IMG/VR virus record: IMGVR_UViG_3300016665_000058
Location: 1 to 34,626 of that record
Reading direction: 5' to 3' (one strand)
DNA length: 34,626 nucleotides
Source: a virus
This document shows, piece by piece, positions 1-34,626 of this stretch. The first letter of the stretch is position 1. The number at the start of each line of letters is the position of its first letter. The notes below the pieces were generated by a model. The model ran no database searches and was not told the DNA's origin. It saw only the letters and a list, made by a program, of their open reading frames with translations. Both the position numbers and the translations under genes were made by a program.

Positions 1-1399
1 GCGCAGCAGGGCCAGCAGCAGGAGCGGCAGGAGTAACGGGCGCACGAGCCGCACGGACGGCCTGGACGCCGCGTACAGCGGCAGGCAGGACGGGAGCCAG
101 CGCAGCGGCAGTCGCCACCTCGCCAACGTCAAAAGTCCCGCCAACATCCAAAGCTCCACCAAATACGCCAGGGATGCCGGATTGAGTTGCCTCAATGGCC
201 GCCTGGGTTGCTCCAGCGCCGACAGCCATGCCTGGCAGTGTGGTTGCACGGCCAGCTGGTGTGAAGGCAGCAATGGCACCAGCAGCACGCGGAATGTCGC
301 TCACCTGGAAGCCAGGCTTGATGGCGTACAACTTGCCGTCGATGGACGACTGCAGCAGGAAGTTGCCCTTCTCGTCCTGGGTGACCTGCACTCCGGGGAA
401 GTTGGACTGGATGACCTGCACAGTTTCCTGCGGGTTGGTCATCATGGTGCCAAGGGCCGACTTGAAGCTGGCCATGCTGAATGTGTTGAGCTCAGGCATC
501 GACGCCCAGTCGGGCAGTGTCTGAGTGGCTTGCGTTTCGCGCTCTGTGCCGGTCACAGCCTCACGGATGCCGCCAAGGATGCCAAGCGGCTCGGTGCCTT
601 TGAGCTGCATTCCAGCCGGTGCACGCACCATGCCGTTTTTGACGTCGGCCTCCAAGTCCATCATTTCCTGACGGGTCATGCGGCCAGTGTTGTATGCCTC
701 GACCACGGCAGGAGGAAGCTCAGCAACTCGCGTGCTGGCCTGTGTGCCTGCAGCTGGCGCAGGAGTCTGGCCGCGCAGAGCAGCGCCGCGTGGCAGCATG
801 ATCGAGCCGGACTGCACATCGGCCTCAAACTCTGCGGCCTCGTCTGGCGTCATCTGGCCAGATGCATAGGCGTTGTAGATGTTCTGGATCGAATTTGCAG
901 CCATGCCACCACCAGCAGCAGGAGCGCCTCCACGGGCAGCCATGACGCGTTGAAACGTGCTGGCCTCACCTCCTGGAAGCGTGGCTTGTGGCGCGGCCTG
1001 TTCAACACCAGCACTGACGCGCTCGATGTACGACTTGGTGCGTGGCCCCCAGTTGGCTGGGTTGGTGCCGCCGTGGTATTCAGCAGCAGCCAGCTTGATG
1101 TCGCCTTTGTTGCGCTGCAGGGATTCCTTGAGCAGCAAACCAGCGGCCTCGGCTGCGGTCTGTGGGCTCAGGTAAGCATCGACGCCGTACTTGTCCAGCA
1201 CCGCCTTGCGCGTGGCAGGGATGATCTGGAACGGGGTCTTTGCGCCAGCCTCGGACACTTGGTCAGCGTTGCTGCGCTCGCCATAGAGCAGAACCGACTT
1301 GAGCAGGCCGGACGGCAGTTCGAGCTTCTGCTCGACAGACGTGGCCAGGTCAGACCAGAACGGGTCTTTGTAGCTCTTCGGTGCTTCTTGTTTCGCCAT
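1..1399 (-). CDS. Internal virion/ejection protein with N-terminal lytic transglycosylase (SLT-like) domain; N-terminal 466 codons, continues in frame at 34605..32933
   Basis: ATG at 1399 follows AAGGA. My translation reads MAKQEAPKSYKDPFWSDL...YGERSNADQVSEAGAKTPFQIIPATRK...LAAAEYHGGTNPANWG, with ES, xxQI and AYNxG-like motifs of family-1 lytic transglycosylases. There is no stop before position 1. It is absent from the ORF track because it is open at the window edge. Confidence 0.75.
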   Translation of the reverse strand, partial: MAKQEAPKSYKDPFWSDLATSVEQKLELPSGLLKSVLLYGERSNADQVSEAGAKTPFQIIPATRKAVLDKYGVDAYLSPQTAAEAAGLLLKESLQRNKGDIKLAAAEYHGGTNPANWGPRTKSYIERVSAGVEQAAPQATLPGGEASTFQRVMAARGGAPAAGGGMAANSIQNIYNAYASGQMTPDEAAEFEADVQSGSIMLPRGAALRGQTPAPAAGTQASTRVAELPPAVVEAYNTGRMTRQEMMDLEADVKNGMVRAPAGMQLKGTEPLGILGGIREAVTGTERETQATQTLPDWASMPELNTFSMASFKSALGTMMTNPQETVQVIQSNFPGVQVTQDEKGNFLLQSSIDGKLYAIKPGFQVSDIPRAAGAIAAFTPAGRATTLPGMAVGAGATQAAIEATQSGIPGVFGGALDVGGTFDVGEVATAAALAPVLPAAVRGVQAVRAARAPVTPAAPAAGPAA

Positions 1400-1408
1400 G
1401 TCGTGTCC

Positions 1409-2809
1409 TTACTGGCCAGGCATCTGGAATGTGCCGCTGCCAAGCGTACCAGGCGCAGGAACTTGGCCAGTCTGCGGGTTGGCCCAGCGCATGTAACCAC
1501 GCTGGCCTGTGACCACGTTGGCTTGCTGTGCGGCCAAGCCCTGGGCGCGTTGCTCACCGTACTGACGCATGAAGTCCACAAAGGTCGTGCCAGCAGGCAC
1601 CTGGATGCCGCCGATGTTGATGTCGGTCTTGGCGCGACCAAGGGAGCCGGTCGAGTTGACCCACTCAGCCTCGGCAGATTTTGCAGCTGCCTCGAATTGC
1701 TGCAGCTTAGCCATGCCACGCAGGAACGAGCCAATCGTCTGGGCGTTTGCGGTTTCCTCGGGAAAACCCTTGAGCGCCATCTGAATGTCTTTGTCGGTTG
1801 CTGGGCCGGGCGGCAGGGACTTGATCGCCTGGGTGTTGCGCAGGCGTGTGTATTCCTGGCGCATCTGCGTCCACTCGTCTTGGCGGCCAGTAGCACCAGC
1901 AAACCACTCGCTGGCCTTTGTCAGCGCACCTTTGCCGCCTTGTGCGGATTCGATGCGGCCTGCCAGGTCAAGCATGCGACCAGCAGACTGCTCAGAGCCA
2001 ACGGCTGCGATGGTCGCGTCGTTCACGATCTTGCGTGCGTCAGCGTCCAGTTTTCCACCAGTCTGTCCAAGCTCAAACAGCTTCATTTCCACATCGGTCT
2101 GCAGCTTGTCGCGGTCGAGCGCCAGGCGGCCAGAACGGTCTGCGATCTGGCTGTCGATGTTGCGAATCTGTGCGCCGGTGTTGGCGTTTTCCAATGCCAA
2201 GCGGGTCGGGGTGTTGGCCGTGACCAACTCTTTCTCGGTCGCGCCAGCTTCGCCTGTACGGACTTCTGCTGGTGCCTTGAGCGCCTTGATCGAGGATTCC
2301 AGCACCTTGTCGCCACCAGGTACACCAGCCAGCATGATGCCGATGGTTTTCTGGGCTGCGCTCGGGTTGCTCTTTGCGATCTCGGCATAGGTACGGTAAG
2401 CCTTGGCACGGTCTGCGCGGCCAGCGTTGTCCTCTGCCTCAGCACGCTGCTCGAGCAGGTTGATGCCGACTTGCGGTGCACCGGTGCTGAATGCCGACAT
2501 GACCTGGCCGCCGAAACGCAGCTCGTTGTCCTGCTGGTCTTTGTTCAGCGTCTCCCAGTTGGCACGCATGCTGGCCGCCTCTTTTTCAGGCAGCAGCATG
2601 GCGATGTTCGTGAAGTCGCGTGCGGTCGGGTTCGGGTTGTTGATCAGAGACTGCAGGCCTTGCGTCAGCATGTTCTGGCGCTCTTGCGCCTTGGCCGCAG
2701 CTTCTTGCTGCGTGCGAATGTCTGCAATGGTCGCGCCGAGCTTGAGGCCGCTGACGGCTGCCTCGAATGGGCTCTGCACGTTGATGGAGTAGTCGTAGGG
2801 TGCTGGCAT
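1409..2809 (-). CDS. Internal virion (ejection) protein, 466 aa, at the P22 gp20 position
   Basis: This is ORF 1409..2878. The likely ATG is at 2809 (MPAPYDYSINV), preceded by AGGACAAGAA and 11 nt after the upstream stop. The product is helical and Ala/Gln-rich. Function is assigned by synteny and size only. Confidence 0.6.
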   Translation of the reverse strand: MPAPYDYSINVQSPFEAAVSGLKLGATIADIRTQQEAAAKAQERQNMLTQGLQSLINNPNPTARDFTNIAMLLPEKEAASMRANWETLNKDQQDNELRFGGQVMSAFSTGAPQVGINLLEQRAEAEDNAGRADRAKAYRTYAEIAKSNPSAAQKTIGIMLAGVPGGDKVLESSIKALKAPAEVRTGEAGATEKELVTANTPTRLALENANTGAQIRNIDSQIADRSGRLALDRDKLQTDVEMKLFELGQTGGKLDADARKIVNDATIAAVGSEQSAGRMLDLAGRIESAQGGKGALTKASEWFAGATGRQDEWTQMRQEYTRLRNTQAIKSLPPGPATDKDIQMALKGFPEETANAQTIGSFLRGMAKLQQFEAAAKSAEAEWVNSTGSLGRAKTDINIGGIQVPAGTTFVDFMRQYGEQRAQGLAAQQANVVTGQRGYMRWANPQTGQVPAPGTLGSGTFQMPGQ

Positions 2810-2819
2810 GTTCTTGTCC

Positions 2820-3476
2820 TCAGAATAGGCTACCGAAGCCAAGGCCGAGCTTGCCACCTGCGCCATACTGCGCACCAAGCACCTGGGCCGGGAGGTTCAG
2901 CAGGCCGCTGTAGGCCTTGGCCTGGCCAAGTTCGCCACCAGCCAGCGCAGCGCCACGTTCAGCCTGCAAGCGTGCGATGGCCGAGCCTGTTTCCATGCCT
3001 GCCGTGCCAACACCAGCAGCGGACTGCTGGCCAAGCGAAGTCAGGCCACCGAGACGGCTGTATCGGCTCTCCAGCTCCTGCGCCAGCAACTGTGGCCGGA
3101 ACTGCGCCAAGGCTGCCTGCACGTTGCCGCCACGCAGGCCGCCTGTGGCCGATGCACGTTGCAGCAGGGATTCCTCACCAGTGCGCAGCATGGCCTGGAA
3201 TGTCGGGGATCGTTCAGCTGCCGCGATCTGGGCAGCCTCTTCTTCTGGCGTGCCAAGGCCAAGCATGGCCTGCTGTGCGCGAAGCGCCGGGGCACCTGCC
3301 TCGACGTAGGGCTTCAAAAGCTCACGCACCATGTCGAACTGGCGACGCTGTTCTGCGATGCCAGCTTCACTGGCTTGGGCTTGCTGTGCAGCAGCATCTC
3401 CAGCTGCGTCGGCTTGCATCATGCCGCCGACAAGCTGAGTGCCGCCAACGATTAGGCCGGTTATTGGATCAGGCAT
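2820..3476 (-). CDS. Internal virion protein, Gly/Ala-rich, 218 aa, at an ejection-protein position
   Basis: This is ORF 2820..3482. The ATG at 3476 is preceded by AAGGAG and overlaps the upstream stop by 8 nt. Function is assigned by synteny only. Confidence 0.55.
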   Translation of the reverse strand: MPDPITGLIVGGTQLVGGMMQADAAGDAAAQQAQASEAGIAEQRRQFDMVRELLKPYVEAGAPALRAQQAMLGLGTPEEEAAQIAAAERSPTFQAMLRTGEESLLQRASATGGLRGGNVQAALAQFRPQLLAQELESRYSRLGGLTSLGQQSAAGVGTAGMETGSAIARLQAERGAALAGGELGQAKAYSGLLNLPAQVLGAQYGAGGKLGLGFGSLF

Positions 3477-3918
3477 GGCCAAACTCCTTCATGTATTCGT
3501 CAAATGTCTCGCCATACAGCTCCATGACCAGGTGCGCGTTTTCGATTGCGAACTTCGGGCCATGGCAAAGCTGCACAGCCATCAGGATCAGATCGTAATA
3601 CCCGGCACGCCAGACGTAGGAACGGGCATCGGCAGCGCCAGCACGTTCAGCGTGGTCGGACGCCTGCCATTTCAGGATCATGGAAGCCACGCAAGGCAGA
3701 AGTGCTTGCGCGTTTTGCAGGAAGAAGGGGTTTTGATTCATCGCCACCAGGGTGTTCCAGATGGCTGCGTCAAGATCGCTGCGCTCGACTGGATCGCCAT
3801 CGGCCACGTCGTCAAAGACCTGGATTGCGTTCCACAGCATCAACAGCCACTCAATGGCCGGTGCAGGCAGCATCAAAACCTGTTGCAGGTTCTGTCTGAG
3901 GCTATCCGTACCAGTCAT
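3469..3918 (-). CDS. Hypothetical virion-module protein, 149 aa
   Basis: The ATG at 3918 is preceded by GGAGGG. It lies on the same strand as the virion genes and is coupled to them. Confidence 0.6.
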   Translation of the reverse strand: MTGTDSLRQNLQQVLMLPAPAIEWLLMLWNAIQVFDDVADGDPVERSDLDAAIWNTLVAMNQNPFFLQNAQALLPCVASMILKWQASDHAERAGAADARSYVWRAGYYDLILMAVQLCHGPKFAIENAHLVMELYGETFDEYMKEFGHA

Positions 3919-3998
3919 GCTCTACCCTCCAAGTGGCGATGAGCTGCTGGCGGCTCGATAGGCTCAGCACCTGTATTTTCCCACAAATGCATGTCCTG

Positions 3999-4397
3999 TC
4001 AATCCATCTCAAACTCGCGCTCTTCCCAGGCTTGGCAAGAACGGAGGTCGTGGCAGATGAAGTCGAACTTGCGGCAGAAGCCACGGAAACCTGCATCGGT
4101 GTCCCAATCGTTGCGCGGGATGCGCTCCATCAGCGCCTGTTTGTAGGTGCTGTTGTCGTAATACTCGCAGTTCGAGCAGCGACGACGACGAGCCTCTTTC
4201 TCGTCCACCTGCATGGCTTTGCCAAGTGCAACCCAGTAGACCTTGTTGGCCGTCGGCTCGTTGCTTGGCTTTTCAGGGCCGAGCATCCAGTCGTCGATGA
4301 CGGTCTGGGTGTTCTTTTTGTTCTCCGCCGCTGTGATGAACGGCATCGATTCAGGCAGGCCGGTGAACCCGGCCATCATGATCTTCGGCATTTCCAT
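3999..4397 (-). CDS. Hypothetical Cys-containing virion-module protein, 132 aa
   Basis: The ATG at 4397 (MEMPKIMMAG) is preceded by AAGGAGCAC. The C-terminal region carries CSNCEYY...FCRKFDFICHDLRSC, a possible metal-binding cluster. Confidence 0.6.
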   Translation of the reverse strand: MEMPKIMMAGFTGLPESMPFITAAENKKNTQTVIDDWMLGPEKPSNEPTANKVYWVALGKAMQVDEKEARRRRCSNCEYYDNSTYKQALMERIPRNDWDTDAGFRGFCRKFDFICHDLRSCQAWEEREFEMD

Positions 4398-4407
4398 GGT
4401 GTGCTCC

Positions 4408-4743
4408 TTATGTGATCTCGCGGCCACTGGCGCGAATGGTCAGTGATGTGGCTGCGCTGGCGATGGTCGAAATGAAAGCGCCAGACTCAAGGACTTGGCC
4501 AACCAGCTCTGGGAAAGTGTATGTCTCGTCAGGCGCAATGGCGCGTGAATCCACCACCAGGTTGCTGACACCAGCCGATCCACCGCTTGTAACCAGGTTT
4601 ACGCTGATGGTCACGTTGTTGGCGCTGGTGTTGGTGGCGGTGAACTTGTCGATGATGGTCTTGCAGTTCACAGCGGTGTACTGCGTGGTCTGCGAGCCTT
4701 CTGCCTGCTTCGACGGGATAAGGGTTTTTACTAGGACGCTCAT
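4408..4743 (-). CDS. Small beta-rich protein, 111 aa, tandem paralogue B
   Basis: The ATG at 4743 is preceded by AAGGAGAAACC. It aligns with the neighbouring 111-aa ORF at TTxYT, LV..G.AG..N and AS...LTI.ASG.E. Confidence 0.7.
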   Translation of the reverse strand: MSVLVKTLIPSKQAEGSQTTQYTAVNCKTIIDKFTATNTSANNVTISVNLVTSGGSAGVSNLVVDSRAIAPDETYTFPELVGQVLESGAFISTIASAATSLTIRASGREIT

Positions 4744-4752
4744 GGTTTCTCC

Positions 4753-5088
4753 TTAGATGGCTTCGGCACCGCTTGCCGTGATTGTCAGGCCTGCCGATGC
4801 CGCCTGGACTTGGATGGTTTCAGCTGCGTTCATCACCTGCACGCCGTTGTACTGCAGGGCGTTGTTTGCCGGGACGGACACGTCGTATAAAAAGGCGTTT
4901 GTCGTGCCAGCCGTTCCAGCAGCAGGAACCAGGAACACGCGGACGTTGATGGCTGAGCCTGTGGTGTTGGCGATGCTGAATTCCTTGAGCAGCGTGCGCG
5001 TGCTTGCCGGGACTGTGTAGAGCGTGGTGACGCCAGTCGTGATGGCAGCCTGGCCTAGTTTGGTCGGGGTGATGTTTTGAAATGCCAT
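4753..5088 (-). CDS. Small beta-rich protein, 111 aa, tandem paralogue A
   Basis: It has the same length and the same conserved positions as 4408..4743. It starts immediately downstream of the needle/fibre-like gene. Confidence 0.7.
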   Translation of the reverse strand: MAFQNITPTKLGQAAITTGVTTLYTVPASTRTLLKEFSIANTTGSAINVRVFLVPAAGTAGTTNAFLYDVSVPANNALQYNGVQVMNAAETIQVQAASAGLTITASGAEAI

Positions 5089-5089
5089 G

Positions 5090-6100
5090 TCACATGCTCA
5101 TCCATTCAAGCACCTGCACAGCAGATGCGGGTTTGTTTTCCCAGCGCGATTGCGTGGCATCGTAGAGCAGCACATCAAAGTCGTTCGGCGTGCCTGTGCC
5201 GTTGATGTAGACGTCCTGCAGCCTGGCCAGCGATTCGGCCACTGTCATGCGCACGAAGATCGAGCCAGATCCGCCTGAGCCTGCGTTCACCACCACGGCC
5301 ACCGGAACATCGATGTTCGGCGCTTGCGGCTGCACGTTTGTCCAAGTCCCAGGTGTTGCCGGGTCGAAATACAGCAGGTCGCCATCTGCCCAGACCTCGC
5401 CGTACGGTGCGCCGGTCGTGTTGAAGCCTCGAACCAGGCCGAAGCTGGTCACATAGCCGAAGGCATTGTTTGCAATGTCCTGCGTGGCCACGCCCATCAT
5501 GTAGTCTGCCAGCACCGAGCCGTCTGCAACAGCTGGGCCGAACGTCAGCTTGCCAGACGATCCGACCGTGCCAGTAAACATCACGGGCGTGCCGTTGGCG
5601 ATCAGGCCGCCACTGGTGTTCTTGGCGTAGTACATCAGCTCTTGGCCGACTTGCAGAACGCTGCCGCCGTACAGCCCGACGTCCATGGTGCCATCGTCTT
5701 GGTTCCATTGGACGCGCCGGGCTTGTGTGACGTGTGGGCCATCCTCTGGCAGGTCGATGTAGTCCGTCACCACAGAGTTGTTGTTCTGGATGACGGGCGC
5801 AGTGGCCAGCATCTCCAGAGCGTTGGCAATGCGGCCAAGCGTATCCAGCGCCTGCACAGCCTTCTGGTCGGCTGCGCTGCTGTTGATGGCCATGTCTTGC
5901 GCCAAGCTGACGATCAGAGCCAATGCCTCATTGGCTGCAGCCTCTGCGTTGCCTGCTTGGATGCTGATTCCGGTTGTGTCGCTTGCAGGCGAGATCTCGT
6001 CGGCCAACTGAAACAGGCGCTCGAACTGCTTGATCTGCTCGTGGTTCTTGAGGAACGTGGCGAGCTGATCGCGGGTTAGGTTGAGCTTTTGCGTTGCCAT
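5090..6100 (-). CDS. Tail needle/central fibre-like protein, 336 aa (coiled-coil N-terminal half, beta-rich C-terminal domain)
   Basis: It sits directly after the gp10-like gene, as gp26 does in P22. The N-terminal ~100 aa is heptad-like and Ala/Leu/Gln-rich; the C-terminal part is Gly/Thr/Val-rich. The start overlaps the upstream stop (TGATG). Confidence 0.55.
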   Translation of the reverse strand: MATQKLNLTRDQLATFLKNHEQIKQFERLFQLADEISPASDTTGISIQAGNAEAAANEALALIVSLAQDMAINSSAADQKAVQALDTLGRIANALEMLATAPVIQNNNSVVTDYIDLPEDGPHVTQARRVQWNQDDGTMDVGLYGGSVLQVGQELMYYAKNTSGGLIANGTPVMFTGTVGSSGKLTFGPAVADGSVLADYMMGVATQDIANNAFGYVTSFGLVRGFNTTGAPYGEVWADGDLLYFDPATPGTWTNVQPQAPNIDVPVAVVVNAGSGGSGSIFVRMTVAESLARLQDVYINGTGTPNDFDVLLYDATQSRWENKPASAVQVLEWMSM

Positions 6101-7503
6101 CAGTATGCCAATGGCTCGATCTGAGCCTCAAGACGCACAAAGGACAGGTGGGCCTGGCTGTCACCACGGAAACGCTGGATGCGCCAGTTGCGCATGTGGC
6201 CCTGTTGGAACCAAGCCAGGCGCTTGGTGGTGTTGCCAGTCGTGCCGACGCGCAGCGGACGGTCTTGGCTCCATGCCACGCCGTCCACGGAGTAGCTTGT
6301 CGTGATGATCGGGTCAACGCCCAAGGCCACGCGCCCAGTGAGGCTCACAAGCTCCAGCTCGTTGAAGATTGCGCCGTTGCTCTCGTTGTAGACGATCAGC
6401 GTGCCAAACTCCCAGCGCACGATCTGGCCCCAGTGCGTGCCGATGTTGTCCACCAGGTATCCGATGGCGCTGGACTGCGGGTCACCAACCAGCCACTTGT
6501 CGTAGGCCCAGACCAGATTTCGCGCACGGTACTGGCTGAAGCCGACCGTCGAAGTGGTCAGCGTGAACCAGACCTGCTCGCCAAGCTCTGCCGATGCGGC
6601 AGCGTCATAAACGATGGTTCGGTCAGGAAGATGGACGTACAAGTGCTGGTGAGCGCGGTCGTTGCGTGCCTCCAGCTTGACTGTGGCCAGCTGCACTTCG
6701 GTGTAGTTCAGGAGCAGCTGGTCGATTTCCTGCGTGCTTATTTTTTGAGCAGTTGCGTTTCCACCAAGGTAGATGCCAGGCTCTTCGTTGCGGCCACTGC
6801 CGAGGAAAGCGATCATTTCCACGAACACGCAGCAGCCGAAGGTGCCGATGACGCCCTTCTGCACCTGTGCCCCATCGATGCGCTGGAATGGAAAAAAGTC
6901 ACCACCCACGTTGTCAAACACCTCGATGGTGTTTCGGTTCAGCGCATAGACCTCGTTGCGCAGCTTGAGCAGCGCCACTACGGGGTCTGGGTCGACTTCG
7001 GAGCTGCCGTACTTAAGCGGGTTGACCTGGGTCGGGTCGGTCAGATCGGTCACGATCAGGCTGGTTCCGTCGGTGGTCATGAAGTAACCGTCCACCCACA
7101 CCACATCAAGCACGATGCCAAGGTCAGGGTCTGTCACTTGCGTGAGCGTGCCGTTCCAGTAGTACAAGCGGCCACCTGATGCTATGGCCAGTCTGTCGAA
7201 GCTGTAGTCCATCGTCACCAGCGTGTCGACAGGGCCGCCAACGTCACCAAGAACTGTCACCGTTCCATCTTTGTCGATTGTGACAAGTTTTGTTCCCATA
7301 ACACGGTAGCAGACACCATTCCAGTTGATTCCACCACGATCAACACCAGGGCCAGTGCCGTTGCCGACGATGCCGTCACCAGGACGCAAAAAACCGGCAC
7401 TGATGCCGGACTTCTTTGGCACGGGCACCAGGTTGACTGGGTAGCTCGTGCGCAAGTCCGGGCCGTTGTCAGCGTAGATGCCGTTGAGGATTGGAATTTG
7501 CAT
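6100..7503 (-). CDS. Tail hub / packaged-DNA stabilisation protein, P22 gp10-like, 467 aa
   Basis: Size and position match P22 gp10 (472 aa). Recalled similarities include the N-terminal YPVNLVPVP region, IEVF and HLP..T.VYDA blocks. Confidence 0.7.
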   Translation of the reverse strand: MQIPILNGIYADNGPDLRTSYPVNLVPVPKKSGISAGFLRPGDGIVGNGTGPGVDRGGINWNGVCYRVMGTKLVTIDKDGTVTVLGDVGGPVDTLVTMDYSFDRLAIASGGRLYYWNGTLTQVTDPDLGIVLDVVWVDGYFMTTDGTSLIVTDLTDPTQVNPLKYGSSEVDPDPVVALLKLRNEVYALNRNTIEVFDNVGGDFFPFQRIDGAQVQKGVIGTFGCCVFVEMIAFLGSGRNEEPGIYLGGNATAQKISTQEIDQLLLNYTEVQLATVKLEARNDRAHQHLYVHLPDRTIVYDAAASAELGEQVWFTLTTSTVGFSQYRARNLVWAYDKWLVGDPQSSAIGYLVDNIGTHWGQIVRWEFGTLIVYNESNGAIFNELELVSLTGRVALGVDPIITTSYSVDGVAWSQDRPLRVGTTGNTTKRLAWFQQGHMRNWRIQRFRGDSQAHLSFVRLEAQIEPLAY

Positions 7504-7506
7504 GGC

Positions 7507-7794
7507 TTACCACTTCACCTTGTTTGCCCAGTACGCAGCGCTCATTTTGCCCTTGGCGATGTTCTCTGCGTGCCTGGCCTTGAAAGATTCGCGCCGCGTC
7601 TTGTCGGCCTTGCTCTCGCCTTCACGCTTTGGAGACCCAGACACGCCCTGCTGGCCAAAGCGGATGGTCTTCACCTGATCGCCTTCCTTGGCCACAACAA
7701 CGTGCGACTTGGTTGGATGCGATGGCGTGCGCTTGGGCTTGTTGTAGCCCTGCACGCCGACGCGCTCCAGCCTTGGGTCTTTTTTCGTGGCCAT
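7507..7794 (-). CDS. Small basic conserved phage protein, 95 aa
   Basis: The motifs GYNKPKRTPSHPTKSHVV, IRFGQQG, FKARH and AAYWANKVKW match a widely conserved small virus/phage family I recognise but cannot name with certainty. Confidence 0.6.
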   Translation of the reverse strand: MATKKDPRLERVGVQGYNKPKRTPSHPTKSHVVVAKEGDQVKTIRFGQQGVSGSPKREGESKADKTRRESFKARHAENIAKGKMSAAYWANKVKW

Positions 7795-8249
7795 CAGGCG
7801 ATCCGATACCAGCTGTTGGTGGACTGCACGAAGCGAATGCGGAAGAAGTCCTCGGCGGCCAGAGTTGTCGGGTCGCCATAAGCAGCGCTTGCGCCGTTCA
7901 GGGCCAGCGTGAATGCGGTGATCTGCTGCGTGGTTGTGATGAGCACTTCCATGCCGTCAGGCGTTTGGGTGTTCAATGGCAGGGTGATGGTGCCAGCGGC
8001 CAAAGTTCCAGCAGGCTGGATCAGCATCCACTGCTGCTGAGCAACAGGCGTTGGCACGGCCACGTTGAAGCCGGTGCCGGGTGTGTAAACGTTGGTGGCC
8101 AGCGTAGGGCTGGCGAAGTTCTGCTGGAAAAACGCCAACAGCGCACCGATGGGCAGACGACGGGCGTCGCCGTTGTTCGGGGTGTAGACGGGAATCTGGT
8201 CGCCAGGTGAGGCAACCATGAGCAGCGGCAGTTGGTTGATGTAGGCCAT
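7794..8249 (-). CDS. Hypothetical virion-module protein, 151 aa
   Basis: The ATG at 8249 is preceded by AAGGA. It lies between the gp4-like and gp10-like genes. Confidence 0.6.
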   Translation of the reverse strand: MAYINQLPLLMVASPGDQIPVYTPNNGDARRLPIGALLAFFQQNFASPTLATNVYTPGTGFNVAVPTPVAQQQWMLIQPAGTLAAGTITLPLNTQTPDGMEVLITTTQQITAFTLALNGASAAYGDPTTLAAEDFFRIRFVQSTNSWYRIA

Positions 8250-8258
8250 GATGAATCC

Positions 8259-8741
8259 TTAGTTGAACTGGAGTGGGCCGTCTGGGCCAGCATCGACTGG
8301 ATCGACCGGAGGACGGATGAACGGGTTGTCGTACACGCGCCAGGGCTTGTTGCCAGCGCCAGCAGGCATCGTGGACGGAAGTTGCTGGGGGTAAGGCGCG
8401 GTCGCACGCTGCAGCAGTGTGTTGTAGCTGTCCTTGGCAACAGCCTTGGTCTCGGGCATCACCACCTTGCCGTAGCCAGGCGCGATGCGGATGGCCAGGT
8501 TCGTGATGATTGCCTCGTTGGCGCTGTCTGGCACTTCGGACGGCTCGTCCAGGTCGCTGTACTGCGGACTGCCTGGGATCGGGTAGCCAAGACGAATGCC
8601 CTTGCCGTTCCAGTCGGCCATCATGGCATCGAGGCGACGCAGGGCAGACTGCAGCTGCTCGGGCTGCAGGTCGAAAACATAGGACGCAAGGCCGATCTCC
8701 TCGAACGCTGCGTTCACGAATTGGCGCTTGCTGTAACCCAT
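8259..8741 (-). CDS. Head-to-tail adaptor / tail accessory factor, P22 gp4-like, 160 aa
   Basis: The blocks LRRLDAMMADWNGKGIRLGY, NLAIRIAPGYG and APYPQQLPSTMPAGAGN parallel P22 gp4 blocks (MMAEW..GI..GY, NLACRIAPDY, APYPSRMPTGSGN) as I recall them. Confidence 0.75.
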   Translation of the reverse strand: MGYSKRQFVNAAFEEIGLASYVFDLQPEQLQSALRRLDAMMADWNGKGIRLGYPIPGSPQYSDLDEPSEVPDSANEAIITNLAIRIAPGYGKVVMPETKAVAKDSYNTLLQRATAPYPQQLPSTMPAGAGNKPWRVYDNPFIRPPVDPVDAGPDGPLQFN

Positions 8742-8742
8742 G

Positions 8743-9030
8743 TCAGGCCTCCTGCTTGTTCAATGCTTCGGTGATCATGGCCAGCAGCTTCTCGTCGCTT
8801 GTGCGCTTGGTGAAAGTCAGGCCGAGTTCTTTGGCCTTCTCGACCAGCTCGATGCGGGTCGGGGCTGCGTTGTCGTCAGGAACGCTGGTTTCCACGGCCT
8901 GTACGACTTCGGCAACCTTCTCTGCCAACAGGCGGTGGTTGATGCCGTCGATGGGCTTGGAAGGCTTGCGAACCTTCACGGGCTTTTTGCCCTTGCGGTA
9001 TTTGGGGGCGAGGATGATGGCTTCCATCAT
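8743..9030 (-). CDS. Hypothetical protein, 95 aa, Lys-rich N-terminus and HeH/Rho-N-like C-terminal helix pair
   Basis: It carries KYRKGKKPVKVRKPSKP and then ELVEKAKELGLTFTKRTSDEKLLAMI. It is translationally coupled on both sides. Confidence 0.55.
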   Translation of the reverse strand: MMEAIILAPKYRKGKKPVKVRKPSKPIDGINHRLLAEKVAEVVQAVETSVPDDNAAPTRIELVEKAKELGLTFTKRTSDEKLLAMITEALNKQEA

Positions 9031-9194
9031 TTGCCTTTCTTCTTGGCTGTTTTGGCTGCGGCCTTGAAAGCTGCAGCGGTCGGTGCGCCTTTGGTGCCAG
9101 GCTTGCGCATGCGCTCAGGCGTCTTGCCTGCAGCCTTCTGCTTCTCGATGCGCTCACGCTTGGCGTGGATGTTGGCGTACAGACCGGCCTTCAT
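9027..9194 (-). CDS. Unlisted small basic protein, 55 aa
   Basis: My translation is MKAGLYANIHAKRERIEKQKAAGKTPERMRKPGTKGAPTAAAFKAAAKTAKKKGK. It has an ATGA overlap with the upstream gene and a stop/start overlap with the downstream gene, and it fills an otherwise empty 160-nt gap. It falls below the ORF-track length cutoff. Confidence 0.6.
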   Translation of the reverse strand: MKAGLYANIHAKRERIEKQKAAGKTPERMRKPGTKGAPTAAAFKAAAKTAKKKGK

Positions 9195-9373
9195 TTCTTG
9201 GCCTTCTTTGGTGCTGCTTTTGGAGCCTTGCCGGGCTTGCCAGCAGCTTTGGCCGCCTTGCGAGCGACGTTCAGGGAAACGGCCACGGCCTGCTTTTGAG
9301 GCATGCCAGACTTCATCTCTTTCGAGATGTTCTTGCCGATGGTCTTGCTTGAGTAACCTTTGGTCAGGGGCAT
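9191..9373 (-). CDS. Small basic protein, 60 aa (DUF6496-like)
   Basis: The sequence is MPLTKGYSSKTIGKNISKEMKSGMPQKQAVAVSLNVARKA followed by a KAAKAAGKPGKAPKAAPKKAKK tail. AGGAGACC lies upstream. Confidence 0.6.
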   Translation of the reverse strand: MPLTKGYSSKTIGKNISKEMKSGMPQKQAVAVSLNVARKAAKAAGKPGKAPKAAPKKAKK

Positions 9374-9393
9374 TTTGGTCTCCTATGCAGAAA

Positions 9394-9411
9394 GGGGGGC
9401 CGGAGCCCCCC
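9394..9411 (-). terminator. GC-rich stem-loop immediately downstream of the coat gene (attenuator/RNA-stabilising hairpin)
   Basis: GGGGGGC-CGGA-GCCCCCC forms a perfect 7-bp stem. On the minus strand it is followed by TTTCT only, so the U-tract is weak. Confidence 0.4.
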
Positions 9412-9425
9412 AGTCTTTTGCCAGA

Positions 9426-10709
9426 TTACTGGTTGAACAACAAGATACCGGACATCTCGGGGTTCTTGTTCACCACACCGAACAGGGTGTCCAGACGATA
9501 CTTGATCGTCATGCTGTCGATGTCGTAGAACTTCTGCAGCACCAGCTCGATGCCCTGGTCGGTGCTTGCACGCATCACTGCGACGCCAGCATCGGAAGGC
9601 ACGGCATAGCGGCCAGGCAGAATTTCCAGCGAGTCACGCTGCCAGAACACGTTGACCTGGGCGGTGTTCACGTTCAGCCAGACGATGGCGGCAGTGTTGG
9701 AAGGCGTGGAAACTTCCACGTTCTTGTACTGCAGCTGAGCGTCGGTGGGAGACACACCCTGGGCACCGATGATCGGAGGCGTGATGGTCATGGTCGTGCC
9801 GGAATCCACCGAGACAACGCGGAAGGTCTTGAGCTGACCAGTGCTTTGCTTGGTGATGTGGTGCACGGCATAGACGCCAGCAATCGTGAATGCATCGCCA
9901 GCAGCCACGTTGGTCGTAGACGACACGGTGACGGTCTGGAAACGGTTGTCCACGTTGATCTGGCCGCCGACGGCAGTCGATGTGGCCTGGGGCGTGTAGT
10001 TGGCTTGAGTGCCTGCGCCATCGGTGTCGATGGTGATGGAACCACCACCAGCTGCAGCAGCTTGGCGGTTTGCGTAGTCCATCTTGTAGGTGTCAAAGCC
10101 AGCCACCATGCCGACGTAGGAGCGCTCATAAGCCTTGTCAGACTTCTGATTGCCGAACGAACGAGCGGTGCCAACCAGGTTGCCAGCCAGGCCGTTGTAA
10201 TCGCGGCTGGACAGGGCCATGAAGCGGTCGTAGTCGGGCACGCCTTGCTCGTTCATGATGGCGTCGCACAGGGCCACGTCGTCATAGTCACCGGCAGCGG
10301 CAGCAATCGGCACGACCAAAGAACCCAGGCTCGCAGCCGAGTTCATGATGGCGACGTTGATGTCGGAAGCCAGCTTCTGCTTGGCGCTGTCACCCAGGCG
10401 GCCTTCTTGCAGGGCATCGCGCAGTTCGAGCGAGGTCATTTCCCAAGGCACGGTCTTGCTGAAGCCCAAGGTAGCAGGCACAGCCAGCTGGGTCATGGAC
10501 TTGTAGCCAGAGATCGGAGTACCAGGGGTGCTGTTGATCGACTGGGCGATGTAAGGCTGTGGACGCCAGATGGTGTTGTTGGCACGTTCCATCATCGTCT
10601 GGTCGGTGTTGTAGACCGCGACGTTACGGGACAGAACCAGGGCATCCTGGAAACCTTCCAGGAGGTCTTCGAACGCTACGCGCTCTTCTTTGGAAAAACT
10701 ATTGGCCAT
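9426..10709 (-). CDS. Major capsid (coat) protein, P22 gp5-like, 427 aa
   Basis: The blocks NNTIWRPQP, INVDNRFQTVTVSSTT, AGDAFTIAGV and VNVFWQRDS match P22 coat blocks (SNTIWMP, VNVDNRFATVTLSATT, GDKISFAGV, NVFWADD). It sits after the scaffold gene. Confidence 0.9.
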   Translation of the reverse strand: MANSFSKEERVAFEDLLEGFQDALVLSRNVAVYNTDQTMMERANNTIWRPQPYIAQSINSTPGTPISGYKSMTQLAVPATLGFSKTVPWEMTSLELRDALQEGRLGDSAKQKLASDINVAIMNSAASLGSLVVPIAAAAGDYDDVALCDAIMNEQGVPDYDRFMALSSRDYNGLAGNLVGTARSFGNQKSDKAYERSYVGMVAGFDTYKMDYANRQAAAAGGGSITIDTDGAGTQANYTPQATSTAVGGQINVDNRFQTVTVSSTTNVAAGDAFTIAGVYAVHHITKQSTGQLKTFRVVSVDSGTTMTITPPIIGAQGVSPTDAQLQYKNVEVSTPSNTAAIVWLNVNTAQVNVFWQRDSLEILPGRYAVPSDAGVAVMRASTDQGIELVLQKFYDIDSMTIKYRLDTLFGVVNKNPEMSGILLFNQ

Positions 10710-10731
10710 GATGGGCTCCTATTTCAAAAAA

Positions 10732-11628
10732 TCATTTGGATGCCGCTTGCTTCTGCCGTTTGTACTGGAGCACTTTCGTGTAGTTGCCAGTCTTCTCAGC
10801 TTCAGCTCGCAGCCGTTCAAGGGTTGAGTCCACCGCGCCTGAAACTCGGCCAGTTGAACTGACCATCCTTTCTGGTGCAGGGGCTGCCTTTCGGTTCGTA
10901 ACTTTCAATTCCTTCTCCAGTTTCGCGACCGCAAAGGCAAACTTTACGGGGTCTTCAATCTTGGCCAGCTCTGCCGCCTTCTTCGGGTTTTTGCCGAGTG
11001 CGTAAATCACCAGTGCCGGATTGTCCGCGCCTTGCAGCACAACGCCTTGTTGCGTGATGTTGAAGAGTTCCTGGGCCACAGCCTCGGCATCCTCAAAATC
11101 GCGCACCTTGAGCTCGGCTTTCGCCTTGCCATACCCTGCGAGCTTTTCCTGCCAGGCTTGCTGTTGCGCTTGCTCGGCCTGCTGGGCTTTTTGGGCCTCA
11201 GCATCGGCGTGGCGCTTGCGCTCGAACCAGTCTGCCAGTGCAGTCTCGAATCGGTCTGCGTCGTATTCGTAGTCCTCCAGCTTCGGCTTTGGCCCAAGTG
11301 CGACCGGCTTTTTCTCGGACGTCTGGGTCAGCTTTGCTTCGAGTTCTCGAATGCGTTTTTCCTTCTCACGGTTTGCTTTACGCAGCTCTTTCACCCAACC
11401 AGGTGCCTGAGCGTGCTCATCGGGAGGTGGCGCTTCCTCACCAATGGAAACGATCACTTCGTCTTCGTCGCCTTCGTTTTGATCATCGCCGGATTGCTGG
11501 TCGTTCTGGTCGGTGCCGGAATTTTGCTCGTCACCCACTTGCTCAGAATCGTCCTGGCCATCCTGTTCGTCGATCACCAAGGTTTCGTCGTCGAGGTTCT
11601 CATCTCCTGTTTCTGCCTTTTTGTTCAT
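10732..11628 (-). CDS. Scaffolding protein, 298 aa
   Basis: It lies between portal and coat. It has a very acidic N-terminus, a long charged helical middle (EAQKAQQAEQAQQQAWQEKL) and a basic C-terminus. Confidence 0.75.
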   Translation of the reverse strand: MNKKAETGDENLDDETLVIDEQDGQDDSEQVGDEQNSGTDQNDQQSGDDQNEGDEDEVIVSIGEEAPPPDEHAQAPGWVKELRKANREKEKRIRELEAKLTQTSEKKPVALGPKPKLEDYEYDADRFETALADWFERKRHADAEAQKAQQAEQAQQQAWQEKLAGYGKAKAELKVRDFEDAEAVAQELFNITQQGVVLQGADNPALVIYALGKNPKKAAELAKIEDPVKFAFAVAKLEKELKVTNRKAAPAPERMVSSTGRVSGAVDSTLERLRAEAEKTGNYTKVLQYKRQKQAASK

Positions 11629-11705
11629 TCAAATACCCCATTTAACTCATCCACTTCAAACGGCTGGATGGATACCGTGTACCCACATTCTCCATCAAAT
11701 CGATG

Positions 11706-13772
11706 TCATCTGACAACAGGCTGCACTTGTTCACCAAGTGACGCCTGCTCCAGTGCATCGATTGTGGTCAATGCGATGTTCTGATCAATCTCGCTGGCCT
11801 TGGCCATGGTCTCTGCCGTGCGTGCGCGTGAAAGCTCCGCGTCGGCCACGGTCTTGATGGTGTCGGCGCGTGCCTTGGCAGCCTTGGCCACAGCTTCCTC
11901 GGCGGCAGCCTGCAGGAAGATAGCGTTCGGGTCTTGCTGCTGGCCACGGGCTTCCATTTCGGCCATCATGGCTTCGGCTTCCTGCTCTGTCGGTTTTACG
12001 ACACCCATGCGAATCAGGCGTTGGCGGAAGTAGTTTTGCACCTCGCTGACGCCTTCGCCTTCCATGTTCATCATGGCCATGGCACCGAGAACCTGCAGGG
12101 TCTCTGGGTCTTGAGTGATCTGCATCATGCCGGTCAGGGCGCGAACGGTAGCCGCACGACGGGAGCTGGATGACGGGCCGACGTCCACGTCCACGTCGAA
12201 CTTAGCCGCGCCCAGGTCGTTGGCCATCTTGACCTCGCCAGTCTCCTGGTCGACCATGGGCTGCATCAAGGTCACGGAGTCGGTTTCGCCGCTCTCGGTG
12301 ATCACCTTCATCTTGCGGCCTTCCTCGATGTAGATGTCCTTGGCAATGGACAGCCAGACCTCTCCGCAGCGCTTCATGGCCTTGGCAAAGTTGCTCATGT
12401 AGATGAACGTCTGCATGTCCAGCTTCTGCTGGATCATCTCCACGGCCTTGCCGCTGATGTTGCTCACCAGCTTTTCGCCTGCCTGCTGGTTGCCCAGAAT
12501 GTCCTGCATGTCCTGCTCGGTCACTTGCAGCAGGGCTGCCATGGCCGGAGGCACGTTCGGGGCGCGGGTGTAGGCCACAGGGCCGCTGACCGTCTGGCTG
12601 CCGTCCGGGCCGGTGATCGGATTGATCAGCAGGTACGGGTAGTCCTTGAGGTTGTCCTCTGACCACATGACCTGGTGGCCAGCCACCTGCTCAGGCGTGA
12701 GGATCGGCTTCTCAACGCTGGACAGGGCGCTGATCTCGCCCAGCTTGGACAGCTGCATGTTCTTGAGTCGCTGCGCGTCCTTGGCAAGGCGCACGTGGCC
12801 CATGCAGCGCTCGACGTTATCCACAAACCAGCGCTTGCCGTAGACCGGAATGATCGGGATGCACTTGCCTGCGATGTAGCCGCAGTCCTCGAGCACCTTG
12901 CCACCGGACATGATGTACTTGTGCACCTTGCGCGACTTGATCTTGCGCTGGCGCACTTCGATGCTGCCAATGGCTGCAAGGGTGTTTTCCAGTTCCGGGT
13001 CTTCCTCGAAGTCCTTGGCGCGGTAGCGTTCCTCGGTGCCGTCGATGGCACGGAACACGCGAATGGTCTCGGTGACGTCCTCGACCTTGTAGTACTCAGC
13101 GATGTAGACCACATCGGGCGTGGCCCAGTCGAATTCGTACTGGTGGATGATCTTCGGCCAGTCGGTCGGGTCGTCGTTCCACTCTTCCTTGTAGCTCTCG
13201 CGGGTCATCGAATAGATGACGTAGCAGAAACGGGCGTCGGCCTTGTCCTGGCGCTTGGCGTTCAGGTCAAAGAACACGGAACTGTCAGCGTCAAAGATCG
13301 GCTCGATCTGGATGCGCTGGCGCTCGTTTTCCTCGTCCTCGTCGTCCTCATAGACCGTGCGCAGACGCCAGGCACCAAAGCCACCGCCGACCGCTTCCTC
13401 AAAAGCGTTGTCGTAGGCTTCGTCGGCCACGCTGTCGTGCTCGTCGGCGCGGTACAGGCCGTCACAGGTCTCGGCCAGCTTGTCGTCCTTTGCGCCATCC
13501 TTGGACACGTAGTCCACGGTGATGCGGTTGTTGCGGTATTCCGAGATGATTCGCATGACCGACAGCGCGATCTTGTTCACCTCGAACTTGGGCTTGTTCT
13601 CGTAGATGTCCCAGAGTGGGCCTTCCCATTGAGCGCCGGAGATCGAATAGAAGCGCCGGTCTTGCAGGCACTGCAGGCGCTCGTCTCTCAGCGCCGTTTG
13701 TACGTCATCGAATTGCGCGAGCGCTTCTGAGTGAAGGTTCGCCAATCGCTGCTCTTTGGAAATGCGTGCCAT
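11706..13772 (-). CDS. Portal protein, P22 gp1-like, 688 aa
   Basis: The blocks GGGFGAWRLRTVYEDDED, DARFCYVIYSM, IAEYYKVED, CIPIIPVYG, VRLAKDAQRLKNM and DYPYLLINP parallel P22 gp1. It has a helical Ala-rich C-terminal barrel-like tail. Confidence 0.9.
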   Translation of the reverse strand: MARISKEQRLANLHSEALAQFDDVQTALRDERLQCLQDRRFYSISGAQWEGPLWDIYENKPKFEVNKIALSVMRIISEYRNNRITVDYVSKDGAKDDKLAETCDGLYRADEHDSVADEAYDNAFEEAVGGGFGAWRLRTVYEDDEDEENERQRIQIEPIFDADSSVFFDLNAKRQDKADARFCYVIYSMTRESYKEEWNDDPTDWPKIIHQYEFDWATPDVVYIAEYYKVEDVTETIRVFRAIDGTEERYRAKDFEEDPELENTLAAIGSIEVRQRKIKSRKVHKYIMSGGKVLEDCGYIAGKCIPIIPVYGKRWFVDNVERCMGHVRLAKDAQRLKNMQLSKLGEISALSSVEKPILTPEQVAGHQVMWSEDNLKDYPYLLINPITGPDGSQTVSGPVAYTRAPNVPPAMAALLQVTEQDMQDILGNQQAGEKLVSNISGKAVEMIQQKLDMQTFIYMSNFAKAMKRCGEVWLSIAKDIYIEEGRKMKVITESGETDSVTLMQPMVDQETGEVKMANDLGAAKFDVDVDVGPSSSSRRAATVRALTGMMQITQDPETLQVLGAMAMMNMEGEGVSEVQNYFRQRLIRMGVVKPTEQEAEAMMAEMEARGQQQDPNAIFLQAAAEEAVAKAAKARADTIKTVADAELSRARTAETMAKASEIDQNIALTTIDALEQASLGEQVQPVVR

Positions 13773-13799
13773 ATTTTTGCCCTCGTTTCAAGTATTTTC

Positions 13800-15266
13800 T
13801 CACCATTTGTTCTTGACTGGCAATGGCACGAAGCTGGCTGGCTTGGTGGCCGGTAGCTTCTGCACCAGGTTGATCGCGTCGAACATAGGGTCGAGCTGGT
13901 CGTCGTGAGCGCCAGCAGGGAAGGCCGCAACCTCGGCCAGGAAGTCGGAAAGCCAAGGCGCGTCCTGCGGAAGCACCACGTTGCCGGACTCGATGAACGG
14001 GGCCGCGTCGTGTGCCCGGCTGATCTTGTCCTTGTTGCGTTGCACCGGCACAACTGGGATGCCTTCGCGCCGCAGCGTCTGGATCAGGCCAGTGCCGGAC
14101 ACCTTGTCCTCGACGTACATCCCTCGCAGGGTCGCGGCCTGGTACGGTGGCCGCATGTCGTTGAGGTGCTTGAGCCAGAAGGCACGAGCGTTCACCAGCA
14201 GTTCTGGAGCCTCCCACTTGCCGCGCACCTGGTCGAGCTTGACCGCCTGTCCAACGGTCGAACGTGCCCAGCACTGCAGCACCGACCAATCGTTGTGGTC
14301 GGCTGTCTTCTGGGCCGTGTCCACGGTGATGAAGCGGAACTCGAGCTGCGGGACGCTGGCCCAATACTTGAACCACTCGGTGTTGATGATGCCGCCACCA
14401 CGGGGCGCAGGCCGCTGCTGGAGCTGTCCGGCCGTGCCGTAGGGGCCGAGGGTTTTCTCCAGCTCGGACACTTGGGCTTCACCAAAGCGCTCGGGGAACA
14501 TCAGCTCGCCTTCCTTGGTGCGCGGGTCAGTCCAGCCGATGCTGGTGGTGCAGCGGTGCTCAGGCTCGAAGCGCATCGGGATGCACAGGTGCACGTAAGG
14601 CAAGCCCATGTCCTTGATGACGCCGGAGATGTCCTTCTCGTTCAGGCGCTGCATGATGACCACGATGGCCGACTTGTCGGAGTTGACGCGGGTCGGCAGC
14701 GTCTCGGTGAAAGCAATCTTGGCTGCCTCCAGCTTGGCCTGGCTGTTGGCGTTGTCTGCGCTGATCGGGTCGTCCAGGATGACGCGGTCGCCACGCACGC
14801 CGGTCATGCTGGTGAAGGCTCTGGCCTGGCGCACGCCTTTGCGGGTATTCCCGAACTCGCGCTTGCCGTCCAGGTCAGCCAGCAGCTCGATCGGCCAGAG
14901 CTTCTGGAACCAGTCGGACTTGATCAGGTCGCGGCAGCGTCGGCTGTCCCGGATGGCAAGCTGCTCTTCGTGGGCTGTGCCGACAAAGCGCATCTCAGGC
15001 ATATCCCGAGGCCCCCACTCCCAGGCTGGCCAGATCACGCCGGTCAGCAGGGATTTCATGGAGCCGGGTGGCACGTTCATCAGCAGGCGGTTGATCTCGC
15101 CATTGGTCACGGCCTCGAGGTGCAGGCAGATGGCGTCCAGCGCCCATCCCCACTTCAGATCGGCAGCCGGTTCAAGCACGCGCCAGGCACGCTTGGCAAA
15201 CTCGGCCAGGCTTCTCCTGCACAGCTCGCGCTCAATGGCCAGCAGGTCAGCTTCGGTCAGTAACAT
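13800..15266 (-). CDS. terL: Terminase large subunit, 488 aa
   Basis: The ATG at 15266 (MLLTEADLLAIE) overlaps the terS end by 20 nt. It has a Walker-A-like NVPPGSMKS, a Walker-B-like DRVILDDP, and a C-terminal nuclease region with ITVDTA and HDDQLD. Confidence 0.88.
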   Translation of the reverse strand: MLLTEADLLAIERELCRRSLAEFAKRAWRVLEPAADLKWGWALDAICLHLEAVTNGEINRLLMNVPPGSMKSLLTGVIWPAWEWGPRDMPEMRFVGTAHEEQLAIRDSRRCRDLIKSDWFQKLWPIELLADLDGKREFGNTRKGVRQARAFTSMTGVRGDRVILDDPISADNANSQAKLEAAKIAFTETLPTRVNSDKSAIVVIMQRLNEKDISGVIKDMGLPYVHLCIPMRFEPEHRCTTSIGWTDPRTKEGELMFPERFGEAQVSELEKTLGPYGTAGQLQQRPAPRGGGIINTEWFKYWASVPQLEFRFITVDTAQKTADHNDWSVLQCWARSTVGQAVKLDQVRGKWEAPELLVNARAFWLKHLNDMRPPYQAATLRGMYVEDKVSGTGLIQTLRREGIPVVPVQRNKDKISRAHDAAPFIESGNVVLPQDAPWLSDFLAEVAAFPAGAHDDQLDPMFDAINLVQKLPATKPASFVPLPVKNKW

Positions 15267-15753
15267 CGTCTTTGGCCGCGATGATCTGCGCCAGCACGTC
15301 TGTGGATAACTTGGAGGCGTCGATGGTCTGCACTTGCAGCGGGTTTTCCTTGTCGCCTGCCAGCTCCAGCCGGTCGCCGTACTTTTTCGGGGCCAGCTTG
15401 GAAAGCAGCCATTTTCGGCTGTCCACTTGCAGTTTTCGCTGTTGGATGGCCTGCCAGTCGCGTTTTCCGTCTCCAGTCTCAGGGACTTCGCTGTCAGCCA
15501 GCTCCAGCACCTCATTGGCCATGCGCTCGATCAAGTCTTCCCTCGCGTGCGCGTAGTCTTCCGCAAGTTTCGCGTCAGCATCCACCCATCGATTGAACGT
15601 GCTTTGCGGAACTCCGGCTGCTTGGCAAGCCTTGAAAGCGCTCAGGCCGTCTCTCATCCCTTGCAGGACAGCTTGGCAGATGGCGTCTTTGTCTCGCTCA
15701 GGCTTTGCTGGTTTCGCTGTTTTTTTTGGATTTTCAGTGCGTTTTGTTGCCAT
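15247..15753 (-). CDS. terS: Terminase small subunit, 168 aa
   Basis: It has an N-terminal HTH (GLSAFKACQAAGVPQSTFNRW) and the typical DSRKWLLSKLAPKKYGDR block. It lies directly upstream of terL. Confidence 0.85.
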   Translation of the reverse strand: MATKRTENPKKTAKPAKPERDKDAICQAVLQGMRDGLSAFKACQAAGVPQSTFNRWVDADAKLAEDYAHAREDLIERMANEVLELADSEVPETGDGKRDWQAIQQRKLQVDSRKWLLSKLAPKKYGDRLELAGDKENPLQVQTIDASKLSTDVLAQIIAAKDDVTDRS

Positions 15754-16485
15754 AGTGCTCCCCTGATGTCAAAACTCGCATTGCTCGTGCAGCCACTGCT
15801 GGAACCCATCCATTGCCAGTGGCTTTGAGTCCGTCCATCCCTCTGGCCACATCATCAGGATTTCTTGGCATCGAGGCGTAGTCATCCGCTGATAGAGTCG
15901 CATCAACTGCTCTTGCAAATTGCCGTCTGCGTGATTGACGCGGATCAACTTCAACGGGTTTCGGAAAGTCCAAGCCTTCCAAGACTGCGCTGTCGGTGTA
16001 AGCAACCAAGTAAAACCGTGCTCTGTGGTGCGCTGCTCCAATGGTGGACGCGTAAAACACTCCCCATCTTGCATCAAACCCCATTCCGGCCAAGTCTGCG
16101 AGAACTCTTCCAAGCCCCCGAGAAGTGAGCATTGGCGAGTTTTCCACAAGAACGAGTTTTGGTCGAGCTTCACGAATGATTCTGGCCATCTCCACCCAAA
16201 GTCCCGATCTTGCGCCATCAAGTCCGGCCCCCCCCCGCACTGGCTGATGTCTTGGCATGGGAATCCACCAGTGACGACGTCGACAGTTCCTGCCCATGCT
16301 TTTCCGTTGAATGTTCGGACGTCATTCCAGATTGGGAATTGTTCAATGACTCCATCGCGCATTCTGTCAAGCATGATTTTGCGAGCTCCGGCATCAATTT
16401 CAACAGCGCAGACGGTGCGCCATCCAAGCAGCTTTCCTGCCAAGACGCTGCCACCCCCTCCTGCAAATAATGCCAGCTCATTCAT
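15734..16485 (-). CDS. dcm: DNA (cytosine-5)-methyltransferase interrupted by a frameshift in a G9 run (about 250 aa if repaired)
   Basis: The frame from ATG 16485 gives LFAGGGG (motif I) and GGFPCQDIS (motif IV). The -1 frame from the G run gives RSGLW, VLVENSPML (VI), HHRARFYLVAY (VIII) and GNGWVPAVA (X), and it ends 20 nt inside terS. Confidence 0.85.
16228..16236 (-). repeat. Homopolymer G9 on the coding strand (C9 on the + strand) at the frame switch of the methyltransferase
   Basis: I counted nine consecutive C at 16228-16236. On the minus strand this reads cag tgc ggg ggg ggg ccg. Confidence 0.95.
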
Positions 16486-16494
16486 TGTCACCTT

Positions 16495-17001
16495 TCAAAT
16501 GTGCTTCCAAGTCTTGCGCGTGATCACTTGCGCGATGGTCATCAAGCTGACGCCATACTCTGTGGCCAGCTTGGCGTAACTGATCTGCGGCGATCTGCCA
16601 CGAATCTCAAGCACATCCTTTTCGGTCAATTTTGCGCACCAAATTTGCGTTCCTTTTGGCTGCGTTCCATGCCCAATCTTGTGTGAATTGTTCTCGATTG
16701 GCGTAGCGTAGGCCAAATTTGTCAGGCGGTTGTTTGTCTGGTCTCCATCCAAGTGCGCCACCTCCATGCCATCAGGGCAGTCGCCACAGAAAGCCTGCAT
16801 CACAGCCCGGTGAACTTTCCATTGCTTGACCTTGCCATCCTTGCGAGCGTTGAACACCATGCGGCCACCATGATCAATTGATGGGCTGAGCTGGCGCATT
16901 GCTCTTGTGCCTTTGCCGGGGCTGATACGCCGCACGTTCCCATGGTCTGATACTTCATAGGCCTCAAATCCGGGTAATGGTTTCCACTGTTCTGCATCCA
17001 T
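16495..17001 (-). CDS. Free-standing HNH homing endonuclease (NUMOD4-like N-terminus, HNH_3 core, C-terminal HTH), 168 aa
   Basis: The sequence shows MDAEQWKPLPGFEAYEVSDHGNVRR, VHRAVMQAF, VAHLDGDQTNNRLTNL, ENN and a C-terminal YGVSLMTIAQVITRKTWKHI. The region is lower in GC than its flanks. The ORF-track start at 17037 is a TTG. Confidence 0.85.
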   Translation of the reverse strand: MDAEQWKPLPGFEAYEVSDHGNVRRISPGKGTRAMRQLSPSIDHGGRMVFNARKDGKVKQWKVHRAVMQAFCGDCPDGMEVAHLDGDQTNNRLTNLAYATPIENNSHKIGHGTQPKGTQIWCAKLTEKDVLEIRGRSPQISYAKLATEYGVSLMTIAQVITRKTWKHI

Positions 17002-17007
17002 GCAACC

Positions 17008-17037
17008 ATTATAAAGCATTTGCGCAACTATTTTCAA
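17008..17037 (-). promoter_or_regulatory. Near-consensus sigma70-type promoter TTGAAA-18-TATAAT ending 6 nt before the HNH ATG (leaderless transcript predicted)
   Basis: The minus strand reads ccaTTGAAAatagttgcgcaaatgcttTATAATggttgcATGgat. The predicted start coincides with the A of the ATG at 17001. Confidence 0.4.
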
Positions 17038-17372
17038 TGGCTTATTTCAACGAGGACAAAGCCGCCGACGCCTTCGCCCTTTTGGATTGTCAGAGACCAG
17101 TGTTTGTCGTCAACCTTGAGCACGTCGGCCAGTCCATCGAGACCGGCTTTCATGCGTGCCAAGGCGTTGTCGAGATCGTAGGCCCTGCGGGTTGGCGGGA
17201 CAAACGTCAGCGTGAGGTGCAGCTTTTCGGCCTGGACGGGTCTTGCGCCCTGCTCCATTGCCTGCCAGAAACAGGCCTCGCGGTACTGCTTTTTGAGCTT
17301 GGCGGTCTTGGCCCAGTGGTTTCTGGCGTTCGGGCTGAGGCCGGTTGGCGGCCAGGACAGTTGGATGTTCAT
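17034..17372 (-). CDS. rusA: RusA-like Holliday junction resolvase, 112 aa
   Basis: The sequence MNIQLSWPPTGLSPNARNHW...PPTRRAYDLDNALARMKAGLDGLAD...DDKHW parallels E. coli RusA (LPWPPS.N, RRRDLDN, DD). Confidence 0.8.
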   Translation of the reverse strand: MNIQLSWPPTGLSPNARNHWAKTAKLKKQYREACFWQAMEQGARPVQAEKLHLTLTFVPPTRRAYDLDNALARMKAGLDGLADVLKVDDKHWSLTIQKGEGVGGFVLVEISH

Positions 17373-17479
17373 TTCCACCGCCTCCAGACGAGCCAGGCCC
17401 ACAAAGCCACCACGCCCCACCACTGGCCAAGTGCAACAAGTGCAACGGTCAGCAGGATGAGCCAGAACTGCTCAGTCAT
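17369..17479 (-). CDS. Small membrane protein, 36 aa
   Basis: The sequence is MTEQFWLILLTVALVALGQWWGVVALWAWLVWRRWK. It is translationally coupled at both ends (8-nt and ATGA overlaps). Confidence 0.45.
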   Translation of the reverse strand: MTEQFWLILLTVALVALGQWWGVVALWAWLVWRRWK

Positions 17480-17750
17480 CTTGATCCTCTTCCAGGCGGT
17501 CGGCCACCAGGGTGGCGTAGCCTGCAATGTCCACCCAGTTGTCGATGTAGTTCGGGTCGCCATTCAGGATTCTTGCCACCTTGTGCATGATCATTTCCAG
17601 TGCCTCGCGCTGGTCAGACTGAAGGTCGCAGGCTCGAACAGCCTCGAAGTGTTGGATGACGCCCTTCAGACGCTGCGCGATCTCGGCATGGCCATCGAAG
17701 GTGCCATACCTGCCGCCACGCTCGGCCAGGGTTGCTTTGATGTCGGTCAT
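17472..17750 (-). CDS. Conserved phage protein, 92 aa (DUF6378-like)
   Basis: ERGGRYGTF, HKVARILNGDP and DIAGYATL match a common phage family I recognise. Its function is unknown. Confidence 0.5.
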   Translation of the reverse strand: MTDIKATLAERGGRYGTFDGHAEIAQRLKGVIQHFEAVRACDLQSDQREALEMIMHKVARILNGDPNYIDNWVDIAGYATLVADRLEEDQDD

Positions 17751-18028
17751 TTCAGTCTCTCCAGTGTTTCGGCCAGCAGATCGGCCTCGGTGAATCCGTA
17801 GTGCTTGGCAAAGCCCTTGGTGCCAAGGCCATGCACGCCAGTGTTGCCACGGTGGTGCTCAGGGCACAGTGGGATGACGTCCATGTGCTTGGCACGCTGT
17901 CCCATTCCGGTGCCGTGGCGCGGGTGGTGCAACTCGGCAGGCGTTGCGCCGTAGCCCAGGCGGTGGCAGACGGCACAGCCAAGTTCTGCGACCCTGCTCA
18001 TGTGCTTGCGCTCTGCGATTGTTGTCAT
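17747..18028 (-). CDS. ref: Ref-like (recombination enhancement function) HNH-family nuclease, 93 aa
   Basis: The pattern VAELGCAVCHRLG...AELHHPR...IPLCPEHHRG is a Cys/His pattern typical of P1 Ref-type proteins found in nin regions. Confidence 0.6.
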   Translation of the reverse strand: MTTIAERKHMSRVAELGCAVCHRLGYGATPAELHHPRHGTGMGQRAKHMDVIPLCPEHHRGNTGVHGLGTKGFAKHYGFTEADLLAETLERLK

Positions 18029-18726
18029 TTCGTCATCACCTGGTAGTCGTGGAAAACATAGCCTTTGCTGGCATCGCCAACCTTGTGAGCCTTCACCCAG
18101 ACATTCTTGCCGCTTTTCAGCCTGCGAATGTGGCCGCGACGGTCGTGCAGCCTCGGTGAAGCGTGCGTTCCACCTTGGCTTTCGGTGCGCTGTTTGGAAG
18201 GCTGGATGATGACCGTGTGCCAGTCATAGGTTGGCAGCTTGCCTTCAGCGATCTTGCGCCGGTTGGTGAATGTCTGCTTGACCTCTGGCCGGTAGCTCTC
18301 GCAGCCGGTGTCCATGCTTTCCAGCCACTTGGACATGGTGGCCAGCATGATTTCAGCCACGTCTCTCGGCAGGTCGTCGCCTTCGTCCACCGGGCCGTAC
18401 TTGATCTGTCCGTCCTCAATCAGGTAGAACATAGGCGGGAAGGTGGTGTACTTTCCAGGCTGTCCCTTGCTCAGGTCGAGCACGATGCCCTCTTCTGGGT
18501 CGCCACCAGACGCCAGCATCATCATTTCGTAGCGTTCGTGGTTTCCAGACTTTCCAGACCAAAGCACCAAGTTTTTCTCGAACGGTGGACGGTGAGTGGC
18601 CAGGTTATCGATCTTGATGCCTGTGGACAAGTCCGCGCTGGAAATGTCAAACCACTGCATTTCGGTCGGGTCGAAGCCTGCCGAGATGACCGACTTCATG
18701 ATTGAGCGCACAAATGCTGTCGTCAT
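18025..18726 (-). CDS. Hypothetical nin-region protein, 233 aa
   Basis: The ATG at 18726 has an ATGA overlap with ninB. The C-terminal motif is GGTHASPRLHDRRGHIRRLKSGKNVWVKAHKVG. The upstream 32 codons in the ORF track overlap ninB and were rejected. Confidence 0.6.
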   Translation of the reverse strand: MTTAFVRSIMKSVISAGFDPTEMQWFDISSADLSTGIKIDNLATHRPPFEKNLVLWSGKSGNHERYEMMMLASGGDPEEGIVLDLSKGQPGKYTTFPPMFYLIEDGQIKYGPVDEGDDLPRDVAEIMLATMSKWLESMDTGCESYRPEVKQTFTNRRKIAEGKLPTYDWHTVIIQPSKQRTESQGGTHASPRLHDRRGHIRRLKSGKNVWVKAHKVGDASKGYVFHDYQVMTK

Positions 18727-19160
18727 GTAATCTCTCCAGTGTCTGGGTCGATGAATTCTGGCGCGGTGAACTTCACGCCTTGCTGCACACCGAAGGCCTC
18801 GATCAGGTCTTGCAGCTCGCACATTTCTGGCTTGGTCATGTTGCTGGTGGACTTTCCAAGAGCCACAAAGCCGCCGTCGATGCCTGGCACGACGTCCTGC
18901 TTGGTCAAGGCAGCGGTAAGCACGTCCTTCCAGTTTTCAGGGGTCAGCTTCCTGCCGTACCAGTTCACCTGCTTGCTGACGTCGGTCAGCATGGCCCAGA
19001 GCCTGCGGTTTTGTTCCAGGCTGCGCGTTTCCCTCCTGACCTCGACGACCATCCGGTGGCCAGCCATCAGGGATGCCTTGATCAGCGGCCAGATCTGCTG
19101 CGTCAGGACTTTGTGGGCCTGGACTGGCTCGAACAGCGTGATCTTGATGCGGTCGGTCAT
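18723..19160 (-). CDS. ninB: NinB/Orf-family recombination protein, 145 aa
   Basis: RRETRSLEQNRRLWAMLTDVSKQVNWYGRKLTPENWKDVLTAAL is the characteristic NinB block. Confidence 0.85.
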   Translation of the reverse strand: MTDRIKITLFEPVQAHKVLTQQIWPLIKASLMAGHRMVVEVRRETRSLEQNRRLWAMLTDVSKQVNWYGRKLTPENWKDVLTAALTKQDVVPGIDGGFVALGKSTSNMTKPEMCELQDLIEAFGVQQGVKFTAPEFIDPDTGEIT

Positions 19161-19372
19161 GCCTGCCCCCTTGCGCGGATGGCTTCACCGACTGCGCGGC
19201 CCAATGGACTGCGGCCTTTGGTCAAAAAATCCTCGGCGTGTTTCGCACACGCCTCCCGCTCGGCAGCAGCGACAAGGGCGGCGAACATATTGATTTCGTA
19301 GGCCCACGGAACGAGAACTTCATCCTCTAAACCCGCCTCTCGCGCCATGCGAATGATGTCTTCTCTGTTCAT
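19157..19372 (-). CDS. Small conserved phage protein, 71 aa (paralogue of 27475..27774)
   Basis: The sequence is MNREDIIRMAREAGL...FAALVAAAEREACAKHAE...AIRARG. The ATG at 19372 lies 1 nt after the upstream stop. Confidence 0.6.
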   Translation of the reverse strand: MNREDIIRMAREAGLEDEVLVPWAYEINMFAALVAAAEREACAKHAEDFLTKGRSPLGRAVGEAIRARGQA

Positions 19373-19373
19373 A

Positions 19374-19628
19374 TCAAGCACTCCCGGACTGCGATCCAGC
19401 ACTCGTCGATGCTGAGGGGTGTTTCGTCAATGCCTGGCGCACGGACTCCAAGATGCGCTCCCGGCCAGGGTTCTGTGGGAATCGGTCGATGGCCGCCAGC
19501 ATCCCGGCTGCTGCCGCCTTGTTCGGCCTGGCGCTCAGTACCAGCCGAGTGCAGCACTCCAGGCAGCTGAAGTGGTATTGGCCACTCAGTGGGTTTTTGC
19601 CATACGCTTCGCAGCTCTTGCATGTCAT
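19374..19628 (-). CDS. Hypothetical Cys-rich protein, 84 aa
   Basis: The sequence begins MTCKSCEAYGKNPLSGQYHFSCLECC. It has an ATGA overlap with the P-like gene. Confidence 0.55.
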   Translation of the reverse strand: MTCKSCEAYGKNPLSGQYHFSCLECCTRLVLSARPNKAAAAGMLAAIDRFPQNPGRERILESVRQALTKHPSASTSAGSQSGSA

Positions 19629-20158
19629 TCTCCCTCCTGCAGGCGCAGCGCCTTTTTGGCCATGTCGATGCTGCCAGCGCTGATTCGCGCACCAGCTGCC
19701 TGCCTGGCCAGAATCTTTCTCGCCCAGTCTCGACCGTCACCCATGGCCACAAAATCCACCGGGCCGATGGGCTTTTCCTCTGGCGGTGGCAACCTGCGCG
19801 GCTGGTCATCGCTGAAGGTCTTGCGCGGCATCACGGCTTTGCAGATCGCCTCAAACTGCGGCAGGTTTGGAGGAAACTCTGGGCACACTTCGGCCAGGCG
19901 TCTGGCAGCGGTCTCGATGGTGTCCGGTGAATACTTGGCCAAGGCTGATTCCCAGACCAGCATGGCAGCGCGAATTCCCTTGTCCTTGCCGTTGGCGTCG
20001 CGCTCGCCTGTGGAAAACTTGGTGGTGAAAAGGCTGCCGTAAGACCCGTGCAAGACCAGAAACAGCTTTCGGATAGTCGGGTTGTCGCCACGTGGTGCGG
20101 GTTGTTGGCCAGCATTCTGGATGGCCTGGCTTGCCATTTCTGCGAGGTTATTCATCAT
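19625..20158 (-). CDS. Replication protein, lambda P-like helicase loader, 177 aa
   Basis: It lies directly after the initiator gene. The LFLVLHGSYGSLFTTKF...WESALAKYSPDTIETAARRLAEVCPEFPPNLPQFEAICK block resembles the lambda P N-terminal region (PSPGQFVAWC). Confidence 0.55.
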   Translation of the reverse strand: MMNNLAEMASQAIQNAGQQPAPRGDNPTIRKLFLVLHGSYGSLFTTKFSTGERDANGKDKGIRAAMLVWESALAKYSPDTIETAARRLAEVCPEFPPNLPQFEAICKAVMPRKTFSDDQPRRLPPPEEKPIGPVDFVAMGDGRDWARKILARQAAGARISAGSIDMAKKALRLQEGE

Positions 20159-20837
20159 CGAACACCCCATCAAAGATTGCGCGGGAGGCGGCAGCGTGCT
20201 TGTGCTCGTTGCGGCCAGCCGTCCGGGCCTGGTTCTGTCGCCTCACCCAGTTGCGCCAGGTTGCATCCCAGTCGGTCTTGACACCCTTCTGGCCAGGCTG
20301 GGCAATCCAGTAATCCTTGAACTCGTCGAACACCTGCCGTGGCACAAGGTCGGGGCGTTCCTGTTTGCAGAAGGCATGCCACTCAACCGGGAGGATGCAG
20401 TCTGCTGGCAAGCGCGTGCCGCGCTGCTTTCTGTTTACTGGTTCTTGGTTTATGGTTAGTGGTTCTTGGTTAGGTGGCGCTTCGTTTACGACTGGTGCAC
20501 GGTTCGTGCTTTTCTCTCTACGCTTCGTTTCACGATCAATGGCGATCTGTTTGTTTTTGTCGGCCTTGGCGTGGTAGTCCAGCAGCTCTGCAAGGATGCG
20601 CTCCTGCACGTATTGGCCATCCTCATCCAGCTTGAAAAACCGGCTGAGCACAAACTTCACCGCCTCGACCTCGGCCTCTGTGCTGGCCCAAGTCCACTCG
20701 ATGGCTTCTTCAAGCGTTGGGAACTTCTCACGGTCGTAGCACGAATCGATCAGAAGCGTGTACGCACCGTGCTGCAACATGGACAGCCGTCCGCATTTTT
20801 TGGCGTAATCGCCTAGGTTTCTTTTGTAATAGTGCAT
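20148..20837 (-). CDS. Replication initiation protein with DUF1376 (YdaU-like) N-domain and DnaT-like C-domain, 229 aa
   Basis: MHYYKRNLGDYAKKCGRLSMLQHGAYTLLID is the DUF1376 signature. The C-terminal region reads FDEFKDYWIAQPGQKGVKTDWDATWRNWVRR. GAGGAAG lies upstream of the ATG at 20837. Confidence 0.7.
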   Translation of the reverse strand: MHYYKRNLGDYAKKCGRLSMLQHGAYTLLIDSCYDREKFPTLEEAIEWTWASTEAEVEAVKFVLSRFFKLDEDGQYVQERILAELLDYHAKADKNKQIAIDRETKRREKSTNRAPVVNEAPPNQEPLTINQEPVNRKQRGTRLPADCILPVEWHAFCKQERPDLVPRQVFDEFKDYWIAQPGQKGVKTDWDATWRNWVRRQNQARTAGRNEHKHAAASRAIFDGVFDDE

Positions 20838-20897
20838 TGCACTTCCTCGCAAACCCTCCAGAAAGAAGACTGACGGCAGGCGGGAGGTTCGCTTTTC

Positions 20898-20919
20898 GGG
20901 TGGGTAGCTACTCCCACCC
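20898..20919 (-). promoter_or_regulatory. Stem-loop in the cro-to-replication intergenic region (nutR/tR1-equivalent position)
   Basis: GGGTGGG-tagctact-CCCACCC forms a 7-bp stem with an 8-nt loop. There is no U-tract on either strand. Confidence 0.35.
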
Positions 20920-20944
20920 TAGCCGGGTCTCGCATCACTTTACC

Positions 20945-21157
20945 TCAGACCAACAGGCCATTCAAGGATTTTCGGAAGGCCGCGCCGAACTTCTTTTCCA
21001 GCACTGGCCGCCATTTGTGGGCCACGCCATTACGAGCCCAGGCTTGGACAGCCGGGCCGTTTGGCACACCCAAGGCTTTGGCCAGCTTGGTGTAGCTGCC
21101 AGCCTGCTTGTGCGCGAAAGCATAGACCTGTTGGTAATACTGATCGTCTTTGTTCAT
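20945..21157 (-). CDS. Cro/YdaS-like HTH regulator, 70 aa, first gene of the leftward unit
   Basis: The HTH is YTKLAKALGVPNGPAVQAWARNGVAHKWRPVLEKKFG. It abuts the divergent control region, and no Shine-Dalgarno sequence precedes the ATG. Confidence 0.65.
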   Translation of the reverse strand: MNKDDQYYQQVYAFAHKQAGSYTKLAKALGVPNGPAVQAWARNGVAHKWRPVLEKKFGAAFRKSLNGLLV

Positions 21158-21279
21158 GGTGCTGGACTATAACAGAAAATCACAGCGCCTGTAAAAATAT
21201 TTTTTCGACGGACTATAAAATTTTGTTTTTATGGTGTATGATTCGTTTCACCAACAACCACCCACGAAAGGTAAACACG
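21158..21279. promoter_or_regulatory. AT-rich divergent early control region with two direct GGACTATAA repeats
   Basis: This is the only intergenic region between the two divergent units. The repeats lie at 21164-21172 and 21210-21218 (46 bp apart). Each overlaps a -10-like hexamer: TATAGT on the minus strand and TATAAA on the plus strand. Confidence 0.6.
21166..21195 (-). promoter_or_regulatory. Leftward promoter candidate TTTACA-18-TATAGT, 8 nt upstream of the cro-like ATG
   Basis: The minus strand reads TTTACAggcgctgtgattttctgtTATAGTccagcaccATG. This implies a leaderless or nearly leaderless mRNA. Confidence 0.45.
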
Positions 21280-21864
21280 ATGGAAATCAAGCAGATCGCA
21301 GCAGCACTGGTCAAGGCCCAGAAAGCCTTTGGCCCAGCACTCAAGTCCTCCAGCAACCCGCACTTCAAAAGCCGCTATGCCGACCTGGCAGCATGCGTCG
21401 AAGCGGTGATGGATTCCCTCAACGACAACGGCATCGCCCTGGTTCAGCAAACCCACGAATGCGAAGCTGGCGTGATGGTCGAGACGGTCTTTGTCCACGA
21501 ATCCGGGGAAATCTTCTCGGCTGGCAAGCTGCACGTCCCAGCGGTCAAGCACGACGCCCAGGGTTACGGCAGCGCACTGACATACGCACGTCGCTACAGC
21601 CTGATGGCAGCCTGTGGTATTGCTCCAGAGGACGATGACGGCAACGCCGCCAGCAAGCGCACACCAGCGCCTGTGGCCGGTTACGGTGAGTTTGAGGCAG
21701 CCACCCTGCCAGCCATGCGTGAGGCCGCCCTGCAAGGCAGCGAAGCCCTGGCTGCAGCGTTCCAGGCTTTGCCCAAGTCGGCACACAAGGCAGCGTTCTG
21801 GCAAGCCCAAGGGCCAGCCCTCAAGAAGGCAGCCAAGACCGCAGACGAGCAGGAGGCAGCATGA
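21280..21864 (+). CDS. erf: ERF-family single-strand annealing protein, 194 aa
   Basis: The blocks NPHFKSRYADLAACVEAV, VFVHESGE and GYGSALTYARRYSLMAACGIAPEDDDGN are typical ERF blocks. The ATG at 21280 follows GAAAGG. Confidence 0.85.
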   Translation: MEIKQIAAALVKAQKAFGPALKSSSNPHFKSRYADLAACVEAVMDSLNDNGIALVQQTHECEAGVMVETVFVHESGEIFSAGKLHVPAVKHDAQGYGSALTYARRYSLMAACGIAPEDDDGNAASKRTPAPVAGYGEFEAATLPAMREAALQGSEALAAAFQALPKSAHKAAFWQAQGPALKKAAKTADEQEAA

Positions 21865-22481
21865 TCGAGCAAGGCACACCTGAGTGGTTCGCCCAGCGTC
21901 TTGGAAAGGTCACGGCCAGCCGAATCTCGGACATCATCGCCAAGACCAAGACCGGGGTTTCTGCCAGCCGAGCCAACTACCTGGCCCAACTGGTGGCTGA
22001 GCGCTTGACTGGCCAAGCCGCTGAGACATTCAAAAGCGGAGCCATGCAGCACGGCACAGAGACAGAGCCGCAGGCACGGATGGCTTACGAGGCCGAGACG
22101 GGCCTGATGGTCACCGAGGTGGCCATGATCCAGCACGGCACCATTGAGATGGCCGGGGCATCGCCTGATGGCCTGGTCGGTGAGGATGGCCTGGTCGAGA
22201 TCAAGTGTCCCAACACCAGCACGCACATTGCCACGCTGATGGCCGACAAAGCGCCGAGCCAGTACATCCCACAGATGCAGTGGCAGATGGCCTGCACAGG
22301 CCGCGCCTGGTGCGACTTCGTGAGCTTCGACCCACGGATGCCAGAGGACATGCAGCTGTTCATCAAGCGGGTGCAACGCGACAACGCTTTGATCGCTGAG
22401 TACGAGGCCGAGGTGGTCAAATTCTTGGCCGAGGTGCAGGAGACGGTGGACAAGCTGATCCAGATTCGGAGGGGCGTATGA
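21861..22481 (+). CDS. YqaJ-like (lambda Exo-type PD-(D/E)XK) exonuclease, 206 aa
   Basis: The sequence shows GTPEWFAQRLGKVTASRISDI and GASPDGLVGEDGLVEIKCP. It has an ATGA overlap with erf. Confidence 0.85.
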   Translation: MIEQGTPEWFAQRLGKVTASRISDIIAKTKTGVSASRANYLAQLVAERLTGQAAETFKSGAMQHGTETEPQARMAYEAETGLMVTEVAMIQHGTIEMAGASPDGLVGEDGLVEIKCPNTSTHIATLMADKAPSQYIPQMQWQMACTGRAWCDFVSFDPRMPEDMQLFIKRVQRDNALIAEYEAEVVKFLAEVQETVDKLIQIRRGV

Positions 22482-22735
22482 GCAAGCACACACCGGGGCC
22501 GTGGAAGGTTGCCAAACCTCGCAAGAGTTACAGAGACGGGAACATGATGTACGGCATCGTTGGCCCGGAATGTGTCAGCGACTACGAAGACTGGGGTTTC
22601 ACAGAAGCAAACGCCCGCCTGATCGCCGCCGCGCCTGATCTGCTGGATGCGTGCAAGGCCGCTCTGAGCGATGACCAGCCGTATATAGAGAAATGCCGCG
22701 CCGCCATTGCCAAAGCAACTGGAGAGCAAGCATGA
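22478..22735 (+). CDS. Hypothetical conserved phage protein, 85 aa
   Basis: HTPGPWKV...EANARLIAAAPDLLDACKAAL is a common phage motif. It is translationally coupled. Confidence 0.6.
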   Translation: MSKHTPGPWKVAKPRKSYRDGNMMYGIVGPECVSDYEDWGFTEANARLIAAAPDLLDACKAALSDDQPYIEKCRAAIAKATGEQA

Positions 22736-23019
22736 AAGGCCGCGACCTTCGAGACGCAGGAATCGCTCGCGTGTCCATTGGCCGCGAGGACTGGATCGCC
22801 AAGGCACGCAGCCTGGCCGTCAGCATCGCAAAAAGATCTGGCCAGGTGACCATCAACGACGTTCGGCAGTTCATCGATCTGCCTGATGACTTCCACCCCA
22901 ACACCTGGGGCGCGGTTCTGAGGGGTGACGCCTTCGAGCCAGTCGGTTTCTGTCAAGCCACCCACCCATCGGCCCACGCCAGGGTCATCCGCATCTACAA
23001 ACTGAAAGGGCAATCATGA
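22732..23019 (+). CDS. Hypothetical protein, 95 aa
   Basis: The ATG at 22732 has an ATGA overlap with the upstream stop, and there is an ATGA overlap with ssb downstream. Confidence 0.55.
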   Translation: MKGRDLRDAGIARVSIGREDWIAKARSLAVSIAKRSGQVTINDVRQFIDLPDDFHPNTWGAVLRGDAFEPVGFCQATHPSAHARVIRIYKLKGQS

Positions 23020-23438
23020 AAGCACAAGGACTGGCACGCATCGGCAAGGACGCCGAGGTGCGATACACACCAGGAGGCACACCAGTGGCCAACGTCTCGC
23101 TGGCGTTTACGTTCGGAAAGAAAGGCGACGACGGCAAGCGCCCGACGCAGTGGGTTGACGCCTCCCTCTGGGGCCAGCGTGCCGACGGCATGGCACCTTA
23201 CCTGCTCAAAGGCAAGCAGATCGTGGCGTACCTGGAGGACGTGCACCTGCAGACCTACACCAAAGGCGACGGCACCACGAACACCAAGATGGTGGCACGC
23301 CTGGCCGATCTGGAATTTGTGTCGGATAGCTCAGACCACAAACCAGCACAAAAGCCGCAAAATGAAGCACAATCGCGTCCGGCTCCAGCGCCGCAAGGTT
23401 CTGGGTTCGACGACATGGACGATGACATTCCCTTCTGA
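23016..23438 (+). CDS. ssb: Single-stranded DNA-binding protein, 140 aa
   Basis: It has an OB-fold N-terminus (ARIGKDAEVRYTPGGTPVANVSLAF...WVDASLWGQRA), a Pro/Gln-rich linker and the acidic tip DDMDDDIPF. Confidence 0.9.
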   Translation: MKAQGLARIGKDAEVRYTPGGTPVANVSLAFTFGKKGDDGKRPTQWVDASLWGQRADGMAPYLLKGKQIVAYLEDVHLQTYTKGDGTTNTKMVARLADLEFVSDSSDHKPAQKPQNEAQSRPAPAPQGSGFDDMDDDIPF

Positions 23439-23449
23439 TGGAGAAAACA

Positions 23450-23677
23450 ATGAGCACACGCATCTACCTGGTCACCGATGTGGATACCAACAAACACCGC
23501 CTGATTCGTGCAGGCAACCAGGCGCAGGCCATCCGGCACGCCGCACAGACCCGGTTCGACATTGAGGTGGCTGGCCAAGACGATCTGGTGAGCCTGCTTA
23601 CCAGTGGCATCCCTGTCGAGATGGCTGGCGCTGGTGCCACAGTGGACATGTTTGAAGAAGCACAGGAGGCAGCATGA
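23450..23677 (+). CDS. Hypothetical protein, 75 aa
   Basis: The ATG at 23450 (MSTRIYLVTD) is preceded by GGAGAAAACA. Confidence 0.55.
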   Translation: MSTRIYLVTDVDTNKHRLIRAGNQAQAIRHAAQTRFDIEVAGQDDLVSLLTSGIPVEMAGAGATVDMFEEAQEAA

Positions 23678-24162
23678 AACGCTACATCGGAACAAAACTG
23701 ATCAACGCCAAGCCGATGACACGGCAGGCTTACAACAACTTCAGAGGCTGGACTTTGCCAGCCGAAGAGAACGGTGCCGACGAGGGTTACTTGGTCGAAT
23801 ACGTGGATGGCGGCAAAGGCAACACCGACCATTACGCTGGTTACGTGAGCTGGTCGCCTGCCGACGTTTTCGACCGTGCTTACCGTCCGTGCGAAGGCAT
23901 GACTTTTGGCCAGGCAATCGAATCGCTGAAGTCTGGCCAGAAGGTCGCACGCAAAGGCTGGAACGGCAAAGGCATGTTCGTGTACTACGTGCCAGCCAAT
24001 GCTTATCCGGCACAGACTGGCGTGGCCAAGAGTCACTTCGGCTCTGATGCGCTCGTTCCATACAACGCATACATGGCCATCAAGAACGTAAACAACACGG
24101 TGAGCACTTGGGTGCCAAGTGTCAACGACTGCTTATCAGAAGACTGGGAGATCGTGGAATGA
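23674..24162 (+). CDS. Two-domain protein with C-terminal DUF2829 (Tad2-type) domain, 162 aa
   Basis: The C-terminal MTFGQAIESLKSGQKVARKGWNGKGMFVYYVPA...WVPSVNDCLSEDWEIVE is the DUF2829 signature. The N-terminal YIGTKLINAKPMTRQAYNNFRGW...EGYLVEYVDGG...YVSWSPADVFDRAY is a separate conserved phage module. Confidence 0.7.
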   Translation: MKRYIGTKLINAKPMTRQAYNNFRGWTLPAEENGADEGYLVEYVDGGKGNTDHYAGYVSWSPADVFDRAYRPCEGMTFGQAIESLKSGQKVARKGWNGKGMFVYYVPANAYPAQTGVAKSHFGSDALVPYNAYMAIKNVNNTVSTWVPSVNDCLSEDWEIVE

Positions 24163-24311
24163 CAACTGGAAACAAACGCCAATACGTGACCGTCCGCCTG
24201 CCGGATGACATCATGGCCAAGCTCAAGGCTGAGGCCGAGCGCAACACCCGCAGCCTGTCTGCCCAGGTGCTGCACTTCCTGAAACAAGGCCTTGAGAAGG
24301 TGAAAGCATGA
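24159..24311 (+). CDS. Arc/MetJ-type ribbon-helix-helix DNA-binding protein, 50 aa
   Basis: The sequence is QYVTVRLPDDIMAKLKAEAERNTRSLSAQVLHFLKQGL. It has ATGA overlaps on both sides. Confidence 0.65.
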   Translation: MTTGNKRQYVTVRLPDDIMAKLKAEAERNTRSLSAQVLHFLKQGLEKVKA

Positions 24312-24436
24312 AGCGAGGCTGGCAGTTTGACGTGGAGTGGTTCACGCACCGCTGGCCGCTGTTTGTGTGCGGCATTCACCAAGGCCAGTTCTGCCTGTGC
24401 CTTTGGGTGGTCGATGTGACCATCTGGAGATACTGA
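24308..24436 (+). CDS. Small hydrophobic protein, 42 aa (unlisted)
   Basis: The sequence is MKRGWQFDVEWFTHRWPLFVCGIHQGQFCLCLWVVDVTIWRY. ATGA and TGATG coupling support it. The alternative is the 83-aa GTG ORF 24337..24588. Confidence 0.4.
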   Translation: MKRGWQFDVEWFTHRWPLFVCGIHQGQFCLCLWVVDVTIWRY

Positions 24437-24588
24437 TGGACAAGCGCTATGTCCTGATGGCCGTCCTGCGGCCTTCAGCCATCCACCTGGCCGCGTGCCG
24501 GGCACTTTCCTGCGGTTCACGGCCAGCGATGGCTGTGTTCCTTGACCGAGTTGAAAAGACATTCAGCATTCTGGAGTACAAGCCATGA
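24436..24588 (+). CDS. Small protein, 50 aa
   Basis: The sequence begins MDKRYVLMAVLRPSAIHLAACRAL. Its start overlaps the preceding stop (TGATG) and it has an ATGA overlap downstream. Confidence 0.4.
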   Translation: MDKRYVLMAVLRPSAIHLAACRALSCGSRPAMAVFLDRVEKTFSILEYKP

Positions 24589-24968
24589 CCGACCAATATG
24601 CAAGCAAATCCGATACTTTGGCCCTGATTCGCCGTGACCAACGCAGCGACGTTGAGAAGAAACTGGACGCCATGCTTGATGAGCGTGGGGCTTTGGAGAT
24701 GGGCGCGGAGCCGTTCCTTATCCTGCGCCAGATTACGCTGGAGCAGATGACAACAATTGAATCCATCAAGCAAGCCATCAATGACCCAGAAAATCAGCCG
24801 TCGCAGTTTGGCACGGTAACGATGGAATACATGCAGCGGGAGATCGGAACAGTGCGCGACGAACTGCTGCAAGTTCTCAAGGAGCTGGCCAGCTTTGTCG
24901 ATGCCGACATTGTGGACGCCGACATTGGCCACAAGGTGCGTGCAGCCATTGCAAAAGCGGAAGCCTGA
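24585..24968 (+). CDS. Hypothetical protein, 127 aa
   Basis: It is an acidic helical ORF in the early-right unit and is coupled to its neighbours. Confidence 0.6.
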   Translation: MTDQYASKSDTLALIRRDQRSDVEKKLDAMLDERGALEMGAEPFLILRQITLEQMTTIESIKQAINDPENQPSQFGTVTMEYMQREIGTVRDELLQVLKELASFVDADIVDADIGHKVRAAIAKAEA

Positions 24969-24970
24969 CC

Positions 24971-25522
24971 ATGACCGAAGACGAGATGAAGCTGGACATG
25001 TTGGTGGCCGAGCTGGAGTACGAAAACCGGCTTTTACGCGCACGCAACGAGCGACTGATAGCCGAGGCCCAGGCTACCAACTTTGAGCGCACAGCGGACT
25101 GGCTGAGGGCTTGCGGCAAGGAGCAGCTAAACCCTGCGCACCTGTCAGTCCAGATTGGTGTGCATTTCGAGGAAATGGTCGAGCTGCTGGAGTGCATCGA
25201 GACAGACTGCGCCGAGGACACCAACTCGCTGGAATGCCTGTCGGACGATCTGCGTCTGATCGCCACCAGCCTGAAAAAAGGCATCACGCAGGCATTCATC
25301 AAGACCGGCAAGGAGGCGCACGCACTGGATGCCTTGTGCGACAACGAGGTAACCGGCAACGGCATCGCTTACCTGGCTGGGTTTGACAAGAACGGAGCCG
25401 ACCAGGAAGTGCTGGCCAGCAACGAGTCCAAGCTGGTGGATGGCAAGCCGGTCATCCTGCCAGGCGGCAAGATCGGGAAAGGCCCGAACTACCGTGCGCC
25501 AGAGCTGGAGAAGTTCGTGTGA
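24971..25522 (+). CDS. MazG-like all-alpha nucleoside triphosphate pyrophosphohydrolase with coiled-coil N-extension, 183 aa
   Basis: The blocks VHFEEMVELLE, ALDALCDNEVTGNGIAYLAGFD, VLASNESKLVDGKPV and GKIGKGPNYRAPELEKF match the phage MazG/HisE-like family. Confidence 0.6.
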   Translation: MTEDEMKLDMLVAELEYENRLLRARNERLIAEAQATNFERTADWLRACGKEQLNPAHLSVQIGVHFEEMVELLECIETDCAEDTNSLECLSDDLRLIATSLKKGITQAFIKTGKEAHALDALCDNEVTGNGIAYLAGFDKNGADQEVLASNESKLVDGKPVILPGGKIGKGPNYRAPELEKFV

Positions 25523-26007
25523 AAAAGCGCAAGCGACAGCCAAGGCAAAAGCGGTACACATTGCTGGATGAGCTGGCCGCCAGCCCGACAGAGCCATTGC
25601 CTCAGCAGTGGCGCACGTACCAGCTCACCAGGATGTACGCAGGCCTGAGCAACCTGGAGCAGGCCGACAACCCGACGCCGGACGACTGGCGCGTCGTGTC
25701 GGATGCCGTCAACCTGGTCGAGACGCTGGTGCTTGAGATGAAGGTTTGCCAGGACGACAGCGGCCTTCTGATGGACGCCATCACCGCGCTGGCCGCGGCA
25801 GGCAAACGCAGCAAGGAAGGCAAGACCCTGCGGCTGGACGGTGCAGGCATTGTGGCCGTGCGCTCCATCCTGCGGGACTATTCCGAGCTGCTGGACGTGC
25901 TGCCAGCCAGGACGATGGTGCGCTGCCACCGGCTGACCGAGCAGCGAATCCAGAACATCCTCGACGGCAAGAAGCGACCGCATGACGTGGAAATCTGCGA
26001 TTTATAA
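25519..26007 (+). CDS. Hypothetical protein, 162 aa, basic N-terminus
   Basis: The GTG start at 25519 overlaps the upstream stop (GTGA). The sequence begins MKKRKRQPRQKRYTLLDEL. Confidence 0.55.
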   Translation: MKKRKRQPRQKRYTLLDELAASPTEPLPQQWRTYQLTRMYAGLSNLEQADNPTPDDWRVVSDAVNLVETLVLEMKVCQDDSGLLMDAITALAAAGKRSKEGKTLRLDGAGIVAVRSILRDYSELLDVLPARTMVRCHRLTEQRIQNILDGKKRPHDVEICDL

Positions 26008-26079
26008 TGCGCAAAGCCCCAGTGCTACCAACACCGGGGCTTCACTTCACAGACCATCGTTATAGGGGGAAACGACAGC

Positions 26080-26580
26080 ATGCGCGACTCAGATTTTAAG
26101 CCGATTACACAAGAGCAACTGAAAGAGCTTGTGTCGTATGACCAAGACACTGGAATTTTTACTTGGCGAACTTCATACAGAAAGTGCAAGGCAGGAGAAA
26201 CCGCTGGAAGAAATTACGGGAATGGATACCTATCCATCTGGATCAGTCCAAGAATTTATCAAGCTCACAGACTTGTTTGGCTGTACGTCCATGGCCAATG
26301 GCCAGACCATTTCATTGATCACATCAACGGCAACAAGTTGGACAACAGAATTTCAAATTTACGTGACGTGACGCACTCAGAAAACATGAGGAATTTGCGC
26401 CAAGCCAGAGCAGACAACAAACTTGGAGTGATGGGAGTGCATCAAGTCGGGAACAAATTTATTGCACAAATTCAAACCAACGGAATTACAAAACGCATTG
26501 GTAGGTTCAACACGCCAGAAGAAGCGCATGCTGCGTACATTGAAGAAAAACGCAAACGTCATCCGACGTGCACCATCTAA
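26080..26580 (+). CDS. HNH endonuclease with C-terminal AP2-type DNA-binding domain, 166 aa
   Basis: The sequence shows YQAHRLVWLYVHGQWPDHFIDHINGNKLDNRISNLRDVTHSENMRN, then GVHQVGNKFIAQIQTNGITKRIGRFNTPEEAHAAYIE. The gene is clearly AT-richer than its flanks. Confidence 0.85.
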   Translation: MRDSDFKPITQEQLKELVSYDQDTGIFTWRTSYRKCKAGETAGRNYGNGYLSIWISPRIYQAHRLVWLYVHGQWPDHFIDHINGNKLDNRISNLRDVTHSENMRNLRQARADNKLGVMGVHQVGNKFIAQIQTNGITKRIGRFNTPEEAHAAYIEEKRKRHPTCTI

Positions 26581-26615
26581 AATTGGGGTAAATACCTATG
26601 TTGGCGTTTGTATGT

Positions 26616-26634
26616 GGATGTGGTAGGATGTGGT
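26616..26634 (+). repeat. Two GGATGTGGT direct repeats 10 bp apart (plus a third ATGTGG) in the intergenic region after the HNH gene
   Basis: The sequence is tATGTGGATGTGGTAGGATGTGGTc. It overlaps a possible TTGGCG-17-TAGGAT promoter at 26601-26629. Confidence 0.5.
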
Positions 26635-26656
26635 CATCTTAACCAAGGAGCAAAGC

Positions 26657-26821
26657 ATGAAACATCACCAGCACACGCAGTACCCTTACAGCGACGAGAT
26701 CAAACGCCGACTGTTCATCAGCAAGACCGAGCGCCGCTGCGAAGCCGCTGCCGGGTTCCTTCTGGCCGTTGCCATCGGTGTCGGTCTGGCATGTTTGCTC
26801 GTCGCATGGTGGTCGTCATGA
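26657..26821 (+). CDS. Small membrane protein, 54 aa
   Basis: AAGGAGCAAAGC precedes the ATG at 26657. The C-terminal TM segment is AAAGFLLAVAIGVGLACLLVAWW. Confidence 0.5.
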   Translation: MKHHQHTQYPYSDEIKRRLFISKTERRCEAAAGFLLAVAIGVGLACLLVAWWSS

Positions 26822-27006
26822 GAACCGAGACCAGCGTCCACAAAGTGGCCAAGATCGAGATCGGTGAACGCCGATTCCACGACAGCGAGACCAGCCCATT
26901 CTGGGTGCGCGAGATCGTCATCACAGATGTGGATGGCCACAGCCACACGATCAACGTGTACGCCAACGGCCAAGAGGACGACGATTGCCTGAAGGTGACG
27001 ACATGA
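26818..27006 (+). CDS. Hypothetical protein, 62 aa
   Basis: The sequence begins MRTETSVHKVAKIEIGERRF. It has ATGA overlaps at both ends. Confidence 0.5.
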   Translation: MRTETSVHKVAKIEIGERRFHDSETSPFWVREIVITDVDGHSHTINVYANGQEDDDCLKVTT

Positions 27007-27263
27007 GCTACATCGCAGAAATAGAAAGCCGCGTGGCTGGCATCCCTTGCCTGATCGGCGTGTCGCACTTCGACTGCGTGCGTGGGTCATACAGCTACAA
27101 CGCAGCCAGCGACATGGACTATTACGGCTACACGGAAAGCGAGTGGGATGTGCTCGACCGCAGAGGCCGTCCGGCTTCCTGGCTGGAGCGCAAGCTCACC
27201 GACGATGACCGCCAGCGCATCGAGCAGGAGATCGCAGAGGCGATGACCGAGGAGGTGTACTGA
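27003..27263 (+). CDS. Hypothetical conserved phage protein, 86 aa
   Basis: The sequence is MSYIAEIESRVAGIPCLIGV...DMDYYGYTESEWDVLDRRGRPASWLERKL. Confidence 0.55.
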   Translation: MSYIAEIESRVAGIPCLIGVSHFDCVRGSYSYNAASDMDYYGYTESEWDVLDRRGRPASWLERKLTDDDRQRIEQEIAEAMTEEVY

Positions 27264-27478
27264 TGAGGAAATTCATGCGCCAGCTCATGCCTGGACAAGA
27301 GTTCACCCTGGTGCGCACTGGCGAGCGTTACAAGTTCCTGCGCCGCGACTACAGCACGCCAAGCGGCACGCGGTACGTCTGCCTGAACCTCGGGCCGATG
27401 CCAATTGATCAAGACCAGGAGCGCGAGACAAGCCTGCACCATGCTTGCCATGTGTGGGTTCAAATGGAGACACCATGA
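27263..27478 (+). CDS. Hypothetical protein, 71 aa
   Basis: It is an ATG-initiated ORF with a TGATG overlap upstream and an ATGA overlap downstream. Confidence 0.5.
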   Translation: MRKFMRQLMPGQEFTLVRTGERYKFLRRDYSTPSGTRYVCLNLGPMPIDQDQERETSLHHACHVWVQMETP

Positions 27479-27774
27479 AACAAGACGACATCATCCGCAT
27501 GGCAGATCAGTCCGAGATTGATCCGTATGACATGTGTGAAGACCACAGGATTGGCGTGCATAGGCTGATGGCATTTGCTTCCCTTGTCGCGGCTGTCGAG
27601 CGCGAAGCCTGCGCAAATCTGTGCGACGAGATCGCCATCGACATGTGGAATCTGTACAAGGGTCGGCCACCCTACAAAGGAAACGAGGAAGGCCGAGCAT
27701 CCGACTTCACCCAAGGCCGCAGCGCTGGCGCTGAAGACTGCGCAGAGGCCATTCGCAAAAGGAGCAACACATGA
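27475..27774 (+). CDS. Small conserved phage protein, 99 aa (paralogue of 19157..19372)
   Basis: The sequence is MKQDDIIRMADQ...FASLVAAVEREACANLCDE...AIRKR. Confidence 0.6.
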   Translation: MKQDDIIRMADQSEIDPYDMCEDHRIGVHRLMAFASLVAAVEREACANLCDEIAIDMWNLYKGRPPYKGNEEGRASDFTQGRSAGAEDCAEAIRKRSNT

Positions 27775-27890
27775 ACGAAGGCGATAAAGCAGGCCGCACG
27801 GCAATGGCTTATCTGCTGGTGGCGCTTGTAGCCACATGGTGGACCATTGCCTGCATTGCGTGGCATCACATCAAGGAGTGGTTTTTATGA
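27771..27890 (+). CDS. Small membrane protein, 39 aa (unlisted)
   Basis: The sequence is MNEGDKAGRTAMAYLLVALVATWWTIACIAWHHIKEWFL. It has ATGA overlaps at both ends. Confidence 0.45.
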   Translation: MNEGDKAGRTAMAYLLVALVATWWTIACIAWHHIKEWFL

Positions 27891-28504
27891 ACGACAGGGA
27901 ACTGATGCAGCAGGCGCTGGAGATGATTGAGGACGCAAGAAACGGTATCCAAAGAAAACCGTCAGAGCCGGTGATCACCGCCCTGCGAGAGAGGCTGGCG
28001 CAGCCGGATCAAACAGTCAGCATGACCGAATACAAGCGGCTTCAGGACTTGGTGACAAGCCAAGGAATCAGGCTCATGGAGTACGAGTCTGCGCAGCCGG
28101 AGCAGGAGCCATTCTGTTATCACGATGGGCGCAACATCGTCGGCAAAGAGTTTGCAGACCATTCGGATGTTTTTCCTCTCTATACATCTCCAAATCCGGA
28201 ACAGCAGAAGCCTGTGAGATTCAATTGCACCGTGATTGATGACGCCCACCTGAATGGTGTGCCGCTGAGTCAGTGGGGGAAACAACATGAAATGCAACCA
28301 TGCGCCGGACGCAACTGCGGCAGCACCAACCCAAACCTGCACTCGGCTGAATGCTTTGAGGACTACGAGAAGGCGACCGGGATGAATCAGCGCAATCCGC
28401 TGCCGCCTCAGTCACCATGTGAGATGACGCAAGCTGAACGCAAGATGTTCAGGCTTGGATGGCTTGAATGCGAAGCAGCTCACGGCATCAAGGAGAACGC
28501 ATGA
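27887..28504 (+). CDS. Hypothetical protein, 205 aa
   Basis: The ATG at 27887 (MNDRELMQQALEMIEDA) starts the ORF. The C-terminal half is Cys-containing and ends LGWLECEAAHGIKENA. Confidence 0.6.
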   Translation: MNDRELMQQALEMIEDARNGIQRKPSEPVITALRERLAQPDQTVSMTEYKRLQDLVTSQGIRLMEYESAQPEQEPFCYHDGRNIVGKEFADHSDVFPLYTSPNPEQQKPVRFNCTVIDDAHLNGVPLSQWGKQHEMQPCAGRNCGSTNPNLHSAECFEDYEKATGMNQRNPLPPQSPCEMTQAERKMFRLGWLECEAAHGIKENA

Positions 28505-28710
28505 CCTGCAACCAAGACTGCAACCAAGGCAGAGCCTGCAACTGCGGTGGCTGGCATGTGTACCCAGTGAACGATCTGCGCGATCACGATCTCAACGGCA
28601 GCTGCTGGTGTAAGCCAACACTCGATGACGAAGGTTCAGAGCCGATCTGGATTCACAACAGCATGGATGGCCGGGAGGCCTTCGAGACAGGCGACAGAAA
28701 GCCGTCCTAG
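28501..28710 (+). CDS. Small Cys-rich conserved phage protein, 69 aa
   Basis: The sequence is MTCNQDCNQGRACNCGGWHVYPVNDLRDHDLNGSCWCKP...WIHNSMDGRE. It is the last gene of the rightward unit. Confidence 0.6.
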   Translation: MTCNQDCNQGRACNCGGWHVYPVNDLRDHDLNGSCWCKPTLDDEGSEPIWIHNSMDGREAFETGDRKPS

Positions 28711-28922
28711 CGCTTTCCAGCCCGTTGCCTGGCGTTGGTATCAGCCTGCCATTGATCGCGGCACTCAGGGCCGCAGAAGCGCCTGTCGTCGGCCACCACG
28801 TCCTCGCAGTAGTGGCACATTCCAGTCGGCTGCAAACGCTGGTGCGGCTCCCTGGCGGTGCGCAGGCAGGCCTCGCGCTCTTGTTCTTCTCGGATGGTTG
28901 CTTGGTCGGAAACGTCGGTCAT
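28707..28922 (-). CDS. Zinc-ribbon protein, TraR/DksA-like, 71 aa
   Basis: The Cys pattern is CHYCEDVVADDRRFCGPEC, after an acidic helical N-terminus. The ATG at 28922 has no Shine-Dalgarno sequence and sits right after the terminator T-run. Confidence 0.45.
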   Translation of the reverse strand: MTDVSDQATIREEQEREACLRTAREPHQRLQPTGMCHYCEDVVADDRRFCGPECRDQWQADTNARQRAGKR

Positions 28923-28924
28923 AG

Positions 28925-28950
28925 AAAAAAGCCCGGCACAAAGACCGGGC
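28925..28950 (-). terminator. Rho-independent terminator after the lysis cassette
   Basis: The minus strand reads GCCCGG-tctttgtg-CCGGGC followed by TTTTTT. On the plus strand the hairpin is preceded by A6, so it acts in one direction only. Confidence 0.75.
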
Positions 28951-28980
28951 AAGGCTGCCGAAGCAGCGTGGAGACAACTG

Positions 28981-29370
28981 CTATCGCTTCATGGCCGCCG
29001 CGATGGATGGTGCAACCTTCTCGACACTGCGGCCAACAACGTAACCACCCAAGCCAAACTCGACGATGCTCCAGAGCTTGAGGTATTCAGCCTCCTGCAG
29101 TCCAGGAGCAGCCCAGCCAAACCACCTGGCCACGATCAGGCCGACAAACACCAGCATGGTCAGTGGCCGCCAGTTGGCCGCGAGCCAGTGCGTGCTGGAA
29201 GCCTCTGTCTGGATGATCTTGGCCGCAGCCGATTCGATCTCGCTTTGATGAGCCAGCAGCTGGCGCATGGCCTCTGCTTCTGCCTTGGCCTTCTCGGTCG
29301 GGTCAGGGAACAGGCTGCCGACGATCTGGCCGATGATCGGTGCTAAGGCCGGGACGAGTGCTTGGATCAT
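28981..29370 (-). CDS. 3TM-holin family protein (DUF3154/GTA-holin-like), 129 aa
   Basis: The sequence LFPDPTEKAKAEAEAMRQLLAHQSEIESAAAKIIQTEASSTHWLAANWRPLTMLVFVGLIV is followed by further hydrophobic segments. It has an ATGA overlap with the endolysin gene. Confidence 0.65.
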   Translation of the reverse strand: MIQALVPALAPIIGQIVGSLFPDPTEKAKAEAEAMRQLLAHQSEIESAAAKIIQTEASSTHWLAANWRPLTMLVFVGLIVARWFGWAAPGLQEAEYLKLWSIVEFGLGGYVVGRSVEKVAPSIAAAMKR

Positions 29371-29738
29371 TGGTACTCCCAGATCACGTTGGATGGCAGG
29401 CCACGGCCACCAAGACCAAGGTGGATGAAGTTCTTGGCAATGCCGATGCGGTGGAATCCGTGCTTCAGCGCCAGCCGGATCAGCTCGAACCGATCAGCGC
29501 CATTGGTGCACGCCACGTCGCAGCACATGCCACGGGTATGCTCGCCATCAGATCGGCCTTTCCTGGCCTCCACAGGGTGCGTTGGGTGCCTGTAGCCACT
29601 GGTGATGGCCATTGCCTTGCCGTACTCCGTGCGAAGCGCCTGGAGGCGTTCCATGAACTCAGGCAGCATCCCATTCAGTCCGGTGTGCTTGCAATCAAAC
29701 TCTGCCTTGCTGAAGTTCGGGTAGTCTGACCAGTTCAT
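29367..29738 (-). CDS. Endolysin, peptidase M15 (zinc D-Ala-D-Ala carboxypeptidase-like), 123 aa
   Basis: The sequence shows FSKAEFDCKHTG, ITSGYRHPTHP, GEHTRGMCCDV and NFIHLGL, giving an H..D..H zinc-ligand arrangement. Confidence 0.8.
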   Translation of the reverse strand: MNWSDYPNFSKAEFDCKHTGLNGMLPEFMERLQALRTEYGKAMAITSGYRHPTHPVEARKGRSDGEHTRGMCCDVACTNGADRFELIRLALKHGFHRIGIAKNFIHLGLGGRGLPSNVIWEYQ

Positions 29739-29926
29739 GATTTTGCGACGTAATGAATGACGACAACAGGACGCCCACGACCGCCATGGCTGACCGTGCG
29801 CACCTCTTGAACAGGCAGGCCAGACAGATGTGCAAGAACGGCCTGCTTGGACAAGCCAAGTGCATCGGCCAGGTCTTTGACCGTCCTCGGGTTCTCACGA
29901 ACCATCTGCATGATCTGCTCGCGCAT
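29735..29926 (-). CDS. Small winged-helix/HTH DNA-binding protein, 63 aa, inside the lysis cassette
   Basis: The sequence is MREQIMQMVRENPRTVKDLADALGLSKQAVLAHLSGL. It is coupled to both neighbours by overlaps. Confidence 0.55.
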   Translation of the reverse strand: MREQIMQMVRENPRTVKDLADALGLSKQAVLAHLSGLPVQEVRTVSHGGRGRPVVVIHYVAKS

Positions 29927-30144
29927 CAGTGGCCCTTCCAGTGGCTGAGGATGAAGCCAACGATGGCCGAGACACCAGAGACGACGCTCATGCCAAACCA
30001 AAGACCGCCCTTGGACTTGTTGGCCAGTTCGACCAACTCTTCCACGTTGCGCTCCAGCTTGTCCATCTTTTTGTCCATGTCCTGGACCTTCTGCCACAGG
30101 ACGCCATATTTGACGGGGTCAATTTCTCCGCTCTCAAAAGCCAT
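29926..30144 (-). CDS. Membrane protein with N-terminal coiled coil and a single C-terminal TM segment (holin/antiholin candidate), 72 aa
   Basis: GGAGG lies 8 nt upstream of the ATG at 30144. The sequence shows KVQDMDKKMDKLERNVEELVELANKSKGG followed by LWFGMSVVSGVSAIVGFILSHW. Confidence 0.5.
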   Translation of the reverse strand: MAFESGEIDPVKYGVLWQKVQDMDKKMDKLERNVEELVELANKSKGGLWFGMSVVSGVSAIVGFILSHWKGH

Positions 30145-30163
30145 CGTTCCTGCCTCCACAACG

Positions 30164-30517
30164 TTACAGGCCTTCGCCTGGGGTCAGGTAGACGGTGGTC
30201 GCACCAGAAGCCGCGCCAGAGAAGAACGAGCCAGCCGGAAAGCGCAGCACCTCGACAGCGCCAGCCACCAGAGGAATGCCAGCAGCCGGGTTGCCAGCCG
30301 TGGCCGCCACAGCGTTGGCCTGAGCCGCAGCGGCAGTCGGTCCGACACCAAGATGCACGGTGGCCGTGCCAGCGTTGACGACGCGAATTTGGCCTGTCTC
30401 TTGAGCGTTGAAACGCTGATCGACAGGGGCTTGTACGCCAAGAGGTGCAATGGCCGCAGCCGCCACGACGACGGTCTTGCCTTGTGGGTTAAATGCGATT
30501 TGGCTATTGGTGGCCAT
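30164..30517 (-). CDS. Hypothetical Ala/Gly-rich beta protein, 117 aa
   Basis: It is a GC-rich ORF between the fibre gene and the lysis genes. It has a similar size and C-terminal flavour (AASGATTVYLTPGEG) to the 111-aa paralogues, but the resemblance is weak. Confidence 0.55.
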   Translation of the reverse strand: MATNSQIAFNPQGKTVVVAAAAIAPLGVQAPVDQRFNAQETGQIRVVNAGTATVHLGVGPTAAAAQANAVAATAGNPAAGIPLVAGAVEVLRFPAGSFFSGAASGATTVYLTPGEGL

Positions 30518-30526
30518 GATGACTCC

Positions 30527-31216
30527 TTATTTTAAAGATTGGATTTGAGATTCAAGCAATGCAACACGATCAATCAAAGCGTCGATGATTGCTTGCTGCT
30601 CTTGCATTGCTTTAACAATTCGAGCTTCTGTTTTTCCCCAGCCAGTGATGGTCTTCATGCCGTCTTTTCGCTCTCCGACTGCATCTGGGTAAATTTGCTC
30701 GAAATCTTGAGCAATGAAGCTGATCTGATGTCCACCGCCCTCAGACTCAATGTAATCGAACTCAACAGGACGCAGTGCCATAATGTTGGAAAGCTGCGGA
30801 GGAAGATCGACGATGTTTTCTTTCAACCGTCGATCTGACCAAGAGCCAAAAGCAACTTGGCTTGCGCCGTTTGCATTGATTTGACCGTTGGCCGCAGTGT
30901 TGTCTGCAATAGTAAATCTTACAAACACCTGTGAGGTTGTTGAATCATTATCGAATTTTGTAATGATCAATTGCTGTTGCCCAACGTCCCCAGATGCCTT
31001 GCTTTGCAAACTTAAACACTGAACAGCATTGTTGCTATTTTGTATTGTCTGCTGACCGCTAAATGTTTGAGACGAGTCCGTTCTTGCAATAGTTGCATTA
31101 GTATTTGGGAACGTCATTGTCGTCCCGTCAGTGCCAGAAAATGTCAGACTGTTGTTTACAGTAAGCGTTTTTCCTGCTGCGACTTCAACAGGAATTTTCC
31201 CAATTGATTTAAGCAT
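30527..31216 (-). CDS. Tail fibre protein with C-terminal S74 intramolecular-chaperone (auto-cleaving) domain, 229 aa
   Basis: The block GSWSDRRLKENIVDLPPQLSNIMALRPVEFDY...ISFIAQDFEQIYPDAV is followed by a terminal coiled coil. The gene is AT-rich. Confidence 0.8.
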   Translation of the reverse strand: MLKSIGKIPVEVAAGKTLTVNNSLTFSGTDGTTMTFPNTNATIARTDSSQTFSGQQTIQNSNNAVQCLSLQSKASGDVGQQQLIITKFDNDSTTSQVFVRFTIADNTAANGQINANGASQVAFGSWSDRRLKENIVDLPPQLSNIMALRPVEFDYIESEGGGHQISFIAQDFEQIYPDAVGERKDGMKTITGWGKTEARIVKAMQEQQAIIDALIDRVALLESQIQSLK

Positions 31217-31236
31217 GATTCATTAGCCTTTCACGT

Positions 31237-32832
31237 TCAGTTGTTCAGCAAATACACAATTGAATCCAACGTCGCTGCGTATGCGTCTGTAATGTCTGTG
31301 TTGCATGTGATGACTCCTGCACTACTAATTTGCAGCCAAATAGAAAGGCCGTTGCTTGTTACAGCCGGGAGAATGACTGTTCTGTTTGGACGGTATTCAG
31401 CAGAAAGCGTGGCAAGCGTTGCACCGATACCAATGGTGTTTCCAGTTGTCGCCGTGATTTGACCAGCCAAGCGTACCGTTTTGTCTGACATGAGATACGC
31501 TTTCGGTGCTTGCGGCGCCGAAAGACCGACCGCATTTGCTCCAAATGACGTAATCGCACCAGATTTTCTGTAATCAATATAACCATTATTTTGAACAGAA
31601 AATATTTCAGAAGAATTTGGGTCTTCAACGATGATGGCTTTGTTGGTAGCAACAGATTGCGGTCCCGGTTTGATGTACAAAGCCGTTGATGGGGTTTGAA
31701 CTTGCGTCTGGTCAATATAGACGCCAACTTCGCAGTTATAAAGTTGGATGCCGAATTGCCACGGAGGAATCCAGTTCCCACCAGCACCAGTAGGTGACTG
31801 ATTTAAGTATGGATACCGCAATACCTTGTATCCAACTTCAGGCTTATATGTCCCTTGCCCTGTGAGAACGACTCCAAGACCTTTTCCATCTGCGGCACTG
31901 TTTTCCAAATCCAGTTCCATACAATTCGCATTGCCAAGGAAACCAGAGCGCATTGCACTAACAATGTTGATGCCGCCGAGTGCAAAATCTGCACCATTGA
32001 CACCGACAATTTCAAAAAAACCAGCGTTTGCGTTGCCTCTGAAAGAAGTGCCTGGAATGGAGTCAACCGACAATGTTGCAGAACCAAATGGATATTGGCC
32101 AATCGCTCCTGGGTCTTCAACTGCTTGATTTGGAGCAGAAAACAGATAGGTGTAGTTGTTTAAGTTGTAGCCATTGACAACAGACGCGCCAAAAGATGGT
32201 GTTGAATAGTACTGACCAGGAACAAACGTGCCAACATAAGTAACGTCGGAGCCTGCCCAAATGTTAATGGGGGTGTTTGAATTTACTTGGCTAGCAAACG
32301 CAGATGAATCAAGAATTTTGTATGTTCCATTGGGTACATACACCCCAACACCAGAAGAAAGAGCCGCCGAATAAGCATTAACAAATGCAGAAGTCGAATC
32401 GTTTACGCCTGATGGATCAGCGCCATAATCAGTGACGCTAATGAATTCTCTTAGTTTATTTTGAACATTTGTTTGAATTGCGCCAGCACCGGAAGCTGTA
32501 TATGAGACATCAACAGCACTGATAATATTGCCATATCGCTCAGTGGCAGTCGGTGCGCTGTAGACAACGCTGCCGTTCTTGTTCATCACTCTGATGCTGT
32601 AGTCGCTGTTGACGTACAGGCGCGCAGGCGTTCCGCTGTTGGACGGATAACCAGCCAGCGTGCGAATAGGCTGGGCAGCAGGCAACGTCAGCGCAGCGTC
32701 CCAATAGACGTTGATCGGGTTGGTCTGCGGGTCAAGATTGACCGTGCCGATCCAGACGTAGCCGTCCTCAAGAGGCTGGCCATCAATGTCCGTGAAGATC
32801 GGATAGGTGGGTTGAATGCTGAGTGCAGACAT
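31237..32832 (-). CDS. Tailspike / receptor-binding protein with pectate-lyase-like beta-helix, 531 aa
   Basis: AAGGAG precedes the ATG at 32832. The N-terminal YPIFTDIDGQPLEDGYVWIG...NVYWDAALTLPAAQPIRT is a conserved adaptor-type module. It is followed by VTDYGADPSGVNDSTSAFVNAY...VYVPNGTYKI. GC content drops sharply after about codon 100. Confidence 0.8.
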   Translation of the reverse strand: MSALSIQPTYPIFTDIDGQPLEDGYVWIGTVNLDPQTNPINVYWDAALTLPAAQPIRTLAGYPSNSGTPARLYVNSDYSIRVMNKNGSVVYSAPTATERYGNIISAVDVSYTASGAGAIQTNVQNKLREFISVTDYGADPSGVNDSTSAFVNAYSAALSSGVGVYVPNGTYKILDSSAFASQVNSNTPINIWAGSDVTYVGTFVPGQYYSTPSFGASVVNGYNLNNYTYLFSAPNQAVEDPGAIGQYPFGSATLSVDSIPGTSFRGNANAGFFEIVGVNGADFALGGINIVSAMRSGFLGNANCMELDLENSAADGKGLGVVLTGQGTYKPEVGYKVLRYPYLNQSPTGAGGNWIPPWQFGIQLYNCEVGVYIDQTQVQTPSTALYIKPGPQSVATNKAIIVEDPNSSEIFSVQNNGYIDYRKSGAITSFGANAVGLSAPQAPKAYLMSDKTVRLAGQITATTGNTIGIGATLATLSAEYRPNRTVILPAVTSNGLSIWLQISSAGVITCNTDITDAYAATLDSIVYLLNN

Positions 32833-32932
32833 TACTGGTTCTCCTTGGATTGGTTCAGGCTGAAAGAATGATCGAAGCCACGCAAGCAGCCATGCGATCC
32901 ATCTGCGAATTGTTGCAAGCATCGAGTCATCC

Positions 32933-34626
32933 TCACTGCTCCTGTTCAAATTGCTCCTGAGCCTGCAGCGATTGGACGATGAACTTTTCACGCGCACTCA
33001 TTTCGCGTGGCAGTTTCACCTCATCGGCAAACTTTCGGAAAGATTGTGACATCAAGACGGCTTTTACGGTAGCCTTCGACGGGTTGTTGCCCGTGGAAAC
33101 TGTCTCGACAGCAAGTCGCTGGAACTCCGGGGAGGAGATCAGCTCGTCGGCTGCTTTCAGCGCGTTTGGCTTGCCCTTTGTGAGGGCAGCCGTCAGGCCG
33201 GACGCAATACCAGCACCAGGCAGACCGACGCTGCTTGTTGCGGCCTCGATTGGAAGGCCAACAGCTGCACGCTTTGCCACGCCGTAGATGTTCGACAGCA
33301 GGTTGTCTGCGCCTTGCAGCTCTTGCTGGACAGCCTGGATGCGGCCTGTGGTGATGCGCTCTCTGGTGGCCTTGCTGACGTTGCTTGCCACGCGGTACAG
33401 GTCGGACAGCTGCTTGCGTGCAGGCTGTGGCAAGTTGGCCATCAGCGCCGCATAGGCTTGCTTGTTGGCCAGCAGGCCTTCGTACCACTTGGCGTAGGTG
33501 TTGAAGTTCAACGCGCCATTCTGGGTTGCCTTGCCGAATGCGGTGTTCAACGCAGAGGCCGTGACTGTCTGGCGCATTTCCTTCGGGATGGCGGTCAGAA
33601 TCTTGGCCAGTTTGTCAGCGTCGCCTTTGGACAGAGACATGGTGGCCGATTCCAGCTTGCCGACCAGGCTCTGGTCGAGCTGGCGGCCAAACAGAGAAAC
33701 CATGTCGTCCTCAAATCCCTTGCGCATCTGCACCAGGCTCTTGGCCAAGCGGTAGCTTTCGCCTTGTCCAGCACCCTGGGCCAACGCGAACTGGTCGTCG
33801 TCGATCAGTCGGTAGAGCTGCTTTGCAAGGCCGGTGTCAGCATCAGCGAACGGGCCAGCCTGGCGTGCAGCAGCGCCAACATCGCGACGAACGTCGTCGA
33901 TCAGGGCGTAGGTCGGTGGACGCATGCCGATCACGTTGCCAGCCTCGTCCTTGATAGGCTTAGGAGTGAGCTTGCTGCGCACCATCTTTTCGAGTGCGGA
34001 CAGGTTCTCTGCGCCATCGAGGTCGGCTGCACGCCTTTCCACGAAGTTCAGCACGTTGGTGGCTTCGCCTCGGGTCTGCGATGGAATCTGCGTGCGCAGT
34101 GCCTTGTATGCGTCATCGGCCTGTTTTGACAGGGTTGTGACGGTCGAATCGAGCTGGCCACGCACGGCCTGGTTGAGCTTGCTCAGATCGGTGGTGCCGC
34201 CGATCTCAGTGATCAGACGGTCAGCACGCTGGCCAACCTGGTTCAAACCCTGAATTTCGGCTGCGCGGGTCTGGCTGCCAGGGATGGACTTCACAGCCTG
34301 CGCAAGCTCCCTGTAAGCCTGGTTGGCCGTCAGGTGGTCGGGTTGCAGGTACTCATCGATGCCAAGGCGACGGGCCGCTTCCAGCACCTTCGGGTCTGGT
34401 GCAGCTTGGCCAGCCAATACGGATGTGGCGCGGGTTGCGCCAAGGCCACCTTCTGCTGCGGTGCGTGCGGTCGTGGCCAGCTCTTGCGGTGTCATGGCCG
34501 CAGCGGGTGCAGCTGGTGCAGTCGGAGGTGTGACTGGCATGGCCGCAGGCTGGACTTCTGGAGCAGCTGCAGCGGCACGAACAGGCGCAGCGGGAGCCAT
34601 TGCCGGCGCAGCAGGGCCAGCAGCAG
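32933..34626 (-). CDS. C-terminal 557 codons of the SLT-domain ejection protein (same gene as 1..1399 across the circular junction)
   Basis: The frame is open to the right window edge (..AAGPAAPAMAPAAP..) and no Shine-Dalgarno sequence precedes the track's ATG at 34600. Joining at the 21-nt terminal repeat keeps the frame and gives 1023 aa in total. Confidence 0.75.
   Translation of the reverse strand, partial: AAGPAAPAMAPAAPVRAAAAAPEVQPAAMPVTPPTAPAAPAAAMTPQELATTARTAAEGGLGATRATSVLAGQAAPDPKVLEAARRLGIDEYLQPDHLTANQAYRELAQAVKSIPGSQTRAAEIQGLNQVGQRADRLITEIGGTTDLSKLNQAVRGQLDSTVTTLSKQADDAYKALRTQIPSQTRGEATNVLNFVERRAADLDGAENLSALEKMVRSKLTPKPIKDEAGNVIGMRPPTYALIDDVRRDVGAAARQAGPFADADTGLAKQLYRLIDDDQFALAQGAGQGESYRLAKSLVQMRKGFEDDMVSLFGRQLDQSLVGKLESATMSLSKGDADKLAKILTAIPKEMRQTVTASALNTAFGKATQNGALNFNTYAKWYEGLLANKQAYAALMANLPQPARKQLSDLYRVASNVSKATRERITTGRIQAVQQELQGADNLLSNIYGVAKRAAVGLPIEAATSSVGLPGAGIASGLTAALTKGKPNALKAADELISSPEFQRLAVETVSTGNNPSKATVKAVLMSQSFRKFADEVKLPREMSAREKFIVQSLQAQEQFEQEQ
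34606..34626. repeat. 21-nt terminal duplication (identical to 1..21) marking circular closure of the contig
   Basis: GCGCAGCAGGGCCAGCAGCAG is present at both window ends. Confidence 0.85.

Follow-up and report, generated by a model that had tools for sequence, protein, structure and literature searches.

The C5-methyltransferase gene in the window (the whole stretch of 34,626 bases that was analysed) probably contains a hypermutable poly-G tract that acts as an ON/OFF contingency switch in a dual-coding phage gene. We give this explanation as a whole a probability of about 0.6. [quoted passage not shown] In the following, alpha designates the methyltransferase and beta the overlapping +1 ORF.

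Exactly nine G are found on the minus strand (C9 on the + strand) at the point where an earlier note on this DNA had placed the split of the gene. This is the sole homopolymer of at least 9 in the window, the runners-up being T8 at 15720-15727 and A7 at 32014-32020. In alpha, the tract specifies the tri-glycine of the catalytic loop, in beta likewise three consecutive glycines, and the frame in which the C-terminal half of each ORF follows its N-terminal half depends on the length of the tract (Table 1). The frame from ATG 16485, which is preceded by an SD-like AAGG 5 nt upstream, reads MNELALFAGGGG ... GGFPCQDISQCGGG and includes C5-methyltransferase motifs I (LFAGGGG) and IV (GGFPCQD, with PCQ), as had been claimed; Pfam PF00145 covers only residues 4-84 of this unrepaired ORF. 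Motifs VI (ENSP) and VIII (HHRARFY) are split from motifs I-IV in the G9 allele. They lie in the -1 frame, in an ORF (15734..16297) that reads AGLDGARSGLW...ENSP...HHRARFYLVAY...GNGWVPAVAARA, the last two elements of alpha being a linker of ~57 aa without confident fold and the motif-X-like GNGWVPAVAARA. This ORF ends 20 nt inside terS like other coupled genes, the terS/terL overlap being also 20 nt, in full agreement with the earlier description.

The frame that continues from ATG 16485 beyond the tract had been said to lose all methyltransferase character. Pfam indeed finds nothing in it, but it is not junk: it stays open for 152 more codons to 15769, 16 nt before the terS ATG, and it corresponds to the C-terminal part of a +1 ORF that is conserved across the family. 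In the G9 allele, the fusion of the alpha N-part with this beta C-part gives a 238-aa product from the ATG, with a junction that reads ...CGGGPDLMAQDR; the listed 240-aa ORF 15769..16491 is the same frame with an upstream GTG start. The beta N-part stops just past the tract in the G9 allele (87 aa), whereas beta is one continuous 237-aa ORF in G10 relatives. The apparent dual coding, and with it the effect that a slip would have on two products, had been overlooked.

Table 1. Position of the tract, of the split alpha and beta frames and of the neighbouring genes in the window.
Feature	Position	Strand	Basis or remark
G9 homopolymer (C9 on +)	16228..16236	-	sequence; G8-G13 at same site in relatives
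alpha N-part from ATG 16485, with motif I (LFAGGGG) and the catalytic Cys in motif IV (GGFPCQD)	16237..16485	-	
alpha C-part, -1 frame relative to N-part in G9 allele; stop overlaps terS by 20 nt	15734..16227	-	
beta N-part, +1 frame, second ATG 16481 (MSWHYLQ...), 4 nt after alpha ATG	16218..16481	-	
beta C-part (…SFLWKTRQCSLLGGLEEFSQTWPEWGLMQDGEC…LLTPTAQSWKAW…NHADGNLQEQL…TPRCQEILMMWPEGWTDSKPLAMDGFQQWL)	15769..16227	-	in G9 allele fused in frame to alpha N-part
terS, small terminase (Sf6-type), downstream, translationally coupled	15247..15753	-	PF20901 on homologous gene
HNH endonuclease (NUMOD4 + HNH_3), immediately upstream; stop 9 nt before alpha ATG	16495..17037	-	

Repair of the tract to G10 or G7 yields proteins of 250 and 249 aa respectively, in line with the ~250-aa enzyme that had been anticipated, and only then are motifs I-VIII found in one polypeptide; G8 and G11 lead to early stops. 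The repaired protein matches PF00145 over residues 4-170 (E 7.9e-30) and M.HhaI over residues 5-181 (E 9e-14). Intact homologues of ~242 aa number in the thousands, the best one being 89% identical and reading ...CQDISQCGGGAGLDGERSGLW. Pfam and TIGR alignments on alpha end at about residue 170-197. The AlphaFold model is confident for residues 1-165 and for a helix at 229-241, with a pLDDT of 31-42 for residues 166-222, and by Foldseek it matches the large domain only of M.HaeIII and M.HhaI, over ~170-190 columns of enzymes of ~325 residues. As modelled, the annotated alpha is only the large catalytic domain with a motif-X-like helix, the likeness of GNGWVP to motif X being judged by eye only.

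Close relatives with identical flanks differ in the length of the tract: G8 was found in two SRA runs (L003, L004; SRR31616010 and SRR31616081), G9 in the window and in L011, and G10 in L010/L015, which show 99% aa identity to the repaired protein. G10 is the form in ERZ25068665, which derives from HiFi data. These backgrounds are near-identical and their differences are almost only synonymous. The window G9 allele differs from the G10 allele of L010 by 11 synonymous and 2 non-synonymous codons, and from the G8 allele of L003 by 21 synonymous and 3 non-synonymous codons. Tract length alone also differs in 4 more same-flank sets. A frame-agnostic scan of IMG/VR yielded 108 stretches with 90 unique poly-G alleles, 72 of which are in frame and 18 (20%) out of frame exactly at the tract (11 one G short, 7 one G long).

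Among 21 frameshifted alleles, the C-terminal half is complete in 20 and the N-terminal half recognisable in 19, two being cut by contig ends. Both halves have normal lengths, the medians being 82 and about 165 aa, and L094 is the sole exception; the alleles are spread over 13 clusters at 90% identity. All 21 have pure-G loops and none of 98 alleles with other loops is frameshifted, but the latter were collected via in-frame patterns or ranked tblastn. Since this collection is biased and slippage and sequencing error are both homopolymer-dependent, the comparison cannot tell one from the other and was discarded as a control. One lineage is uniformly G9 in five contigs (L094, L120, L127, L155 and L190), a pattern that stable OFF alleles would fit as well as fast switching. 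G9-type products of 238 aa are represented by 3+3+11 distinct member sequences. When isolate genomes were searched, 185,579 species genomes gave only 2 matches to the tract, one in a Methylococcus MAG and the other in Pseudomonas sp. Irchel s3b2; no cultured phage with the tract was found, and cultured relatives (at most 54% aa identity) have GKG-type loops.

In the phage family, no fewer than 20 divergent lineages have a pure G10/G11 run in this position of the catalytic loop. The poly-G genes share 39-100% aa identity and form 20 clusters at 80% identity, with ~31 parsimony changes. As GGG represents 18% of glycine codons elsewhere in these genes, three consecutive GGG are expected in 0.6% of cases. 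Pure G was found in ~70% of tri-Gly alleles, and the adjacent conserved Gly, Pro and Ala codons are randomised. Interrupted derivatives of the tract also exist (GGGGTGGGT, GGGGGGGGT/C and GGAGGGGGG). As in contingency loci, a homopolymer of at least 7 lies inside the ORF and its length sets the frame, this length is polymorphic between near-identical genomes in which the ORF is otherwise intact, and the tract is kept beyond coding need. Together, its variable length, its recurrence and the low use of GGG elsewhere mean that the tract behaves like a maintained, hypermutable contingency tract. The earlier proposal of a phase-variable orphan dcm thus finds support in comparative data for its first element, a genuinely length-variable tract (G8/G9/G10), while the switching itself is the part that we hold as probable.

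Slipped-strand mispairing at DNA replication would add or remove G's in the loop that follows the catalytic Cys. Tracts of 3n+1 (G7, G10, G13) would be in frame, the in-frame length being one longer (G11) when the preceding codon ends in G, and every other length would break the frame. Because pure G is maintained in many lineages, the tract would most likely serve as a contingency switch that turns phage DNA methylation ON and OFF reversibly. We infer a switching rate and a selective trade-off from this picture: methylation would shield genomes from methylation-sensitive restriction, and genomes that lack it would escape methylation-dependent (type IV) restriction.

A plain homopolymer miscount would mean that the phage really has G10 and an intact gene, G9 being a sequencing or assembly artefact. 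Long G/C homopolymers are classic sites of indel errors, the relatives are mostly in frame (72/90), and apart from the tract the gene is intact and shows purifying selection, which is what a functional gene should look like. However, the identical G9 product recurs in an assembly made by an independent assembler (Logan, SRR6423794) and in JGI/ENA, and the out-of-frame alleles belong to 13 distinct 90% clusters. They also recur from sample to sample, G8 being present in two runs and G9 in the five contigs of one lineage, and Sanger-sequenced Bordetella phages vary likewise in their methylase tract. We regard a miscount as unlikely. These observations would also fit errors in the reads themselves, or a mixture of tract lengths from which G9 merely emerged as the consensus. 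A different objection is that the tract is a non-adaptive hotspot in a decaying pseudogene, that is a liability in a dispensable gene with OFF alleles as dead ends. Orphan phage methyltransferases are accessory genes, one lineage has G9 in five samples, the OFF allele L094 has a shortened C-part that suggests further decay, and the interrupted derivatives are as expected if selection sometimes removes the tract. Yet nearly all 21 OFF alleles are otherwise intact, and two OFF alleles differ by 21 synonymous to 3 non-synonymous changes. Moreover, a pure liability should be interrupted by synonymous changes, so that the persistence of pure G in at least 20 lineages, against the codon-usage expectation of 0.6% and with neighbouring synonymous sites randomised, counts against decay, which we consider distinctly improbable.

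The frameshift could also be decoded into the full-length enzyme, either by a programmed -1 slip on G_GGG_GGG, which formally matches X_XXY_YYZ in the zero frame, or by transcriptional slippage on the C9 template. RNA polymerase slippage is possible on long homopolymers and is established for A/T runs. Nevertheless, the shift that would be required differs between relatives, with none for G10/G11, -1 for 11 alleles and +1 for 7 alleles, and a stable structure 3' of the tract is absent (z = +0.87; 160/200 shuffles fold as well). For these two reasons the conserved programmed -1 ribosomal slip that the earlier note had offered as an option is not supported and was rejected, and we give decoding of any kind very little credence. 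Low-level stochastic slippage may make the OFF state leaky.

The preferred reading, a contingency switch in a dual-coding gene, also involves the +1 ORF. This ORF spans 90% or more of the gene's length in 94% of the 159 genes, versus 1.1-1.4% after synonymous shuffling. The +1 frame is open in 96% of N-parts (23% expected) and in 93% of C-parts (2.3% expected), with a z of 25.7 for alternative-frame conservation. Codon 2 is AAT in 156/156 genes, which preserves the second ATG, while AAT represents only 45% of Asn codons elsewhere. Over the beta segment NPxWVEWLMGWPxGWT, the ratio of third- to first-codon-position diversity in the alpha frame goes down to 0.6-0.8, and in this segment the codon-position signature shows beta to be the dominant coding constraint. 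Hence a second ORF in a different frame within the alpha gene, the arrangement known from M.EcoHK31I, was found here from sequence alone, and a search with a beta profile gave 16,369 cluster representatives.

The beta ORF was matched to no family in Pfam, NCBIfam or PDB-profile searches, and no PDB methyltransferase was found by the beta profile. In PHROG it matched phrog_1008, annotated 'DNA methyltransferase', which may itself be composed of such alternative-frame calls. The AlphaFold model of beta is poor (pLDDT 43, with the N-terminal 100 aa disordered). By eye, a likeness to motif IX can be seen in TPRCQEILMMWPEGWTD and in the family consensus, LNPxWVEWLMGWPxGWT. A construct joining alpha(1-170), betaC and alphaX gave no gain in PF00145 or TIGR00675 score, and the 'motif IX' of beta is therefore only a resemblance. 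Two further candidates were set aside. L115, taken as a 'single-chain' enzyme with the beta C-terminus in the alpha frame, probably results from a second frameshift at another G-rich spot. The idea that poly-G serves as Shine-Dalgarno for an internal beta start was dropped in view of the conserved ATG+4 start and of the open N-terminal +1 frame.

The beta ORF begins at an ATG 4 nt after that of the methyltransferase; it is in the +1 frame and extends over nearly the whole length of the gene. Since the tract is inside both ORFs, one slip would disable both: G9 would produce an alphaN-betaC chimera (the 238-aa ORF of the window), and G8 or G11 a betaN-alphaC chimera. If translated, beta may supply the small (target-recognition) domain missing from alpha, as in M.EcoHK31I. 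A wider interpretation, to which we give somewhat less than even odds, is that small phage C5-methyltransferases would be two-subunit enzymes written twice on one DNA, and that a poly-G slip would switch both subunits off or make chimeras. It would extend to cultured Salmonella, Vibrio, Pseudomonas, Klebsiella, Acinetobacter and Mycobacterium phages. A single ribosome-binding site would serve two ATGs 4 nt apart, frame 0 encoding the alpha core and frame +1 a beta of ~237 aa for target recognition. Poly-G would have been installed, in many uncultured lineages, at the only place where both frames tolerate glycines, and the outcome would be mixed methylated and unmethylated virion populations.

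If the switch is real, a large group of environmental phages would bet-hedge their own DNA methylation, which bears on how they cope with hosts that have both methylation-sensitive and methylation-dependent restriction. The very recent concept of 'phage contingency loci', which comes from T-even laboratory phages, would then also apply to uncultured phages and to methylation of the C5 type. For annotation, about 1 in 5 of these genes would be labelled pseudogenes or split ORFs. Dual coding, if it holds, matters more than the switch. In that case, the +1 frame of methyltransferase genes would account for more than 16,000 clusters in public databases that are labelled 'hypothetical proteins', and a whole family of 'minimal' phage C5-methyltransferases would consist of alpha/beta enzymes with complete gene overlap. 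Few same-strand overlaps in phages would be as long and as widespread. Dual coding is directly testable in cultured phages, e.g. Salmonella phage S9-5.

The earlier statement that no phage equivalent was known is outdated, as two such genes are described. The Bordetella phage methylase gene bpm has a poly-G tract in its ORF (Liu et al. 2004, cited in PMC4791379; bioRxiv 10.1101/2025.10.21.683753), and the deposited genomes of BPP-1, of BIP-1 and of BMP-1 have G8 (in frame), G9 and G10 in bpm. Like the window gene, bpm is a phage-borne orphan DNA methyltransferase with poly-G inside the ORF and a length that varies among siblings. It differs in being a DPPY-type N6-adenine/N4 methylase, whereas the window gene is of the C5 type, and in belonging to a single phage group, recurrence across a family not being reported for it. 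To our knowledge, bpm has no overlapping second ORF and was never studied further. The second case is T2 agt, an A9 contingency locus with reversible frameshifts at ~1000-fold the point-mutation reversion rate, in which switching opposes escape from modification-dependent TgvAB to protection from McrA/BC (McrBC) (Gomez, Barrick & Waters, bioRxiv 10.1101/2025.10.21.683753). Here too a homopolymer lies in a phage DNA-modification gene, and the trade-off is the same as that proposed for the window family. In contrast, agt encodes a glucosyltransferase acting on hydroxymethylcytosine and has an A tract, and its switching was shown experimentally in a cultured phage, whereas the window family has a C5-methyltransferase and a G tract that is carried exclusively by uncultured phages, and comparison is the sole source of evidence.

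Hypermutable G7-G11 tracts are present in ORFs of Campylobacter Fletchervirus phages and give phenotypically mixed progeny (Sorensen et al. 2021, Cell Rep 35:109214). Unlike the tract described here, they lie within receptor-binding proteins and act on host range rather than on DNA modification. On the host side, repeat-driven ON/OFF switching of a DNA methyltransferase is shared with phasevarions. These comprise the phase-variable mod/hsd methyltransferases of Haemophilus, Neisseria and Helicobacter and cj0031 of Campylobacter. Phasevarions are host type I/III/IIG systems that rewire host gene expression, whereas the window gene would encode a phage orphan C5 enzyme, with the phage genome as likely target and no regulon implied.

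As to beta, C5-methyltransferases made of two polypeptides exist: M.AquI is one, and the alpha and beta polypeptides of M.EcoHK31I were reportedly described by Lee, Kam and Shaw in 1995. The alpha gene of M.EcoHK31I contains the whole coding sequence of beta in another frame, and its alpha polypeptide has motifs I-VIII and X (PMC2836561, PMC3404938). The M.EcoHK31I beta has 61 aa with motif IX only and its alpha keeps the TRD, whereas the ~237-aa beta of the window family is coextensive with alpha, its start being 4 nt after the alpha ATG, and the window alpha has, in its model, no folded TRD. Similarly to M.EcoHK31I, the window alpha has motifs I, IV, VI and VIII together with an X-like helix, motif IX cannot be recognised in it, and another frame contains a conserved ORF. 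By analogy, the two-ORF arrangement of the window resembles that of the alpha/beta enzyme M.EcoHK31I.

At the C5-cytosine methyltransferase locus of the window, the annotated frame (alpha) is interrupted at a run of nine G, which is the sole homopolymer of at least 9 in these 34,626 bases (58% G+C). After the tract the enzyme continues in the -1 frame as AGLDGARSGLW...VLVENSPML...HHRARFYLVAY...GNGWVPAVAARA and stops inside the small terminase gene terS, so that the split, the frame and the position of the stop claimed in the earlier note were all confirmed in the sequence. Editing the tract in silico to G10 or G7 gave proteins of 250 and 249 aa respectively, in agreement with the intact enzyme of ~250 aa that had been predicted, and G8 and G11 gave early stops. 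The repaired alpha matched PF00145 (E 7.9e-30, residues 4-170) and M.HhaI (E 9e-14), and in the M.HhaI alignment the tri-glycine lies in the catalytic loop, past the PCQ cysteine. Close relatives keep the gene order HNH, methyltransferase, terS, terL. The terS A8 site is replaced in the close relative L003 by A7 with a substitution, and both terS genes are in frame.

Features of the methyltransferase locus in the window, with the second frame (beta) in two cultured phages
Feature	Position	Strand	Remarks
HNH endonuclease gene	16495-17037	minus	NUMOD4 and HNH_3 domains, homing-endonuclease-like; directly upstream of alpha
alpha, start	ATG 16485	minus	SD-like AAGG 5 nt upstream; HNH stop 9 nt upstream
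alpha, N-terminal part	from 16485	minus	MNELALFAGGGG (motif I) to GGFPCQDISQCGGG (motif IV)
Poly-G tract	16228-16236	minus	exactly nine G
alpha, stop	15734		20 nt into terS
beta	15769-16481	minus	overlaps nearly the whole methyltransferase gene; stop 16 nt before terS ATG, unlike the 20-nt overlap of alpha
G9 product of first ATG	15769..16485		alphaN-betaC chimera, 238 aa
G9 product of second ATG	16218..16481		stop after 87 aa
Internal ATG	16297		sole possible start of alphaC in the G9 allele
terS	15247..15753		small terminase gene
alpha/terS junction	15734-15753		20-nt overlap; downstream ATG within last codons of upstream gene
terS/terL junction	15247-15266		20-nt overlap; downstream ATG within last codons of upstream gene
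T8 (A8 in terS)	15720-15727	plus	second-longest homopolymer of the window; terS codons 8-11, N-terminus
beta, Salmonella phage S9-5 (L225)	1501-2217		under the methyltransferase gene
beta, Mycobacterium phage SG4 (L229)			under gp64

The most interesting result of this analysis is a conserved second reading frame. The frame opened at ATG 16485, which had been described as losing all methyltransferase character after the tract, is not junk: it stays open for 152 codons and is part of a conserved +1 ORF, beta. In 176 complete family genes, the +1 frame of the C-terminal half is open over ~97% of its length in 94-98% of genes, and in the remaining alternative frame the median distance to the first stop is 2 codons. 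A +1 ORF spanning at least 90% of the gene is present in 94% of 159 in-frame genes versus 1.1-1.4% after synonymous shuffling; the frame is open in the N-terminal part in 96% (23% expected) and in the C-terminal part in 93% (2.3% expected). The start of beta is a second ATG lying 4 nt downstream of the alpha ATG (ATGAATGAG; MSWHYLQ... in the window). All 156 genes have AAT as Asn codon 2, compared with an AAT share of 45% among Asn codons elsewhere. Amino-acid conservation of the +1 frame, measured on 19 representatives of <65% identity, was 0.489 versus 0.379 +/- 0.004 after synonymous resampling (z = 25.7), with conserved blocks SWKT.QCSLL, EFSETWP.WG.M.DGEC, LLPTPTA.D and LNP.WVEWLMGWP.GWT.LKPL. 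The ratio of third- to first-position diversity in the methyltransferase frame, which shows which frame is constrained, was 2-3.5 over motifs I-IV, 1.1-1.6 over motifs VI-VIII, 0.6-0.8 in the EWLMGWP.GWT segment and 1.55 at motif X. The dominant coding constraint on the EWLMGWP.GWT segment comes from the +1 frame.

Beta is often chosen by gene callers, and its profile retrieved 16,369 cluster representatives at E <=1e-3. It also lies under annotated C5-methyltransferase genes of cultured phages, in the +1 frame every time: Salmonella S9-5, Vibrio 1.291.O and relatives, Pseudomonas phPA-G and PS-1, Klebsiella BUCT711, Ralstonia phiRSP, Acinetobacter ABMM1, Porphyromonas and Stenotrophomonas phages, Sulfitobacter phiGT1, Bacteroides BF1-TP2 and Mycobacterium SG4. 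These comparisons indicate that the methyltransferase gene is dual-coding. Selection on beta as an ORF is well supported; any function of its product is putative.

The tract lies within both alpha and beta and encodes glycines in both frames; hence a single slip disrupts both products. With G10 both are intact, and with the G9 of the window each start leads to one of the altered products listed in the table. With G8 or G11, alpha is truncated shortly past the tract and beta becomes a betaN-alphaC chimera (e.g. the homologous protein P0117).

Protein searches returned thousands of intact homologues of ~242 aa. The closest one (P0001, 89% identity) has G10 and reads CGGGAGLDGERSGLW; it comes from a contig of 33 kb which, to judge by the name, is a circular long-read assembly. 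G10 is also found in L010/L015, a 99% identical IMG/VR relative, G9 in L011 on flanks identical to those of L010/L015, and G8 in L003 and L004, Logan contigs from different runs. Nearly all codon differences in this sub-clade are synonymous: 11 synonymous and 2 non-synonymous between the window and L010, 21 and 3 between the window and L003, and 1 and 1 between L003 and L011. Out-of-frame allele pairs, too, have therefore diverged under purifying selection; the frameshifts of these alleles are either recent or reversible.

An IMG/VR scan with a pattern anchored downstream of the tract only, and so blind to the upstream frame, returned 108 stretches, or 90 unique poly-G alleles after de-duplication. 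Seventy-two are in frame (G10, or G11 if the preceding codon ends in G, with one G12 and one G13 encoding four glycines) and 18 (20%) are out of frame, 11 being one G short and 7 one G long. In the full data set all 21 frameshifted alleles have pure-G loops; the C-terminal half is complete in 20, and the N-terminal half is recognisable in 19, the other two being cut where the contig ends. Apart from L094 alone, the halves are of normal length, and the 21 alleles are spread over 13 clusters at 90% identity. Poly-G genes share 39-100% identity (median 61%) and fall into 20 clusters when grouped at 80%. In a neighbour-joining tree they are intermingled with AGKGAG-loop genes, with ~31 parsimony changes between the two states. 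Elsewhere in these genes GGG makes up 18% of glycine codons and GGA 51%, so that three consecutive GGG are expected at 0.6%; the run is nevertheless pure G in ~70% of tri-glycine alleles, and the flanking conserved Gly, Pro and Ala codons have randomised third positions.

The few interrupted-run derivatives (GGGGTGGGT, GGGGGGGGT/C, GGAGGGGGG) would lock the frame. Runs interrupted by one substitution in poly-G backgrounds (GGGGTGGGT, GGGGGGGGT, GGGGGGGGC) occur in L019 (3220-3300), L198, L199, L211, L213, L215, L201 and L209; L019 is 7 synonymous and 1 non-synonymous codons away from the G10 allele L007. L019 and similar alleles look like 'locked' derivatives. One lineage is one G short (G9) in five of five contigs from five metagenomes (L094, L120, L127, L155, L190), and its downstream half is shortened in L094 (89 aa versus 211 aa in L120), which suggests that it is stably OFF and possibly decaying. 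The tract gave 2 matches in 185,579 species-representative genomes and none was found in cultured phages; essentially all carriers are uncultured.

Length polymorphism on identical backgrounds, variants in both directions (+1 and -1), intact selected ORFs and purity against codon usage together make up the pattern by which comparative work usually recognises a simple-sequence contingency locus. The proposal of a switch is thus partly supported, by comparative evidence and by precedents. A sequencing error in the window contig keeps a modest probability. The same off-frame lengths recur in independent samples and with independent assemblers, evidence that alleles of this kind genuinely exist. 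The exact 238-aa product of the window is also present on an independent Logan contig from SRR6423794 and in JGI/ENA, and G9-type 238-aa products comprise 3+3+11 distinct member sequences. Programmed ribosomal frameshifting, put forward as a -1 slip on the tract, is not supported, since relatives would require no shift, -1 or +1, and shuffled sequences fold as well as the 111 nt from the tract start (z +0.87). The tract could also be a pure mutational liability, or the gene a decaying pseudogene, as the five G9 contigs of one lineage and a possible second lesion in L094 would allow; this explanation is disfavoured because OFF alleles are otherwise intact and the tract is maintained. At a contingency locus, slipped-strand mispairing would drive tract-length change. 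By analogy, we propose that both states could be beneficial, methylated genomes withstanding methylation-sensitive restriction and unmethylated genomes evading type IV systems.

Motifs I, IV, VI and VIII are found in alpha, along with an X-like helix. AlphaFold modelled residues 1-165 and 229-241 with confidence, but pLDDT is 31-42 for residues 166-222, and Foldseek aligned the model to no more than the large domain of M.HaeIII and M.HhaI. On these data alpha would have neither a folded target-recognition domain (TRD) nor a motif IX that can be recognised. In the natural alpha/beta C5-methyltransferase M.EcoHK31I, motifs I-VIII, X and the TRD are on alpha, and motif IX is on beta, which is encoded wholly inside alpha in another frame (PMC2836561, PMC3404938). 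By analogy, beta may supply the small domain of the phage enzyme. Direct tests did not support this putative role: beta matched no Pfam, NCBIfam or PDB profile, its AlphaFold model was poor (pLDDT 43, with the first 100 residues disordered and values of 50-59 in the C-terminal half), and splicing the betaC segment into alpha gave no gain in PF00145 or TIGR00675 score. Beta did match phrog_1008 ('DNA methyltransferase', E 1.7e-16), which may itself be made up of alternative-frame calls like beta. L115 (IMGVR_UViG_3300014960_000001) has the betaC module (PTPT...LNPTWVEWLMGWPQGWTDLKPL) after motif VIII, in frame with the methyltransferase, and lacks the motif-X end. Its frame changes beside another G-rich stretch (ERAGGGN), which may be a second site prone to slippage, or the variant may be a natural fusion.

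In the literature searched, whose coverage was incomplete, no account was found of phage C5-methyltransferase genes overlapped over their whole length in the +1 frame. A variable poly-G tract in a methyltransferase gene of a phage does have a precedent; the earlier note knew of no established equivalent. In deposited genomes the tract of the Bordetella phage methylase gene bpm is G8 in BPP-1 (L194, 29922-29929), G9 in BIP-1 (L226), G10 in BMP-1 (L227) and G8 in vB_BbrP_003 (L228), and it is the only homopolymer of at least 8 in the BPP-1 genome; the variation is credited to Liu et al. in PMC4791379. Campylobacter phages carry polyG in receptor-binding genes (Sorensen 2021), whereas the window tract lies in a C5-methyltransferase gene. 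The A-tracts of T2 agt are contingency loci in a trade-off between two restriction systems (2025 preprint, bioRxiv 10.1101/2025.10.21.683753). Compared with these systems, the following appears to be new: the enzyme belongs to the C5 family, the tract recurs and is maintained at one loop across numerous uncultured lineages, and the gene that contains it is dual-coding.
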